Origin: a virus
Length of the DNA: 42,227 nt
Strand: one strand, 5' to 3'
Virus record (IMG/VR): IMGVR_UViG_3300017440_000003
Coordinates: 1-42,227 of that record
Part shown: positions 1-42,227 of the stretch, piece by piece
How the letters are laid out: every line of letters starts with the position of its first letter
Position numbering within the stretch: the first letter of the stretch is position 1
Translations under genes and position numbers: made by a program
Notes under the pieces: generated by a model
The model's input: the letters and a program-made list of their open reading frames with translations, nothing else
Told to the model about the DNA's origin: nothing
Database searches by the model: none

Positions 1-123
1 CGCGAAGACCCTGCGCGACAACGGGCAGGTTCGATAACATGGCTGACGAGAAGCTTCTGAGCTATGACCCGGCAACGGGCATGAAGGAATGGTTCTCGTC
101 AGACGATGAGGGCGACACGTGGC
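1..123. repeat. Terminal direct repeat, left copy (identical to 42105..42227)
   Basis: Base-by-base identity read from the sequence. ATG at 39 equals ATG at 42143 (offset 42104). Confidence 0.95.
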
Positions 124-362
124 GCATCAGGTATGAGCAAGACGTGTCGCCCTTGTTGGACGCCAACAAGGAAGCCCAAGCCGAAAGCTGGGACCGTCGC
201 AGTGATATGTGGCACGCTGCAAGCATCCCCAATGTGGTTCTGATGGAATGGATCACAAAGCATGGGATCGAATACTTCAACCCGAACCATAAAGAGGGTG
301 TGAAACGCCTTCTCAATTCCGATGAATATCGCTACCTTCGCGTGCGCGAGTTCATAATCTAG
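39..362 (+). CDS. hypothetical protein (head/neck module)
   Basis: 107-aa ORF. On the closed circle its ATG lies 2 nt after the TAA of the preceding gene. High third-position GC; no motif recognised. Confidence 0.6.
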   Translation: MADEKLLSYDPATGMKEWFSSDDEGDTWRIRYEQDVSPLLDANKEAQAESWDRRSDMWHAASIPNVVLMEWITKHGIEYFNPNHKEGVKRLLNSDEYRYLRVREFII

Positions 363-371
363 GGGCATGAC

Positions 372-680
372 GTGGCAACTGGCATCGGCATATTCACCAG
401 ATTGTTGCCATGGCTGACGGACGGTCAGCAGGTGCCGCCGCAGGTAGACCAGCGCGGGCGATTGATCGTCAGCAGCGGCGATGACAGCGTGCTTTTCACC
501 ACCGTTGTGGACCTCGATACGAGCGGCGGCATCGTGCCGACTTATCGCGGCGTGACCAACACCTATGACAGCAGCGGCAACTTGCAGACCCAGACCGTCA
601 AGAACGGCGGAACATGGGTGCGGACGTTGACGTATCAGAACGGCGAGGTTGCCTCCGACAGCGGATGGGTGAAACAGTAA
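372..680 (+). CDS. hypothetical protein
   Basis: 102-aa ORF with GTG start. Its stop overlaps the next start as TAATG. Confidence 0.45.
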   Translation: MATGIGIFTRLLPWLTDGQQVPPQVDQRGRLIVSSGDDSVLFTTVVDLDTSGGIVPTYRGVTNTYDSSGNLQTQTVKNGGTWVRTLTYQNGEVASDSGWVKQ

Positions 681-1060
681 TGGTCGATTCCCTTATCCAG
701 CCGTTCCGCCGCAACCTGAACGTACGGCCGGTCATCGGCCCCGTTGGATTGACGGCGCAGCCTGTCGCGGTGCCGCCGATGACGGGGCAGGGCATTACCA
801 GTTTCATCGTTCGCAATCCCAACCCGTTCCATATGTGGTTCGCGGGATGGCGTGGGTTGGAAACGGACATGCCCAACGTCAAGGAAAACGGTCACTATCT
901 GCATCCCGGCGAGGCGTATCTAGGCCGCACGCAGATGCCGCAATGGGTGGCGGCAGTGGCGGACGATGAGCCGGGGTTCCCGATCTTCACCTCCAGCGGC
1001 GGCTGGCTGTACGAAGGCAAGCGCACGCGGTTCATCCTGATTTACGGATCGGGCGCGTAA
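680..1060 (+). CDS. hypothetical protein
   Basis: ORF-track 614..1060 trimmed to in-frame ATG 680 (MVDSLIQ...), which overlaps the upstream stop (TAATG). 126 aa. Confidence 0.55.
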
Positions 1061-1902
1061 TGGCGGTCAAGGTTCCCGGATATCCGCTCAAAGGCAACAT
1101 GGGCGATGCTGGCACACAAGGGCCGGCGGGACCGATGGGTTTGCCTGGGGCTAAGGGCGACACCGGGGCGACCGGGGCAACAGGGCCAACGGGGCCGCAG
1201 GGACCGAAGGGCGACACCGGGGCGCAAGGTGCAACTGGAGCGACCGGACCAAAGGGTGATACGGGCGCACAGGGCATCCAAGGCGTCAAGGGTGATACCG
1301 GCGCGACTGGAGTGCAAGGTGTCAAGGGAGACGCTGGCGCCGCCGGGGTGGCGGGGCCGCAAGGCATAAAAGGTGACACGGGAGCTACTGGCGCCAAAGG
1401 GGACATGGGCTTCACGGGCGCAACCGGCCCCGCGGGCGCAATCGGGCCTAAAGGTGACGCAGGCGCTACTGGTGCTACCGGCCCCACAGGACCACAAGGC
1501 ACGCCCGGTGTTGCGGGATCAAACGCCACAGCCACGCCGCTGGGATCGACACCGGGCACGGCGCTGGGCACGGCTGCGGCGGGCACGTCGACCAATGCCG
1601 CGCGCGAGGACCATGTTCATCCGCTGCCTAACGGGCGCCTCCAGCTTATCGGCACCGTCACCGTCACGGAAACAACACTGATATCGCTGGCGCTTGGCAT
1701 GAAGCGGATGGCGTTGACACTAACTGGCGTCACGACAACCGATCGACTGGTCTTCGTGCCCACCGGCGTACCCACCGCGGGCTGCGAGGCAGTCAACGTC
1801 TATGCCAGCGGGGCCAATCAGGTGACGGTTGCTTATTTCGTGCCTGCGCTTGGTGTTGGTGCTACATACAGTATTCCTGTTGCAGTCTATAGGATCACGT
1901 AA
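1060..1902 (+). CDS. collagen-like tail fibre protein
   Basis: 47 uninterrupted Gly-X-Y triplets (aa 12-152, [25 protein letters not shown]...), then a ~125-aa non-collagen C-terminal domain. TAATG coupling at both ends. Confidence 0.8.
1093..1515 (+). repeat. Coding triplet repeat (Gly-X-Y)x47
   Basis: Counted directly in the translation of 1060..1902. It also generates long Pro/Ala/Gly shadow ORFs on the minus strand. Confidence 0.9.
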
Positions 1903-2558
1903 TGTCCATCGCGATCCCTACATATGCCCCCGGCGCCATCTCCTCCTACTCGGAACTAGTGACGGAAATCCGCGACATGATGGATGACGCGGACTATGCG
2001 CAGGACGCCATTGACCGGGCGTTGCGCAAGGCGGAGGCGGAGTTCAATCGCACGCTGCGCACGCCAGACATGGAGACGCGCACCGTCTTCACCATCACGG
2101 ATGAGTTGACCGCGTTGCCGGCGGACTTTCTGGAAATGCGGTTTATCTTCGTGGAGGGAATGCCGGACCAGCCGTTGGCATCCATGTCGCCTGCCGGAAT
2201 GCTCCAGACCTATTATGGGCGTTCGGGATGCCCGGTTGCGTACACGATCGAGGGTAACTCATTGCGGGTGGGGCCGGTTGGCCGTGCCGCGGTCGAGATG
2301 GTCTATTATCAGCGCATCATGGGCCTGTCGGACGCGGACGTTTCCAACTGGCTGCTGCGCAAGCACCCCGACCTGTACGTGGCGGGGGTGCTGTATCATC
2401 TGGCGCGGCGCGAGCGTGACGCGGACGGGATGGCGCAGGCGGCGCAGGAGGTTTCTGCGTTGACGGATGCCATTAAGCGGGCCGCATTGCAGGCCCGGTG
2501 GGGTTCGGCGCCGTTGACGCCGCGGGGTATTCAGCAGGTTCGGGGGGCTAGGGTTTGA
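1902..2558 (+). CDS. structural-module protein, possible adaptor / tail-tubular-A-like (by position only)
   Basis: 218-aa ORF, TAATG-coupled to the fibre gene. Its size and position before a larger tail gene and the internal virion proteins resemble T7-type gene order. No motif recognised. Confidence 0.4.
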   Translation: MSIAIPTYAPGAISSYSELVTEIRDMMDDADYAQDAIDRALRKAEAEFNRTLRTPDMETRTVFTITDELTALPADFLEMRFIFVEGMPDQPLASMSPAGMLQTYYGRSGCPVAYTIEGNSLRVGPVGRAAVEMVYYQRIMGLSDADVSNWLLRKHPDLYVAGVLYHLARRERDADGMAQAAQEVSALTDAIKRAALQARWGSAPLTPRGIQQVRGARV

Positions 2559-2636
2559 TGCTGCGAGTACCTCCGATCAATTACGGAGCAACGCCGATCT
2601 GGAGGGTATCGGCAGGGTTGACGCTTACTCGCAGCA
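2559..2636 (+). other. Intergenic multi-hairpin structured element
   Basis: Perfect 11-bp outer inverted repeat TGCTGCGAGTA/TACTCGCAGCA (2559-2569 / 2626-2636). It encloses hairpins CTCCG-N8-CGGAG (2571-2588) and GCCGAT-N9-ATCGGC (2593-2613). Confidence 0.5.
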
Positions 2637-2671
2637 TCATTGCGCATACAAGCCTAGGCAATGGAGACGGT

Positions 2672-2702
2672 CTAGTCCTTGAAGGAGAACCGCTAGTCCT
2701 TG
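2672..2702 (+). repeat. Direct repeat CTAGTCCTTG x2 with 21-bp period
   Basis: Copies at 2672-2681 and 2693-2702, in the 183-bp gap upstream of the 473-aa tail gene. Confidence 0.8.
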
Positions 2703-2741
2703 GGTGCCGCAGCGCTCCCTATGTGCTATAGATAGGCGGAC

Positions 2742-4163
2742 ATGTCAACCAAACGCCTCCCCTTCCCCGCCTACCTGCCCGACCAGCTACCGCGTGGCGT
2801 CCTCACCAGCGCCATCAACGTGCTGCCGGCGCAGGATGGCTATCGTCCGGTCAAGTCACTGGCGAGCATCAGCGACCCCTTGCCTGCCGCATTCCGTGGC
2901 GGCGCTGCGTTCATCTCGACCGATGGCACGACATACCTGATTGCGGGCAGCGCGAACGGCTTGCACCGCTACAGTGGTGGCGGGTGGACCGATCTGTTCG
3001 TTGGCATGTCGGTGGTGGATCGCTGGCGGTTTGCACAGTTCGGTGATTTCGTCGTGGCGGTCAACGCGGTGGACACCAAGCAGATCAATCTCAATTCCGG
3101 TGCGGCCACCGATCTGACCGATTGCCCGCCTGCCAACGGCGTGGCGGTGGTCGGGGATTACGTCGTCATCACGCAGGCAGGCGGCAACAAGCTGTTGGTG
3201 CAGTGGTCGGGCTTCAACGACCACACCAAGTGGACCGCAGGCGAAGATCAGTCCGGGTTTCAGCCGATGCTCACTGGCGGCGAGATCAAGGGCATTGCGG
3301 GCGGCGAATACGGTGTCATCCTCCAGCGGTTCAGGCTGGTCCGCATGGAAAGGACCGGCGATGATGAAGCGCCTTTCTCTTTTGACGAGATTACGCCTAA
3401 TTTCGGCTGCGCTTCGTCTGGTTCGATCGCACAGGCAGGCCGCACGATCTTCTTCCTGTCCGATCGCGGCTTCATGGCGCTGGAGGACGGGCAAGCGCTG
3501 AAACCGCTGGGTAATGAGAAGTTCGACCAGTCTTTTCGGGATTCGGTGTCGCCGGAGGATTACGAGAAGATTTGGGCGGCGATCGATCCCAAGCGGTCAC
3601 TGGTATTCTGGGGCGTGCCGGGTACACCTGGACGCATCTGGGTCTATAATTGGGTCATCGACCGCGCCAGCACGATCGAAATCCCACTCCTGGGGCTGTT
3701 CGCAGGCTATGAGAGCAGCCTGTCGCTAGAGGACGTAGCGGAACTGTACCCCGACCTTGATACGATGCCGTACTCGCTGGACGACCCGCGGTTTCAGGGT
3801 GGCGACCCGCGCCTGTACGTTGTGGATCGCCAGTCACGTATCGGGGCGCTGTCTGGACCGAGCCTGCCGGCAACGCTGACGATGGGGTGGCAGGCTTTAG
3901 CCGATCCACTGGTGGCGCGGCTGCGGTCGATCTCACCCATGTCGGACGCGATCGGGGGCGTGACGATCACGGTTGACGCACGGCAACAGATGGGCGGGCC
4001 GCTGGACATCTCCACCTCCACCGGCGTCATGCAGCAGAGCGGGCGCGTGCCGCTCAGGGCGCGGGGGAAATATATGGCGATCACCACCAGCATTGCGGCG
4101 GGTACGCGCTGGAGTTATGCGCAGGGGCTTGACGTGGATTATGATGCGGGGGGTGCACGATGA
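2742..4163 (+). CDS. structural protein, possible tail hub/nozzle (position and size only)
   Basis: 473-aa ORF flanked by two unusually long gaps (183 and 175 bp). Lies between the adaptor-like gene and the internal virion proteins. Confidence 0.45.
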   Translation: MSTKRLPFPAYLPDQLPRGVLTSAINVLPAQDGYRPVKSLASISDPLPAAFRGGAAFISTDGTTYLIAGSANGLHRYSGGGWTDLFVGMSVVDRWRFAQFGDFVVAVNAVDTKQINLNSGAATDLTDCPPANGVAVVGDYVVITQAGGNKLLVQWSGFNDHTKWTAGEDQSGFQPMLTGGEIKGIAGGEYGVILQRFRLVRMERTGDDEAPFSFDEITPNFGCASSGSIAQAGRTIFFLSDRGFMALEDGQALKPLGNEKFDQSFRDSVSPEDYEKIWAAIDPKRSLVFWGVPGTPGRIWVYNWVIDRASTIEIPLLGLFAGYESSLSLEDVAELYPDLDTMPYSLDDPRFQGGDPRLYVVDRQSRIGALSGPSLPATLTMGWQALADPLVARLRSISPMSDAIGGVTITVDARQQMGGPLDISTSTGVMQQSGRVPLRARGKYMAITTSIAAGTRWSYAQGLDVDYDAGGAR

Positions 4164-4338
4164 TGTTGCAGACAGGGATTGATACCTGCTGGCCTCGTCC
4201 GAAGACAGAGCATACCGGATTATCAGTCCAGTGCTTCTCCGCCACTCGAAGGGGGTTAGCCTCACCCCCAACTTGCGCGTGTCCATCCACGCCGCTGCAA
4301 CGCCTCCATATTCATCGGAATAACCAGGGCTGTCAAGC

Positions 4339-4497
4339 ATGAGCCGCCCCATCCCCGTAGATAACCAGCGACAGGACTGGCCGCGTCTGGTGGCAAACGG
4401 GATCAACGAGTTGCAGAAAACCCGCAAGGGCGAGGTGCGGTTCTTCGAGGGCCGTTTGCAGCATTGGGACGGTGCAGTATGGCAGGACGTGCCATGA
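4339..4497 (+). CDS. small hypothetical protein (52 aa)
   Basis: ATG 4339 (MSRPIPVDNQRQDW...). Its stop overlaps the next start as ATGA at 4494-4497. Below the ORF-track size cut-off. Confidence 0.45.
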   Translation: MSRPIPVDNQRQDWPRLVANGINELQKTRKGEVRFFEGRLQHWDGAVWQDVP

Positions 4498-4862
4498 GGC
4501 TGCACGGATGGGATGAGTATCTCGACCGCCGCGACACGATTGCGGCCATGCTCGATACGAGGTGCTACAGCATCAAATGGCTGGACGGCATGATCCTGAA
4601 TGGTGATGCGCGCGTGTTTGCTTCGTCTGATGCGGTGATCGTGGTCACCGTGAAGCAATACCCTGCCGGCGCCACCGAATTGCACGGACTAGTAGCCGCT
4701 GGCGAACTGGATGCGATCTTGCCGCTGATAGAACGGGCGGAGGATTGGGCGCGTGAAGGTGGAGTGGCGTTTGCTTGCATTGCATCCCGGCCAGGGTGGG
4801 CGCGGGTGTTGAAAGATCGCGGATATGGTTTATACCAAGTAGAACTTCGGAAGGATTTGTAG
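4494..4862 (+). CDS. hypothetical protein (122 aa)
   Basis: ORF-track 4464..4862 trimmed to ATG 4494 (MRLHGWDEY...), which is ATGA-coupled to the upstream ORF. Confidence 0.55.
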   Translation: MRLHGWDEYLDRRDTIAAMLDTRCYSIKWLDGMILNGDARVFASSDAVIVVTVKQYPAGATELHGLVAAGELDAILPLIERAEDWAREGGVAFACIASRPGWARVLKDRGYGLYQVELRKDL

Positions 4863-4863
4863 C

Positions 4864-5535
4864 GTGGGTTTGTCGTCGTCCAAATCAACCAGCACTTCCA
4901 AGCCGGTCTATTCTCAACAGATCGAGGGAGCGGCGGGCAACATCAACTCCGCATATGGCGCGCAGGCACCGAAGATCAGCGCCATCACCGACCAGCTTGG
5001 CGGCTTGGTGCCGGGGCTGGTAAATCAGTTCCAGATGGGCGATCCCGGCGTGAAGGCGGCGCAGGGTTACAACACCGACGTCCTCAACGGCAAGTACCTG
5101 GACGCGGGAAACCCTTACCTTGAAGACCAGATCAGCCGCACCAATGACGGCGTGCGCAATGGGTTGTCTGCATCGCTTGGCACCCGCGGGCTGACCGGTG
5201 GTTCGGCATTTGGCGATATCATCACGCGCAATCTGGCGGCAAACGAAAGCGGTCTGCGCTACAACGACTACAACAACGAGCGCACCCGTATGGGGCAGGC
5301 GGCATCCGGGGCGGCAGGGCTGTCGGCGGCATCCTATCTGCCGCTGACCGCAATTCAGGATATCTTGCAGGCGCAGCAGGCACCGGTGCAATCGGCGGTT
5401 GGCGCAGGAGCGGGCATCGGCGGGTTGCTTGGGCAGTACGGCACGACCACGCAGAAATCGTCGCCATCGCTGGGCGCGATTATCGCGCAGTTGGCGGGTA
5501 ATGCGGCGCAGGCATATGCGGGAGGGGCGGGCTGA
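4864..5535 (+). CDS. putative internal virion (ejection) protein
   Basis: 223 aa, GTG start 9 nt after AAGGA. Gly/Ala/Ser/Gln-rich. First gene of the block that leads to the 847-aa core-like protein. Confidence 0.45.
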   Translation: MGLSSSKSTSTSKPVYSQQIEGAAGNINSAYGAQAPKISAITDQLGGLVPGLVNQFQMGDPGVKAAQGYNTDVLNGKYLDAGNPYLEDQISRTNDGVRNGLSASLGTRGLTGGSAFGDIITRNLAANESGLRYNDYNNERTRMGQAASGAAGLSAASYLPLTAIQDILQAQQAPVQSAVGAGAGIGGLLGQYGTTTQKSSPSLGAIIAQLAGNAAQAYAGGAG

Positions 5536-6113
5536 TGGCGATGTTCTCCAAGGGGCGGGGTCTGTTCGGTGCGCCGCTTAGCGCGGATATGGGTGCATCT
5601 CCCGATGCCGCGCCGATCCAGCGCGAGGCCACCATGCCGACGTACAAGAAGCCGTCCACGGCCAATCTCATCATTGGCACGATCGGGGATACGCTGTCGC
5701 AGATCGGTGGTGGGCGCGGGAATTACCTGCCGGGGTTGCAGGCTCGGCAGCAGATGGCGGCGGAACAGGCAACGTATCAACAGCGTCGCGCTGACGACTA
5801 CACCGATTGGGAGCGCAAGCAGCAATACGCGGCAGCAAACCCCGGCCCGGCGAAGGATGACACCTTCACCTCCACGTTGCGCGCGGCTGGTATCGATCCG
5901 GCATCGCCACAGGGCATGGCGCTCTATCGCCAGCGGGCCGCAACACTTGCAGCGCCAGCCCCTAATTTCGTGTCGGACGGCGCTGGTGGTGGGCGATGGG
6001 TGCAGCCTCCTGCCATGGGACTAGGCGGCGGCGCTCCCACGGCGCCCATCGGCAAGCTTACCCCGCTAGGCGCTGGAGGTGCTACCCCGCAAGGGGCGCG
6101 TCCCTTTCGCTGA
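5535..6113 (+). CDS. putative internal virion protein
   Basis: 192 aa, TGATG-coupled. Gly/Ala/Pro-rich C-terminus. Overlaps the M15-domain ORF by 35 nt. Confidence 0.45.
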
Positions 6114-6372
6114 CCCGTTGCGCGCTCCAGGTATCATGACCAGCGGCCGGCGCACCCCGGAAGGCAACCGGCTGGTGGGCGGGGCGCGTAACAGCCATCA
6201 TCTGACCGGCGACGGCGTTGACTATACCGGCACGACGGTAGAGGCGTTGCGCAAGTATTTCGGGCCGGGCGCGCGGTTTTTGGACGAGGGCGACCATATC
6301 CACACGACGTTGCCCGGTTATGGGAAGATTCCGTTTTTCGGCAAGCGCGGCACTACAGGGATGAAGCGTTGA
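6079..6372 (+). CDS. peptidase M15-like (zinc D-Ala-D-Ala carboxypeptidase fold) cell-wall hydrolase domain protein
   Basis: Motifs [28 protein letters not shown] and GDHIHT (H..D...H zinc triad pattern). Start uncertain: GTG 6079, TTG 6118 or ATG 6136, none with a good SD. Confidence 0.6.
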
Positions 6373-8915
6373 TGGCACAGCAGCAGGCACGCGACGAAGC
6401 CGGTAATATCTGGAACATCGACGAAGCGGGCAACCCGGTCTCGCTGGCATCTGCTGCGGGCGCTGGTGGCGGATCGGATTACGTTGCTCCGAACCCGGTG
6501 CAAGCGGCGCGGCAGTCTGTGGATTTGTCGGGTGCGCAACTTGGCAATCGCAAAACAGCGCAGCAGATTGCCCTTGAAGCGGCACAGGTTCCTTATGCTC
6601 CTCGCCAAGCGGCGGCTGACACCACGAAATCCGAAGCGGAGGCGCAGGCCGCGCAACTTGCTTTGCAGAAGGCGCAGCGCGAGGCGGCTTTGCCTGTTTC
6701 GGGGCAGGTTGGTCGCGTTAATCTTCAACGCGCGATTGATGACATCAAAGCTCGTTTCGCAGCCGGGCCGGGTCGCACGTCTGGGCTTGGTGGCTTGGCC
6801 GACTATTTACCCACCACCGAAAACCAGCAGTTTGACGCGGCTGGCAATGCCGTGCGCGGTTTTGTCGGTCCCGCACTTGGATTGACTGGTGGCCAGTTGA
6901 ACACCGAAAAAGAGGCGCAGCGCGCAGTAGGGCCATACATCCCGCAGGCCAGTGACCGAGATGCTGTTATTCTCGATAAAATCCAGCGGCTTCAGGGGCT
7001 GGCGGATGCCATGGCTGGCGCAAAACGCCAACAGCAGCAGAATCAGGCACAGGCGCAGATTGCATCAGGCGGCGGCGGCAACAGCAACCCCCAGCAGCCG
7101 GGCGGGCGTCCGCCGGGATATGACGTGGCGAGCGTTGGTGGCAACATTTCCGGTGGCGGTGGGGGCGGTTCTTTCGCCAGCGCGGCGGGTGTCGCCATGG
7201 CGCAGAAGATGAAGGCGGTTTACAACCGCGGCGGCGGCGTGCGCGAGATCAACCAGCTATTGCAGGACAATGGGTTTCAGCCGCTCACCGATCCCGGCGC
7301 TATCGCTGCGATCCAGAAGCGAGGCCCGATCAGCTTCGCGCCGCCGGTGGCCGATGATACGCGCGGTACGGTGGGTCGCGCGCTGGGGGCCGCGGCGGAT
7401 AGCGGGTTTGGCTCCTATGCGATCGGTGCAGCGGATGCGCTGACCGCAGGCAATCTTGACTCGCTGGCAGGCGGGCAAACGGGATTGGCGATCGACTATG
7501 CGCGCCAGAACAATCCCGGTGCATCGCTGCTTGGCACGGTGACGGGTGGCGCGCTTGCCGCGGGCGGTGCAGAGCTAGGCTTGGCGCGCGCCGGGCTTGG
7601 CGCTGGTGCCGCCGCGCTTGGTGGTGACGCGCTGTACGGCGCGGCATATGGCGCGGGTTCGGCTGATGATGGTTCGCGGTTGCTCGGGGCGGCGGCTGGT
7701 GGTGTGGGTGGCCTGGCTGGTGGCGCAGCGGGGCGCGGCCTTACTCGCGCGATCGGTGGGGCCTTCACAGGCGTACAGGATGCCAGCGTGCAGGGCCTGC
7801 GCGCTGCGGGCCTGCCCTTGACGGCTGGGCAGGCGCTTAGCCAAAGCGGCGCCATAGGCCGCGGCGCGCAACTGCTGGAAAACGCCACCACTGGTTTGCC
7901 CGGCGTCGGTGCTGTGACACGCGGACGCTATACCGAGGGCTTTGAGGGCTTAAACCGCGCCGCCTTCGATGAGGGCCTTTCTGATATTGGGGCCACCACC
8001 GGCGGCGTGGTGCGCGAACAGGGCGTAGACATTGCGCGCGGTGCCAGGTCGCGGGCGTACAGCGATGCGCTAGACCCCGTGCAAGTGCAGGCAGACGCTC
8101 CCTTCGTTGGCGACATGCAGGGCGCTATTGCCGCTGGCCGTGCCCTTCCCGATCCCATGAGTGGCAATCTCGACTACACCTTGCCCACCCGTGTAGGTAA
8201 TTCGTTCGATGCCAATGGCGGTCTGTCGGGGCGTGATTTTCAGCAGTCCATTCGCGGACTGCGCCGGGATGCAAAAGCCGTCGAAAGTCTGCCATACGGG
8301 TACGATTTTGGTGAGGTGACGCGGCAAGCAGAAGGCGCTCTAGAGGGCCTGCTCCAGCGGCAGGCTCCAGGTGCTCTTCCGGCATACAACGCGGCGAACG
8401 CTGCTAACCGCAAAGTCGAAATCTTGCGTGATGCCGTCAACCGTGCCCGTAGCGGCAATACCACGGGCGACCCCGGCTTGTTTTCGGCGGCTCAGCTTTC
8501 GGATGCGGCGGCGGCTAACGCAAAGAAGTTCGGTGGAACGCAGGGCACCACGCAGCAGCCTTTTTATGATCTAACCCGCGCCGCACAGCGAGTATTGCCA
8601 AGCAAGATTGCCGACAGTGGCACGGCAACCCGTGCCGCAGTGACGGCGGGATTGGGCATTGGCGGTGCCGGCACCGCCGGCTATGCGGCAGGTGATGGCG
8701 ACGGCGCCAAATACGGTATCGGCGGCACTCTGGCGCTTGGCGGCATTTTGGCGGCGGGTGGTTCCCGCGCAGGCCAGCGTGCGCTAACGGCGGCGCTGCT
8801 CGATCGTCCGCAAGTGGCTGTCCAGTTGGGACGTGGGATACAGAAGCGGGCGCGTATCGGTGGGCTGTTCGGCGCGCCATTGCTTGCCGGCACCGTGCCG
8901 TTGCTTTCGCAATGA
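6372..8915 (+). CDS. large Gly/Ala-rich internal virion / ejection protein (T7 gp16-like position)
   Basis: 847 aa from ATG 6372 (TGATG overlap with the M15 ORF). Coiled N-terminal third, then long Gly/Ala tracts. It is followed by the fibre genes. Confidence 0.5.
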   Translation: MAQQQARDEAGNIWNIDEAGNPVSLASAAGAGGGSDYVAPNPVQAARQSVDLSGAQLGNRKTAQQIALEAAQVPYAPRQAAADTTKSEAEAQAAQLALQKAQREAALPVSGQVGRVNLQRAIDDIKARFAAGPGRTSGLGGLADYLPTTENQQFDAAGNAVRGFVGPALGLTGGQLNTEKEAQRAVGPYIPQASDRDAVILDKIQRLQGLADAMAGAKRQQQQNQAQAQIASGGGGNSNPQQPGGRPPGYDVASVGGNISGGGGGGSFASAAGVAMAQKMKAVYNRGGGVREINQLLQDNGFQPLTDPGAIAAIQKRGPISFAPPVADDTRGTVGRALGAAADSGFGSYAIGAADALTAGNLDSLAGGQTGLAIDYARQNNPGASLLGTVTGGALAAGGAELGLARAGLGAGAAALGGDALYGAAYGAGSADDGSRLLGAAAGGVGGLAGGAAGRGLTRAIGGAFTGVQDASVQGLRAAGLPLTAGQALSQSGAIGRGAQLLENATTGLPGVGAVTRGRYTEGFEGLNRAAFDEGLSDIGATTGGVVREQGVDIARGARSRAYSDALDPVQVQADAPFVGDMQGAIAAGRALPDPMSGNLDYTLPTRVGNSFDANGGLSGRDFQQSIRGLRRDAKAVESLPYGYDFGEVTRQAEGALEGLLQRQAPGALPAYNAANAANRKVEILRDAVNRARSGNTTGDPGLFSAAQLSDAAAANAKKFGGTQGTTQQPFYDLTRAAQRVLPSKIADSGTATRAAVTAGLGIGGAGTAGYAAGDGDGAKYGIGGTLALGGILAAGGSRAGQRALTAALLDRPQVAVQLGRGIQKRARIGGLFGAPLLAGTVPLLSQ

Positions 8916-9006
8916 CACCTGATGAAACGCCTCAAAGATGATGCCTTTTAGCGCAATACCAAGTATGATGCCCCACATGGCCGTAATATAGCAGAAGGTC
9001 GCGACA

Positions 9007-9339
9007 ATGCCTAGCGCAACAGAGTTCTCCACAACCCCTGCTGTCAACGTGACCATTGGCGGTATCAACGTCGGTGAAGACTGTTCGCCGGGCGGTATCA
9101 ACGATGCGATCCGGTATATCGCGGCGGTGATGCGCGATACATACGATCGAATCCCAGCAACCGGTGCCTATGTGCCCACAACCGGCGGCACCTTCACCGG
9201 CGATATCCTGCGGCAGGGGCGCGGCGCCTTCCTTCATCATGCCGGGTCGGCGCAGACCAATGGGCAGGTGTATTTCCTGCCTGAAGGTTCGCCAAGGCCC
9301 GCAGCGGCCGAAGGCGCCGTTGTGTTCTATTATTCCTGA
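9007..9339 (+). CDS. tail fibre-associated protein
   Basis: 110 aa. Contains GINDAIRYIAAVMRD and GGTFTGDI, motifs of the kind seen at phage fibre N-termini. Confidence 0.45.
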   Translation: MPSATEFSTTPAVNVTIGGINVGEDCSPGGINDAIRYIAAVMRDTYDRIPATGAYVPTTGGTFTGDILRQGRGAFLHHAGSAQTNGQVYFLPEGSPRPAAAEGAVVFYYS

Positions 9340-9782
9340 TGGACGCTTTCATCTCAGGCGGGTGGCGAATCCCGGCACGTGGCGAAGTGTTGCTGGGCGG
9401 CGCGTGGCGGCGTATCAGTCGCGCCGAAGTATATCGCGGTGATGCATGGCGCCCATGCCTGTCGTTCATCGCGCCGCTGTCGCTATCGGTGACGCCATCG
9501 GTGGACGGGTCGGTATATACGAATTCACCTCGGCCTGCCTCCGTCACTAGCGGACAGGCCGTCGCTACTCCCGCGGGCGGCGCAATGCCCTACAGCTATG
9601 CATGGACAGTCACCGGCGGTGCTGTTGCATTGTCTCCCAATGTCGCTTCAACAGCATTCCGCGCGAACGTGCCTTATGCATCGGAAGTATCGGGTACAGC
9701 CACCGTTATTTGCACCGATGCATTCGGCAGCACTGCCAGTGGACAAACCACCTATTTTCTCTACAACGAGAGCAACCAGTAA
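9339..9782 (+). CDS. tail protein with Ig-like (PKD/BIg-type) C-terminal domain
   Basis: 147 aa, TGATG-coupled. The C-terminal ~90 aa (LSVTPSVDGSVY...MPYSYAWTVTGG...TATVICTDAFGS) has an Ig-like pattern. Confidence 0.4.
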   Translation: MDAFISGGWRIPARGEVLLGGAWRRISRAEVYRGDAWRPCLSFIAPLSLSVTPSVDGSVYTNSPRPASVTSGQAVATPAGGAMPYSYAWTVTGGAVALSPNVASTAFRANVPYASEVSGTATVICTDAFGSTASGQTTYFLYNESNQ

Positions 9783-9791
9783 GGCGGGCCG

Positions 9792-11726
9792 ATGCACCAT
9801 TATTTCGAGGCCATCACCAACAAGAGCGGCGATAGCCTGCCGGGGTATTTCGCGCGCGTGGTCGATCCCGCAACGCAGAACACTGTGACATTGGCGGCGG
9901 ACAACAATGGCACGCCGATCGTCACCACGTCCGGTGTCGAGAATGCCGCCAAGACGGACGAAAACGGCAACGTCAGCTTCTACGTGCCGCCGGGCACGTA
10001 TCATCTCGATATCTATGCGCAGAACGCCACCAGCTTCATCATGCGGGTGCCTAATGTCGCGATGAATTCGGGGCAAGGGCCGCAGGGCATACCTGGAGAA
10101 CCGGGCGAACCCGGCCCCCAAGGCGAGGGTCTTGCCGAAGTCATGGCGCCCACCGGGGCATCGGTGGTCGGGTACAAGCAGGCCGGCACCAGCACCATTG
10201 ATCGCACTACGTTGGACAAGGCACGTGAACGGCGCACGCTGACGGATTATGTGTCCGGTCCAGCTGCTGGCGCAACGACAGTGCGTGCAGCAGCGCTGGC
10301 TATGCTGGCTGATGGTGGAGGCATCTGGCCAAAGGCGGCGCAGCCATGGCCCGTCGCCGAACAAGTCGTCATGCCGCCCAACACGTTCCTGGAGTTCGAA
10401 GACGGCACCATGGTGAAGTGGACCGGACCGTCTACCGGTGGCGCCTTTTCCCCGGTGTTCGTGGCACAGGACAATTGCACGATTGGCACCACCGATCGCG
10501 CCAAGATCGTGGAGGTCTACACCGACACGCCCGACCGCTATCGCTATCCACTGTTCGCCAGCGCAGTGAGCAACGTGACGGTGACGGGCCTGCGCGGGCG
10601 CAATATGCAGCACGTATTCTGCAACTCCGCTTCCGGTTCCTATGCGGGTGTCGTGACGAGTGGCAGCGGTGCCAATGTCTGTCGCAATATCCGTATCTTC
10701 GGCGGCGGCTCGACCTATGACACGCCTTTGACCGGCGGGCAGTCCAACGCGCCCACCTACATCGCCTACACCATCGGCTTCCAGATCGAGGACGTTACCC
10801 ACGACAAGGGCAGTTCCGGCGTGCAATGGTGGGGTGGTGACGCCAATATTGACGGCGCACCCGCCAATGAGCGCAAGTGTCGCAATGGCCAGATCGTCCG
10901 TTGCTCTGCCACCGATGTGATCGGCGGCGGTATCTGGGGGTCGATGGGGCAGAATATCGACATCATTGAGCCTCGTACCGTCCGCTGCCATGATGTTGGT
11001 GTAGACATTGAGGGCGGCATCGATATCCGCGTTATCAATCCATACACGGAAGACTGCGAAAATGGTTGTCTGGCCATATTTTTCCACGCCAGCAACGTTC
11101 AGTTTATCAATCCTACCGTTGTATGCACCGCAAACGCTTTCAAACCGATGGGATTTTACAACACCGGCTACACTGCCCGCAATGTTCGTATCAGTGGAGG
11201 TAGAATGACGGGTCCGGCTGGTGGCGTTTCCATTACCAGCGCATCGGGTCAAGTCGCCAATTTCAAGATGGACAATATCGATCTGACAAATGTCGGTATT
11301 GACATGCACTACAATGCCAACACCGGCACCAATGTCCTGTCGAATGTACGTCAGCGTTTCACGGCTGATCCGACCGGTATTGCCCGTGCCTTGTGGGTCG
11401 GCGCCCTGGTCGATGATGGTGTGCGCGCAGGCGAATGGGTCATCGTTGACCATCGCATCCGCTATGACGTGGCGGCAACAACCATTGCAGTGCAGATAGA
11501 CCAAGCCGCAGCTGGGGCACCGCTATACCAGCTAGAGCGGATGAACATCTCGGATGGCCCAGCCAATGGCATTGTACTTATTTCCTCAGTGAACACGACC
11601 AGATTTATCGTCAGGGACAACACGATTGGCGGCACAACGCCCGTGACCAGAAGCACTGGCACATCGCCGTTCCTCATCGCCGGCAAAAACGTGAACCAGC
11701 AATTCACCGACTTGGCTTTTGCATGA
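9792..11726 (+). CDS. tailspike / depolymerase with parallel beta-helix
   Basis: 644 aa. Short collagen segment GPQGIPGEPGEPGPQGEG (nt 10077-10130), then repeated beta-helix-like rungs (NVTVTGLRG..., NIRIFGG..., IDIRVINP..., NVQFINP..., NVRISGG...). Confidence 0.7.
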   Translation: MHHYFEAITNKSGDSLPGYFARVVDPATQNTVTLAADNNGTPIVTTSGVENAAKTDENGNVSFYVPPGTYHLDIYAQNATSFIMRVPNVAMNSGQGPQGIPGEPGEPGPQGEGLAEVMAPTGASVVGYKQAGTSTIDRTTLDKARERRTLTDYVSGPAAGATTVRAAALAMLADGGGIWPKAAQPWPVAEQVVMPPNTFLEFEDGTMVKWTGPSTGGAFSPVFVAQDNCTIGTTDRAKIVEVYTDTPDRYRYPLFASAVSNVTVTGLRGRNMQHVFCNSASGSYAGVVTSGSGANVCRNIRIFGGGSTYDTPLTGGQSNAPTYIAYTIGFQIEDVTHDKGSSGVQWWGGDANIDGAPANERKCRNGQIVRCSATDVIGGGIWGSMGQNIDIIEPRTVRCHDVGVDIEGGIDIRVINPYTEDCENGCLAIFFHASNVQFINPTVVCTANAFKPMGFYNTGYTARNVRISGGRMTGPAGGVSITSASGQVANFKMDNIDLTNVGIDMHYNANTGTNVLSNVRQRFTADPTGIARALWVGALVDDGVRAGEWVIVDHRIRYDVAATTIAVQIDQAAAGAPLYQLERMNISDGPANGIVLISSVNTTRFIVRDNTIGGTTPVTRSTGTSPFLIAGKNVNQQFTDLAFA

Positions 11727-11923
11727 TGCCGGTTCTGGTTATGCAGGAATGCGTGCTGGCGCTACCAGCGGAATGTGAGGAACAACAGATGAAGCGTGAA
11801 GAAATCGAGAAGCTGATCGACCAGAAGCTCCGCGAAGCGGGCGTAGGCGCACAGGCTGCGCCGCTGTCCGGCGGTGGCGGCCCGACCAATCCGACGCAGC
11901 CCGGCGGACCCAAGCCGCAGTAA
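11723..11923 (+). CDS. hypothetical protein (66 aa)
   Basis: ATGA overlap with the tailspike stop and TAATG overlap with the next gene. Confidence 0.4.
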   Translation: MMPVLVMQECVLALPAECEEQQMKREEIEKLIDQKLREAGVGAQAAPLSGGGGPTNPTQPGGPKPQ

Positions 11924-12447
11924 TGTGCAAGATCGCGTTCTTCGGCGTTGCGTGCGCTCTGGCCATATGGATGGCGTCGTGCGCGCGCGAAGAACGAGAT
12001 TGCGTCCTGTTCACCGCTGGCGTGCTGGCGGTGAATTGGCTGTTGTTCGCCTCCTACTGGATATACGCGCCCGCTTCACCTGCCTTTCTGTTGTATGAGA
12101 TCGGCATTACGGTCCGTCACGAGGACATGTGGGCGCTGGTCGATCTGGCCAGCCTGGTTGCGGTCGGGTGGCGCTGCCGCAACGTGTGGTGGAGTCCTAT
12201 CCTGTGGTCGGTATATCTCGTCACGCTTACGATGCACGTTATCGCGCGTGCTAACGATTTGATGTATCTGGATTATGATGAAGTCCTAGATGCCGCGCTC
12301 ATCATCCAGCTTGCGGTTATCTTCATGCTAGGGGGTGGTGGCTGTGCCGATCGTTTGTCTGATTGCTGGCGTGGTATTCGTGGTATGGGCAGGTCTGCCG
12401 GCGGCAGCGCTTCAGCGGCTGTTTCAACGTGCGAGGCGCCGCGGTGA
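11923..12447 (+). CDS. multi-pass membrane protein
   Basis: 174 aa with about 5 hydrophobic helices. First of three consecutive membrane-protein genes before the endolysin. Confidence 0.55.
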   Translation: MCKIAFFGVACALAIWMASCAREERDCVLFTAGVLAVNWLLFASYWIYAPASPAFLLYEIGITVRHEDMWALVDLASLVAVGWRCRNVWWSPILWSVYLVTLTMHVIARANDLMYLDYDEVLDAALIIQLAVIFMLGGGGCADRLSDCWRGIRGMGRSAGGSASAAVSTCEAPR

Positions 12448-12752
12448 TTGAACAGCAGGACCTGAAGCACGTATGGATCGCCATGTCCGCGCTTGCCGGG
12501 TCCATCACCGCCCTTGCCAACATGAAGTACAAGGAAATGTCGTGGACCGACATTCTCCTGACGGTGTTTGTCGGCTTTGCCTTTGCGGTAATCTTCGTCC
12601 CTTGGGCGGCATCCGACTGGATGGGGATCGCGGAGACGAACTTGCGCGGCATCTGCGCCATCGTGTATATCGGTGGCACCGCCTGGAACAGCCTCATGCC
12701 ACTAGCGATCCGCAAGATTAAGCAGATGATCGGCGGGGAGGAAAAGGCATGA
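12444..12752 (+). CDS. membrane protein, holin candidate
   Basis: ORF-track 12363..12752 trimmed to GTG 12444 (GTGA overlap). 102 aa with hydrophobic helices (ILLTVFVGFAFAVIFVPW, ICAIVYIGG). Confidence 0.5.
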   Translation: MIEQQDLKHVWIAMSALAGSITALANMKYKEMSWTDILLTVFVGFAFAVIFVPWAASDWMGIAETNLRGICAIVYIGGTAWNSLMPLAIRKIKQMIGGEEKA

Positions 12753-13072
12753 CCGTTTTTGATTACATGAACGTGGTCGGCCGTATCATCCTGACGATCT
12801 TCGTGGTCGTGAAGCTGGGCATGTTCCGCGAGATGGCAAACCCCGCCGAACGGTACGGCCTTGGCATGATGGGTGCGGGATCGTTCCTGACCATCCCCAT
12901 CATCATCATGAAATACGGCAATCCTTTCGAGGGATGGGCCGTTTCGCTGCTGACCTATGGCGCTATCCTGTTCATTGCCGGCCGTACATGGAGAGATAGC
13001 AAGCATTCCCGTGCGAATGCTGCTATGGTGCGACAGGGCCGTGAGTGGCAGGCGCAGAAAGGTAAGCCGTGA
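12749..13072 (+). CDS. membrane protein, holin candidate
   Basis: 107 aa with three hydrophobic helices and a basic C-terminal tail. ATGA-coupled upstream and overlaps the endolysin start. Confidence 0.5.
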   Translation: MTVFDYMNVVGRIILTIFVVVKLGMFREMANPAERYGLGMMGAGSFLTIPIIIMKYGNPFEGWAVSLLTYGAILFIAGRTWRDSKHSRANAAMVRQGREWQAQKGKP

Positions 13073-13692
13073 TGACTCCCCATGCATTCGCCAAGCAATT
13101 CATCACGCGCTGGGAGAACGGCAACCAGACCGATCCCAAGAAGACCCATTCGCTTGATCCGGTCGATAACGGCAACTGGACCGGCGGCAAGCAGAACGTA
13201 GGCGCGCTGGTAGGATCAAACCACGGCGTCACGGCAGCGGCATTGGCAGAGCATCGCGGCGTCAAGGCGTACGATATCACGCGCGTCGTGATGGCTGCGC
13301 TGACATTGGATGAAGCCGCCGATATCGCGCTGGCGCTCTACTACAAGCGTCCAAAGCTGGACCTGCTACCGTGGAACCGCGTCACCGCGTCCATCTTCGA
13401 TATGGGATGGGGCACTGGTCCGGCGCAGGCGGTGAAGGTACTACAGCGGTTGATCGGCACCGACGACGATGGCCGCATGGGGCCGGCTACCGCTGCTGCC
13501 TACAAACGTTTTGTGGAGACGCAGGGCGAGCCGTTCGCGGCAGGTGCGTGGTGGCTGACCCGTAATAACTTCTATGACCTGATTATTTCCAACAGGCCCG
13601 CCAATGCCCGCTACGAGAATGGGTGGAAGAATCGTTCTCGGTATTTCACGCCGGGCGATGGCGAAGGTTGGTGGGGGAGGTTTGAGGCGTGA
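13072..13692 (+). CDS. endolysin, GH108-type lysozyme with PG_binding_3-like domain
   Basis: N-terminal FITRWENG...DNGNWTGG...GVT and C-terminal DDDGRMGPATAAAYKRF match the GH108 + peptidoglycan-binding architecture common in alphaproteobacterial phages. ATG 13072 (GTG 13069 also possible). No signal or SAR segment. Confidence 0.75.
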   Translation: MTPHAFAKQFITRWENGNQTDPKKTHSLDPVDNGNWTGGKQNVGALVGSNHGVTAAALAEHRGVKAYDITRVVMAALTLDEAADIALALYYKRPKLDLLPWNRVTASIFDMGWGTGPAQAVKVLQRLIGTDDDGRMGPATAAAYKRFVETQGEPFAAGAWWLTRNNFYDLIISNRPANARYENGWKNRSRYFTPGDGEGWWGRFEA

Positions 13693-13895
13693 ACGACACC
13701 CACAACCTAATCGCCTTCCTGTCCGTGGTGTCCGCGATTGTCGCGCTTGCCCTGATTGGCGGCACCGGTAGCGACCTTGCCATCATGACCGGACTTATCG
13801 GCGTGCTTGGCACCTTCAGGCCGCGTGAGCGCACCAAGGCCGAACCCGCCGGCACACCCGGCGATCCTGTTTCCGTGGAGGAAGTGAAGCCATGA
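13689..13895 (+). CDS. two-TM small membrane protein (class II holin/pinholin-like size)
   Basis: 68 aa. Helices LIAFLSVVSAIVALALIGG and LAIMTGLIGVLGTF, with a charged C-terminal tail. Overlaps the endolysin stop. Confidence 0.5.
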   Translation: MNDTHNLIAFLSVVSAIVALALIGGTGSDLAIMTGLIGVLGTFRPRERTKAEPAGTPGDPVSVEEVKP

Positions 13896-14026
13896 AACTC
13901 GGCAACATACTGAAGCTGGCCGTAAAGGTCGTCAAAGCCAACCCCTCCCTCGTCATCAGCGCGGTTACCGCTATCGGCCCGATCGTGGAGGCGGTAAAGA
14001 CGGAAGCCAAGAAGCCGAAGGTGTAA
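13892..14026 (+). CDS. 44-aa cationic peptide (MKLGNILKLAVKVVKANPSLVISAVTAIGPIVEAVKTEAKKPKV)
   Basis: ATGA overlap with the preceding gene. 8 Lys against 2 Glu. Below the ORF-track cut-off. Last gene of the lysis cassette. Confidence 0.45.
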   Translation: MKLGNILKLAVKVVKANPSLVISAVTAIGPIVEAVKTEAKKPKV

Positions 14027-14030
14027 CGAC

Positions 14031-16448
14031 ATGAGCGACATTACCGATATCGTCAGCGCCATGGGTGGCTATCAAGCCGCCACGCCGCAGGACAAGACGG
14101 CGCTGGAGGCGGTGCTGGGGAGTCGGGGCGGGCGGCAGCGGGCGGGGGGTGTGGTGCCGCCTTCTCCTGATGTTCCTACAATAGATTGGTTAAGTGCTTC
14201 TTTCATCGGTTTTCAAACCGGCACCGTTGAATCTTCATCGCCCGCCGCGGTGATGCGCAAGACCTTCACGCCCGCGAAGTCCGTGTCTCGCGCGACGCTG
14301 CAAGCGACGGCGCTTGGCACGTATATCCCGTACATGAATGGCAATCGGGTCGGCAATAGAGAGATGACGCCAGGGTGGACGGACTATGCCAAGCGCCGCC
14401 ATTTCCAGACCTACGATGTCACCGCCATGATCGCGTCGGGCGCGAATGCCGTAGGTGTCGAGGTCGGCGACGGCTGGGCGCACGGCTACATGAGCCTGCG
14501 AGGCCGGAACTACTACGGCGCCGACGTGCCACGCGCGATGGTGGCGCTGCGGCTCGACTATGCTGACGGCACCAGTGAGACGATCGTGTCGGACGCCTCG
14601 TGGAAGGCGACCACGAGCGATAACCTGGCAAATGACTGGTACAACGGGTCGTCGCACGACGCCCGCCTGCGCAAGGATTGGTCGAATCCTGCCGTCTCGG
14701 ATGTTGCCTGGGCCAGCCCGACCGCGACCGCTGCGGGTAGCGTGCCGCTTGTCAAGCAGCCATCGCCACCCGCGCGCCGTATGGAAGCTCTCGCCCCGAT
14801 CGCGCGCACTAATCCCAGCGCCGGGGTCTATATCTTCGACTTCGGACAGAACCACGCCGGCTACTGCGCCCTAACCGTCACCGGCGCATCGGCAGGACAG
14901 CAGATCACGCTGCGTCATGCCGAAGACCTCAAGGATGACGGCACTCTTTACACCGCCAATCTGCGGGCGGCACAGGCCACCGATCGCTTCATTTCGGCTG
15001 GGGGTACGACCGAAACGTTCGAGCCGCGGCACACTTGGCACGGCTATCGCTATGTTGAGGTGACAGGCTATCCCGGAGTCCCGCCGCTCAACTGCCTGAC
15101 CAGCTACTTCGTCTATCAGGACGCGCCGCTGGTATCGACCTTTACCACGTCCTCGACCGTGCTGAAGAAGTCGTGGGACGCGGCGGTGCTGGCGTGGAAG
15201 GGCAATGCTCTGACCTTGCCCACCGACTGCCCCCAGCGCGACGAACGGCTCGGCTGGGGTGCCGACGCGCACTTGTTTGCGCAAGCAGCGACCTTCGTGC
15301 AGGACAGCGCGGCTTTCCTCGACAAATATTGTGACGACCTCGACGACAGCGCAGTTAGCGGACAGGTCGGCGACGTGGCGCCCTTCGTCGCCGATGTGTC
15401 GCGCGGTCGTGCGGGCTGGGGCGAAGCGGCGATCATCATCCCGTGGATACTGTATCAGGCGTATGGCGATACCGCCTATCTAAGCCGCCACTGGCCGACG
15501 ATGAAGGCAGTGCTTGGCGCGCTTCCCTACGCTGACTTCTACAACGACTACCTCAACCTGTCGCAACCGACTACCCCTGACGTATTCCGCTACGCCTTCG
15601 CCTATCATGCGGCGGATATCGTCAAGCAGTCGGCAGACCTGCTAGGCGACACCGCCACTTCGGCTAGCGCGGCATCCAAGATGGACTCCTTCGCCACTAC
15701 ATGGCGGGCGTTCGTCTCGGGCGGCGGCTCGGTCATCGGCAACGAGTCGCAGTGCGGCTACATTCTCGGCCTCGCCTTCAACATCCTGCCGGCCGGGCAG
15801 CGCGCTGCCGCTTTGTCGGCGCTGGCGTCCAAGATCACGGAGGACGGCCTCAAATGTGGCTTTGTCGGGCTGACCTACCTGCACGACGTGCTAGCCGATG
15901 GCGGGCGTCTCGACCTTGCCTATACGCTGGCGGAGAAAACCACAAACCCGTCGCTCGGTTATCAGTTGGGCACCGGCCTCACGACTACTGCCGAACAATG
16001 GGACCCCCGCGGCCTGCGTGGGGTCAATGACGCGGCCAACAGTTACAATCACTATGTCCGCGGCGCGGTGCTGTCGTGGCTGGCCCGCAGCGTGGCCGGG
16101 ATCGATGCCGCCACGCCGGGCTTTGCCACCGTGCTTCTCCGGCCCCGGCCAGGCGGTGCCGCCACCAGCGCCAAGCTGACCTATGCCAGCAAGGCCGGTA
16201 CGATCAGCACCGATTGGTCGGTCACTGGCAATACCCTGACTTGGACCTTCACGACGCCGGTGCAAGCGATTGTGTCGCTGCCCCCCGGCTACGTCACCAC
16301 CGGCCTGACCGGCGCCATTACCGCCGACCCGATCACGGGCGGCAGTCGGTATCAGGTCGCTGCCGGCACCTATTCTATCACTGCCACCATCACCTCAAAC
16401 TACGTCCAGTCCGGCTATGTTGCCGATGGCTATATTGGAGCAATGTAA
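14031..16448 (+). CDS. alpha-L-rhamnosidase family protein (GH78)
   Basis: 805 aa. N-domain pattern YMNGNRVGNREMTPGWTDYAKRRHFQTYDVT...GANAVGVEVGDGW and catalytic-domain signature DCPQRDERLGWGADA. No signal peptide or TM segment. Confidence 0.85.
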   Translation: MSDITDIVSAMGGYQAATPQDKTALEAVLGSRGGRQRAGGVVPPSPDVPTIDWLSASFIGFQTGTVESSSPAAVMRKTFTPAKSVSRATLQATALGTYIPYMNGNRVGNREMTPGWTDYAKRRHFQTYDVTAMIASGANAVGVEVGDGWAHGYMSLRGRNYYGADVPRAMVALRLDYADGTSETIVSDASWKATTSDNLANDWYNGSSHDARLRKDWSNPAVSDVAWASPTATAAGSVPLVKQPSPPARRMEALAPIARTNPSAGVYIFDFGQNHAGYCALTVTGASAGQQITLRHAEDLKDDGTLYTANLRAAQATDRFISAGGTTETFEPRHTWHGYRYVEVTGYPGVPPLNCLTSYFVYQDAPLVSTFTTSSTVLKKSWDAAVLAWKGNALTLPTDCPQRDERLGWGADAHLFAQAATFVQDSAAFLDKYCDDLDDSAVSGQVGDVAPFVADVSRGRAGWGEAAIIIPWILYQAYGDTAYLSRHWPTMKAVLGALPYADFYNDYLNLSQPTTPDVFRYAFAYHAADIVKQSADLLGDTATSASAASKMDSFATTWRAFVSGGGSVIGNESQCGYILGLAFNILPAGQRAAALSALASKITEDGLKCGFVGLTYLHDVLADGGRLDLAYTLAEKTTNPSLGYQLGTGLTTTAEQWDPRGLRGVNDAANSYNHYVRGAVLSWLARSVAGIDAATPGFATVLLRPRPGGAATSAKLTYASKAGTISTDWSVTGNTLTWTFTTPVQAIVSLPPGYVTTGLTGAITADPITGGSRYQVAAGTYSITATITSNYVQSGYVADGYIGAM

Positions 16449-17302
16449 TGGTCGATATCGTCACCCGTGCCGCCAAAGGTAGCGCTCTGACCTACAACGA
16501 AATGGACACTAACTTTGCCAATCTGAAGGCGGCTATTGAAGCTCTTCAGCCCGTGGCAAATCCGTGGACGCCGGCCAATCTCGCCTCAACCGTGGCGTGG
16601 TGGGACGCATCCGAAACGTCCAGCCTCACCATCGCCAGCGGTACGGCTTCCGCTTGGACAGACAAAAAGAACGGCATCGTTGCGTCCAACTCGACTGCCG
16701 CACAGCAGCCCGCCTATTCTGCGACGGCGCTCAACAGCAAGCCGGGCCTGACGTTCGATGGTGTGAACGATCGCCTCGCGTTCCCGACCAATTCCTTTCT
16801 GCCGGTCGGCACAGCGCCGCTTACCGTGCTGATCGTCGCCCGCGCTGGCGCCACTGCGGGCGATATGGCGATCGTTACCTGGGGTACGGCCGCTAATGGT
16901 CAATGGATCAAGATCGGCGAGGACGGCACTTCCCCCAACCCGGCCATCGGTGACCTGTACACGGCTGGCGCCGCGCTTGGCACCGCCGCCTTCCCCAGCA
17001 CCACCCAAATCCTCGCATACACGGCCAGCACGACGGCAACGAGGATGTACAACGACGGCCTGACCGGTGGGAGTGGGCCGAACCCCGGTAGCAAGAACAC
17101 GAACGGCAGTGCCGGTTTCATCGGCATGGACCTGCGGACGGTTGGCTTCTGGAACAGCGTCATTCAGGAGATCGTCGTTTGCACGGGCGTGTTGTCGACG
17201 GCCGATCGTCAGAAATACGAGGGCTATGCGGCGCTGAAGTGGGGCCTTCGCGCCAATCTGGCGAGCGACCATCCCTACAAGACCACTGGCCCTTCGGTTT
17301 AA
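16448..17302 (+). CDS. tail-fibre-like protein with LamG/concanavalin-type lectin domain
   Basis: ORF-track 16076..17302 trimmed to ATG 16448 (TAATG overlap). N-terminal VTRAAKGSALTYNEMDTNFANL resembles a phage fibre N-terminal motif. The remainder (LTFDGVNDRLAF...MYNDG...) looks like Laminin_G_3. Confidence 0.55.
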   Translation: MVDIVTRAAKGSALTYNEMDTNFANLKAAIEALQPVANPWTPANLASTVAWWDASETSSLTIASGTASAWTDKKNGIVASNSTAAQQPAYSATALNSKPGLTFDGVNDRLAFPTNSFLPVGTAPLTVLIVARAGATAGDMAIVTWGTAANGQWIKIGEDGTSPNPAIGDLYTAGAALGTAAFPSTTQILAYTASTTATRMYNDGLTGGSGPNPGSKNTNGSAGFIGMDLRTVGFWNSVIQEIVVCTGVLSTADRQKYEGYAALKWGLRANLASDHPYKTTGPSV

Positions 17303-17312
17303 GGATCGCCCC

Positions 17313-18926
17313 ATGCGTTACCTATTCGTTGCCGCGCTTCTCGCTGCTTGGTCAACCCCCGCCACAGCCCAATCCATCACCGGCTGCGGCACGGTGGCAA
17401 TCCCCAAGGCGCAGGCCAGTGATGCCGACAAGCTGAAGACGGGTGCCGATTGTTTCGCCAAAGCTGAAGCCGTGGCGGCAGGCGCCAAGCAGGCGCGTCT
17501 CGATCGCGCCGCCACGCTGATACCGCGTATGAAGCTGGGCATCAACGTCGCGGGTATCGCTTATTGGTCCGCAGAACAGACCTTCGCAAATCAGGCAACC
17601 GTCCTCGAATGGCGCGACCCTGCTGGTGGCTGGGGCTACGTTGCGGCAGACCGGCTACGCAATGGCACGCCGATGGCGATCGAGCCGGGTCGCGGCCTGC
17701 TCGCCTTCCTGACCCCGCCCGCTGCCGCCTTCCGTGGTGAAGGCCCGACGACCCGCTGCACTTGGGCCGGCAAGGGATCGGTATCGATCGCCAGCGCCGG
17801 CCGGATCGTCAGCAGCGGTGCTGGCACGATCACCTTCGAATGGCCGAAGACCAAGGCCCCGATGCAGACGGTGACGGTCAATCTCGGCGCCACCGACGCC
17901 AGCGATCCGATCCGCGATATCGACTGCCGCGAGCCGGACGAGAAGGGCGTCTTCTCGACGCAGCTGCTGGACTACCTCAAGCCCTACGGCGTGCTGCGCT
18001 TCCTCGACTGGACGACCGCCAACGGCAATCCGAAGTCGGTCACCTGGGCGACGCGCGGCACAGCCGGGGTCAATGCCACCGGCGGCAGCGATGGGACCGC
18101 GCTGGAGTATCAGATCGGGCTGGCCAATGCGATCGGCGCCTCACCATGGCTGACGCTGCCGTGGAATGCAGACGATGACTATCACCGCCGCGCGGCCACG
18201 CTGGTGAAGGCTGGCATCCCGCCCGGGCGGCAGGTCTATGTGGAAGTCGCGAACGAGGTCTGGAACTGGCAGTTCGGTGCGGCACAACAGGCACGCGACG
18301 AAGGCGTTGCCGCGAAACTGGCCGACACACCCTTCCAGGCCGGTCTGCACCGCTATGCGCAGAAGACTATCCAGGTCATGAAGATATGGGCGGAGGTCTT
18401 CGCCGATCGACCGGGCCAGCTGGTGCGGGTGGCCGCGACCCAGAATGATAATCCGTGGACTGCGGAGGTCGTGCTGGCTTTCCCCAGCCTCGCGGCGAAC
18501 GTCGACGCGCTGGCGACCGCCCCTTACTTCGGCCATGGGTTCTTCGACGCCAATCCGACCGAGACGGACGTGGCCAAGCTGATGGCGACGCTCGCCGGCT
18601 ATGCGAAGGGCGTCGTGTCGGGTCCGGTCACGCAGAACGCCGCCATCGCGAAGAAGTATGGGAAGCGGTTTATTGCCTACGAGGCGGGGCAGCACGTCGT
18701 CGGGCCGGACCGCCTGCCGCTCGTCACGCTGATGCAGCGGTCACCGCTGATGGAACCGATCTATCGCGCTTTCATCGCGGACATGGCGAGCAAGACCGAT
18801 CTGCTGACGCTCTACGCCGCCACGGGACCGATCAGCCAGTATGGTGCTTGGGGGCTGCGGGAGTATGCGGGCCAGCTGATCGCGGAGACGCCTAAGCTGC
18901 GGGGGGTGGTGACCGCCCCGCATTGA
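17313..18926 (+). CDS. Sec-secreted glycoside-hydrolase-like protein (TIM-barrel clan GH-A-type NE motif)
   Basis: 537 aa. Signal peptide MRYLFVAALLAAWSTPATA|QS. LRFLDWTTANGN and VYVEVANEVWNWQF resemble GH-A acid/base strand motifs. Last gene of the late block. Confidence 0.5.
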   Translation: MRYLFVAALLAAWSTPATAQSITGCGTVAIPKAQASDADKLKTGADCFAKAEAVAAGAKQARLDRAATLIPRMKLGINVAGIAYWSAEQTFANQATVLEWRDPAGGWGYVAADRLRNGTPMAIEPGRGLLAFLTPPAAAFRGEGPTTRCTWAGKGSVSIASAGRIVSSGAGTITFEWPKTKAPMQTVTVNLGATDASDPIRDIDCREPDEKGVFSTQLLDYLKPYGVLRFLDWTTANGNPKSVTWATRGTAGVNATGGSDGTALEYQIGLANAIGASPWLTLPWNADDDYHRRAATLVKAGIPPGRQVYVEVANEVWNWQFGAAQQARDEGVAAKLADTPFQAGLHRYAQKTIQVMKIWAEVFADRPGQLVRVAATQNDNPWTAEVVLAFPSLAANVDALATAPYFGHGFFDANPTETDVAKLMATLAGYAKGVVSGPVTQNAAIAKKYGKRFIAYEAGQHVVGPDRLPLVTLMQRSPLMEPIYRAFIADMASKTDLLTLYAATGPISQYGAWGLREYAGQLIAETPKLRGVVTAPH

Positions 18927-18946
18927 TCCGCGAAAGCACGAAGGGG

Positions 18947-19201
18947 TCAGGCGGGGGTGTCGGCAGCGAGAAAAGCCAGCGTGGCTTTTGCGCGATCCAT
19001 GCGAGCCTGCATAGCTGTGATGCGGAATATCGCGCCCATGGAGATGCTGAAGCAGACCACGCTTAGCCATGGGGCATCGCCTATCATGGCGAACGGGGCG
19101 AGACAGAGCGCAACAAAGCCGATCCACCACGCGCGCTGCCGGGCAATCATAGCCGAGCGATGCGTTTCCCCTGCTTCCCTCGCTATCGCTTCCGGTGTCA
19201 C
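18947..19201 (-). CDS. small membrane protein
   Basis: 84 aa with two hydrophobic helices. ATGA-coupled to the upstream gene. Last gene of the leftward operon, 20 bp from the convergent late-operon stop. Confidence 0.5.
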   Translation of the reverse strand: MTPEAIAREAGETHRSAMIARQRAWWIGFVALCLAPFAMIGDAPWLSVVCFSISMGAIFRITAMQARMDRAKATLAFLAADTPA

Positions 19202-19410
19202 CTCCCCACCCCCTTATCCGATGGCTCAAGGGCGGCGCGGGACGGTTCGTCATAATTGAACCACAGGACGCCAGACCCGCCACAGGCGTAACATTCCCAG
19301 TCATAGGGGTTTCTGCTTCTTCCTGTGCCTTTGCAGTGTCGGCAGTAATTGTCCGCCACCAGCGCGGCGTCGTCGGGGGGCTGGGTCATGCGGTCAGTAG
19401 GAGACGCCAT
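19198..19410 (-). CDS. DnaJ-type CxxCxGxG zinc-finger mini-protein
   Basis: ORF-track 19198..19494 trimmed to ATG 19410, 6 nt after GAAGGAGG. 70 aa with CRHCKGTG and CYACGGSG. Overlaps the upstream gene by 17 nt. Confidence 0.6.
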   Translation of the reverse strand: MASPTDRMTQPPDDAALVADNYCRHCKGTGRSRNPYDWECYACGGSGVLWFNYDEPSRAALEPSDKGVGR

Positions 19411-19654
19411 CTGCCACCTCCTTCGGCAATGCGACGGACTGGCATTTGAAGCCGGCCTTCTGCATTGCGCGCCACAATTCGCCAGACGCACCAAAGGAGT
19501 AACCAGCGAAGTCGACGCCGGGAAACCATTCGACAGGCAAGAATGACCGGATGGCGTTTGCGATGGCGTGCCGCTCTGCCACGCTGGTCTGCGTCCGCTC
19601 CATCACTTTGCCGTCTGGCCATGTGACGAAGAATATCTCGGTAGCTTTCGTCAT
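19394..19654 (-). CDS. hypothetical protein (86 aa)
   Basis: Intact ORF in the leftward operon with high GC3. No motif recognised. Confidence 0.6.
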   Translation of the reverse strand: MTKATEIFFVTWPDGKVMERTQTSVAERHAIANAIRSFLPVEWFPGVDFAGYSFGASGELWRAMQKAGFKCQSVALPKEVADGVSY

Positions 19655-19664
19655 CGTCTATCTC

Positions 19665-19925
19665 TCACACAGGAGGATGGAGGGGGTCAGGGATAGAGTG
19701 GCGGGCATCCCGATCACCTTCGCTGGCGATGCATTCCGCCCAAGCAGCGACGGCTAGGCTCAGACGGTGCAGGCCGTCGTAATCGTGGATCACCCGGATA
19801 GCCGCCTCAGCAAGCTGGCCACCCGCCTTGCGCATCTTCGCTTGGTCACGTGCCATCATCTCGACCATGCCCTGCTCCGGCCCCTCCCCCATCCGTGGGG
19901 GATTATTCAGGGGGCGGGTCACCAC
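19665..19925 (-). CDS. hypothetical protein (86 aa)
   Basis: GTG start 19925 overlaps the stop of the upstream 42-aa gene (GTGGTGA). Confidence 0.5.
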   Translation of the reverse strand: MVTRPLNNPPRMGEGPEQGMVEMMARDQAKMRKAGGQLAEAAIRVIHDYDGLHRLSLAVAAWAECIASEGDRDARHSIPDPLHPPV

Positions 19926-20047
19926 GGCCGGATTGTTTCAGTGCAGCCGCGAGGAGTGCAGTGCATCGGTCCGATCGGCAGCTTCGGCTTGGCCGCTTCG
20001 GCGGTGATCGGCGTCAGCAGCAGCGCCAAGGTAATGATCTTCTTCAT
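19919..20047 (-). CDS. 42-aa secreted peptide precursor (MKKIITLALLLTPITAEAAKPKLPIGPMHCTPRGCTETIRPW)
   Basis: Translated by hand from the reverse complement. ATG 20047 lies 9 nt after GGAAGGA. Sec-type signal (n-h-c, AEA|A), two Cys in the mature part, high GC3. Below the ORF-track cut-off. Confidence 0.5.
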   Translation of the reverse strand: MKKIITLALLLTPITAEAAKPKLPIGPMHCTPRGCTETIRPW

Positions 20048-20086
20048 GTGATATTCCTTCCATAGATTTGTGTTGTTTGTCACCCA

Positions 20087-20371
20087 TCATTTCCCCCTCT
20101 GGCGGATGGCGGTGGCAAGGTGAATACGCAGGTCGATCAGGTCCATGCGCGACCATCCGATCTTATCCCACGTCTCGACCACCTTCGCCGCCTCCTCCCG
20201 CCCGGCTGCCACGCCTGCGGGATAAGCGATGGCGATGGCGGATTGAGCGTCGCCCACCCAAGCGTCCCACATTTCATCGCGCTCGGCATCGGTCAGCCTG
20301 GGATAGCGCCATGCTACCATCGCCCGCGCCACTTTCTCCACCAGCGCGTCGTCCACCATCGCCTCAGTCAT
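20087..20371 (-). CDS. hypothetical protein (94 aa)
   Basis: ORF-track 20087..20401 trimmed to ATG 20371 (MTEAMVDD...), preceded by AAGGAA. Overlaps the upstream stop by 8 nt. Confidence 0.55.
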   Translation of the reverse strand: MTEAMVDDALVEKVARAMVAWRYPRLTDAERDEMWDAWVGDAQSAIAIAYPAGVAAGREEAAKVVETWDKIGWSRMDLIDLRIHLATAIRQRGK

Positions 20372-20717
20372 GGGTATTTCCTTGGATGTGGGCGGCACCA
20401 CGGCGGCAGATCAGAGCCAGCCGCTGCTCCGCCGCGACCAGATCGGCCTTTGCTTCTGCGACCATGCGGCTGGCTTCGGCGCGGACCGCAGATATCGGGA
20501 ATGGCTCGGTCGTCCGATGCGACTTTGGGCGCTCCGGCTCGTAGTGGGTCGATGCCTCGTCGCGTGTGAAAAGCCCGGCCTGTAGCGGGTCCGCTGTGTA
20601 CCCTTGGCTATTGGCGCGATACCAGCAGTTCCACTTATTCGACCAGATCATCCACAGGGCATCGCTGCTTTCCATGCGACGCTTGTACGAGCCCGCAGGC
20701 TTCTTCCCTCTCCTCAC
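20364..20717 (-). CDS. hypothetical protein (117 aa), Trp-rich
   Basis: ATGA-coupled to the upstream gene. Contains WMIWSNKWNCWYRANSQGYT. Confidence 0.55.
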   Translation of the reverse strand: MRRGKKPAGSYKRRMESSDALWMIWSNKWNCWYRANSQGYTADPLQAGLFTRDEASTHYEPERPKSHRTTEPFPISAVRAEASRMVAEAKADLVAAEQRLALICRRGAAHIQGNTHD

Positions 20718-21718
20718 GCCCGCCCTCCATCGCCGGGCTGGGTGGCGAGGGCTGGCTTGATTTGCAACACGCCTTGCGCGGCACCTTCGACGAAGGCGAG
20801 GTGCATCTGCGCTGCCAACTTCTCACGAAAGCGGTCCATGATGCCCTGTGACGCATGCTTCTCGAAGACTGACGCGATAGCATTCATCATCCTCTGAACG
20901 CCGGCACTTTCCGCCCATTGGTCAGCAGCTTTGTCCAAGGCGTCAAAATCGCCAGCCTCGACAGCGGCGACCAACTGCGTGACCCGCTCCCCCGCCCCAT
21001 CGCTGCCGATCCCCACATCCGGTGGCGTCTGTGGGGGTGCCTTGGGGGTGAGGCGCTCGGACAGGCGAAGCGCGATCAGGTCAGTCCAGTGCCCCGGCGA
21101 GTAGAAAAGCACGGTCCCGCGCCCGTGCCTCATGTCGGACGGGTGAGAGCCTGCATCGTCGCAGATTTCGCCCCAAGCGTCCTGCATGACCTCGCCAAGC
21201 ATCGTCGCATCCACCATCTCGGCGGGTATCTCCCCCGGCCCCGCATCCGGTGGCGTCGGGGCGGCGGAGAGGGCAATCGACCCCATGTAAATCGTAGTTT
21301 CGCAGCCCGGCTTGGCTTCACGCTCGGCAATCGCGGCTGCGCTCGCTTCGTCGGCGGTCGGGAAGGTGCCGACCAGCCATTGACTGCCAGTGAGTTCGCT
21401 GTGCGTGTCGGCCATCACGCAATAGACCAGCGCGGTTGCCCCCGCCGGCACCGCCCCCGCCTGTTCGGGCGGTCGCTGGGTGAGGGCTGCGGCGGCCTCT
21501 CGCAGGATGCCCTTGTCGGAGGCCGTCAGCGGTCCACCATCCTCGCGGATGCGATCAAGCCGCCACGCCAACCCATTCCCCTCGCGCGGCTGGCTGGCCG
21601 CTTCGGTGAGGGCGAGCAGTCGCCGTGCTTCTGCGACATCGCTCGGTGCAAGGTAGCAGTGCTTCACACCAAGGCGGGCGATCAGCGCCTCCCTTACGGC
21701 GTCCGTTGCGGGGGTCAT
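20714..21718 (-). CDS. hypothetical protein (334 aa)
   Basis: Largest gene of the leftward operon, ATGA-coupled at both ends. No integrase, repressor or nuclease motif recognised. Confidence 0.65.
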   Translation of the reverse strand: MTPATDAVREALIARLGVKHCYLAPSDVAEARRLLALTEAASQPREGNGLAWRLDRIREDGGPLTASDKGILREAAAALTQRPPEQAGAVPAGATALVYCVMADTHSELTGSQWLVGTFPTADEASAAAIAEREAKPGCETTIYMGSIALSAAPTPPDAGPGEIPAEMVDATMLGEVMQDAWGEICDDAGSHPSDMRHGRGTVLFYSPGHWTDLIALRLSERLTPKAPPQTPPDVGIGSDGAGERVTQLVAAVEAGDFDALDKAADQWAESAGVQRMMNAIASVFEKHASQGIMDRFREKLAAQMHLAFVEGAAQGVLQIKPALATQPGDGGRA

Positions 21719-22059
21719 CGTGCCGACTCCTGTAGGGCGGCGGACAGCAGATAGTGCAGCTTGTGCTCCTCGCCCGGCTCTAATCCGTCGACCACGACCT
21801 TCATACGACCAGCGCCATTTGGACCACTCGCTAGTCCTGTCGCAGTCCGCAGCGCCTCCCGCATCCTCTCACCGCTATCTGGCGATGGGGTGCGGGTGTT
21901 CCAGGCGGTGATGGCAGCTTCTCGGGACAAGCTACTGTGCGGCCCGGCATCGCAGAACTTGCACGAAACCTTATGCAGCGAAGACATGTTCGCAAGCCGA
22001 TGTAGCATCGGCTCTTTTCCACAAAACGGGCACGGCAGTAGCGTCACATCATCCGACAT
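21715..22059 (-). CDS. lar: Lar-family restriction-alleviation-like protein
   Basis: ORF-track 21715..22143 trimmed to ATG 22059, preceded by GGGGAGG. LLPCPFCG...CKFC...EAAITAWNTR matches the Lar zinc-ribbon pattern. Carries a ~50-aa C-terminal extension. Confidence 0.65.
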   Translation of the reverse strand: MSDDVTLLPCPFCGKEPMLHRLANMSSLHKVSCKFCDAGPHSSLSREAAITAWNTRTPSPDSGERMREALRTATGLASGPNGAGRMKVVVDGLEPGEEHKLHYLLSAALQESAR

Positions 22060-22315
22060 TGCTCGCCTCCCCTTCCATGTCATTGGACTGACGGGCGGCG
22101 GATGCTGCCACGAGGGCATGGAGGCTTTGCGCCGTGGCGGCATATCGAGCGAAGGCAGCAGCAGTCTTCTCCGCGCCTGCCCATCTGCCGGTGCGGGCGG
22201 GGTCGCGCATGATGCCCGCGGACATCTCCAGACCGCGGTACAGCCTGTGTAGCTCGGGCAGCAAATTCTCCGGGACGGCTATTGTATGCTTGGCTACGGT
22301 ATGAGGCGCGGTCAT
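22049..22315 (-). CDS. hypothetical protein (88 aa)
   Basis: C-terminal part of ORF-track 22049..22714, starting at ATG 22315, which overlaps the upstream stop as ATGA. Confidence 0.5.
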   Translation of the reverse strand: MTAPHTVAKHTIAVPENLLPELHRLYRGLEMSAGIMRDPARTGRWAGAEKTAAAFARYAATAQSLHALVAASAARQSNDMEGEASNVG

Positions 22316-22497
22316 GCGAAGTGACCTGCGATGATGGGGGCAAGCATAGCGACCACCACCAGTGCCGCGCCGACAAGCGCGCTCTTGGTGATGACGTTCG
22401 AAATGGTCCGCGCATGGCGGCGGTAGGGTTGCATCGGTTCGATATCCTCTCTCAGATATACGGGCATGTTGCTGCGGTGGATACGGGGTTCCATCAC
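22312..22497 (-). CDS. tail-anchored small membrane protein (61 aa)
   Basis: C-terminal helix ALVGAALVVVAMLAPIIAG. ATGA overlaps at both ends. Confidence 0.5.
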   Translation of the reverse strand: MMEPRIHRSNMPVYLREDIEPMQPYRRHARTISNVITKSALVGAALVVVAMLAPIIAGHFA

Positions 22498-22724
22498 ATA
22501 CTCCTGTCTGAACGCTGTTCGCAGGCATGATCGTAGCAGCAGTTGCCAAGTGGCGTAGAATAGCGCGCCTTAGTTCGGCAGCCGGGACGTGTGCAAAATC
22601 CATTGTCGATAGGCTGTTGGAAGGATGCACAGCCGATATGGCGCGGCTTAGTCCACCGTGGCAGCGTTCGAATGCCATCACGATCCATCTGTTCGGCAGC
22701 CCGGCGATTTGCATAGCGCGCCAT
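22494..22724 (-). CDS. Cys-rich small protein (76 aa)
   Basis: ORF-track 22494..22760 trimmed to ATG 22724 (TGATG overlap). Six Cys, possibly a zinc ribbon. Confidence 0.5.
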   Translation of the reverse strand: MARYANRRAAEQMDRDGIRTLPRWTKPRHIGCASFQQPIDNGFCTRPGCRTKARYSTPLGNCCYDHACEQRSDRSM

Positions 22725-22978
22725 CAGTAACCCACCCCCATACCACAAGGCGAAACCCACGCCGGCTCCAACATCGACACTTCCGGTCCATGCAGCGCGT
22801 CGTTCTCGGCGGCGGCTTGGTCGATGGCGTCGCGGTGGAGTGCGTCAAGGGTGTCGTCGAGATGGTCGGTAAGAACGTACGACAGGGCGCCCCACGCCTT
22901 CCCTGCCGCCACCTCCTGCATGATCTCGATCTGCTGGATGGTGGGGAGGGCGGCGATTTGGGTTGCTAGGGGGGTCAT
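22724..22978 (-). CDS. hypothetical protein (84 aa)
   Basis: ORF-track 22724..23038 trimmed to ATG 22978 (ATGA overlap with the upstream gene). Confidence 0.5.
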   Translation of the reverse strand: MTPLATQIAALPTIQQIEIMQEVAAGKAWGALSYVLTDHLDDTLDALHRDAIDQAAAENDALHGPEVSMLEPAWVSPCGMGVGY

Positions 22979-23181
22979 GCGGACACCAGCGCATGACCTT
23001 CGCGGATCAGCGGCGCGACGCGCGTTGGCGGCTCCCAAGCGTATTCGCGTTTTTGCTCATCTGCCCATTTTCGGCGATATGACTTCGCCCCCTTCTCGGT
23101 CTTCCACATATGACCAGAACGGCACTGACGCCATCCATCGGTGTAGGTGTAATACTCCACGATGAATCCCTCGGGTTTCAT
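22975..23181 (-). CDS. hypothetical protein (68 aa), first gene of the leftward operon
   Basis: ORF-track 22975..23250 trimmed to ATG 23181, preceded by GGAGAT. The upstream extension would run through the operator region. Confidence 0.55.
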   Translation of the reverse strand: MKPEGFIVEYYTYTDGWRQCRSGHMWKTEKGAKSYRRKWADEQKREYAWEPPTRVAPLIREGHALVSA

Positions 23182-23221
23182 GTTTATATCTCCACGCCGC
23201 TTCGGTGCGGCTATGGGGTGG

Positions 23222-23250
23222 GTTATGAAGCGCAGTTTGTGCGCTGTCAA
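23222..23250 (-). promoter_or_regulatory. Putative leftward early promoter (TTGACA-N17-CATAAC)
   Basis: Read on the minus strand: -35 at 23250-23245, -10 at 23227-23222, about 45-nt leader to ATG 23181. Confidence 0.45.
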
Positions 23251-23255
23251 CGCAC
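23239..23255. promoter_or_regulatory. Operator-like palindrome O1 GTGCGC-TGTCA-ACGCAC
   Basis: 6-5-6 inverted repeat (5/6 arm match) overlapping the leftward -35 box. Confidence 0.55.
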
Positions 23256-23258
23256 ATT

Positions 23259-23275
23259 ATGCGCTTGACGCGCAT
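23259..23275. promoter_or_regulatory. Operator-like palindrome O2 ATGCGC-TTGAC-GCGCAT
   Basis: Perfect 6-5-6 inverted repeat overlapping the rightward -35 box. Its centre is 20 bp from the O1 centre. Confidence 0.6.
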
Positions 23276-23293
23276 ATTTTCCATAGCGCATAT
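23265..23293 (+). promoter_or_regulatory. Putative rightward early promoter (TTGACG-N17-GCATAT), likely leaderless transcript
   Basis: -35 at 23265-23270, -10-like at 23288-23293. ATG 23301 follows within ~8 nt and has no SD. Confidence 0.4.
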
Positions 23294-23300
23294 AGCCGCC

Positions 23301-23531
23301 ATGACTGACAAGCACCCACACGCTGCGGCGATCGATGCGGTAGGCGAAACGCTTATCCGTGGCCATTACAACCTTAGCAAGCGAGGCTGGCAGAACTGGC
23401 GGAAGTACGGCGTGCCGCGCATCCACTGGAAGAGCCTGGACCTGCTGGCGCAGACAAAGGGCAAGCCCTTGCCTCGCCTTAGTGGTCCCGTTGCCCGCAA
23501 CACCCCCGCCCTCCATGTGGAGGTGTTGTGA
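23301..23531 (+). CDS. Cro/YdaS-like HTH DNA-binding protein
   Basis: ORF-track 23259..23531 trimmed to ATG 23301 (MTDKHPHAAAIDAVG...). The pattern ...LSKRGWQNWRKYGVPRIHW resembles YdaS/Cro-type small regulators. First rightward gene. Confidence 0.55.
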   Translation: MTDKHPHAAAIDAVGETLIRGHYNLSKRGWQNWRKYGVPRIHWKSLDLLAQTKGKPLPRLSGPVARNTPALHVEVL

Positions 23532-23791
23532 CCCTGTTTGGTCAAATCCCCCCAATCCCCTGCGAACACTGCGGCGTGCCAGCGACGTACAAGGTACGCG
23601 AGGAGCTGCAATCGCCTTATCTAGGCTGCTATCAGGCATTCATCGCGCGCATCGCCGCCCTGCACCCCGACACGCCGATCTACCAAGATGACCTGAACCG
23701 CTGGGCCGCAGAGATTGCAGACGAGAACCCGGCCGCTGTCGGTGCGGTGGCCGTCAACACAACCATCTATGGACGAGAGGACGAACTGTGA
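23528..23791 (+). CDS. hypothetical protein (87 aa)
   Basis: GTG start overlapping the upstream stop. Contains a CEHCG motif. Confidence 0.5.
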   Translation: MTLFGQIPPIPCEHCGVPATYKVREELQSPYLGCYQAFIARIAALHPDTPIYQDDLNRWAAEIADENPAAVGAVAVNTTIYGREDEL

Positions 23792-24318
23792 CCATCCCCG
23801 ACGACTTCGCCGCCAACTGGCAGATCATGACCCGCGAGGAACTGGCAGGCCATTATGGCATCGCTGTGCAGAACGTGTCCAAGATATGCCACAAGCTCGG
23901 TTTGAAGCGGTCGCGCACACCGCGGCCTGTTCCCGAAAACTTTGCGGACGTTGCGCAACTGTCGGAGCGCGTGCTGCGGGCACGCTTCAGTTGCGGCGTG
24001 AACACCATCCGTCGGTGGCGCCGCGAACTGGACATTTCGGCACGCCGCGTGCCGGAGCGGGAGCCTACCGCGCTTCGCATCGGTGTGGAGGACAAGAGCG
24101 CGGCACTGGCGGCGAAATACCTCCAGCGCACCCGGCCCGTCTATCGGTGCGATGCTGATGGACGCTTTGGCGGCAGCAACTATTGGCGTTGCGGGCGCGA
24201 GGTTCTGGCCGATGCCGGCTTGGTCGAAAAGGCCAAGTCGCTGGGGTGGGATGCTGGGGAGTGGCGGAGGGTGGTTCCTGCCCACCTCAACACCATCGCA
24301 CAGGGGGGAGTGGCGTGA
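23788..24318 (+). CDS. DNA-binding protein with two HTH-like segments (first one GcrA-like)
   Basis: 176 aa. REELAGHYGIAVQNVSKICHKLGLKRSR resembles the GcrA N-terminal HTH pattern. The second segment is FSCGVNTIRRWRRELDIS. Confidence 0.4.
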   Translation: MTIPDDFAANWQIMTREELAGHYGIAVQNVSKICHKLGLKRSRTPRPVPENFADVAQLSERVLRARFSCGVNTIRRWRRELDISARRVPEREPTALRIGVEDKSAALAAKYLQRTRPVYRCDADGRFGGSNYWRCGREVLADAGLVEKAKSLGWDAGEWRRVVPAHLNTIAQGGVA

Positions 24319-24734
24319 GCAAGCAAGAAAACCCGATCGTCGGACACGCCACATGGGCTGATGGTTCGCACACGCCCGTCCGCAAAGACGAGGCTGGAGC
24401 CCTTATCGCGCAGGCCGATGCCGAGCAGGCGAAGCGAGCAGCAGACATGCCGACCGAGCGCGACGCCTTGAAGGCATTGTTCGCGGCTTACCAGCGCCTA
24501 AAGGAACTGGATTGGAACGATGCCATCTATTGCCCAAAGGATGGCAGCCTATTCGACGTGATTGAGGCAGGCAGTTCCGGCATCCACTCATGTCGCTACG
24601 ATGGCGAATGGCCTACCGGCAACTGGTGGATCGAGGAGGCTGGCGATCTGTGGCCGTCGCGGCCCATCCTGTATCGCCGCACCGAAGCTGAAAAGGCGCG
24701 CTGGGCTGCGATTAAGCATCGGAGCCTGCCATGA
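24315..24734 (+). CDS. hypothetical protein (139 aa)
   Basis: ORF-track 24183..24734 trimmed to GTG 24315 (GTGA overlap). Confidence 0.5.
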   Translation: MSKQENPIVGHATWADGSHTPVRKDEAGALIAQADAEQAKRAADMPTERDALKALFAAYQRLKELDWNDAIYCPKDGSLFDVIEAGSSGIHSCRYDGEWPTGNWWIEEAGDLWPSRPILYRRTEAEKARWAAIKHRSLP

Positions 24735-24940
24735 CCTATCGGTCTAGTCCGGCCTTTGCGGTGGGCGGGGTGTCGTGGCTCCCCGCAGATGGGCGCGAAA
24801 GCTATATAGGCGATCCAACGCCGACTGGCTGGCGGTGCTTTCACTGTAACGAGCATTTCACCGACTGGCGCGCTGCACTGCGCCACTTTGGTGAGCCTGT
24901 GGATAAGCGGCAGCCATCATGCGTGGAGCAAGCGGCATGA
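24731..24940 (+). CDS. hypothetical protein (69 aa)
   Basis: ATGA-coupled. Contains CFHCNEHF...ALRHFG. Confidence 0.5.
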   Translation: MTYRSSPAFAVGGVSWLPADGRESYIGDPTPTGWRCFHCNEHFTDWRAALRHFGEPVDKRQPSCVEQAA

Positions 24941-25107
24941 CAGAGCGCTGCATCGATCACATCGCCATGGCCGTGAATCTCGAAAGGAACACGCCCGTCC
25001 TCCGCGGTCGGCGCATCTCCTTGCTCGGATACGATCCTGCCCCTTCCACCCCTCTGATAGCCGATCTGTGCGGGCCGATGGGGAAAGTCACAACTCCCGC
25101 CGCATAG
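24937..25107 (+). CDS. hypothetical protein (56 aa)
   Basis: ORF-track 24919..25107 trimmed to ATG 24937 (ATGA overlap). Confidence 0.45.
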   Translation: MTERCIDHIAMAVNLERNTPVLRGRRISLLGYDPAPSTPLIADLCGPMGKVTTPAA

Positions 25108-25135
25108 ACCAAATCCGCCTAACCTCCTCCTCTAC

Positions 25136-25183
25136 AAAAGGCCGCACCAGCACCGGGATACGGGCTAGTGCGGCTTTTCTTTG
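25136..25183 (+). terminator. Rho-independent terminator
   Basis: Stem GCCGCAC (25141-25147) / GTGCGGC (25168-25174) with further inner pairing. Upstream A-run, downstream TTTTCTTT. Confidence 0.7.
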
Positions 25184-25211
25184 TTGACGCGCTCCCCAAA
25201 TGGGGTATGGT
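25184..25211 (+). promoter_or_regulatory. Putative promoter TTGACG-N16-TATGGT
   Basis: Immediately after the terminator. Shares TTGACGCGC with the rightward early promoter at 23265. Confidence 0.5.
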
Positions 25212-25235
25212 GGCCTTCTCATTTGGAGATATGAG

Positions 25236-25400
25236 ATGGGCACAGATTTTAGCGAAATTGAGGCGTATTGGCGCGATCCGGCGCCGTTCGATGCAGCGCG
25301 TGCAGAGGGTCAGGCGCGCATTGACGCGCTGTTCGTGGCGCATGATGCGCGGGTGAAAGCGCAGATGGAAGCACATTGGGCTGGGGAGGTGGAGGCATGA
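25236..25400 (+). CDS. hypothetical protein (54 aa)
   Basis: ORF-track 25200..25400 trimmed to ATG 25236, preceded by GGAGAT. Confidence 0.5.
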   Translation: MGTDFSEIEAYWRDPAPFDAARAEGQARIDALFVAHDARVKAQMEAHWAGEVEA

Positions 25401-25747
25401 GCGCGCCGATCATTAACCAGCCGTGGGAAGACGTTGCCAGCGACGTTACCGACGCTATCGAAAAAGCGGTACAGCCGCTGCTCAAGAAGGCGGTGGACGA
25501 GGTTTACAGCGGTCTGCTCGAAACGACGCAGGATTACCTCAAGGACAATCTGGCGTTCAATATCGCCAGCCGGATCGACGCGGCCGAGCGCGAGGCGGCA
25601 CATGATCGGCAGCAGTTCCACAGCCTGCTGACCCGCATAATCGCAATCGCTGGTGACTTTGTGCCAGATCGCGACGCCGATGCTCCTTTGGCTTTGTCAG
25701 AGATGCGGGATGCTCTGAATGAAGCAATTGAGGCGGCACGGGCATGA
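25397..25747 (+). CDS. hypothetical protein (116 aa)
   Basis: ORF-track 25376..25747 trimmed to ATG 25397 (ATGA overlap). Helical, acidic. Confidence 0.5.
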   Translation: MSAPIINQPWEDVASDVTDAIEKAVQPLLKKAVDEVYSGLLETTQDYLKDNLAFNIASRIDAAEREAAHDRQQFHSLLTRIIAIAGDFVPDRDADAPLALSEMRDALNEAIEAARA

Positions 25748-26454
25748 CCGCCTTCACCACCTTCAGCCCCCCAGGCAAGCCACACATCGTCTGCCATGCC
25801 GAATACGAACAGGGCAGCGAGCAGTGGCTGCAAGCGCGGTGTGGCCTGCTGACGGCTTCAGAGATGAAGCTGATCGTCACTGAAAAGACGATGAAGGCGG
25901 CAAGCAACGACAAGGAACGCGCACACCTCTACGAACTGCTGGCACAGCGCGTCACGCAGCACGTCGAGCCGCATTATATTGGCGACGACATGCTGCGCGG
26001 CCATGAAGACGAGGTGTATGCCCGGCTTACCTATGCCGAGCATTACGCGCCAGTCACGACCGATACCGCGTTCATGACGAATAACCGCTGGGGCTTCACG
26101 CTTGGCTACTCGCCGGATGGACTTGTCGGTGACGATGGCGCGATCGAGGCAAAGAGCCGGCGCCAGAAGCTGCAAATGCAAACGCTGGTGGAGGGTGGCA
26201 CCCCGCCCGAACATGCGATGCAGTTGCAGACCGGGTTGTTGGTAAGCGAGCGCCAGTGGATCGATTACGTGTCCTACAGCGGTGGAATGCCGATGTACGT
26301 ACACCGCGTCTATCCGGATGCAGCGGTTCACGAGGCGATCGTGAATATCGCGGGCGGGTTCGAAGCGCGCTTGGCCGAGAAGCTGAAGATTTATAAGGAA
26401 GCGGCGGCGCGGTTTGTGCCGACGAAGCGCCGCGTTGAACAGGAGATGTTCTGA
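25744..26454 (+). CDS. YqaJ-family (lambda Exo-like, PD-(D/E)XK) recombination exonuclease
   Basis: GSEQWLQARCGLLTASE, RGHEDEVYA, YSPDGLVGDDGAIEAKS and MQLQTGLLV match the YqaJ motif order. Confidence 0.85.
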   Translation: MTAFTTFSPPGKPHIVCHAEYEQGSEQWLQARCGLLTASEMKLIVTEKTMKAASNDKERAHLYELLAQRVTQHVEPHYIGDDMLRGHEDEVYARLTYAEHYAPVTTDTAFMTNNRWGFTLGYSPDGLVGDDGAIEAKSRRQKLQMQTLVEGGTPPEHAMQLQTGLLVSERQWIDYVSYSGGMPMYVHRVYPDAAVHEAIVNIAGGFEARLAEKLKIYKEAAARFVPTKRRVEQEMF

Positions 26455-26672
26455 TGCGCAAGCCGCCGGCCAAGCCTCCTAGCGAGGAACAGATAAAGGC
26501 GCGCAAACGGGCGTGGCAGATATTCCGTTTACGTGGACTGCACGCACAAGCGCACATGCTTACCGGCTCCTTCCGTGTCGCCGCGCTCAACGCAATCGAC
26601 ATGGAACTTCAATCAATGGGTGCGGAAACGGAAACCGCACGCCAGCAAGCACTCAAGGAGAAATACTCGTGA
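26454..26672 (+). CDS. hypothetical protein (72 aa), basic
   Basis: TGATG-coupled to the exonuclease gene. Confidence 0.5.
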   Translation: MRKPPAKPPSEEQIKARKRAWQIFRLRGLHAQAHMLTGSFRVAALNAIDMELQSMGAETETARQQALKEKYS

Positions 26673-27271
26673 ATATGTTAGACGCAATTGCCCCCAAGTC
26701 CGACCAGATCAACGCGGAGGATTTGGTTGGCCGCACCATCACCGTCACCGTCAAGGACGTCACCATCCGCGGCGGGCAGGAACAGCCTATCTCGGTCGCG
26801 CTAGAGGAAACCGACAAGGTTTTCCGCCCCTGCAAGACAACCGCGCGCCTGATGGTCGCTGGCTGGGGGCCGGACGCCAGCAAGTATGCTGGTAACAAGA
26901 TGACGCTCTATCGTGACCCGTCCGTCAAGTGGGGCGGTGTCGCGACCGGCGGCATCCGTATCTCGCATATGTCAGGCTTGGATGCGCCGCTTGTTATGGC
27001 GCTGGCGGAGAACAAGAAGAACCGCAAGGTTCACACGGTGCAGCCGCTTCAGGTGCAACGCCCGGCCGCACCAGTTGACGTGCTGTCCGTGGACGATGCG
27101 CGCGATTTGATCGCCAATGCCGTCGATATGGATGCGCTGGCGGCTGTGTGGGCGCGTGCGGACGTGGCACCGCACAAGCGGGCGCTGAAGGGTGAGCTGG
27201 ACGCGCGTAAGCTATCACTATCGCCGCCGCCCGAACTGACCACCGTAGCTGATCTGGGCGGCACCGAATGA
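26669..27271 (+). CDS. hypothetical protein (200 aa)
   Basis: ORF-track 26513..27271 trimmed to GTG 26669, 8 nt after AAGGAG (ATG 26675 is an alternative). No motif recognised. Confidence 0.55.
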   Translation: MNMLDAIAPKSDQINAEDLVGRTITVTVKDVTIRGGQEQPISVALEETDKVFRPCKTTARLMVAGWGPDASKYAGNKMTLYRDPSVKWGGVATGGIRISHMSGLDAPLVMALAENKKNRKVHTVQPLQVQRPAAPVDVLSVDDARDLIANAVDMDALAAVWARADVAPHKRALKGELDARKLSLSPPPELTTVADLGGTE

Positions 27272-27432
27272 CCCCTCCCCAGATCATTGAAGCGTTGGGC
27301 GGCACCGCAAAGGTCGCCCAGCTTTGCGGCCTTAGCTACAACGCGGTGCATAACTGGCGGTCGCGGGGCATTCCCAGGGCGTGGATGCACAAGGTTGAGG
27401 CTGAGTGCAAGCGGGCGAAGGTAACGATATGA
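27268..27432 (+). CDS. Cro/YdaS-like HTH protein (54 aa)
   Basis: Hand-translated as MTPPQIIEALGGTAKVAQLCGLSYNAVHNWRSRGIPRAWMHKVEAECKRAKVTI. ATGA overlaps at both ends. Below the ORF-track cut-off. Confidence 0.55.
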   Translation: MTPPQIIEALGGTAKVAQLCGLSYNAVHNWRSRGIPRAWMHKVEAECKRAKVTI

Positions 27433-27623
27433 GAAGCTACGGACCCAAAAGCCGCACGCAAGCCGAGAAGCTGGCCGAGGCGATCAACTTCGTGTGGTTC
27501 GCCAGCGCCAATGCGGTGGGCAGTACGACGGCGCAGACTATTGCCCAGATGAAGGGTGTCACTAAGGCCAAGGACATTGCCGCGATCGGTGATGCGCTGG
27601 CTAAACGTAGGGAGGCTTTGTGA
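27429..27623 (+). CDS. hypothetical protein (64 aa)
   Basis: ORF-track 27405..27623 trimmed to ATG 27429 (ATGA overlap). Confidence 0.5.
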   Translation: MRSYGPKSRTQAEKLAEAINFVWFASANAVGSTTAQTIAQMKGVTKAKDIAAIGDALAKRREAL

Positions 27624-27793
27624 TGGAATACCGTGCCGAGGATTTTGACGGCTTCGTTGCCGCAGTGCCGATGTTCGCGTGGTGGCCGGTGCGCGTGGAT
27701 ACCGGACAACTGGCGTGGATGAGTCAAGTGTATTGGGTCACTGATCGCCATGACCAGTGGTACTCTCTGACCTTGCCGCGGAATGCGCTGTGA
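27623..27793 (+). CDS. hypothetical protein (56 aa), Trp-rich
   Basis: Hand-translated as MEYRAEDFDGFVAAVPMFAWWPVRVDTGQLAWMSQVYWVTDRHDQWYSLTLPRNAL. TGATG overlaps at both ends. Confidence 0.45.
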   Translation: MEYRAEDFDGFVAAVPMFAWWPVRVDTGQLAWMSQVYWVTDRHDQWYSLTLPRNAL

Positions 27794-28548
27794 TGGAGAC
27801 TCTTCCGTACCAGCGCAAAGAGGTAATCGGGGCGGCGACGCTCTATCTGGGAGATTGCCTTCAGGTGCTGCCGGCGCTCGGTCGGTTCGATCACGCGATC
27901 TTTGACCCGCCCTATGAATCGCTGACCCACGCCGCGAAGAATAGCAAGAAGGGCCGCAAGCATCGGAACGACGGCGTCGCCGAACTTAAGGGCTTGGACT
28001 TTGCCCCGATTGACGCCATCCGCGATGATGTTGTGCGGATCGTCGGCGCCGCTTCGATGGGCTGGTTCATCGCATTCTGCACCCCTGAAGGCGTGCGGGC
28101 ATGGGCGGACAGCATCAACGCCTCCCCCCTCAGATACAAGCGAGCCTGTGTCTGGGTGAAGCCAGACTCCACGCCGCAACTCAATGGTCAAGGGCCGGCG
28201 CAGGGAGCGGAGAATTTCGTCTGCGCATGGGCTGGTGACGGATTCGCGCGGTGGAATGCCGGCGGCAAGCGCGGTGTCTACACGCACTGCGTCAACAACT
28301 CCGAACGGCAAGGCATCCATCCCACCGAGAAGCCCCGGCGGCTGATGTCGGAATTGATCGCGGACTTCACTTGCCGGGGGGAGACGATCATTGACCCGTT
28401 CATGGGCTCTGGCACTACTGGCGTCGCCGCTGTGATGGCTGATCGTTCTTTCGTCGGTATCGAACAAAACGCGGATTACTTTGACATAGCCTGTCGCCGC
28501 ATCGAGGATGCGCAGCGTCAGGGCAACCTATTCGGTGTATCGTCATGA
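27793..28548 (+). CDS. DNA methyltransferase, beta-class N6_N4 family (probably N6-adenine)
   Basis: ORF-track 27757..28548 trimmed to ATG 27793. Motif IV FDPPYES precedes motif I DPFMGSGTTG. No cognate endonuclease nearby. Confidence 0.85.
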   Translation: METLPYQRKEVIGAATLYLGDCLQVLPALGRFDHAIFDPPYESLTHAAKNSKKGRKHRNDGVAELKGLDFAPIDAIRDDVVRIVGAASMGWFIAFCTPEGVRAWADSINASPLRYKRACVWVKPDSTPQLNGQGPAQGAENFVCAWAGDGFARWNAGGKRGVYTHCVNNSERQGIHPTEKPRRLMSELIADFTCRGETIIDPFMGSGTTGVAAVMADRSFVGIEQNADYFDIACRRIEDAQRQGNLFGVSS

Positions 28549-29000
28549 CCGCACTGGACGACTTCGCAGACATGGACGATCCGCTCAACCCGGTGCCGCG
28601 CTTTCCGGTCGAACCTCCGGATGGCCGCAGGGATTGGAGCGAGATCGACCGGCAAGCCACGCTGCGCAGTTTAGTACATATCGGCGGGCCATCGATCCTG
28701 TTCTTTGCGATCCCGAACGCCGGTAAACGCAACCCGGCGCACGCGAAAAAGGAAGGCATCATGGCCGGGGTGTTCGACCTTCAGGCATGGTGGAACCGCG
28801 GCTTCTGTTCGCCGGAAATGAAAGGCTATGACAGCAACGGGCGACCCGGCAAGCTGTCCAAGCCGCAGATCGAATGGGGCAACCGAATGCACGACATGGG
28901 CTACCCGGTTGCTTGTTTCTTCGACCCTTACGCCGCCTATGACTGGATGCAGTCGGTTGGGGCGCCTCTACGCACTATCAATCATGGAGACCGTAAATGA
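28545..29000 (+). CDS. VRR-NUC domain nuclease
   Basis: AIPNAGKR..., GVFDL, PEMKG (D...ExK) and [10 protein letters not shown] follow the VRR-NUC pattern. Confidence 0.75.
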
Positions 29001-29254
29001 GCAACGTTGCTAACATCGCCGCCGAGGAACTGCGCTTGCTGATTGAGCGCGTCGAACGCCTTGAAAGCGAGAAGGCTGGGATTGCGGATGATATCAAGGA
29101 TGTGATGGGCGAGGCGAAGGGGCGGGGATATGATCCCAAGGCCATCCGCAAGATCGTCGCTATTCGCAAGAAACGCCAGGAAGCCGTGCAGGAGGAGCAG
29201 GCCATTCTGGAGACGTACCTGTCCGCGCTGGGGATGCAGTATGCGCTGCTGTGA
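28997..29254 (+). CDS. gapR: GapR-like nucleoid-associated protein (DUF2312)
   Basis: [48 protein letters not shown]...[14 protein letters not shown] aligns closely with the DUF2312/GapR consensus as I recall it. Confidence 0.9.
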
Positions 29255-29262
29255 GCGCTAGG

Positions 29263-29290
29263 TTGCATGTCGAGCAGGATTTGATATGAT
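29263..29290 (+). promoter_or_regulatory. Putative promoter TTGCAT-N16-TATGAT (with TGn extended -10)
   Basis: -35 at 29263-29268, -10 at 29285-29290. Paralogous to the element at 33742-33769. Confidence 0.6.
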
Positions 29291-29332
29291 GGGCGGGCGG
29301 GGAGTGTAGCAAGCACTCGCCCGCCCTATCAT
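29286..29332 (+). other. Long imperfect palindrome/hairpin overlapping the -10 box (module A)
   Basis: ATGAT-GGGCGGGCG-(GGG)-AGTG / loop TAGCAAG / CACT-CGCCCGCCC-(T)-ATCAT, about 18 bp paired. No U-tract. Confidence 0.7.
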
Positions 29333-29354
29333 CGGCTGAAACGGAGCCTCTGAC

Positions 29355-29552
29355 ATGAATAATTATACGCCCGAAAACCGCCTGCCGCAACCCTTTCGGG
29401 ATTCTGTGAAGGCGGTTTTGCTGCGCTGCGTCGAGATGGCAGATACGCCGTCCGATCAGAAATCAATGATCCTCACCATGTATGAAAGCGGTCTGCTATC
29501 ATGCGCTGAGACGTTCTCCCAGATCGCTACGCGCAAGCTGGAAAACGCATGA
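29355..29552 (+). CDS. hypothetical protein (65 aa)
   Basis: First ORF after promoter module A; ATGA-coupled to the primase-helicase gene. Confidence 0.55.
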   Translation: MNNYTPENRLPQPFRDSVKAVLLRCVEMADTPSDQKSMILTMYESGLLSCAETFSQIATRKLENA

Positions 29553-31819
29553 AACAGTTGACAATGCCACAGGCAGCACAGGTCTGGAATACACACCGCG
29601 TCACCGTTTTTGCCGGTCAGCATGACAGCAACATCGACACTGGCGAGGACTACCGAACGATCACACTGGCGGACGTGTTTACCGCGGAGCCGCAGATTAA
29701 ATCTAAGATGGCCGGTAATGCCTTTTTGGCGTCCAGCTATTGCTCGTATGATGCCCGGTCGCATGAGGCACAGCGTCGTGATGGTTCATTTGTGACGCTT
29801 ATCGGTGATATCGATAAGGGCGACCTAAGCATCAATGCCGTAATTTCGGCTGCGAAATCATTTTCGGAGGATGCGGCGTGGCTGGTGTATTCCAGCGCAC
29901 ACTCCCGCGACGGCGACCGGCGCTGGCGTGTGGTCTTCCCGCTGTCATCGCCTTGCCAGTTCGAACAGTGGTATGATGCGCAGACTGCACTGTTCGTTTT
30001 CATGGAAAGTCAAGGTATCGAGGTTGACCGCGCCATGTCTCGCGCTGGCCAGCCCATTTACCTGCCGAACGTGCCGATGGCGTATAAGGACGGCACGCCG
30101 CTTCGTGACCATGACGGCACCCCCATCTATTATCAGACCGCCAACAGCGGTCTGGATGCAGCGGGGCTTGATATTGCGCGTGGTATTGTCGCTGGCGGTA
30201 TCGCATCGCTGCGGCAGCGTCGGTTAGCTGACGATCGCGAACGCGAGGTATTGCGGAAAGCAGCAGCAGCGAACTACGCCGCAAAGACTCGTCAAGATGG
30301 TGGCAACATCATCGAGCAATTCAACGCCACGACAAGCGTTGAGACAATGCTGACCCTTTGCGACTATGAGCAAAGTCCGCGTCATCCTGAAGACTGGCGT
30401 TCGCCACAGCAGGCCGGCGAGACATACGCCACCCGCGTCATTGAGGGCAAATGGGTTAGCCTATCGGAAAGCGATACGGCATCAGGGCTGGGGCATAAAT
30501 GCCGGTCAGGCTGCTTCGGCGATGCCTATGACCTATACGTTCATTACAAGCACAAGGGTGACCATAAGGAGGCATACCGCACACTAGGCCGCGAGCAACG
30601 CGGCTCAAATGTCGTGCAAGGCAATTTTCGGGGCGACGACCAAGACCCAGGCTATCAGGATTTCCCGGAATGGGCGCAGCAGACGGACGAACCAGATTAT
30701 GAAATGCTGGTCGCGCCCGATGAGGTCGCCGCCGCTGTCACCAGCGATAAGCCATTGCTCCCGCTAGAGTGGTTCGATCAGATCGACGCGCAGCTAGAGG
30801 CGAATTGGCTGGTGGAGGAACTGATACCCAGCGAGGGTCTATGCCTCGTTTACGGCCACCCCGGCTGCGGCAAGAGTTTCTTCGCGCTCGACATGGCTAT
30901 GCACGTTGCTGGTGGCCGGCCTTGGCGGGAACGCGACGTAGAGCAGGGATTGGTTATCTATATCGGCGCAGAGGGGCAGCGGGGCCTACGCCAGCGTGTG
31001 GCGGCTTTCCGCCAGCATTACGGCGTCGATGAACTGCCGTTCGCCCTCATCCCGGTGGAGGTCAACCTATTAGCCGCTGACGGCGATCTGAACGTCCTTA
31101 TTGCCACGATTGAGCAAGCGGCGGTTCGGTACGGCCTGACGGTTGGTATGATCGTGGTAGACACGTTGTCCCGGACGTTCGGCGGCGGCGATGAAATCGG
31201 GTCTGACATGGTATCCTATGTCAATAACGTAGGACGTTTACAGCGCGCTTTCACTTGCACCACAATGGTTATTCATCACCGCCCCAAGGATAGCACGAAC
31301 GAGACGCCACGTGGCCATGGTTCGCTCTGGGGTGCCTGTGACACCATCATCCTTGTGGAGGACAAGGGCGGCCCTAAGCAGGCCAAGGTGACCAAGCAAA
31401 AAGACGCAGAGCCGGCACCGCCTGTCGTGTTCGATTTGAAGGTCATCGAACTAGGTCAGGACGAAAAAGGCCGTCCTGTAACATCGTGCGTCGTCGTGCA
31501 AAACGACATGAAAATCGGCGCGGACAACCGGGCGGACAGGCTGTCCGATGGGCAGCGTATCGCGTTCGAAATGCTGTGTCAGGCGCTCGCCGAAACCGGC
31601 AGCGAGCGCGGCCATGGCATCCCTGAAAAGGCTCTCACATTCGGGTTTGAGACGCGCGTTTGCAGGGTTTCCGAATGGGCTTCCCGGACAGGTGCGGCGC
31701 TGCATGACCCGGACAAGGCGGCGGACACGGCAGACCGGATGTTCAGGCGTTACAAGACCAAGCTGCAAGCGCTTGGAATTGTTGGCGTTTACGAGGATTA
31801 CGTATGGCGGATAAAATAA
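29549..31819 (+). CDS. AEP-type primase-polymerase fused to RecA-like (AAA_25/RepA-type) helicase ATPase
   Basis: 756 aa. N-terminal LIGDIDKGD (DxD), YSSAHS..RWRVVFPL (sxH) and DRAMSRAGQPIYLPN. Central Walker A YGHPGCGKS and Walker B-like MIVVDTLS..., VIHHRPKD. Confidence 0.75.
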   Translation: MKQLTMPQAAQVWNTHRVTVFAGQHDSNIDTGEDYRTITLADVFTAEPQIKSKMAGNAFLASSYCSYDARSHEAQRRDGSFVTLIGDIDKGDLSINAVISAAKSFSEDAAWLVYSSAHSRDGDRRWRVVFPLSSPCQFEQWYDAQTALFVFMESQGIEVDRAMSRAGQPIYLPNVPMAYKDGTPLRDHDGTPIYYQTANSGLDAAGLDIARGIVAGGIASLRQRRLADDREREVLRKAAAANYAAKTRQDGGNIIEQFNATTSVETMLTLCDYEQSPRHPEDWRSPQQAGETYATRVIEGKWVSLSESDTASGLGHKCRSGCFGDAYDLYVHYKHKGDHKEAYRTLGREQRGSNVVQGNFRGDDQDPGYQDFPEWAQQTDEPDYEMLVAPDEVAAAVTSDKPLLPLEWFDQIDAQLEANWLVEELIPSEGLCLVYGHPGCGKSFFALDMAMHVAGGRPWRERDVEQGLVIYIGAEGQRGLRQRVAAFRQHYGVDELPFALIPVEVNLLAADGDLNVLIATIEQAAVRYGLTVGMIVVDTLSRTFGGGDEIGSDMVSYVNNVGRLQRAFTCTTMVIHHRPKDSTNETPRGHGSLWGACDTIILVEDKGGPKQAKVTKQKDAEPAPPVVFDLKVIELGQDEKGRPVTSCVVVQNDMKIGADNRADRLSDGQRIAFEMLCQALAETGSERGHGIPEKALTFGFETRVCRVSEWASRTGAALHDPDKAADTADRMFRRYKTKLQALGIVGVYEDYVWRIK

Positions 31820-31925
31820 GTCCGGACATGTCCGGACAGGGTGTCCGGACAGGGTGTCCGCCAAAATCCGGACAGGCGGACAGGGGCGGACACCCCTCTA
31901 TAAGGGGTGTCCACCTGTCCGGGCC
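31820..31925. repeat. Iteron field: CGGACA core x6 direct plus 3-4 inverted copies (candidate replication origin)
   Basis: GTCCGGACA at 31820, 31830 and 31843. CGGACA(GG) at 31869, 31877 and 31887. TGTCCG at 31842, 31855 and 31916. Followed by an AT-rich stretch at 31930-31963. Confidence 0.6.
31888..31912 (+). terminator. Perfect 10-bp hairpin GGACACCCCT-CTATA-AGGGGTGTCC (terminator-like or origin hairpin)
   Basis: Seen directly in the sequence, inside the iteron field, 69 nt after the primase-helicase stop. No U-tract. Confidence 0.4.
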
Positions 31926-31963
31926 GGATGACCAGAGATTGATTTCATAATGGAGAAGACAAA

Positions 31964-32407
31964 ATGGCAAGTTCGGTGAACAAGGTAATCCTGATCGGCA
32001 ATCTCGGACGCGATCCGGAGAGCAAGGCGTTTCAGAACGGGGGTAAGGTCGTGAATCTCCGTATCGCCACGTCGGAAAGCTGGAAGGACAAGGCGACAGG
32101 CGAGCGCAAGGAGAAGACCGAGTGGCATTCGGTGTCGGTGTTCAACGAGGGGCTGGCCAACGTCGCGGAAAAATATCTGCGCAAGGGTAGCAAGGTTTAT
32201 ATCGAGGGCGCGCTTCAGACCAGGAAATGGCAGGACCAGCAGGGGCAGGACAAGTACAGCACCGAGATAGTGTTGCAGGGGTTCAATAGCGTGCTGACGA
32301 TGCTGGATGGGCCGAATGGTGGTCAGGGCGGCGATAAGGCCAGCCAACAGACGCAGCGATCAAACGCACCCCGCCAGGATGTTCTTGACGACGACGTGCC
32401 GTTCTAA
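31964..32407 (+). CDS. ssb: single-stranded DNA-binding protein
   Basis: [15 protein letters not shown]...TEWHSVSVF...[18 protein letters not shown]-fold pattern, Gly/Gln linker and acidic C-terminus DDDVPF. Confidence 0.95.
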
Positions 32408-32565
32408 TGGAAACCGGCCTGACCCCGTTCCTGCTCGATATGCAGAAAGCCCCGGAGGCTGCATTGCGGGCGGGGTTGGCCAATCCGCAGGCGCTTGCGG
32501 TCAAGCATGGCATCCCAGTCGAGTGGGTGATGTTTTATGTGGGGCAGTGGTTGGGGAGGGCTTGA
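32407..32565 (+). CDS. small hypothetical protein (52 aa)
   Basis: TAATG overlap with the ssb stop. Hand-translated as [23 protein letters not shown]... Confidence 0.35.
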   Translation: METGLTPFLLDMQKAPEAALRAGLANPQALAVKHGIPVEWVMFYVGQWLGRA

Positions 32566-32654
32566 GCGCACAGGCCAGACGGCGGGCGGGGATGAGGAAA
32601 GGGGGTTGACGTGATGGCGATATGGCGTCAGGAAGGTGGGGAAGGAGATACTAG

Positions 32655-32813
32655 ATGACACGGACGATGGATGGAGTTGCGGTAAGGTCGATTATTGCTG
32701 AAATGGACCGCGCGGGCACCAAGGCCAGCGCCCGCAAGGCAATGGCCCGACTGGCGCTCAGCCGTTCCAATCTGACCGATTGCGGTCGCGCAGAATGGGA
32801 AAAGATTTCATGA
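32655..32813 (+). CDS. small hypothetical protein (52 aa)
   Basis: ATG 8 nt after GAAGGAG. Its stop overlaps the ATG of the methyltransferase remnant (ATGA at 32810-32813). Confidence 0.55.
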   Translation: MTRTMDGVAVRSIIAEMDRAGTKASARKAMARLALSRSNLTDCGRAEWEKIS

Positions 32814-32956
32814 GGGTTCTGGTGGCCTGCGAATATTCCGCCACGGTGCGGGATAAACCATGTGAGCATAAATGCGGTTATGTTTTGCCGTGCCCCGGTA
32901 AATTAAATTGCGTAAACTGGAAAAATGGAATTTGGGTTGGGATTAAGCCGCTATGA
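32810..32956 (+). pseudogene. Remnant 5' end of a C5-methyltransferase-like gene fused to foreign low-GC sequence (48-codon chimeric ORF)
   Basis: nt 32810-32854 (MRVLVACEYSATVRD) match 32953-32997 (MNVLIACEYSATVRD) at 35/45 nt and 13/15 aa. The ORF then runs into AT-rich sequence and stops in an ATGA overlap with the intact gene. Confidence 0.6.
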
Positions 32957-33525
32957 ATGTTCTTATTGCATGCGAGTATTCAGCTACTGTGCGGGATGCT
33001 TTTCGCTCTAAAGGCCATAATGCATGGTCATGCGACATACTACCTTCCGAAGGTGATCGTAGGTGGCATCATGAAGGTGATGTTATTGAGTTCCTCAACC
33101 ATACACACATGAATTGGGACCTGATGATCGCCCATCCGCCATGCACCGATCTGGCCGTCAGCGGTGCCCGCCATTTTGCAGAAAAGATCGCAGATGGCAG
33201 ACAACAACGCGCACTGGAATTCGTGCAGGCGCTGCTTCATGCCCCCATTCCCCGCATCGCCTTGGAAAACCCCATCAGCGTTATCAGCAGCAAAATCCGC
33301 AAGCCCGATCAGATCATCCAGCCGTGGCAGTTTGGGCATGGCGAAACGAAGGCAACGTGCCTGTGGCTGAAAGGGCTACCCAAACTGGTGCCGACCAACA
33401 TTGTCGAGGGGCGTTCAGACCGCATCCATAAGATGCCTCCGGGGCCTAATCGGTGGAAGGAACGCAGCCGGACCTATCAGGGCATCGCCGATGCGATGGC
33501 CGAGCAATGGGGAAACGCAGCATGA
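32953..33525 (+). CDS. short DNA (cytosine-5) methyltransferase-like protein
   Basis: 190 aa. AHPPCTDLAVSG (PC motif IV-like) and IALENP (motif VI-like), as in short phage Dcm-like proteins. The first ~175 nt are visibly AT-richer than the rest. Confidence 0.5.
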   Translation: MNVLIACEYSATVRDAFRSKGHNAWSCDILPSEGDRRWHHEGDVIEFLNHTHMNWDLMIAHPPCTDLAVSGARHFAEKIADGRQQRALEFVQALLHAPIPRIALENPISVISSKIRKPDQIIQPWQFGHGETKATCLWLKGLPKLVPTNIVEGRSDRIHKMPPGPNRWKERSRTYQGIADAMAEQWGNAA

Positions 33526-33680
33526 AAACCATGGCAGAACACGCCCGCGCATACCGCACCCGCAAGGCGGAGAAGATGGCGCGGTACGAAGAGGCGCTGA
33601 ACAAGATTGCCGAGATGCAGCCTTTCAGCGATCCGTCAGATGCTGCTGCCATCGCTTGGCGGGCTTTGAACCAGAAATAA
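33522..33680 (+). CDS. small hypothetical protein (52 aa)
   Basis: ORF-track 33453..33680 trimmed to ATG 33522 (ATGA overlap). Confidence 0.5.
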   Translation: MKTMAEHARAYRTRKAEKMARYEEALNKIAEMQPFSDPSDAAAIAWRALNQK

Positions 33681-33687
33681 CCCCAAC

Positions 33688-33728
33688 GGCACCGGGGAGC
33701 AAAATACCAGGATGCTCAACCCGGTGCC
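33688..33728 (+). terminator. Terminator-like hairpin GGCACCGGG-GAGC...GCTC-aa-CCCGGTGCC
   Basis: 9-bp and 4-bp stems, 8 nt after the last early/middle gene. No U-tract. Confidence 0.4.
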
Positions 33729-33741
33729 TGACGCAGGAGAT

Positions 33742-33769
33742 TTGCAAATTGCGGTGATTTCGGTATGAT
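33742..33769 (+). promoter_or_regulatory. Putative late promoter TTGCAA-N16-TATGAT
   Basis: -35 at 33742-33747, -10 at 33764-33769. Same architecture as 29263-29290. Sits at the head of the packaging/structural block. Confidence 0.6.
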
Positions 33770-33820
33770 GGCGGCGGAACGGAGGCTTCGTGGAAGTCGC
33801 CTCGACGTTCCGCCTATCAT
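33765..33820 (+). other. Long imperfect palindrome/hairpin overlapping the -10 box (module B)
   Basis: ATGAT-(GGC)-GGCGGAACG-GAGGC / loop TTCGTGGAAGTC / GCCTC-(GA)-CGTTCCGCC-(T)-ATCAT. Same outer arms as module A but a different inner stem. Confidence 0.7.
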
Positions 33821-33840
33821 CAGCGGGGAGATAGCCGCCA

Positions 33841-34374
33841 ATGACGTACGATTCCCTATCGCCAAATCAGCTATGGCGCAACGGCTGTGTTTATTGCGGA
33901 GTCAAATATGACCTGTGTAGGGATCATGTGATCCCAACGTCATACCTTCGCACAAAGCGCCGTTACGGCGGAGATTGGCTGGTTACAGCCTGCACAGAGT
34001 GCAACACATTGCTAGGGGCTAAGCTGCTATTCAATGTGCCGGAAAGGGCAGCATACCTGAAAATTGTGTTGGCGCGTAAATACTACAGGATTTTGCGGGT
34101 TCTGAATTGGGACGACGACGAACTTGAGGAATTAGGTGAAAACCTGTCGAGCGCGGTTCGGCTTGATCTCATGAAGCGCAAAGAGGTCGAGAGGCGGTTG
34201 TCGCATCTGGAATTGGTTGAGCGGCAACCAGTCGATTACCTATCCGGCTCCAGGCCGCTTATTCCTGCCGAACTGGACGAAACTAGGGAACATGTAGACC
34301 CTGAGTACGCATCATTTCTACGTCGCAAAGAGGTAGAGAAGATGGCGAAAAAGCGGTTTAAGAGGAAGGGATGA
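33841..34374 (+). CDS. HNH endonuclease
   Basis: CVYCG...CRDHVIP...ACTECN motif order. 177 aa. Visibly lower GC than the genome backbone. Confidence 0.75.
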   Translation: MTYDSLSPNQLWRNGCVYCGVKYDLCRDHVIPTSYLRTKRRYGGDWLVTACTECNTLLGAKLLFNVPERAAYLKIVLARKYYRILRVLNWDDDELEELGENLSSAVRLDLMKRKEVERRLSHLELVERQPVDYLSGSRPLIPAELDETREHVDPEYASFLRRKEVEKMAKKRFKRKG

Positions 34375-34661
34375 TTGAGATGAAAACAGCAAATGAGGCC
34401 TTGGAGCGTTTAGAGGTCCTAGAATCGCTTGTGCAGAGGATTGCGGCTACAGACATTCCGGTTGATGAGTATCTTGCTATCAAACGTGATGCCCGCGCAC
34501 TCCTGCCCGAGCCGGTGGACCCGGATTTGGTGGAGGCGCGGAAGATCATGGAAGCGCGGTATTACATCAATGATCCCGAATGGCAGGGCGACCTTGATAC
34601 CACACGCGCTTTTAAGCTGCTGAAACGCGGCCGCGCCCTTGAGCGGGGGGAGGCGAAGTGA
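34371..34661 (+). CDS. hypothetical protein (96 aa)
   Basis: ATGA-coupled to the HNH gene. Confidence 0.5.
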   Translation: MIEMKTANEALERLEVLESLVQRIAATDIPVDEYLAIKRDARALLPEPVDPDLVEARKIMEARYYINDPEWQGDLDTTRAFKLLKRGRALERGEAK

Positions 34662-34855
34662 GGGCCGTTATCGGCGCCATGATAGGCGCGGTCATCCCGC
34701 TTTTCTTCATTGCGTTGTCGTGGTTGACGTCGCAACAGCATGAGGTGGTTGTCAATTTCATCAATGCTGCTGTGCCGTATGTTATGGTGCTGGCGTTCGC
34801 TTTCATGGGCGCGGCAATAGCCAACGCCGCGGGTGATGATGAGGGAGAAAATTGA
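34658..34855 (+). CDS. small two-TM membrane protein (65 aa)
   Basis: GTG start overlapping the upstream stop. Helices AVIGAMIGAVIPLFFIALSWL and VPYVMVLAFAFMGAAIA. Confidence 0.5.
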   Translation: MRAVIGAMIGAVIPLFFIALSWLTSQQHEVVVNFINAAVPYVMVLAFAFMGAAIANAAGDDEGEN

Positions 34856-35217
34856 TGGAACACAACCCGAGCGCGGATGATGGGCTGGTGGATGGCGAGG
34901 TTTGGTTGAGAGCATGGGTGGCCGTTGCAGGTTCTGTGGGCGGCAAGCTGGCTGATTGTGAGCGGTATGCTGACGCTTGCCTTGCGCAATATCGAAAGCG
35001 GTTTGACGGCGCTACTCGCTCGCATGGGGGGGATGTGATGGAATTTCTGATTCTTATGGGATTATGGATTTCTAGTGGCATATTGGCCTTGGTAGTGGCT
35101 GATCACAAATTTCCCGATCCCAGCAGAAAATGGTATTGGCCTTCAAATCCATTGGTCGCATGGATGCTCGCTATATTTTCAGGGCCAATTTTTCTGATGA
35201 ATGCGCTGGCATCATGA
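34852..35217 (+). CDS. hypothetical protein with C-terminal two-TM segment (121 aa)
   Basis: The AT-rich second half (MEFLILMGLWISSGILALVV...) could be a separate gene starting at the in-frame ATG near 35038. Confidence 0.45.
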   Translation: MMEHNPSADDGLVDGEVWLRAWVAVAGSVGGKLADCERYADACLAQYRKRFDGATRSHGGDVMEFLILMGLWISSGILALVVADHKFPDPSRKWYWPSNPLVAWMLAIFSGPIFLMNALAS

Positions 35218-35303
35218 CCATCTTCCACCATTTCACACGCGGTCTCGGATGGGGCATCGGTAGGGACTTGGCACGGGTGATCGTTAGGGCTATCTTTAAG
35301 TAA
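35214..35303 (+). CDS. 29-aa micro-ORF (MTIFHHFTRGLGWGIGRDLARVIVRAIFK)
   Basis: ATGA overlap upstream and TAATG overlap with the terS start. Supported by coupling only. Confidence 0.3.
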   Translation: MTIFHHFTRGLGWGIGRDLARVIVRAIFK

Positions 35304-35596
35304 TGGACCAGGAGACGCCAAAACCAGCACAAGATAGCAAGGGCCGATTTGTATCGGGCAATATCGGCGGAGGTCGCCCTAAAGGAGCGCGTGCAAAACT
35401 GGGTGAGGCGTTCTTACAGGCAATGTTCGATGACTTCAACAAGCATGGCATTGCCGCCGTTGAACAGGTCCGCGAAGAAAAGCCCGACCAATACTTGAAG
35501 GTTATTGCATCGTTGATGCCCAAGGAAATAACCGGAGAGGAGGGCGGTCCCGTGCTTATTAGCAGGATTGAGTTGGTGCCTGTGTCGCCTCTATGA
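35303..35596 (+). CDS. terS: terminase small subunit (DUF5681-like)
   Basis: KGRFVSGNIGGGRPKGARAK motif. 97 aa. Immediately upstream of terL and ATGA-coupled to it. Confidence 0.65.
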   Translation: MDQETPKPAQDSKGRFVSGNIGGGRPKGARAKLGEAFLQAMFDDFNKHGIAAVEQVREEKPDQYLKVIASLMPKEITGEEGGPVLISRIELVPVSPL

Positions 35597-36894
35597 CAAC
35601 CGTGGGCATTGATATGCCAGCCAAGCTAGTTCCTGTATTCGACGGCATTGCCGACGTGCGGGGCGCTTGGGGTGGTCGCGGTAGTGGCAAGACACGTACT
35701 TTCGCCAAGATGACGGCTGTACGGGCATTGATGTGGTCGCAGGCCGGTCGTGAAGGCATCATCCTCTGTGGTCGTGTCTTCATGAACTCGCTGGCGGATT
35801 CTTCGTTGGAGGAAATCAAAGCCGCGATCCGTGAGACGGACTGGCTGCTGCCGTATTTCGATATTGGCGAGAAGTACATCCGCACTGCGGACGGGCGGGT
35901 CACGTACAGCTTCACCGGGCTTGATCGCAATATCGACAGTGTGAAGTCAAAGGCACGCATCCTGTTGTGTTGGGTCGATGAGGCCGAAACGGTCACTGAT
36001 GAGGCATGGACAAAGCTGATACCGACGTTGCGCGAGGAAGACTCGGAACTGTGGATCACGTGGAACCCTGAGCGCGAGGAAAGCGCTACCAACAAGCGGT
36101 TCTGGCAGGCGACCGGTGACCGGGTGAAGATCGTTGAACTGAATTTTCGTGACAACCCCTGGTTCCCCGATATCCTCGATCGCGTGCGCCTGCGGGACAA
36201 GGAAGAACGCCCCCACCTCTACGATCATATCTGGGAAGGCGATTTCATCCGCGTGGTCGAGGGCGCCTATTTCGCGCCGCACTTGACCAAAGCGCGGGAG
36301 GATGGCCGTATCGCCATGGTGGCGGAGGAACCCAATCTCATCGTGCGGCTGTTCGCGGACATCGGTGGCACGGGTGCCAAGGCGGATAACTTCGTGTTCT
36401 GGGCGGGCCAGTTCGTCGGCACGGAGATACGCTGGATCAATCATTATGAGCAGCAGGGGCAGCCGGTGTCGGCGCATCTGAATTGGATGCGGGCGCAGGG
36501 ATACAGTCCGGATCGCTGCAAGATATGGCTGCCGCACGACGGTGATACGCAGGACAAGGTATTCGACACGTCCTATCGCAAGGCGCTGGAGGATGCGGGC
36601 TACGGCGTGGAGGTGGTGGCGAACCAGGGCAAGGGCGCAGCAATGCAGCGGGTGGAGCGTGCCCGGCAGTTGTTTCCGCGGATGCGGTTCGACGAGACGA
36701 AGTGCGCCGCTGGCCTGAAGGCACTCGGCTGGTATCATGAGAAGCGCGATGATGACCGCGGTATCGGGCTGGGGCCGAACCATGACTGGTCCTCGCACAG
36801 CGCCGATGCGTTCGGGACCGGCTGCGTGGCCTATGAAGAACCACGGAAAGCTGTTACGCTCGATCTAAGCAAGTTGCGGCGTGGAGTTGTTTGA
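35593..36894 (+). CDS. terL: terminase large subunit (PBSX/Terminase_3-like)
   Basis: Walker A GGRGSGKT and Walker B LLCWVDEAE, with a C-terminal nuclease-like region. 433 aa. Followed by the portal gene. Confidence 0.85.
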   Translation: MTTVGIDMPAKLVPVFDGIADVRGAWGGRGSGKTRTFAKMTAVRALMWSQAGREGIILCGRVFMNSLADSSLEEIKAAIRETDWLLPYFDIGEKYIRTADGRVTYSFTGLDRNIDSVKSKARILLCWVDEAETVTDEAWTKLIPTLREEDSELWITWNPEREESATNKRFWQATGDRVKIVELNFRDNPWFPDILDRVRLRDKEERPHLYDHIWEGDFIRVVEGAYFAPHLTKAREDGRIAMVAEEPNLIVRLFADIGGTGAKADNFVFWAGQFVGTEIRWINHYEQQGQPVSAHLNWMRAQGYSPDRCKIWLPHDGDTQDKVFDTSYRKALEDAGYGVEVVANQGKGAAMQRVERARQLFPRMRFDETKCAAGLKALGWYHEKRDDDRGIGLGPNHDWSSHSADAFGTGCVAYEEPRKAVTLDLSKLRRGVV

Positions 36895-38990
36895 TGGCCC
36901 TGCATGATCCCGATGAAATGGAAGCCAAGCAGGGCATCGACCTGGACGAACTCGTCGATGCACTGCGCCGGGAAGCGGAGAGCGCGGATTCCGAATGGGA
37001 TCGGGTGCGGCCGTTTCAGGAAGTCGCCCGGAGCTACTACGAAGCGCGCCTTTTTGGGAATGAGGTAGAGGGGCGTTCGCAGATCATCCTGCCGGATGCG
37101 CAAGAAACCATCGATTATATGGTCACTAGCGTCCTGCGTACGTTCGTCAGTGGCGATCGTGTCGTGGAGTTCGAGGCGACGGACAAAGCGGACGAGGAAC
37201 TCGCCGATGAGGCCACGTCCGCGATCGGCTACAGCTTCATGCGCGATCAGGATGGATACCGCGTGCTGCACGATTGGCTGACGTGCGGTCTGCTGGAGAA
37301 GTACGGCGTCACCAAGACCACGATGGTGACGGAGGAAAAGGTGATGCGGGAGCGCGTCACCATTGCCGATCCGGTGGAACTGGAGGGTTTTGAGGGCGAG
37401 GTAGAGGACGCGCAGCCGAACGATGACGGCACCTACACGTTGTCGTTGAAGGCGGAGGTGACGAAGAAGCGCTTCGTTGACCAGACCATCCCGGCGGAAG
37501 AATTCCGCTATTCGGCACGTGCCCGGCACGAGGACGAATCCGACTATCTCGCCCATGTCGCGGCCAAGACTCGTTCCGATCTGGTGGACATGGGGTTCGA
37601 TCGTGAGCAGGTCTACGCGCTGCCAGTTTATACCGGGATGCCGTACGAGCGCGGCGACACCGATACGCAGTGGGAGCCTGACCCGGAAAGCACGCCTGCG
37701 CTCCAGATGGTGGAGTTGCGCGAGGAATATGCGCGCATCGATCTGGACGGCGACGGCATTGCAGAACGGGTGAAGATATTCCGGGTCGAAAACGACATTC
37801 TACGGTGGGCAGATGGTGAACTGGCGGTGGAGACGGTGGACGAACAGCCGTTCTCGGTGTTCTGCCCATTCCCGCGTCCCAACCGCATGATCGGCTATTC
37901 GCTGGCTGACAAGGTGATGGACATCCAGCTTGCCCGTTCCACCGTGGCGCGGCAGCTGTTCGACGGGATGTATCAGGCGAACCTGCCGCGGCCGGTGGTG
38001 TCCGAGCGGGGCATGTCCGAGAACACCATCGACGACCTGTTGTCGCCCATTGCTGGCGCGCCGATCAGGGTGTCTGACGTTGGCGCGGTGGTGCCGTATC
38101 AGACCAATTTCGACGTGGGCAAGTCGCTGACCGTCATGGAGTGGATGACGGGCGAGCGCGAGAGCCGCACGGGCATTACGCGCTTGAACCAGGGGCTGGA
38201 CGCCGACGCGCTCAACAAGACCGCGACGGGCACGGCCATGATGCAGGCGCAGGGCCAGCAGCAGGAGGAGTTCATCGCCCGCAACTTTGCGGAGGCTTTT
38301 AGTCGGTTGATGGCGAAGAAATACCGGCTGATGCGGCGCGAGGGCGAGCCGTTCAAGATCAAGGTGGACGGGCAATATCGGGAGGTTGACCCGACGCAAT
38401 GGCCTGAGGATGTGAACCTTGCGATCCGGGTGGGGCTTGGCACCGGCAGCAAGGACAAACGGGTGCAGGCCCGCATGGCGCTGGCGCCGATCCTTGCGGA
38501 GGGCTTTGCGAATGGGCAGGTGAAGCCCAAGCATCTGTTCCATGCCGTGGATGGGCTGGTGCGCGATCTGGGGATCGGTCAGGGAGATGACTTCTGGACC
38601 GATCCCGATGCGCCTTTGGCTCCGGGGGAACAGCCGGAACAAGAACAGCCCGATCCTGAGATGCTTGCAATGCAGGCAGAACAAGACAGGGAGGAGCGTG
38701 CATTCCAGTTTGAGCAGCGCAAGGCCGATGCCACGCTTCAGCTAAAGCGTGATGAAGCTTCTGCTAATATTGAGGCTCTACGCGAGCGTCATGCACTTGA
38801 GATGGAGCAGAAGCGGGAGCAAGCCCGCCTTGATGCACAGCTTGCCCGCGAACGTGCTGATGACGAAGCCGCGCTAGCCATTTATCGCACCGACAAGGAA
38901 GCCGAGGTGAAGGCGTATGCCATCAGCAAGAAAGCTGATACAGATGCGAGCATTGGACGGAACCGCGAAGGTGGGGATTTGAGCAAATGA
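36891..38990 (+). CDS. portal protein
   Basis: 699 aa, ATGA-coupled to terL. The C-terminal ~100 aa form a highly charged helical segment (barrel-like). Confidence 0.75.
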   Translation: MMALHDPDEMEAKQGIDLDELVDALRREAESADSEWDRVRPFQEVARSYYEARLFGNEVEGRSQIILPDAQETIDYMVTSVLRTFVSGDRVVEFEATDKADEELADEATSAIGYSFMRDQDGYRVLHDWLTCGLLEKYGVTKTTMVTEEKVMRERVTIADPVELEGFEGEVEDAQPNDDGTYTLSLKAEVTKKRFVDQTIPAEEFRYSARARHEDESDYLAHVAAKTRSDLVDMGFDREQVYALPVYTGMPYERGDTDTQWEPDPESTPALQMVELREEYARIDLDGDGIAERVKIFRVENDILRWADGELAVETVDEQPFSVFCPFPRPNRMIGYSLADKVMDIQLARSTVARQLFDGMYQANLPRPVVSERGMSENTIDDLLSPIAGAPIRVSDVGAVVPYQTNFDVGKSLTVMEWMTGERESRTGITRLNQGLDADALNKTATGTAMMQAQGQQQEEFIARNFAEAFSRLMAKKYRLMRREGEPFKIKVDGQYREVDPTQWPEDVNLAIRVGLGTGSKDKRVQARMALAPILAEGFANGQVKPKHLFHAVDGLVRDLGIGQGDDFWTDPDAPLAPGEQPEQEQPDPEMLAMQAEQDREERAFQFEQRKADATLQLKRDEASANIEALRERHALEMEQKREQARLDAQLARERADDEAALAIYRTDKEAEVKAYAISKKADTDASIGRNREGGDLSK

Positions 38991-39169
38991 TTGTTTATGA
39001 TGCGGGCAACAAAGCCACTGTTGCTATCTTAGGGAGTGATAGGTTTTCGCTGGATACGTTCGACGTAGGTATATGCGAAATGTCGCGAAATGAACTATCG
39101 GCACTTCGGTCTGCAATTGATCAGGCGCTGAACACCAGCGCAGAAGAAATTGCCGATGACTTGGCTTGA
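38987..39169 (+). CDS. hypothetical protein (60 aa)
   Basis: ATGA overlap with the portal stop. Lower GC. Confidence 0.45.
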   Translation: MIVYDAGNKATVAILGSDRFSLDTFDVGICEMSRNELSALRSAIDQALNTSAEEIADDLA

Positions 39170-39512
39170 CCGACTCCTAGCCCGCTTCGGCTACATCCGT
39201 ACAGACGCCCCCCGTCCTTACGCCCGCGTCAACAATGGCGCAGACGCCATTGCCCGTGGACAGCGGTGGCAGGCTTTTGCTGAAGAAGAAGGCGGGCTGT
39301 ACGATATGATAGCTTCGCTGCGCGCCGATTACTTCGCCAAGGTGGGCCAGTTGAACCCAAGCGAGCGCGACAAGTTGCTGGCGCTTGGCATGGCGGATAA
39401 GATCGCGCGGGAAATCGAAGGCAAGGTGCGTGCGGTCATTGATACTGGCCATATTCGTGCTAAAGAGAAGGAACATACCGAGCGCGTCACTAGTGTGGGA
39501 CGTTATCGGTAA
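39156..39512 (+). CDS. hypothetical protein (118 aa)
   Basis: ORF-track start 39150 is TTG; the ATG at 39156 is preferred. Confidence 0.5.
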   Translation: MTWLDRLLARFGYIRTDAPRPYARVNNGADAIARGQRWQAFAEEEGGLYDMIASLRADYFAKVGQLNPSERDKLLALGMADKIAREIEGKVRAVIDTGHIRAKEKEHTERVTSVGRYR

Positions 39513-39544
39513 TTAGCCGCCCCACGGGGCATAGGAGAACACTG

Positions 39545-40525
39545 TTGGCCCATCTGGCAGATAATGCAGAAGCCGGCGATCTCGGGGATGATCTCGAAAG
39601 CGCGGCTACCGCTATCAGCGGTTTGAACCTTGACGAGTTCGCGGACAACGCAGAACCGGAAGGTGATGAAGATTCGGACGACGACGGCGAGGACGATAAC
39701 GATCAAGCCGACGACGGCGAAGAACAGGATGACGGAGACGACGAACCGGAAACGGCCATCGACGCACCCGTCAGCCTGACGGCGGAGGAAAAGGCGAAGT
39801 TCGCGGCGCTTCCCAAAGAGGCGCAGCAGTACGTCGCAGACCTAGAGGCGCGCCGCGCCGTACAGGTCCAGACCGCGACCACGAAGGCAGCGGAAGCCCA
39901 GCGTACGGCGGAAGCCAGCGCAGCCCGTGCCGACGCAGAAGCCAAGGCGAAGTATGCCCAGCAGTTGAAGGCGTTTGGGGACAATCTTGCCCCCACGGCG
40001 CCCGATCCCGAACTGGCGTATACCAACCCGCAGGCTTTCATTGCCCAGCAGGCGCAGTATCAGGCTGCAAAGGCCCAGCATGACGAGTTCATGCAGCAGG
40101 TGCAGTCTCTCGGCGGAGAAGCCGAAACCGCGATGAGCGAAGCGGAGATTGCCCAGCGCGACCGCGAACTGATGGCGATTCCCGAAGTGGCCAACGAGGC
40201 GACGAGGGAGGAGTTCTTCAGCAAGGCGATCGGTGAAGGCAAGAAACTTGGGCTGGATATGTCCCAGATCGGCCATGCGTCGGCGGGGGAACTGAAGGCA
40301 CTTCGTGAAATCGCGACGTTGCGGGATAAGGCGGAAAAATACGATGCCGCCACGGCCCGTAACATGCAGCGCGTGCGAGACGGCAAGAAGACGAAGACCA
40401 CCAAGCCCAACGCAGCCCAGCCCAGCAGCGCGGAAGGTCGGGGTTATCGTGAGTCGCGCGATCGATTGAGGCAGAGTGGCGACGTGAAGGACGCCGCTGC
40501 CGCGATTGCTCGCTTAGGTTTGTAA
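39545..40525 (+). CDS. scaffolding protein
   Basis: TTG start 7 nt after AGGAG. Acidic N-terminus, then Ala/Gln/Glu-rich helical body. 326 aa, directly upstream of the capsid gene. Confidence 0.65.
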   Translation: MAHLADNAEAGDLGDDLESAATAISGLNLDEFADNAEPEGDEDSDDDGEDDNDQADDGEEQDDGDDEPETAIDAPVSLTAEEKAKFAALPKEAQQYVADLEARRAVQVQTATTKAAEAQRTAEASAARADAEAKAKYAQQLKAFGDNLAPTAPDPELAYTNPQAFIAQQAQYQAAKAQHDEFMQQVQSLGGEAETAMSEAEIAQRDRELMAIPEVANEATREEFFSKAIGEGKKLGLDMSQIGHASAGELKALREIATLRDKAEKYDAATARNMQRVRDGKKTKTTKPNAAQPSSAEGRGYRESRDRLRQSGDVKDAAAAIARLGL

Positions 40526-40526
40526 C

Positions 40527-40561
40527 GGCCTACTGCGCCAACGTCGTGATGACAGTAGGCC
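40527..40561 (+). other. Perfect 9-bp hairpin GGCCTACTG-N17-CAGTAGGCC upstream of the capsid gene
   Basis: Seen directly in the sequence, between the scaffold stop and the capsid start. Confidence 0.6.
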
Positions 40562-40582
40562 CTCCCCAAGTGGATCAGAACA

Positions 40583-41545
40583 ATGGCAGTTCCATCGAAT
40601 ACCATCCAGACCATGAGCCGAGTGGGCAACCGCGAGGACCTTTCCGACCTCATCAGCAACATCAGCCCCACCGAGACGCCGTTTGTGACCGCGATCGGTC
40701 GCGAGAAAGCTGAAGCGGTTTACACCGAGTGGCAGACGGATGCGCTGGTGTCGGCCAATCCGCAGAACAAGGCGGTGCAGGGCGATGACCTGAGCAACGA
40801 GAACCGTCCGGCAACGACTCGTCTGGGCAACTACACTCAGATTTTCACCAAGGTCGTCGGCACTTCGACCACGCAGCAGGCGGTGAAGGCCGCGGGCCGC
40901 GCCAACGAACACGCCTATCAGATCGCCAAGGCGGGCAAGGAATGGAAGCGCGACCGTGAGGCCCGGTACACCGGCAATTTCGCAGCCGTGCCGCCGTCCT
41001 CGACCGTTGCAGGTGAAGCAGCGGGCGCTCTGGCGTTCATCCGCACCAATGCCAGCCGCGGCGCTGGTGGCGTCAATCCTACGCTGTCGGGCACCACACA
41101 GGGCTATCCGAACGCACCTGCCGCGAACGGCTCGCAGCGGGCCTATACCGAGGCGCTGCTGAAGGCGGCGATTGCGTCGGCCTGGAACGCTGGCGGCGAG
41201 CCCACGCTCGTCATCACGTCGCTTGCGCAGAAGCAGGTGGCGGCGACCTTCTCGGGTCTGGCGCAGCAGCGTCGCGAGACGGGCAACAAGCGCCTGACCA
41301 TCGTGGCGGGTGCGGATGTGTACGTGTCGGACGTGGGCGAACTCCAGTTCGTGCCGGATCGCTTCTGCTCCAGCCGTGATGCGCTCATCATCGATCCTGA
41401 ACTGTGGGCGATCCGCACGCTGGACCCGCTCCAGAAGCGCAAGCTGGCGGTGACGGGCCTTGCCGATCGTGACGCGATGTACTCTGAGGAAACTCTGGTA
41501 TGCCGCAACGATGCGGGCAACGCGGTGATCGCGGACCTCACCTGA
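40583..41545 (+). CDS. major capsid protein (DUF5309 / SU10-type HK97 fold)
   Basis: N-terminal GNREDLSDLISNISPTETPFVTAIGREKAEAVYTEWQTDAL is the signature of this capsid family. 320 aa. Confidence 0.8.
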   Translation: MAVPSNTIQTMSRVGNREDLSDLISNISPTETPFVTAIGREKAEAVYTEWQTDALVSANPQNKAVQGDDLSNENRPATTRLGNYTQIFTKVVGTSTTQQAVKAAGRANEHAYQIAKAGKEWKRDREARYTGNFAAVPPSSTVAGEAAGALAFIRTNASRGAGGVNPTLSGTTQGYPNAPAANGSQRAYTEALLKAAIASAWNAGGEPTLVITSLAQKQVAATFSGLAQQRRETGNKRLTIVAGADVYVSDVGELQFVPDRFCSSRDALIIDPELWAIRTLDPLQKRKLAVTGLADRDAMYSEETLVCRNDAGNAVIADLT

Positions 41546-41554
41546 ACCCTGTAA

Positions 41555-41588
41555 GGCCCGTCCCGCGTTAATGGGGCGGGCCGCTTTT
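41555..41588 (+). terminator. Rho-independent terminator after the capsid gene
   Basis: GGCCCGTCCC-N8-GGGGCGGGCC (one G:U pair) followed by GCTTTT. Confidence 0.7.
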
Positions 41589-41601
41589 AGGAGTGAATGA
41601 C

Positions 41602-42141
41602 ATGGGACGACCCCGCAAGGATACCACGCAGAGCGACGACAACACCGTCCTCGAAACCAACACGCAGGGCAAGGATTTGCCGGAGACGAAGGAATCCGGT
41701 GACGTTGCGCCCGGCGTGCGCGATCTTCCCCCGGCCAATCCGCTCGGTGAACCGGTGAAGCCCGCCGACCAGTATGCCAGTCCGTCCGAGGCCGGCAAGA
41801 TGGCGGCGGCATTGGGGATCGAGACGGAGGAGACGCGCGATGTGGCGGACTACGTGGCCGGCGAAACCGTCGTTGAGCATCCGCTGTCGCCCACCGACGC
41901 CAACCCGAACCCGCATGGTCAGCGGTCCAACCCGGACGCCGATCTGGTGGTGGAGACGGACGACAAGGGGCGCGAGTCGCGCGTTACCCGTGATGAGTCC
42001 GACATGGTGGAAGTCACCGGCGCAGACGACCTCCCCGCCGCCGTCCACGTGGGCGACGGGCGCACCATCGGCCGGGGTCAGTCGATGAAGGTCGACAAGG
42101 ACACCGCGAAGACCCTGCGCGACAACGGGCAGGTTCGATAA
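41602..42141 (+). CDS. acidic, Pro-rich hypothetical protein (179 aa)
   Basis: ORF-track GTG 41593 trimmed to ATG 41602, 8 nt after AGGAG. Its 3' end lies in the terminal repeat. Confidence 0.55.
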   Translation: MGRPRKDTTQSDDNTVLETNTQGKDLPETKESGDVAPGVRDLPPANPLGEPVKPADQYASPSEAGKMAAALGIETEETRDVADYVAGETVVEHPLSPTDANPNPHGQRSNPDADLVVETDDKGRESRVTRDESDMVEVTGADDLPAAVHVGDGRTIGRGQSMKVDKDTAKTLRDNGQVR

Positions 42142-42227
42142 CATGGCTGACGAGAAGCTTCTGAGCTATGACCCGGCAACGGGCATGAAGGAATGGTTCT
42201 CGTCAGACGATGAGGGCGACACGTGGC
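42105..42227. repeat. Terminal direct repeat, right copy (identical to 1..123)
   Basis: Contains the stop of 41602..42141 and the first 85 nt of the gene annotated at 39..362. Confidence 0.95.

What the first reader, a model, noticed from the sequence alone, without database searches (positions are those of the whole stretch)
14031..16448. Phage-encoded GH78 alpha-L-rhamnosidase at the distal end of the late operon
The 805-aa product shows the rhamnosidase N-domain pattern (NGNRVGNREMTPGWTDYAKRRHFQTYDVT...GDGW) and the catalytic-domain signature DCPQRDERLGW. GH78 enzymes are exo-acting bacterial and fungal enzymes, not the beta-helix lyases or hydrolases usually used as phage depolymerases. 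This genome already has a classical tailspike at 9792. The gene has no signal peptide, TM segment or obvious virion-anchor. It lies after the lysis genes and heads a three-gene glycan module (14031-18926). Hypothesis: it trims rhamnose side chains of host EPS or LPS, for example sphingan-type polymers, either on the virion or when released at lysis to free progeny.
Basis: partly seen in the sequence, partly recalled or inferred. Interest (0 to 1): 0.75.

Follow-up and report, generated by a model that had tools for sequence, protein, structure and literature searches.

The report
Phage rhamnosidase on a swappable docking module
A 42-kb tailed phage, probably of Sphingomonas-type bacteria, carries an apparently intact sugar-trimming enzyme (GH78 alpha-L-rhamnosidase) joined to a short N-terminal peptide that related phages attach to quite different sugar-cutting enzymes, so it is most likely an interchangeable surface-sugar tool of the phage rather than a stray bacterial gene.

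Summary
ORF 14031-16448 (805 aa) matches all four GH78 Pfam domains (E 1e-11 to 1e-65). Its closest solved structure is SaRha78A (E 2e-144), and it keeps the catalytic acid (E405), the base (E655) and the residues that align with the SaRha78A acid-motif and His916 positions. The window is a complete-looking podovirus-type genome, and the gene follows the GH108 endolysin cassette in the late operon.

However, residues 1-37 form a conserved module found at residues 1-40 of at least 10 other proteins of very different lengths. Among the heads identified are SGNH esterases, LamG, F5/8-C and a GH-A glycosidase; several others have no Pfam match. DNA homology to a sister phage stops at nt 14145, just after this module. 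Homology to an unrelated siphovirus-like contig starts at nt 14205. So the GH78 core plus the downstream lectin gene (16448-17302) is a mobile cassette plugged onto a lineage-specific N-terminal module.

Close GH78 relatives (47-86% identity) sit in six other loci, five of them with clear phage genes, including P2-like, siphovirus-like and GTA-like backbones and a prophage. Gene 17313-18926 is a signal-peptide-bearing clan GH-A fold protein conserved in the phage lineage.

Best reading: a late-expressed, probably virion-docked accessory exo-rhamnosidase. The main rival is a soluble enzyme released at lysis. I rate it a new variant of a known kind.

The parts
9792..11726 (+). Primary tailspike or fibre candidate (644 aa). 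Conserved N-terminal anchor of about 93-110 aa followed by a collagen-like G-x-y stretch, then a hypervariable C-terminus. Possible docking partner.
   Evidence: N-terminal residues 1-93 are 45-98% identical in 12 related phage loci, while residues 200-644 hit none of them. No Pfam, PHROG or NCBIfam hit. A prophage homologue shows only a faint Beta_helix hit.
13069..13692 (+). Endolysin (GH108 + PG_binding_3)
   Evidence: Pfam E 1.7e-10 and 1.8e-10; PHROG 315 endolysin E 5e-24.
13689..14026 (+). Two small lysis-cassette ORFs (68 aa, hydrophobic; 44 aa) directly upstream of GH78.
   Evidence: Sequence read. The 68-aa ORF is 93-97% identical in sister phages and was used to collect 28 related IMG/VR loci. 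Their function is not tested.
14031..16448 (+). GH78 alpha-L-rhamnosidase ORF (805 aa). Starts 4 nt after the upstream stop; its stop overlaps the next start (TAATG).
14031..14141 (+). Conserved N-terminal module, residues 1-37 (MSDITDIVSAMGGYQAATPQDKTALEAVLGSRGGRQR). Putative docking peptide.
   Evidence: It is 97% identical to the N-terminus of the first slot gene of sister phage L091 and about 52% identical to that of the 680-aa slot protein of L092. phmmer against 1.84 billion representatives finds it at residues 1-40 of P0265-P0272, P0279 and P0281, which are 82-1049 aa long. In alignment A4, similarity ends sharply after GGRQR.
14142..14204 (+). Gly/Pro-rich linker, which is also the recombination junction of the cassette.
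   Evidence: DNA homology to L091 ends at nt 14145. DNA homology to the unrelated contig L006 begins at nt 14205.
14277..14786 (+). Bac_rhamnosid_N domain (residues 83-252)
   Evidence: Pfam PF08531, E 2.7e-46.
14820..15113 (+). Bac_rhamnosid concanavalin-like domain (residues 264-361)
   Evidence: Pfam PF05592, E 6.4e-28.
15132..16094 (+). (alpha/alpha)6 catalytic domain (residues 368-688). It holds the general acid E405 (nt 15243-15245, in DCPQRDERLGW) and the general base E655 (nt 15993-15995, in TTTAEQWD).
   Evidence: Pfam PF17389, E 1.8e-65. Alignment to SaRha78A Glu636 and Glu895. Invariant in A1. Residues verified.
16098..16445 (+). Bac_rhamnosid_C beta-sandwich (residues 690-752) plus a 53-aa C-terminal tail that is conserved in the closest relatives.
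   Evidence: Pfam PF17390, E 3.3e-11. The tail is conserved in P0002 and P0003.
16448..17302 (+). 284-aa partner protein: N-terminal helices (residues 2-33) plus a ConA/LamG lectin jelly-roll. It travels with the GH78 core.
   Evidence: 77% identical to the gene that follows GH78 in the unrelated contig L001/L006. AF2 model pLDDT 78. Foldseek against PDB finds lectin/CBM domains and the cyanopodophage Pan3 tailspike 9vyh_p. Foldseek against BFVD finds many phage LamG proteins of 250-280 aa, some named minor tail or structural protein. PHROG 10356 virion structural protein, E 7.5e-26.
17313..18926 (+). 537-aa protein with a Sec-type signal peptide (MRYLFVAALLAAWSTPATA|QS) and a clan GH-A TIM-barrel fold. 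Last gene of the late operon and a backbone gene of the lineage.
   Evidence: AF2 pLDDT 88. Foldseek hits GH51, GH53, GH26, GH5, GH10, GH79 and GH39, E down to 2e-7. N314-E315 and E457 are invariant and lie at the ends of strands 308-312 and 452-460. It is 54-90% identical in L091, L092, L139 and L140. Named homologues occur only in Sphingomonadaceae.

Best explanation
ORF 14031-16448 encodes a GH78 exo-alpha-L-rhamnosidase that looks catalytically competent. It is reduced to the four core domains. The bacterial N-terminal Ig domain and the CBM67 domain are missing, and a 37-residue N-terminal module plus a Gly/Pro linker takes their place.

That module is specific to this phage lineage, podovirus-type phages most likely of Sphingomonadaceae. 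In sister phages and metagenomic relatives it carries entirely different heads. Those identified are carbohydrate-active or carbohydrate-binding: SGNH esterases, LamG+SGNH, an F5/8 type C protein and a GH-A glycosidase domain. Several others have no Pfam match.

The gene is transcribed and translated as part of the late operon, right after the lysis cassette. It is translationally coupled to a lectin-fold partner (16448-17302).

The most likely mechanism is this. The N-terminal module docks the enzyme onto a conserved tail component as an optional second receptor-binding or depolymerase unit, as the conserved-peptide second RBPs of Klebsiella KP34/KP32-type podophages do. On the virion it removes terminal alpha-L-rhamnose branches from the host's rhamnose-containing surface polysaccharide, and the lectin partner supplies glycan binding.

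What is shown: GH78 identity and catalytic residues, late-operon embedding, the shared N-terminal module with swapped heads, and the cassette breakpoints.

What is inferred: virion attachment, the docking partner, exo-debranching of a sphingan-type substrate, and the host.
For: GH78 identity and active site.

Late-operon embedding: a 4-nt gap upstream and a TAATG overlap downstream. No promoter- or terminator-like site lies between the endolysin and 18926 beyond chance level.

Conserved module with variable heads:
- tblastn to L091 (97% over 39 aa) and L092 (52% over 27 aa), both at the same slot.
- phmmer finds the module at residues 1-40 of 10 different 50%-identity clusters, 82-1049 aa long.
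- Similarity stops after GGRQR.
- Pfam on the heads gives LamG+GDSL, SGNH and F5/8-C. The C-terminus of P0270 is homologous to the 17313 family (hhalign 97.8%, E 8.5e-13).

DNA breakpoints fall at 14145 and 14205, that is, exactly in the linker.

In the three fetched loci that carry the module (window, L091, L092), it occurs together with the g9792-type tailspike N-terminus. L139 and L140 keep the slot and g17313 but have a different tailspike N-terminus, and they have other N-termini on their slot proteins.

The partner gene has a phage-typical lectin or 'tailspike'-like fold and a virion-structural PHROG hit.

Precedent: in KP34viruses the second RBP carries a short conserved N-terminal peptide, and 5-8 genes including the endolysin separate it from the first RBP (PMC6872550).
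Against: - There is no direct evidence that the protein is in virions.
- No T4gp10-like or other branching domain was detected in g9792; Pfam gave only sub-threshold noise.
- GH78 enzymes are not known to form the trimers typical of tailspikes.
- Close GH78 homologues in other phages lack this module. P0005 and P0006 keep the bacterial Ig domain, and the GH78 of the P2-like phage has no recognisable anchor.
- In many related phages the post-lysis slot is empty. In others it carries plainly non-structural cargo: an IS605 TnpB, a hexapeptide acyltransferase, a PEP-CTERM protein.
- Prophage L004 has a g9792-like N-terminus (41-42% identity) but no module on its GH78.
Confidence: 0.5

Rival explanations
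1. Soluble late enzyme. The GH78 is made in the cytoplasm late in infection and released by lysis, alone or together with the lectin partner. Outside the cell it strips rhamnose from EPS and cell debris. Progeny are then not trapped, and neighbouring cells are sensitised. The N-terminal module serves some purpose other than virion docking, or is only a recombination scar.
For: There is no signal peptide. The gene lies immediately after the lysis cassette in three unrelated backbones: the window, the siphovirus-like L006 and the P2-like L002. In Rathayibacter phage NCPPB3778 it lies at the end of the late operon. Homologues in other phages have no recognisable anchor. The slot is accessory and often empty. 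Soluble depolymerases have been proposed for phage enzymes that lack anchors (PMC6872550).
Against: This reading gives no reason for a 37-aa N-terminal sequence to be kept, with 12 invariant positions, on at least 10 otherwise unrelated proteins and to end exactly at the linker. Nor does it explain why its divergence in L092 (about 52%) tracks the divergence of the backbone (58-64%).
Confidence: 0.33
2. Auxiliary metabolic gene or moron. The enzyme acts inside the cell, for example on rhamnosides or lipid-linked EPS precursors. It would boost host metabolism, or alter the surface polysaccharide for superinfection exclusion.
For: GH78 has been listed among viral AMGs in soil viromes (PMC10127799). 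The protein is cytoplasmic by sequence. Homologues occur in prophages (L004). The post-lysis slot collects cargo genes.
Against: No independent promoter or terminator was found. The gene is wedged into the late operon with 4-nt and overlapping junctions. No integrase or lysogeny module was found in the window ORFs tested. The neighbouring genes are a lectin and a secreted glycosidase, not sugar-catabolic genes. The conserved N-terminal module is left unexplained.
Confidence: 0.1
3. Catalytically silent binder. The GH78 fold is used as a rhamnose-recognising receptor-binding domain without turnover.
For: None directly. Inactive glycosidase folds do occur as binding modules in some phage receptor-binding proteins (my own general knowledge).
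Against: The catalytic acid, the catalytic base and the aligned active-site residues are invariant across the whole phage clade.
Confidence: 0.05

Closest known systems
SaRha78A, Streptomyces avermitilis GH78 alpha-L-rhamnosidase (PDB 3W5M/3W5N)
   Same: The four core domains align over residues 70-745 (E 2.3e-144). The catalytic acid, catalytic base and aligned active-site residues are conserved.
   Different: The phage protein lacks the N-terminal Ig domain and the rhamnose-binding CBM67 region: the match starts at SaRha78A residue 300. A 37-aa phage-specific module plus linker stands in their place. It scores 576 bits against the NCBIfam equivalog cut-off of 1720.
Second receptor-binding proteins with a conserved N-terminal peptide in Klebsiella podophages (KP34, KP32, K1-5/SP6 type; PMC6872550)
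   Same: A short N-terminal sequence conserved within a phage group. Unrelated enzymatic C-terminal parts. The gene is separated from the first RBP by lysis and other genes. The unit is optional or truncated in some members.
   Different: The head is an (alpha/alpha)6 exo-glycosidase, and in the relatives SGNH esterases or TIM barrels, not a trimeric beta-helix. The peptide is 37 aa rather than 7-11 aa. No T4gp10-like branching domain was identified on the first RBP. Virion attachment is untested.
P22/Sf6 tailspike endorhamnosidases
   Same: Phage enzymes that cleave alpha-L-rhamnosidic bonds in host surface polysaccharide (established knowledge).
   Different: Those are trimeric right-handed beta-helices that act as endo-enzymes on O-antigen. 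This protein has a GH78 (alpha/alpha)6 fold with an exo-type active site. It is not a member of that family.
Rathayibacter phage NCPPB3778 gene 27 (annotated alpha-L-rhamnosidase, KX911187.2)
   Same: A GH78 in an isolated phage, also near the distal end of the late operon.
   Different: Only 23% identical, with an actinobacterial host and no shared N-terminal module. No functional study was found in the searchable literature.
Bacillus sp. GL1 RhaA/RhaB GH78 of the gellan degradation pathway
   Same: GH78 enzymes acting on rhamnose of sphingan-derived oligosaccharides (my own knowledge of that literature, not checked here).
   Different: Those are cellular catabolic enzymes.

Membership tests
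CAZy GH78 alpha-L-rhamnosidase | Sequence membership: Bac_rhamnosid_N, Bac_rhamnosid, Bac_rhamnosid6H and Bac_rhamnosid_C domains above the curated thresholds | tested here: met
   Bits 158, 97, 222 and 43 against cut-offs 25, 22, 24.5 and 22.
CAZy GH78 alpha-L-rhamnosidase | Catalytic general acid and base (SaRha78A Glu636 and Glu895) and the aligned active-site residues | tested here: met
   E405 and E655, plus D399, R403, W409 and H674, align with these positions and are invariant in A1.
CAZy GH78 alpha-L-rhamnosidase | Hydrolysis of terminal alpha-L-rhamnosides (inverting) | not testable with these tools
   Needs a pNP-alpha-L-rhamnopyranoside or polysaccharide assay.
NCBIfam NF041573 rhamnosid_Stmyc (equivalog) | Full-length score at or above 1720 bits | tested here: not met
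   576.5 bits. The match covers only profile positions 296-990. It is a relative, not an equivalog.
Phage second RBP or depolymerase with a conserved N-terminal docking peptide (sensu Latka et al. 2019) | N-terminal sequence conserved within the phage group, followed by non-homologous C-terminal parts | tested here: met
Phage second RBP or depolymerase with a conserved N-terminal docking peptide (sensu Latka et al. 2019) | C-terminal part is a predicted carbohydrate-active or carbohydrate-binding domain | tested here: met
   GH78 in the window. LamG+GDSL, SGNH, F5/8-C and a GH-A-like domain in other module bearers. Several heads have no Pfam hit.
Phage second RBP or depolymerase with a conserved N-terminal docking peptide (sensu Latka et al. 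2019) | A first RBP with a virion anchor and a branching (T4gp10-like) docking domain | tested here: inconclusive
   g9792 has a conserved N-terminus of 93-110 aa. Pfam found no branching domain. No HHpred or structure model was available for it.
Phage second RBP or depolymerase with a conserved N-terminal docking peptide (sensu Latka et al. 2019) | Physical presence on the virion | not testable with these tools
   Needs virion proteomics or cryo-EM.
Beta-helix tailspike depolymerases (P22-type endorhamnosidase, pectate-lyase-like) | Right-handed parallel beta-helix catalytic domain | tested here: not met
   The whole catalytic region aligns to the (alpha/alpha)6 GH78 structures 3W5M, 6I60 and 6GSZ. 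There is no Beta_helix or Pectate_lyase Pfam hit.
Moron or auxiliary metabolic gene | Autonomous transcription unit (own promoter and terminator), typically expressed from a prophage | tested here: inconclusive
   The consensus scan found no such sites around the gene, and the overall counts were at or below chance level. The junctions are 4 nt and overlapping. The scan covers only sigma-70-type sites.

The most novel reading that the evidence does not exclude
The phage carries a small multi-enzyme glycan-processing set rather than a single depolymerase. It has three parts. The first is a virion-docked exo-acting debranching rhamnosidase. The second is a separately encoded lectin subunit that replaces the lost CBM67. 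The third is a Sec-exported clan GH-A glycanase from a family with no Pfam match here. The rhamnosidase-plus-partner pair moves as a cassette between podovirus-type, siphovirus-like, P2-like and GTA-like phages. It is plugged onto lineage-specific docking peptides. That would make exo-glycosidase 'heads' a general, overlooked class of phage receptor-modifying enzymes.
Probability: 0.25. Interest if true: 0.75.

Novelty: new variant of a known kind. Interest (0 to 1): 0.6.

Why it matters
Known phage depolymerases are overwhelmingly trimeric beta-helix endo-enzymes. Here a canonical exo-acting (alpha/alpha)6 glycosidase occupies the position and the modular architecture of a swappable receptor-binding or depolymerase unit. 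The same 37-aa N-terminal module carries at least ten different heads.

If the module is a docking peptide, three things follow. First, phage surface-glycan enzymology would extend to debranching exo-glycosidases. Second, there would be a ready plug-and-play handle for engineering phages of Sphingomonadaceae, which are biofilm formers and industrial sphingan (gellan, welan, diutan) producers. Third, it would point to new enzymes for tailoring sphingans: the GH78 and the GH-A family of g17313, which has no Pfam, PHROG or NCBIfam match here.

If instead the enzyme is soluble, it is a clear case of a lysis-linked exo-glycosidase that recurs in unrelated phage backbones.

Tried and rejected
- Megablast of the gene and of the whole window against GenBank phages gave no relatives. 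The only hit was an 80-nt match in a methyltransferase region.
- The genome-contig scan with the GH78 alignment was meant to find prophage copies in named hosts.
- A first HMM of the N-terminal module, searched in 28 related IMG/VR loci, found only the seed phages. The module was then found by phmmer against the representative library.
- Pfam at relaxed thresholds gave nothing usable on the tailspike N-terminus, the module, the GH78 C-terminal tail or the small lysis ORFs.
- Pfam on the second type of GH78 partner protein (L004, L131, L132, L133) and on the extra termini of P0002 and P0004 also gave nothing.
- I looked for a shared small gene upstream of GH78 across loci and found none by BLASTP.
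- The P22-type endorhamnosidase reading is rejected because the fold is wrong.
- Bacterial contamination or mis-binning is rejected. The gene sits inside an uninterrupted late operon of a complete-looking phage genome. Its GC3 (0.77) is within the range of the phage genes (0.65-0.80). Its 5' end is shared with sister phages.
- Literature searches found no functional study of a phage GH78 and nothing on the Pan3 tailspike.
Full report
**1. The observation**

The ORF 14031-16448 (+) is real. It has an ATG start and encodes 805 aa, and the same call appears in the public assemblies of this contig.

- Domains: it matches all four Pfam GH78 domains far above threshold. These are Bac_rhamnosid_N at residues 83-252 (E 2.7e-46), Bac_rhamnosid at 264-361 (6.4e-28), Bac_rhamnosid6H at 368-688 (1.8e-65) and Bac_rhamnosid_C at 690-752 (3.3e-11).
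- Closest structure: Streptomyces avermitilis SaRha78A, 3W5M, E 2.3e-144 over residues 70-745.
- Catalytic residues: the general acid Glu636 and base Glu895 of SaRha78A (roles as stated in PMC7263609) align with E405 (in DCPQRDERLGW) and E655 (in TTTAEQWD).
- Other aligned active-site residues: D399, R403, W409 and H674 align with D630, R634, W640 and H916.
- All of these are invariant in the nine closest relatives.
- Equivalog status: the protein is not an equivalog of the Streptomyces enzyme (576 bits against a cut-off of 1720). It lacks the N-terminal Ig domain and the CBM67 region, since the match starts at SaRha78A residue 300.

**2. The setting**

The window is a complete-looking phage genome of 42.2 kb.

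- Phage genes: large terminase, portal, scaffold, major head protein, a collagen-like fibre and virion proteins match PHROGs. Replication and recombination genes are also present.
- No tRNA was found. No integrase was found among the ORFs tested.
- The portal is about 28-31% identical to those of 40-44 kb podoviruses of Rhizobium and Sulfitobacter. No GenBank phage is close at the DNA level.
- Late operon order: tail genes; a 644-aa tailspike candidate (9792-11726); small genes; a GH108 endolysin (13069-13692); two small ORFs; GH78; a 284-aa gene (16448-17302); a 537-aa gene (17313-18926). The strand then flips.
- GH78 starts 4 nt after the preceding stop, and its own stop overlaps the next start (TAATG).
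- A consensus scan shows no promoter or terminator around it beyond chance.

So it is a late gene, co-expressed with lysis and structural genes.

**3. The neighbours**

Gene 16448-17302:
- It has few homologues.
- Its AF2 model (pLDDT 78) shows N-terminal helices followed by a ConA/LamG jelly-roll.
- Foldseek against PDB finds lectin and CBM domains and the 269-aa tailspike of cyanopodophage Pan3.
- Foldseek against BFVD finds many phage LamG proteins of 250-280 aa, some named minor tail or structural protein.
- It matches a 'virion structural protein' PHROG.

Gene 17313-18926:
- It has a typical Sec signal peptide.
- Its model is confident (pLDDT 88) and matches clan GH-A TIM-barrel glycosidases: GH51, GH53, GH26, GH5, GH10, GH79 and GH39.
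- The invariant N314-E315 and E457 sit at the ends of the model strands 308-312 and 452-460. These are the positions of the GH-A acid/base and nucleophile.
- It has no Pfam, PHROG or NCBIfam match.
- Every named homologue is from Sphingomonas, Sphingobium or Sphingomicrobium. This is the only host evidence I have.

**4.

Sister phages L091 (42.7 kb) and L092 (41.6 kb) share the backbone with the window: tail genes, the tailspike N-terminus, the lysis genes and g17313.

Between the 44-aa lysis ORF and g17313 they carry different genes:
- L091: 104 + 282 + 474 aa, the last one SGNH/GDSL-like.
- L092: a single 680-aa protein.

The first 39 residues of the window GH78 are 97% identical to the start of the L091 slot gene. 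Over 27 residues they are about 52% identical to the start of the L092 protein. Nothing beyond that point is homologous.

A phmmer search with residues 1-40 against 1.84 billion representatives found the same sequence at residues 1-40 of ten further proteins, 82 to 1049 aa long. Alignment A4 shows 12 invariant positions, and similarity ends abruptly after GGRQR at residue 37.

The heads of these proteins (unless stated):

| Protein | Head |
|---|---|
| P0266 | LamG + GDSL/SGNH |
| P0272 | SGNH |
| P0267 | F5/8 type C |
| P0270 | domain homologous to the g17313 family (hhalign 97.8%, E 8.5e-13) |
| P0265, P0268, P0269, P0271, P0279, P0281 | no Pfam match |

At the DNA level, homology between the window and L091 runs from 13070 to 14145 and resumes at 17367. 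Homology to the unrelated contig L006 runs from 14205 to beyond 16845 at 80.5%.

The exchange unit is therefore the GH78 core plus the lectin gene. It is joined to a lineage-specific 37-aa module exactly at a Gly/Pro linker.

**5. A phage-borne GH78 clade**

The nearest relatives of the enzyme are not cellular. They lie in the following contexts:

| Relative | Identity | Context |
|---|---|---|
| P0002 | 86% | Siphovirus-like UViG (L006). After a GH108 endolysin and four small genes. Followed by the same lectin gene (77% identical). |
| P0004 | 64% | P2-like myovirus. Between the lysis genes and tail-completion genes R/S. |
| P0005 | 60% | Prophage in a 113-kb contig. Two genes after a tailspike whose N-terminus resembles that of g9792. 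|
| P0006 | 59% | Bacterial contig L132 (MutS and GlnD genes upstream), with no clear phage genes. Shares the downstream partner described below. |
| P0008 | 48% | SGNH-GH78 fusion. Three genes after a GTA-type host-specificity protein. |
| P0009 | 47% | Between a 1192-aa pectate-lyase-like protein and a 1435-aa protein with a GH5 domain. |

Below these, identity drops to about 43% in Streptomyces and other bacteria.

In L004, L131, L132 and L133 the GH78 is followed by a different conserved partner of 263-468 aa. So the enzyme usually travels with a downstream partner.

GH78 is otherwise rare in phages:
- No PHROG family matches it.
- GenBank phages hold one isolate, Rathayibacter phage NCPPB3778. 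It is 23% identical, and its gene is also next to last in the late operon.
- Five IMG/VR contigs carry two conserved GH78 motifs, against more than 600 stretches in bacterial genomes. The motif scan gives a lower bound only.

**6. The slot**

Twenty-eight IMG/VR relatives were collected through the conserved 68-aa lysis ORF. In many of them the late operon simply ends after the lysis genes.

Others carry unrelated cargo in the slot:
- an 882-aa protein plus a hexapeptide acyltransferase;
- an 870-aa protein plus a PEP-CTERM protein;
- an IS605 TnpB.

L139 and L140 keep g17313 and a three-gene set related to that of L091. They have other N-termini on the first slot gene and a different tailspike N-terminus.

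The g9792-type tailspike N-terminus (residues 1-93) is present in 12 related phage loci (excluding the L102 duplicate of L091), with no C-terminal similarity at all. So g9792 is the core, hypervariable receptor-binding protein, and the post-lysis protein is optional.

**7. Mechanism**

Best supported (confidence about 0.5): the GH78 is an interchangeable enzymatic head on a docking module. It would be a secondary receptor-binding or depolymerase unit attached to a conserved tail component. It would remove terminal alpha-L-rhamnose from a rhamnose-bearing host polysaccharide, with the lectin partner providing binding.

The closest precedent is the conserved-peptide second RBP of Klebsiella KP34/KP32-type podophages. 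In KP34viruses that gene is separated from the first RBP by 5-8 genes, including the endolysin (PMC6872550).

Main rival (about 0.33): a soluble late enzyme released at lysis. The evidence for it:
- The gene adjoins the lysis cassette in three unrelated backbones.
- Homologues elsewhere lack an anchor.
- The slot is accessory.

The evidence against it is the strongly conserved, sharply bounded N-terminal module.

An intracellular AMG or moron role (about 0.1) and a non-catalytic binder (about 0.05) are less likely, for the reasons given under the rival explanations.

The sphingan substrate is plausible for a Sphingomonadaceae host. That rests on my own knowledge that welan and diutan carry terminal rhamnose side chains, and it is untested here.

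**8. Verdict**

Membership in GH78 is solid. Membership in the class of second RBPs with a conserved docking peptide is met for the sequence-architecture criteria. It is inconclusive for the branching domain on the first RBP and untestable for virion presence.

It is a new variant of a known kind: a non-beta-helix, exo-type glycosidase head within a modular phage enzyme system. Interest is 0.6.

Noticed in passing
window 17313-18926: A signal-peptide-bearing protein with a clan GH-A fold (invariant NE and E motifs) and no Pfam, PHROG or NCBIfam match. It is conserved at 54-90% identity as the last late gene in related phages, and at 40-51% identity in Sphingomonas, Sphingobium and Sphingomicrobium chromosomes. 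It may be a glycoside hydrolase family that is not yet described.
   Followed up: partly
window 14031-14141; proteins P0265-P0272, P0279, P0281: A 37-aa N-terminal module (MSDxTDxxSAMGxYQ...RGGRQR) heads at least 10 unrelated proteins, 82-1049 aa long. The genomic contexts of these proteins could not be looked up.
   Followed up: partly
L004 12582-13700; L131 13018-13806; L132 12577-13983; L133 10436-11815: A second kind of conserved partner protein (263-468 aa, 33-72% identical to one another, no Pfam family) directly follows the GH78 gene in these four loci. The lectin gene takes this position in the window and in L006.
   Followed up: partly
L131 10001-13006 (P0008): A 1001-aa fusion of an SGNH/GDSL-like N-terminal region to the GH78 core, in a small phage with a GTA-type host-specificity protein. 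The SGNH assignment rests on reading the sequence only. It could be an esterase plus rhamnosidase in a single polypeptide.
   Followed up: no
L112 8603-9802: An IS605-family TnpB (OrfB_IS605 + Cas12f1-like TNB domains) is inserted at the post-lysis slot of a related phage.
   Followed up: no
L127 11420-12118: A 232-aa protein with a signal-peptide-like N-terminus and a C-terminal PEP-CTERM sorting motif is encoded after an 870-aa protein in the post-lysis slot of a related phage. PEP-CTERM proteins are normally tied to exosortase and EPS systems of the host.
   Followed up: no
L140 17897-21500: The 61-kb contig that carries a related phage also encodes PAPS reductase, a CysN/APS-kinase fusion and an inositol-phosphatase-like (CysQ-type) protein. 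These are either host flank of a prophage or sulfur-assimilation auxiliary genes.
   Followed up: no
window 9792-11726: In the tailspike candidate, a conserved N-terminus of about 93 aa is followed by a collagen-like G-x-y run (residues about 95-113). Its C-terminus has no detectable relative in any of the related loci and no family hit.
   Followed up: partly
window 33115-33194: An 80-nt stretch is 86% identical to a DNA cytosine methyltransferase gene of Pseudomonas phage 62-2. This is the only megablast hit of the whole window to GenBank phages.
   Followed up: no
window about 6136-6372: A 78-aa gene with a Peptidase_M15_3 domain lies just upstream of the 848-aa tail protein (6369-8915), according to the precomputed Pfam hit on the public gene call. 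It may be a virion-associated peptidoglycan peptidase.
   Followed up: no
L091 7395-8559: In the sister phage the module-bearing ORF is only 104 aa, with Gly/Trp-rich repeats. It stops 2 nt before a 282-aa ORF. This could be a frameshift or a split gene. The last 34 residues of the 104-aa ORF match the C-terminus of the 397-aa slot protein of L140.
   Followed up: partly

Follow-up and report, generated by a model that had tools for sequence, protein, structure and literature searches.

The window analyzed here is a stretch of 42,227 nucleotides (nt) from an uncultivated phage (IMG/VR record IMGVR_UViG_3300017440_000003), and two of its intergenic gaps, each at the head of an operon, are occupied entirely by a cassette of about 95 nt that combines a promoter with a hairpin. 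Module A, which heads the replication operon, lies between the gene encoding GapR (28997 to 29254) and a 65-aa ORF (29355 to 29552, plus strand), which is followed by a gene for an AAA_25 primase/helicase. The product of the 65-aa ORF is 68 to 100% identical across 16 homologs, and no Pfam or PHROG family was assigned to it. Module B, which heads the packaging operon, lies between a region of methyltransferase genes and small ORFs and a gene encoding an HNH endonuclease; the genes after it encode the large terminase and a portal of the SU10 type. This gene context agrees with the first-pass annotation of the sequence, which had placed both elements at operon boundaries.

Read directly from the plus strand, module A (29263 to 29332) consists of TTGCAT-N16-TATGAT and a 47-nt imperfect palindrome. 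Its −35 hexamer, TTGCAT, is at 29263 to 29268, and a TTGNNN sequence is kept 16 to 18 nt 5′ of the −10 in orthologs with differing spacers. The extended −10 (TGA plus TATGAT) spans 29282 to 29290, with the hexamer itself at 29285 to 29290; TGn precedes TATGAT in this module and in the relatives L120, L135, and L128, but not in module B. The predicted start is G29297, the seventh nucleotide past the −10 hexamer. The hairpin in the register of the family (29295 to 29326) comprises a lower stem (29295 to 29301 paired with 29320 to 29326, with G29319 bulged), an upper stem (GAGTG at 29302 to 29306 paired with CACTC at 29314 to 29318), and a 7-nt loop, TAGCAAG (29307 to 29313), that represents a derived “class 1” apex. 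Folding of the RNA from 29297 predicts a structure that is paired from nucleotide 1, with 11 bp and −18.0 kcal/mol. The full palindrome (29286 to 29332) has outer arms, ATGAT/ATCAT, that overlap the −10. The family-register hairpin is followed by a single-stranded tail, TATCATC (29327 to 29333), of which the ATCA core is retained in most orthologs, and by a mini-hairpin, GGCT/AGCC (29334 to 29348), which is helix 3 of the family model and holds the Shine-Dalgarno sequence GGAG (29343 to 29346) within its loop and 3′ arm, and the start codon follows at 29355.

Module B (33742 to 33820, plus strand) consists of TTGCAA-N16-TATGAT and a 56-nt palindrome, again read directly from the sequence. The −35 hexamer TTGCAA (33742 to 33747) is separated by a 16-nt spacer from the −10 hexamer TATGAT (33764 to 33769), and the start would be at G33776. 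The hairpin (33773 to 33814), which has the apex typical of the family, is built from a lower stem, GGCGGAACG (33773 to 33781 paired with 33806 to 33814), an upper stem (GAGGC at 33782 to 33786 paired with GCCTC at 33799 to 33803), a 12-nt loop, TTCGTGGAAGTC (33787 to 33798), and a 3′ bulge, GA (33804 to 33805). The RNA from the predicted start is expected to form 12 bp at −16.1 kcal/mol. With the outer arms ATGAT/ATCAT, the palindrome extends from 33765 to 33820. Behind the hairpin come the tail TATCATC (33815 to 33821), a GCGG/CCGC mini-hairpin (33823 to 33838) with GGAG in its loop (33827 to 33830), and the start of the HNH gene at 33841.

Fold energy by itself is unexceptional in this genome of 61% GC, since many hairpins in coding regions score equally well. 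Neither module stood out when hairpins were ranked by energy (90-nt windows and RNALfold single hairpins), and in an anchored scan for a promoter plus a hairpin under loose rules the noise drowned the signal. The RNA folds have energies of −31.0 kcal/mol (z = −4.1) for module A and −33.9 kcal/mol (z = −3.6) for module B, and the DNA folds have z values of −5.4 and −3.8, respectively. The significance of the modules rests on their shared flanks, their homology, and covariation. Both carry TATGATGG and CCTATCATC flanks, with two such pairs found versus 0.07 expected by chance, and modules A and B are the only two sites in the 42 kb with an exact TATGATGG or an exact CCTATCATC. The composite ATGATNG-N15-45-CNTATCAT likewise has two matches versus 0.07 expected. 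Furthermore, a covariance model (R1) made from six class 2 orthologs, all from other phages, recovers both module A (41.7 bits; E = 3e-10) and module B (27.1 bits; E = 1e-5). Modules A and B are thus true paralogs, as had been proposed from the sequence of the window.

With its filters off, R1 found no other significant match in the window, which leaves a copy number of two significant hairpins and one degenerate hairpin. The latter, B0 (33688 to 33728, plus strand), is a possible third, degenerate copy located 13 nt 5′ of the −35 of module B. It has the layout GGCACCGGG-GAGC-(13-nt loop)-GCTC-AA-CCCGGTGCC, with GCAggagattTGC and a TTG-CGG-TGA mini-ORF behind it. Its architecture is that of the family and its loop is unlike the family's; the hairpin part alone is matched by R1 (12.7 bits; E = 0.06), and its DNA fold has a z of −6.05.

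The cassettes are shared by this phage and about 20 relatives, and other genomes again have family members at these two positions. In L147, two copies lie 4.4 kb apart, one before the block of the 65-aa ORF and primase and one before the HNH-terminase-portal block, and L209 has one copy ahead of an HNH gene and one ahead of a terminase block. Copies in L190, L180, and L207 lie ahead of primase/helicase genes. In L142, an HNH homing-endonuclease gene is inserted between GapR and the 65-aa ORF, and a promoter-hairpin module is found on either side of it, while L140 and L147 retain the module without GapR upstream. A scan of IMG/VR for TATGATGG-N20-50-CCTATCATC returned at least 118 stretches, and of the matches listed, L086 and L059/L096 are real and the others arose by chance; a metagenome scan with the apex pattern returned at least 120 matches, with only chance ones among the matches listed. 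The HNH protein of module B has 10 homologs in a collection of 5.8 billion proteins, three of them in useful contexts. INPHARED phages include no close relatives of the flanking regions or of the modules and gave distant gene matches only. Rfam 15 had no match at E values up to 1 for either module or for five family-bearing loci. Relatives of the primase/helicase of these phages occur in Sphingomonas genomes, and no recognizable repressor, integrase, Q or N protein, or phage-encoded polymerase was found in the phages themselves.

The family has 23 distinct members, and each of the 12 pairs of the main stem has compensatory changes on both sides, which bears out the earlier proposal that the stem is upheld by compensatory change. 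The main-stem cells are paired in 98.8 to 100% of cases, compared with 30 to 47% for slid controls, and none of 500 shuffles matched the observed values. Helix 3, the mini-hairpin, is 84% paired in the family alignment and also has two-sided changes. Besides the covarying lower stem and this mini-hairpin with the Shine-Dalgarno sequence, the core features of the family are a sigma-70-type promoter, the 3′ bulge, and the start codon. Of the paired arms, relatives keep the main stem with its covariation; conservation of the outer arms does not extend through the family.

The promoter is tied to the stem. TTGNNN-N16-18-TANNNN ends 2 to 6 nt 5′ of the modeled stem in 18 of the 23 members, versus a background of 1.2% per position, with the −35 lying outside the covariance model in this count, so that the promoter proposed for the window recurs across the family in register with the hairpin. 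In 14 of these 18 members the gap between the −10 and the stem is exactly 4 nt. Among orthologs, the promoter hexamers are conserved and the spacers are not. An RNA starting at the seventh nucleotide past the −10 would be paired at its first nucleotide in 17 of the 23 members.

The lower stems are wholly divergent, while a near-invariant apex, GAGC-TTCNTGNNNGTY-GCTC with a 3′ bulge NA, is present in 19 of the 23 members. The class 2 loop has the consensus UUCNUGNNNGUY, with near-invariant positions U1, U2, C3, U5, G6, G10, and U11, and may be closed by C3-G10 over tandem U·U/U·Y. In class 1 members, including module A, the apex is different, variable, and even inverted; the loop of module A, TAGCAAG, is exactly inverted (CTTGCTA) in L120, L059, and L096.

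The first-pass annotation took the −10 box itself as the outer arm of the palindrome, and one of the roles it suggested was a cruciform or regulator site gating the −10. In the window, the −10 does pair with the CCTATCAT tail, but this is a feature of a subgroup and lies outside the core mechanism. In L133, L136, L137, L139, and L142, the −10 is TAGAAG, TAAAAG, or TAATAA and the tail is GATCAAT, GTATCAG, or AATCAAT, which cannot pair with it. In L128, the tail has changed from ATCAT to ATCAC with no compensation, and a search for covariation between the −10 and the tail among the relatives found none. These nonpairing relatives and the uncompensated change make cruciform gating of the −10 a peculiarity of a subgroup at most. 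L207 pairs differently (TATGTT with AAC), a single case that is insufficient to judge.

An element acting in the DNA, in which extrusion of a cruciform or hairpin or the binding of a regulator hides or exposes the −10 and would thereby make the promoters sensitive to supercoiling, is very unlikely. GapR, a DNA-topology-sensing protein, is encoded just 5′ of module A, the arms in the window include the −10, and the DNA folds of both modules are significant. The inversion of the module A loop in three relatives is, moreover, an event at the DNA level. The pairing is almost entirely Watson-Crick, with one G·U pair in about 270 main-stem cells, so that it is equally good on either strand; this scarcity of G·U is unusual under a purely RNA-level constraint. 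However, the pairing of the −10 and tail is missing from most of the family, and L140 and L147 have the module with no GapR upstream. The hairpins have bulges and loops of 7 to 12 nt, and loops of that size, bulges, and GC-rich centers disfavor cruciform extrusion. The center-to-center spacing of the arms differs (42 bp in module A versus 51 bp in module B), which makes a dimeric operator unlikely.

Of the three roles suggested at first, a 5′ hairpin on the new transcript suits the family-wide geometry best, and the cruciform suits it least. We tentatively read each module as a cassette of a promoter and a 5′-terminal leader hairpin that also marks an operon boundary, akin to the promoter early stem-loops (PeSLs) of T4-type phages, although we would place this reading somewhat short of probable. 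The family is undescribed, and its kind is broadly familiar. The sequences show the anatomy, the homology of modules A and B, the covariation, and the fixed register between the sigma-70-type promoter and a main hairpin with a G-rich 5′ arm and a C-rich 3′ arm; we infer the start sites, the RNA as the active molecule, and an effect on stability or termination. Because about 4 nt separate the end of the −10 from the stem, a transcript from the usual seventh nucleotide would begin already paired, with a stem-loop of 10 to 12 bp at its extreme 5′ end and no single-stranded leader. The 7-nt tail, the 4-bp mini-hairpin with the Shine-Dalgarno sequence in its loop, and the start codon would come next. 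The most likely action of the flush 5′ stem-loop would be to protect the new mRNA against decay pathways that require a free 5′ end (of the RNase E/RppH type), and the mini-hairpin may prepare translation of the first gene.

The 5′-untranslated-region hairpin of ompA, a 5′-terminal stabilizer stem-loop, was reportedly described by Emory, Bouvet, and Belasco (1992). The predicted leaders resemble it in having a stem-loop at the extreme 5′ end, practically no unpaired leader, and a geometry that would block decay from a free 5′ end. We know of no ompA-type hairpins that are repeated, covarying phage modules locked to a −10. Such stabilizers need no conserved loop; the conserved apex of the family is superfluous for a mere stabilizer or barrier and suggests a specific partner.

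The two outermost modeled pairs lie upstream of the canonical start site and yet are maintained, and mRNA from the module's own promoter alone cannot account for them or for the outer arms of modules A and B. In RNA that reads through from upstream, the complete hairpin would form, including the bases 5′ of the start site, and could serve as a 3′-end barrier, an attenuator, or a processing site at the boundary. It is unlikely that the hairpin acts on read-through RNA alone, as a terminator or attenuator lacking a U-run or as a processing site for RNase E or a double-strand-specific (RNase III-type) enzyme that parts the upstream and downstream messages, with the promoter merely restarting transcription, as in the pairs of promoters and R-sites of T7. 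In its favor, only RNA started upstream contains the entire stem, outermost pairs and outer arms included, the imperfect stems are long (about 18 bp in module A and 19 to 20 bp in module B with the outer arms) and have a conserved asymmetric bulge, and a single-stranded tail containing A and U lies between the two hairpins. The stem-loops of PeSLs have, furthermore, been measured as terminators (PMC2839356). However, the tails TATCATCGG (module A) and TATCATCAG (module B) have no U-run, so that the hairpins are not canonical intrinsic terminators, and a terminator scan of the window lists neither module. The fixed 4-nt register and the conserved loop would also be left unexplained. An RNase III site is expected to have about two turns (roughly 20 bp) of coaxial duplex with an internal loop, versus the approximately 18 to 20 bp of the stems with their outer arms and the 12 to 14 bp of the family core, the latter being short for RNase III.

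In T7, pairs of a promoter and an RNase III site, such as phi1.1-R1.1 and phi6.5-R6.5, give read-through and local RNAs similar ends. They resemble the modules in that homologous hairpins with an internal bulge are repeated at gene boundaries and adjoin promoters. However, the T7 promoters are those of its own RNA polymerase, and the R-sites have stems of about 20 bp or more, lie 3′ of the start, and are not in register with a −10. A second precedent is the late promoter of T4 e and I-TevI, said to have been described by McPheeters (1986) and Gott (1988), which reportedly lies inside a hairpin that sequesters the ribosome-binding site. There, too, the 5′ arm of a hairpin harbors the promoter, and the fold of an RNA therefore depends on whether it was started upstream or at that promoter. 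In contrast, the Shine-Dalgarno sequence of the modules is in the loop of a separate mini-hairpin, and most of the main stem stays in the transcript from their own promoter.

Among the known elements closest to the cassettes are the PeSLs, in which sigma-70 promoters and polyG/polyC stem-loops, the latter often over the −10, are followed by a Shine-Dalgarno sequence and a start codon, and for which promoter and terminator activity has been measured (PMC2839356, PMC4122927). They are found in the T4-type phages phi1, RB49, PST, and nt-1 (PMC2839356, PMC4122927). Compared by the description in PMC2839356, both kinds of element unite a promoter, a stem-loop with G-rich and C-rich arms, a Shine-Dalgarno sequence, and a start codon in a single intergenic unit at the boundary of a gene cassette. 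Both are also linked to the insertion and deletion of small genes, which is represented here by the HNH insertion between modules in L142 and by the degenerate hairpin, stranded Shine-Dalgarno sequence, and mini-ORF just 5′ of module B. By protecting the leader and marking the boundary, the cassette would insulate and restart expression, as PeSLs do. However, PeSLs number about 50 per genome, in hyperplastic regions flanking ORFans, versus two or three modules per genome here, a difference that counts against a PeSL-like reading. The PeSL stem-loop is variable in position and mostly outside the transcript of its own promoter, and its loops are not conserved; here, the register is fixed, most of the stem is transcribed, and the apex is near invariant. 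The second mini-hairpin, with the Shine-Dalgarno sequence, is a feature of the present cassettes only, and these phages of about 42 kb are unrelated to the T4-type phages that bear PeSLs.

The near-invariant apex also raises the reading of the modules as cis-acting leader RNAs of the put or nut kind, which we regard as doubtful. The hairpin would fold on leaving RNA polymerase and bind the polymerase or a phage or host factor, so that transcription of the long replication and late operons would withstand pausing and termination or come under temporal control. Processive antitermination is common for operons of about 28 kb, the length of the late operon behind module B, which runs across the window end to about 20 kb. 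Also in favor are two paralogous elements per genome directly behind operon-head promoters, a structure that starts at the predicted 5′ end, and an apex that is kept despite wholly divergent lower stems. In phage HK022, putL and putR are two RNAs of about 70 nt with two stems each, putL starts with the third nucleotide of the PL transcript, and put function has been demonstrated with E. coli RNA polymerase (PMC9378689). These, too, are two paralogous structured RNAs per genome behind operon-head promoters, with structure kept while sequence differs and with bulges and noncanonical features, and the near-5′ start of putL resembles the flush 5′ hairpin predicted here. However, put and nut share no obvious sequence similarity with the modules. 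Both stems of the put RNAs are long and lie outside the ribosome-binding site, whereas the second stem of the modules has just 4 bp and is taken up by the Shine-Dalgarno sequence. In addition, the apex of class 1 members, including module A, differs, varies, and inverts and is thus dispensable for the action of module A, and no candidate binding protein was identified. That the class 2 hairpin is a new put-like element of the nascent RNA, folding at the extreme 5′ end and binding RNA polymerase or a small phage or host factor, and so making transcription of the replication operon and the late operon of about 28 kb processive or temporally gated, is less likely still; if this were so, RNA-mediated antitermination would have been invented a second time, independently.

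For module A alone, the hairpin could instead be the terminator or stability element of an antisense RNA of about 75 nt, with a promoter in the first codons of the 65-aa ORF, that covers the start codon and Shine-Dalgarno sequence in the manner of lambda OOP or of plasmid copy-control RNAs; we consider this highly improbable. A promoter-like TTGCGG-N17-TATAAT does lie on the minus strand (29390 to 29362). A minus-strand TAnnnT is found 17 nt from the −35 in 7 of 10 orthologs, and the −35 is TTGCGG in 8 of 10 sequences, TTGTGG in L139, and TTGCGC in L142. The Gln codon CAA that supplies the TTG is retained in all 10 orthologs (in the window, 18% of Gln codons are CAA), and relatives with the −10 TAAAAG read CUUUUA soon past the stem on the minus strand. 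However, codons rich in A and T are often found close to start codons for unrelated reasons, the tail on the minus strand of the window, AUCAUAUCAAAUCC, is not a U-run, and R1 scores the minus strand at an insignificant 8.8 bits. There is also no comparable −10 behind module B, where an antisense promoter was rejected because the candidates, TAGGGA and TAGGCG, are poor −10 hexamers.

Several other known elements were compared with the modules and set aside. A hairpin promoter of the N4 type needs a stem of 5 to 7 bp and a loop of 3 nt, versus stems of 12 to 18 bp and loops of 7 to 12 nt here, and the largest ORF encodes 848 aa, as against the giant virion RNA polymerase that serves such promoters. 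By eye, a DnaA box, an IHF core (WATCAA-N4-TTR), and a sigma-54 −24/−12 element in the loop or tail fit partially at best, as do a boxA, a T-loop, and an internal promoter with its −35 in the loop and its −10 in the tail. Pairing of the loop with a downstream ACCG is not conserved.

For these phages, a promoter-locked element at exactly both operon heads is the best handle on the timing of replication and late-gene expression, and its predicted start sites, its stem pairs, and the seven invariant positions of its loop are open to direct mutation. The 23 sequences, with all stem pairs covarying and no counterpart in Rfam, add a well-supported structured family to the cis-regulatory elements of phages. 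The family further shows that cassettes of a promoter and a stem-loop, hitherto described in T4-type phages, also occur, in another form, in a group of phages unrelated to these. If the conserved apex binds RNA polymerase or a factor, the family would represent a new antitermination or gating system.

Module A consists of a −35 box, TTGCAT (29263-29268), a 16-nt spacer, and a −10 box, TATGAT (29285-29290), which has TGA in front and thus forms an extended −10, and it continues in an imperfect palindrome of 47 nt (29286-29332), all on the plus strand. In module B, on the same strand, TTGCAA (33742-33747) and TATGAT (33764-33769) stand 16 nt apart, and the palindrome spans 33765-33820; direct reading agrees with the sequence description of both modules in the first-pass annotation. 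Exact copies of TATGATGG and CCTATCATC each occur at two sites in the window, which are modules A and B, and a composite flank pattern was found twice versus 0.07 times expected. The RNA fold energies are −31.0 kcal/mol (z = −4.1) for A and −33.9 kcal/mol (z = −3.6) for B, with DNA fold z-scores of −5.4 and −3.8, respectively. However, equally strong hairpins are frequent within the coding regions of this genome (61% GC), and fold energy alone is therefore no proof.

Homology is carried by a covariance model (R1) built from six A orthologues with the family-typical apex (class 2), none of them from the window. It detects both module A (41.7 bits; E = 3e-10) and module B (27.1 bits; E = 1e-5), as expected of the paralogues they had been taken to be, and with filters off it finds no further significant match in the window. 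In an alignment of 23 distinct members fitted to the covariance model, all 12 main-stem pairs show two-sided changes, and 98.8 to 100% of the main-stem cells are paired. Pairing falls to 30 to 47% when partners are slid by 1 to 3 columns, and none of the shuffles attains the observed values. An independent MAFFT alignment of six sequences has two-sided changes at 8 of the 12 pairs, all paired, so the proposal that the stem is kept through compensatory change holds in both alignments. No sequence relationship exists among the lower stems (GGGTGGGA, GGGTGAGG, TAACCAGA, GGTCCGTGGA, GGGGGTGAGA, TGGCCGGG, GGGTCAGGA, GAGGGATGCG, and GGCGGAACG). Main-stem pairing is nearly all Watson-Crick, with one U.G in approximately 270 cells, and the G-rich arm is nearly always 5′; neither bias is accounted for by any of the explanations considered.

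Above the lower stem, 19 of the 23 members share an apex composed of a 3′ bulge (NA), a GAGC/GCTC helix, and a 12-nt loop, TTCNTGNNNGTY, with seven invariant positions. Module B carries this family apex, with the helix variant GAGGC/GCCTC (GAGAC/GTCTC in L209b, one of two copies in a related locus). Module A has a derived apex (class 1) of GGAGTG, a 7-nt loop, and CACTC, in which the loop is free to vary. In the window, this loop reads TAGCAAG (29307-29313), and in the closest relatives (L120, L059, and L096) it is the exact reverse complement, CTTGCTA, with arms and bulge unmoved. Inversions of this kind arise when templates are switched or when an inverted repeat recombines internally.

The same elements occur in the same order in all A orthologues: −35, an unconserved spacer of 16 to 17 nt, −10, a hairpin (G-rich 5′ arm, loop, C-rich 3′ arm), a short tail whose core is ATCA, a mini-hairpin (GGCT-N7-AGCC) that contains GGAG, CCGAC, and ATG. 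The −35 is TTGCAT, TTGCGA, TTGCAC, TTGACG, TTGCTA, TGGACA, or TTGACA. Only three distinct A sequences have TATGAT as the −10; elsewhere it is TAGAAG, TAAAAG, TAATAA, TAGTGA, or TAAGGT, while the tails remain GATCAAT, GTATCAG, or AATCAAT; there is therefore no covariation between tail and −10. In L128, the tail changes from ATCAT to ATCAC with no compensating change. The view of the −10 box as an outer arm of the palindrome thus describes a feature of a subgroup that includes the window; in most relatives the −10 and tail do not pair.

In 18 of the 23 members, TTGNNN-N16-18-TANNNN ends 2 to 6 nt before the modeled stem, and in 14 of these 18 the distance is exactly 4 nt; two further members have TGGACA as the −35. 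Such a site has a background chance of 1.2% per random position in these loci, although the members are related and a binomial value would not be a true probability. The register is supported by the fact that spacers differ between members and that the −35 lay outside the model. If RNA is assumed to start at the 7th nucleotide after the −10, pairing begins with the very first nucleotide in 17 of the 23 members. The predicted A transcript begins with GCGGGGAGUG (11 bp; −18.0 kcal/mol) and the predicted B transcript with GGAACGGAGGC (12 bp; −16.1 kcal/mol).

The window has no close relative among the cultured phages in INPHARED. Two Sphingomonas genomes and some IMG/VR contigs encode relatives of its primase/helicase, but module A is missing from those loci. 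The productive route to A relatives was a 65-aa open reading frame (ORF; 29355-29552, MNNYTPENRLPQPFR...) with 16 homologues (68 to 100% identity) and no family in Pfam or PHROG. It invariably comes first among the genes behind module A, and its contigs nearly always show GapR, a gap of approximately 100 nt, and the ORF, even with different replication genes behind (a primase/helicase of 756 or 843 aa, or else separate DnaB-type proteins). Relatives of module B were gathered via the HNH protein. Searching IMG/VR with the apex motif and then applying the covariance model brought in L147 and L209 (two copies each), L164, L180, L190, L207, L210, and the AT-rich L191.

The flanking genes confirm that both modules sit at operon boundaries. 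Module A lies between the GapR gene (28997-29254) and the 65-aa ORF, which is followed by an AAA_25 primase/helicase. Module B is preceded by DNA methyltransferases and small ORFs and followed by an HNH endonuclease and small ORFs, then by the large terminase (35593-36894) and an SU10-type portal. Copies in other genomes occupy the same two kinds of place. In L147 (from a 42.1-kb contig), one copy precedes a 65-aa-type ORF, primase, and helicase, and another, 4.4 kb downstream, precedes an HNH endonuclease and a small-terminase-like ORF, then a terminase of 433 aa and a portal; one L209 copy precedes an HNH gene and the other the terminase block, and those in L190, L180, and L207 precede primase/helicase genes. 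In L142, an inserted HNH/NUMOD4 homing-endonuclease gene (640-1394) separates GapR from the 65-aa ORF, and each of the two junctions has a promoter-hairpin module of its own, one of them class-1-like (TTGGCA-N16-TAAAGT, then GACGGCGGGTG-cagcaaa-CACCCGCCGTC). The upstream hairpin there is followed by TTTGCG and is more terminator-like. Just before the −35 of module B, a third hairpin (33688-33728, in a region extending to 33760) has the family architecture, with a 9-bp stem, GAGC/GCTC, an AA bulge, and a differing 13-nt loop; it is followed by a mini-hairpin with the SD in its loop, GCAggagattTGC, and a three-codon mini-ORF (TTG-CGG-TGA). It looks like a stranded module, a remnant whose gene was deleted.

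Module A alone has a candidate antisense promoter, TTGCGG-N17-TATAAT (29362-29390, minus strand), which lies within codons 3 to 12 of the 65-aa ORF and is directed into the hairpin. All 10 orthologues retain the Gln codon CAA that supplies its TTG, although only 18% of the window's Gln codons are CAA, and a correctly spaced TAnnnT hexamer is retained in 7 of the 10. An antisense RNA that covers the SD and the start codon could arise from this site.

Elsewhere in the window, dense direct and inverted copies of GTCCGGACA/TGTCCGG that directly follow the primase/helicase stop and precede the SSB gene (31820-31922) look like an iteron-type replication origin; a minus-strand Rfam match to SorX over this array (26.3 bits, below the gathering score of 46.6) is probably spurious. 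A divergent early control region (23220-23295) separates a leftward 104-aa ORF from a rightward 90-aa ORF, whose proteins matched no known family. Several palindromes there (TGTGCGCTGTCAACGCACA, TATGCGCTTGACGCGCATA, and a GCGCATATAG repeat), which overlap −35 boxes of the TTGAC type, are probably operators. The minus strand encodes a Lar-like restriction-alleviation protein at 21715-22143. Pfam and PHROGs searches of the whole window recognized no integrase, repressor, Q-like or N-like protein, or RNA polymerase. Late genes extend from 33.8 kb across the window end to approximately 20 kb, and the window therefore appears to be a complete, circularly permuted genome of approximately 42 kb.

The modules, with their established anatomy, homology, covariation, and promoter register, may be expression cassettes whose transcripts would begin flush within the stem. 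Such placement of a 5′ stem-loop is known to protect mRNA from decay dependent on a free 5′ end (the ompA-type stabilizer). The mini-hairpin would present the SD, and read-through RNA from upstream would fold the complete hairpin, a possible barrier, attenuator, or processing site. Four features are at odds with a simple stabilizer or barrier: the apex is conserved, the two outermost pairs of the stem fall upstream of the canonical start, a U-run is missing, and G.U pairs are nearly absent. Because of these misfits, three alternatives stay alive. The leader RNA may be put-like or bind a factor (HK022 putL also begins as early as transcript nucleotide 3; PMC9378689); the hairpin may act only in read-through RNA, through termination or RNase III/E processing; or, with low weight, the role may be at the DNA level.

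The proposed cassette with a read-through hairpin is close to the measured behavior of the promoter-early stem-loops (PeSLs) of T4-type phages, which combine sigma-70 promoters and polyG/polyC stem-loops, the latter commonly overlapping the −10, and for which promoter and terminator activities have been measured (PMC2839356, PMC4122927). However, the modules differ from PeSLs in copy number and in their fixed promoter register. Unlike canonical intrinsic terminators, they have no U-run, and they also fall outside the N4-type hairpin promoters; no Rfam family matches them. They are most like a promoter/stem-loop cassette with structured-leader features. The family is real, conserved, and so far undescribed, and it would be of high interest if its apex is an antitermination or gating signal.
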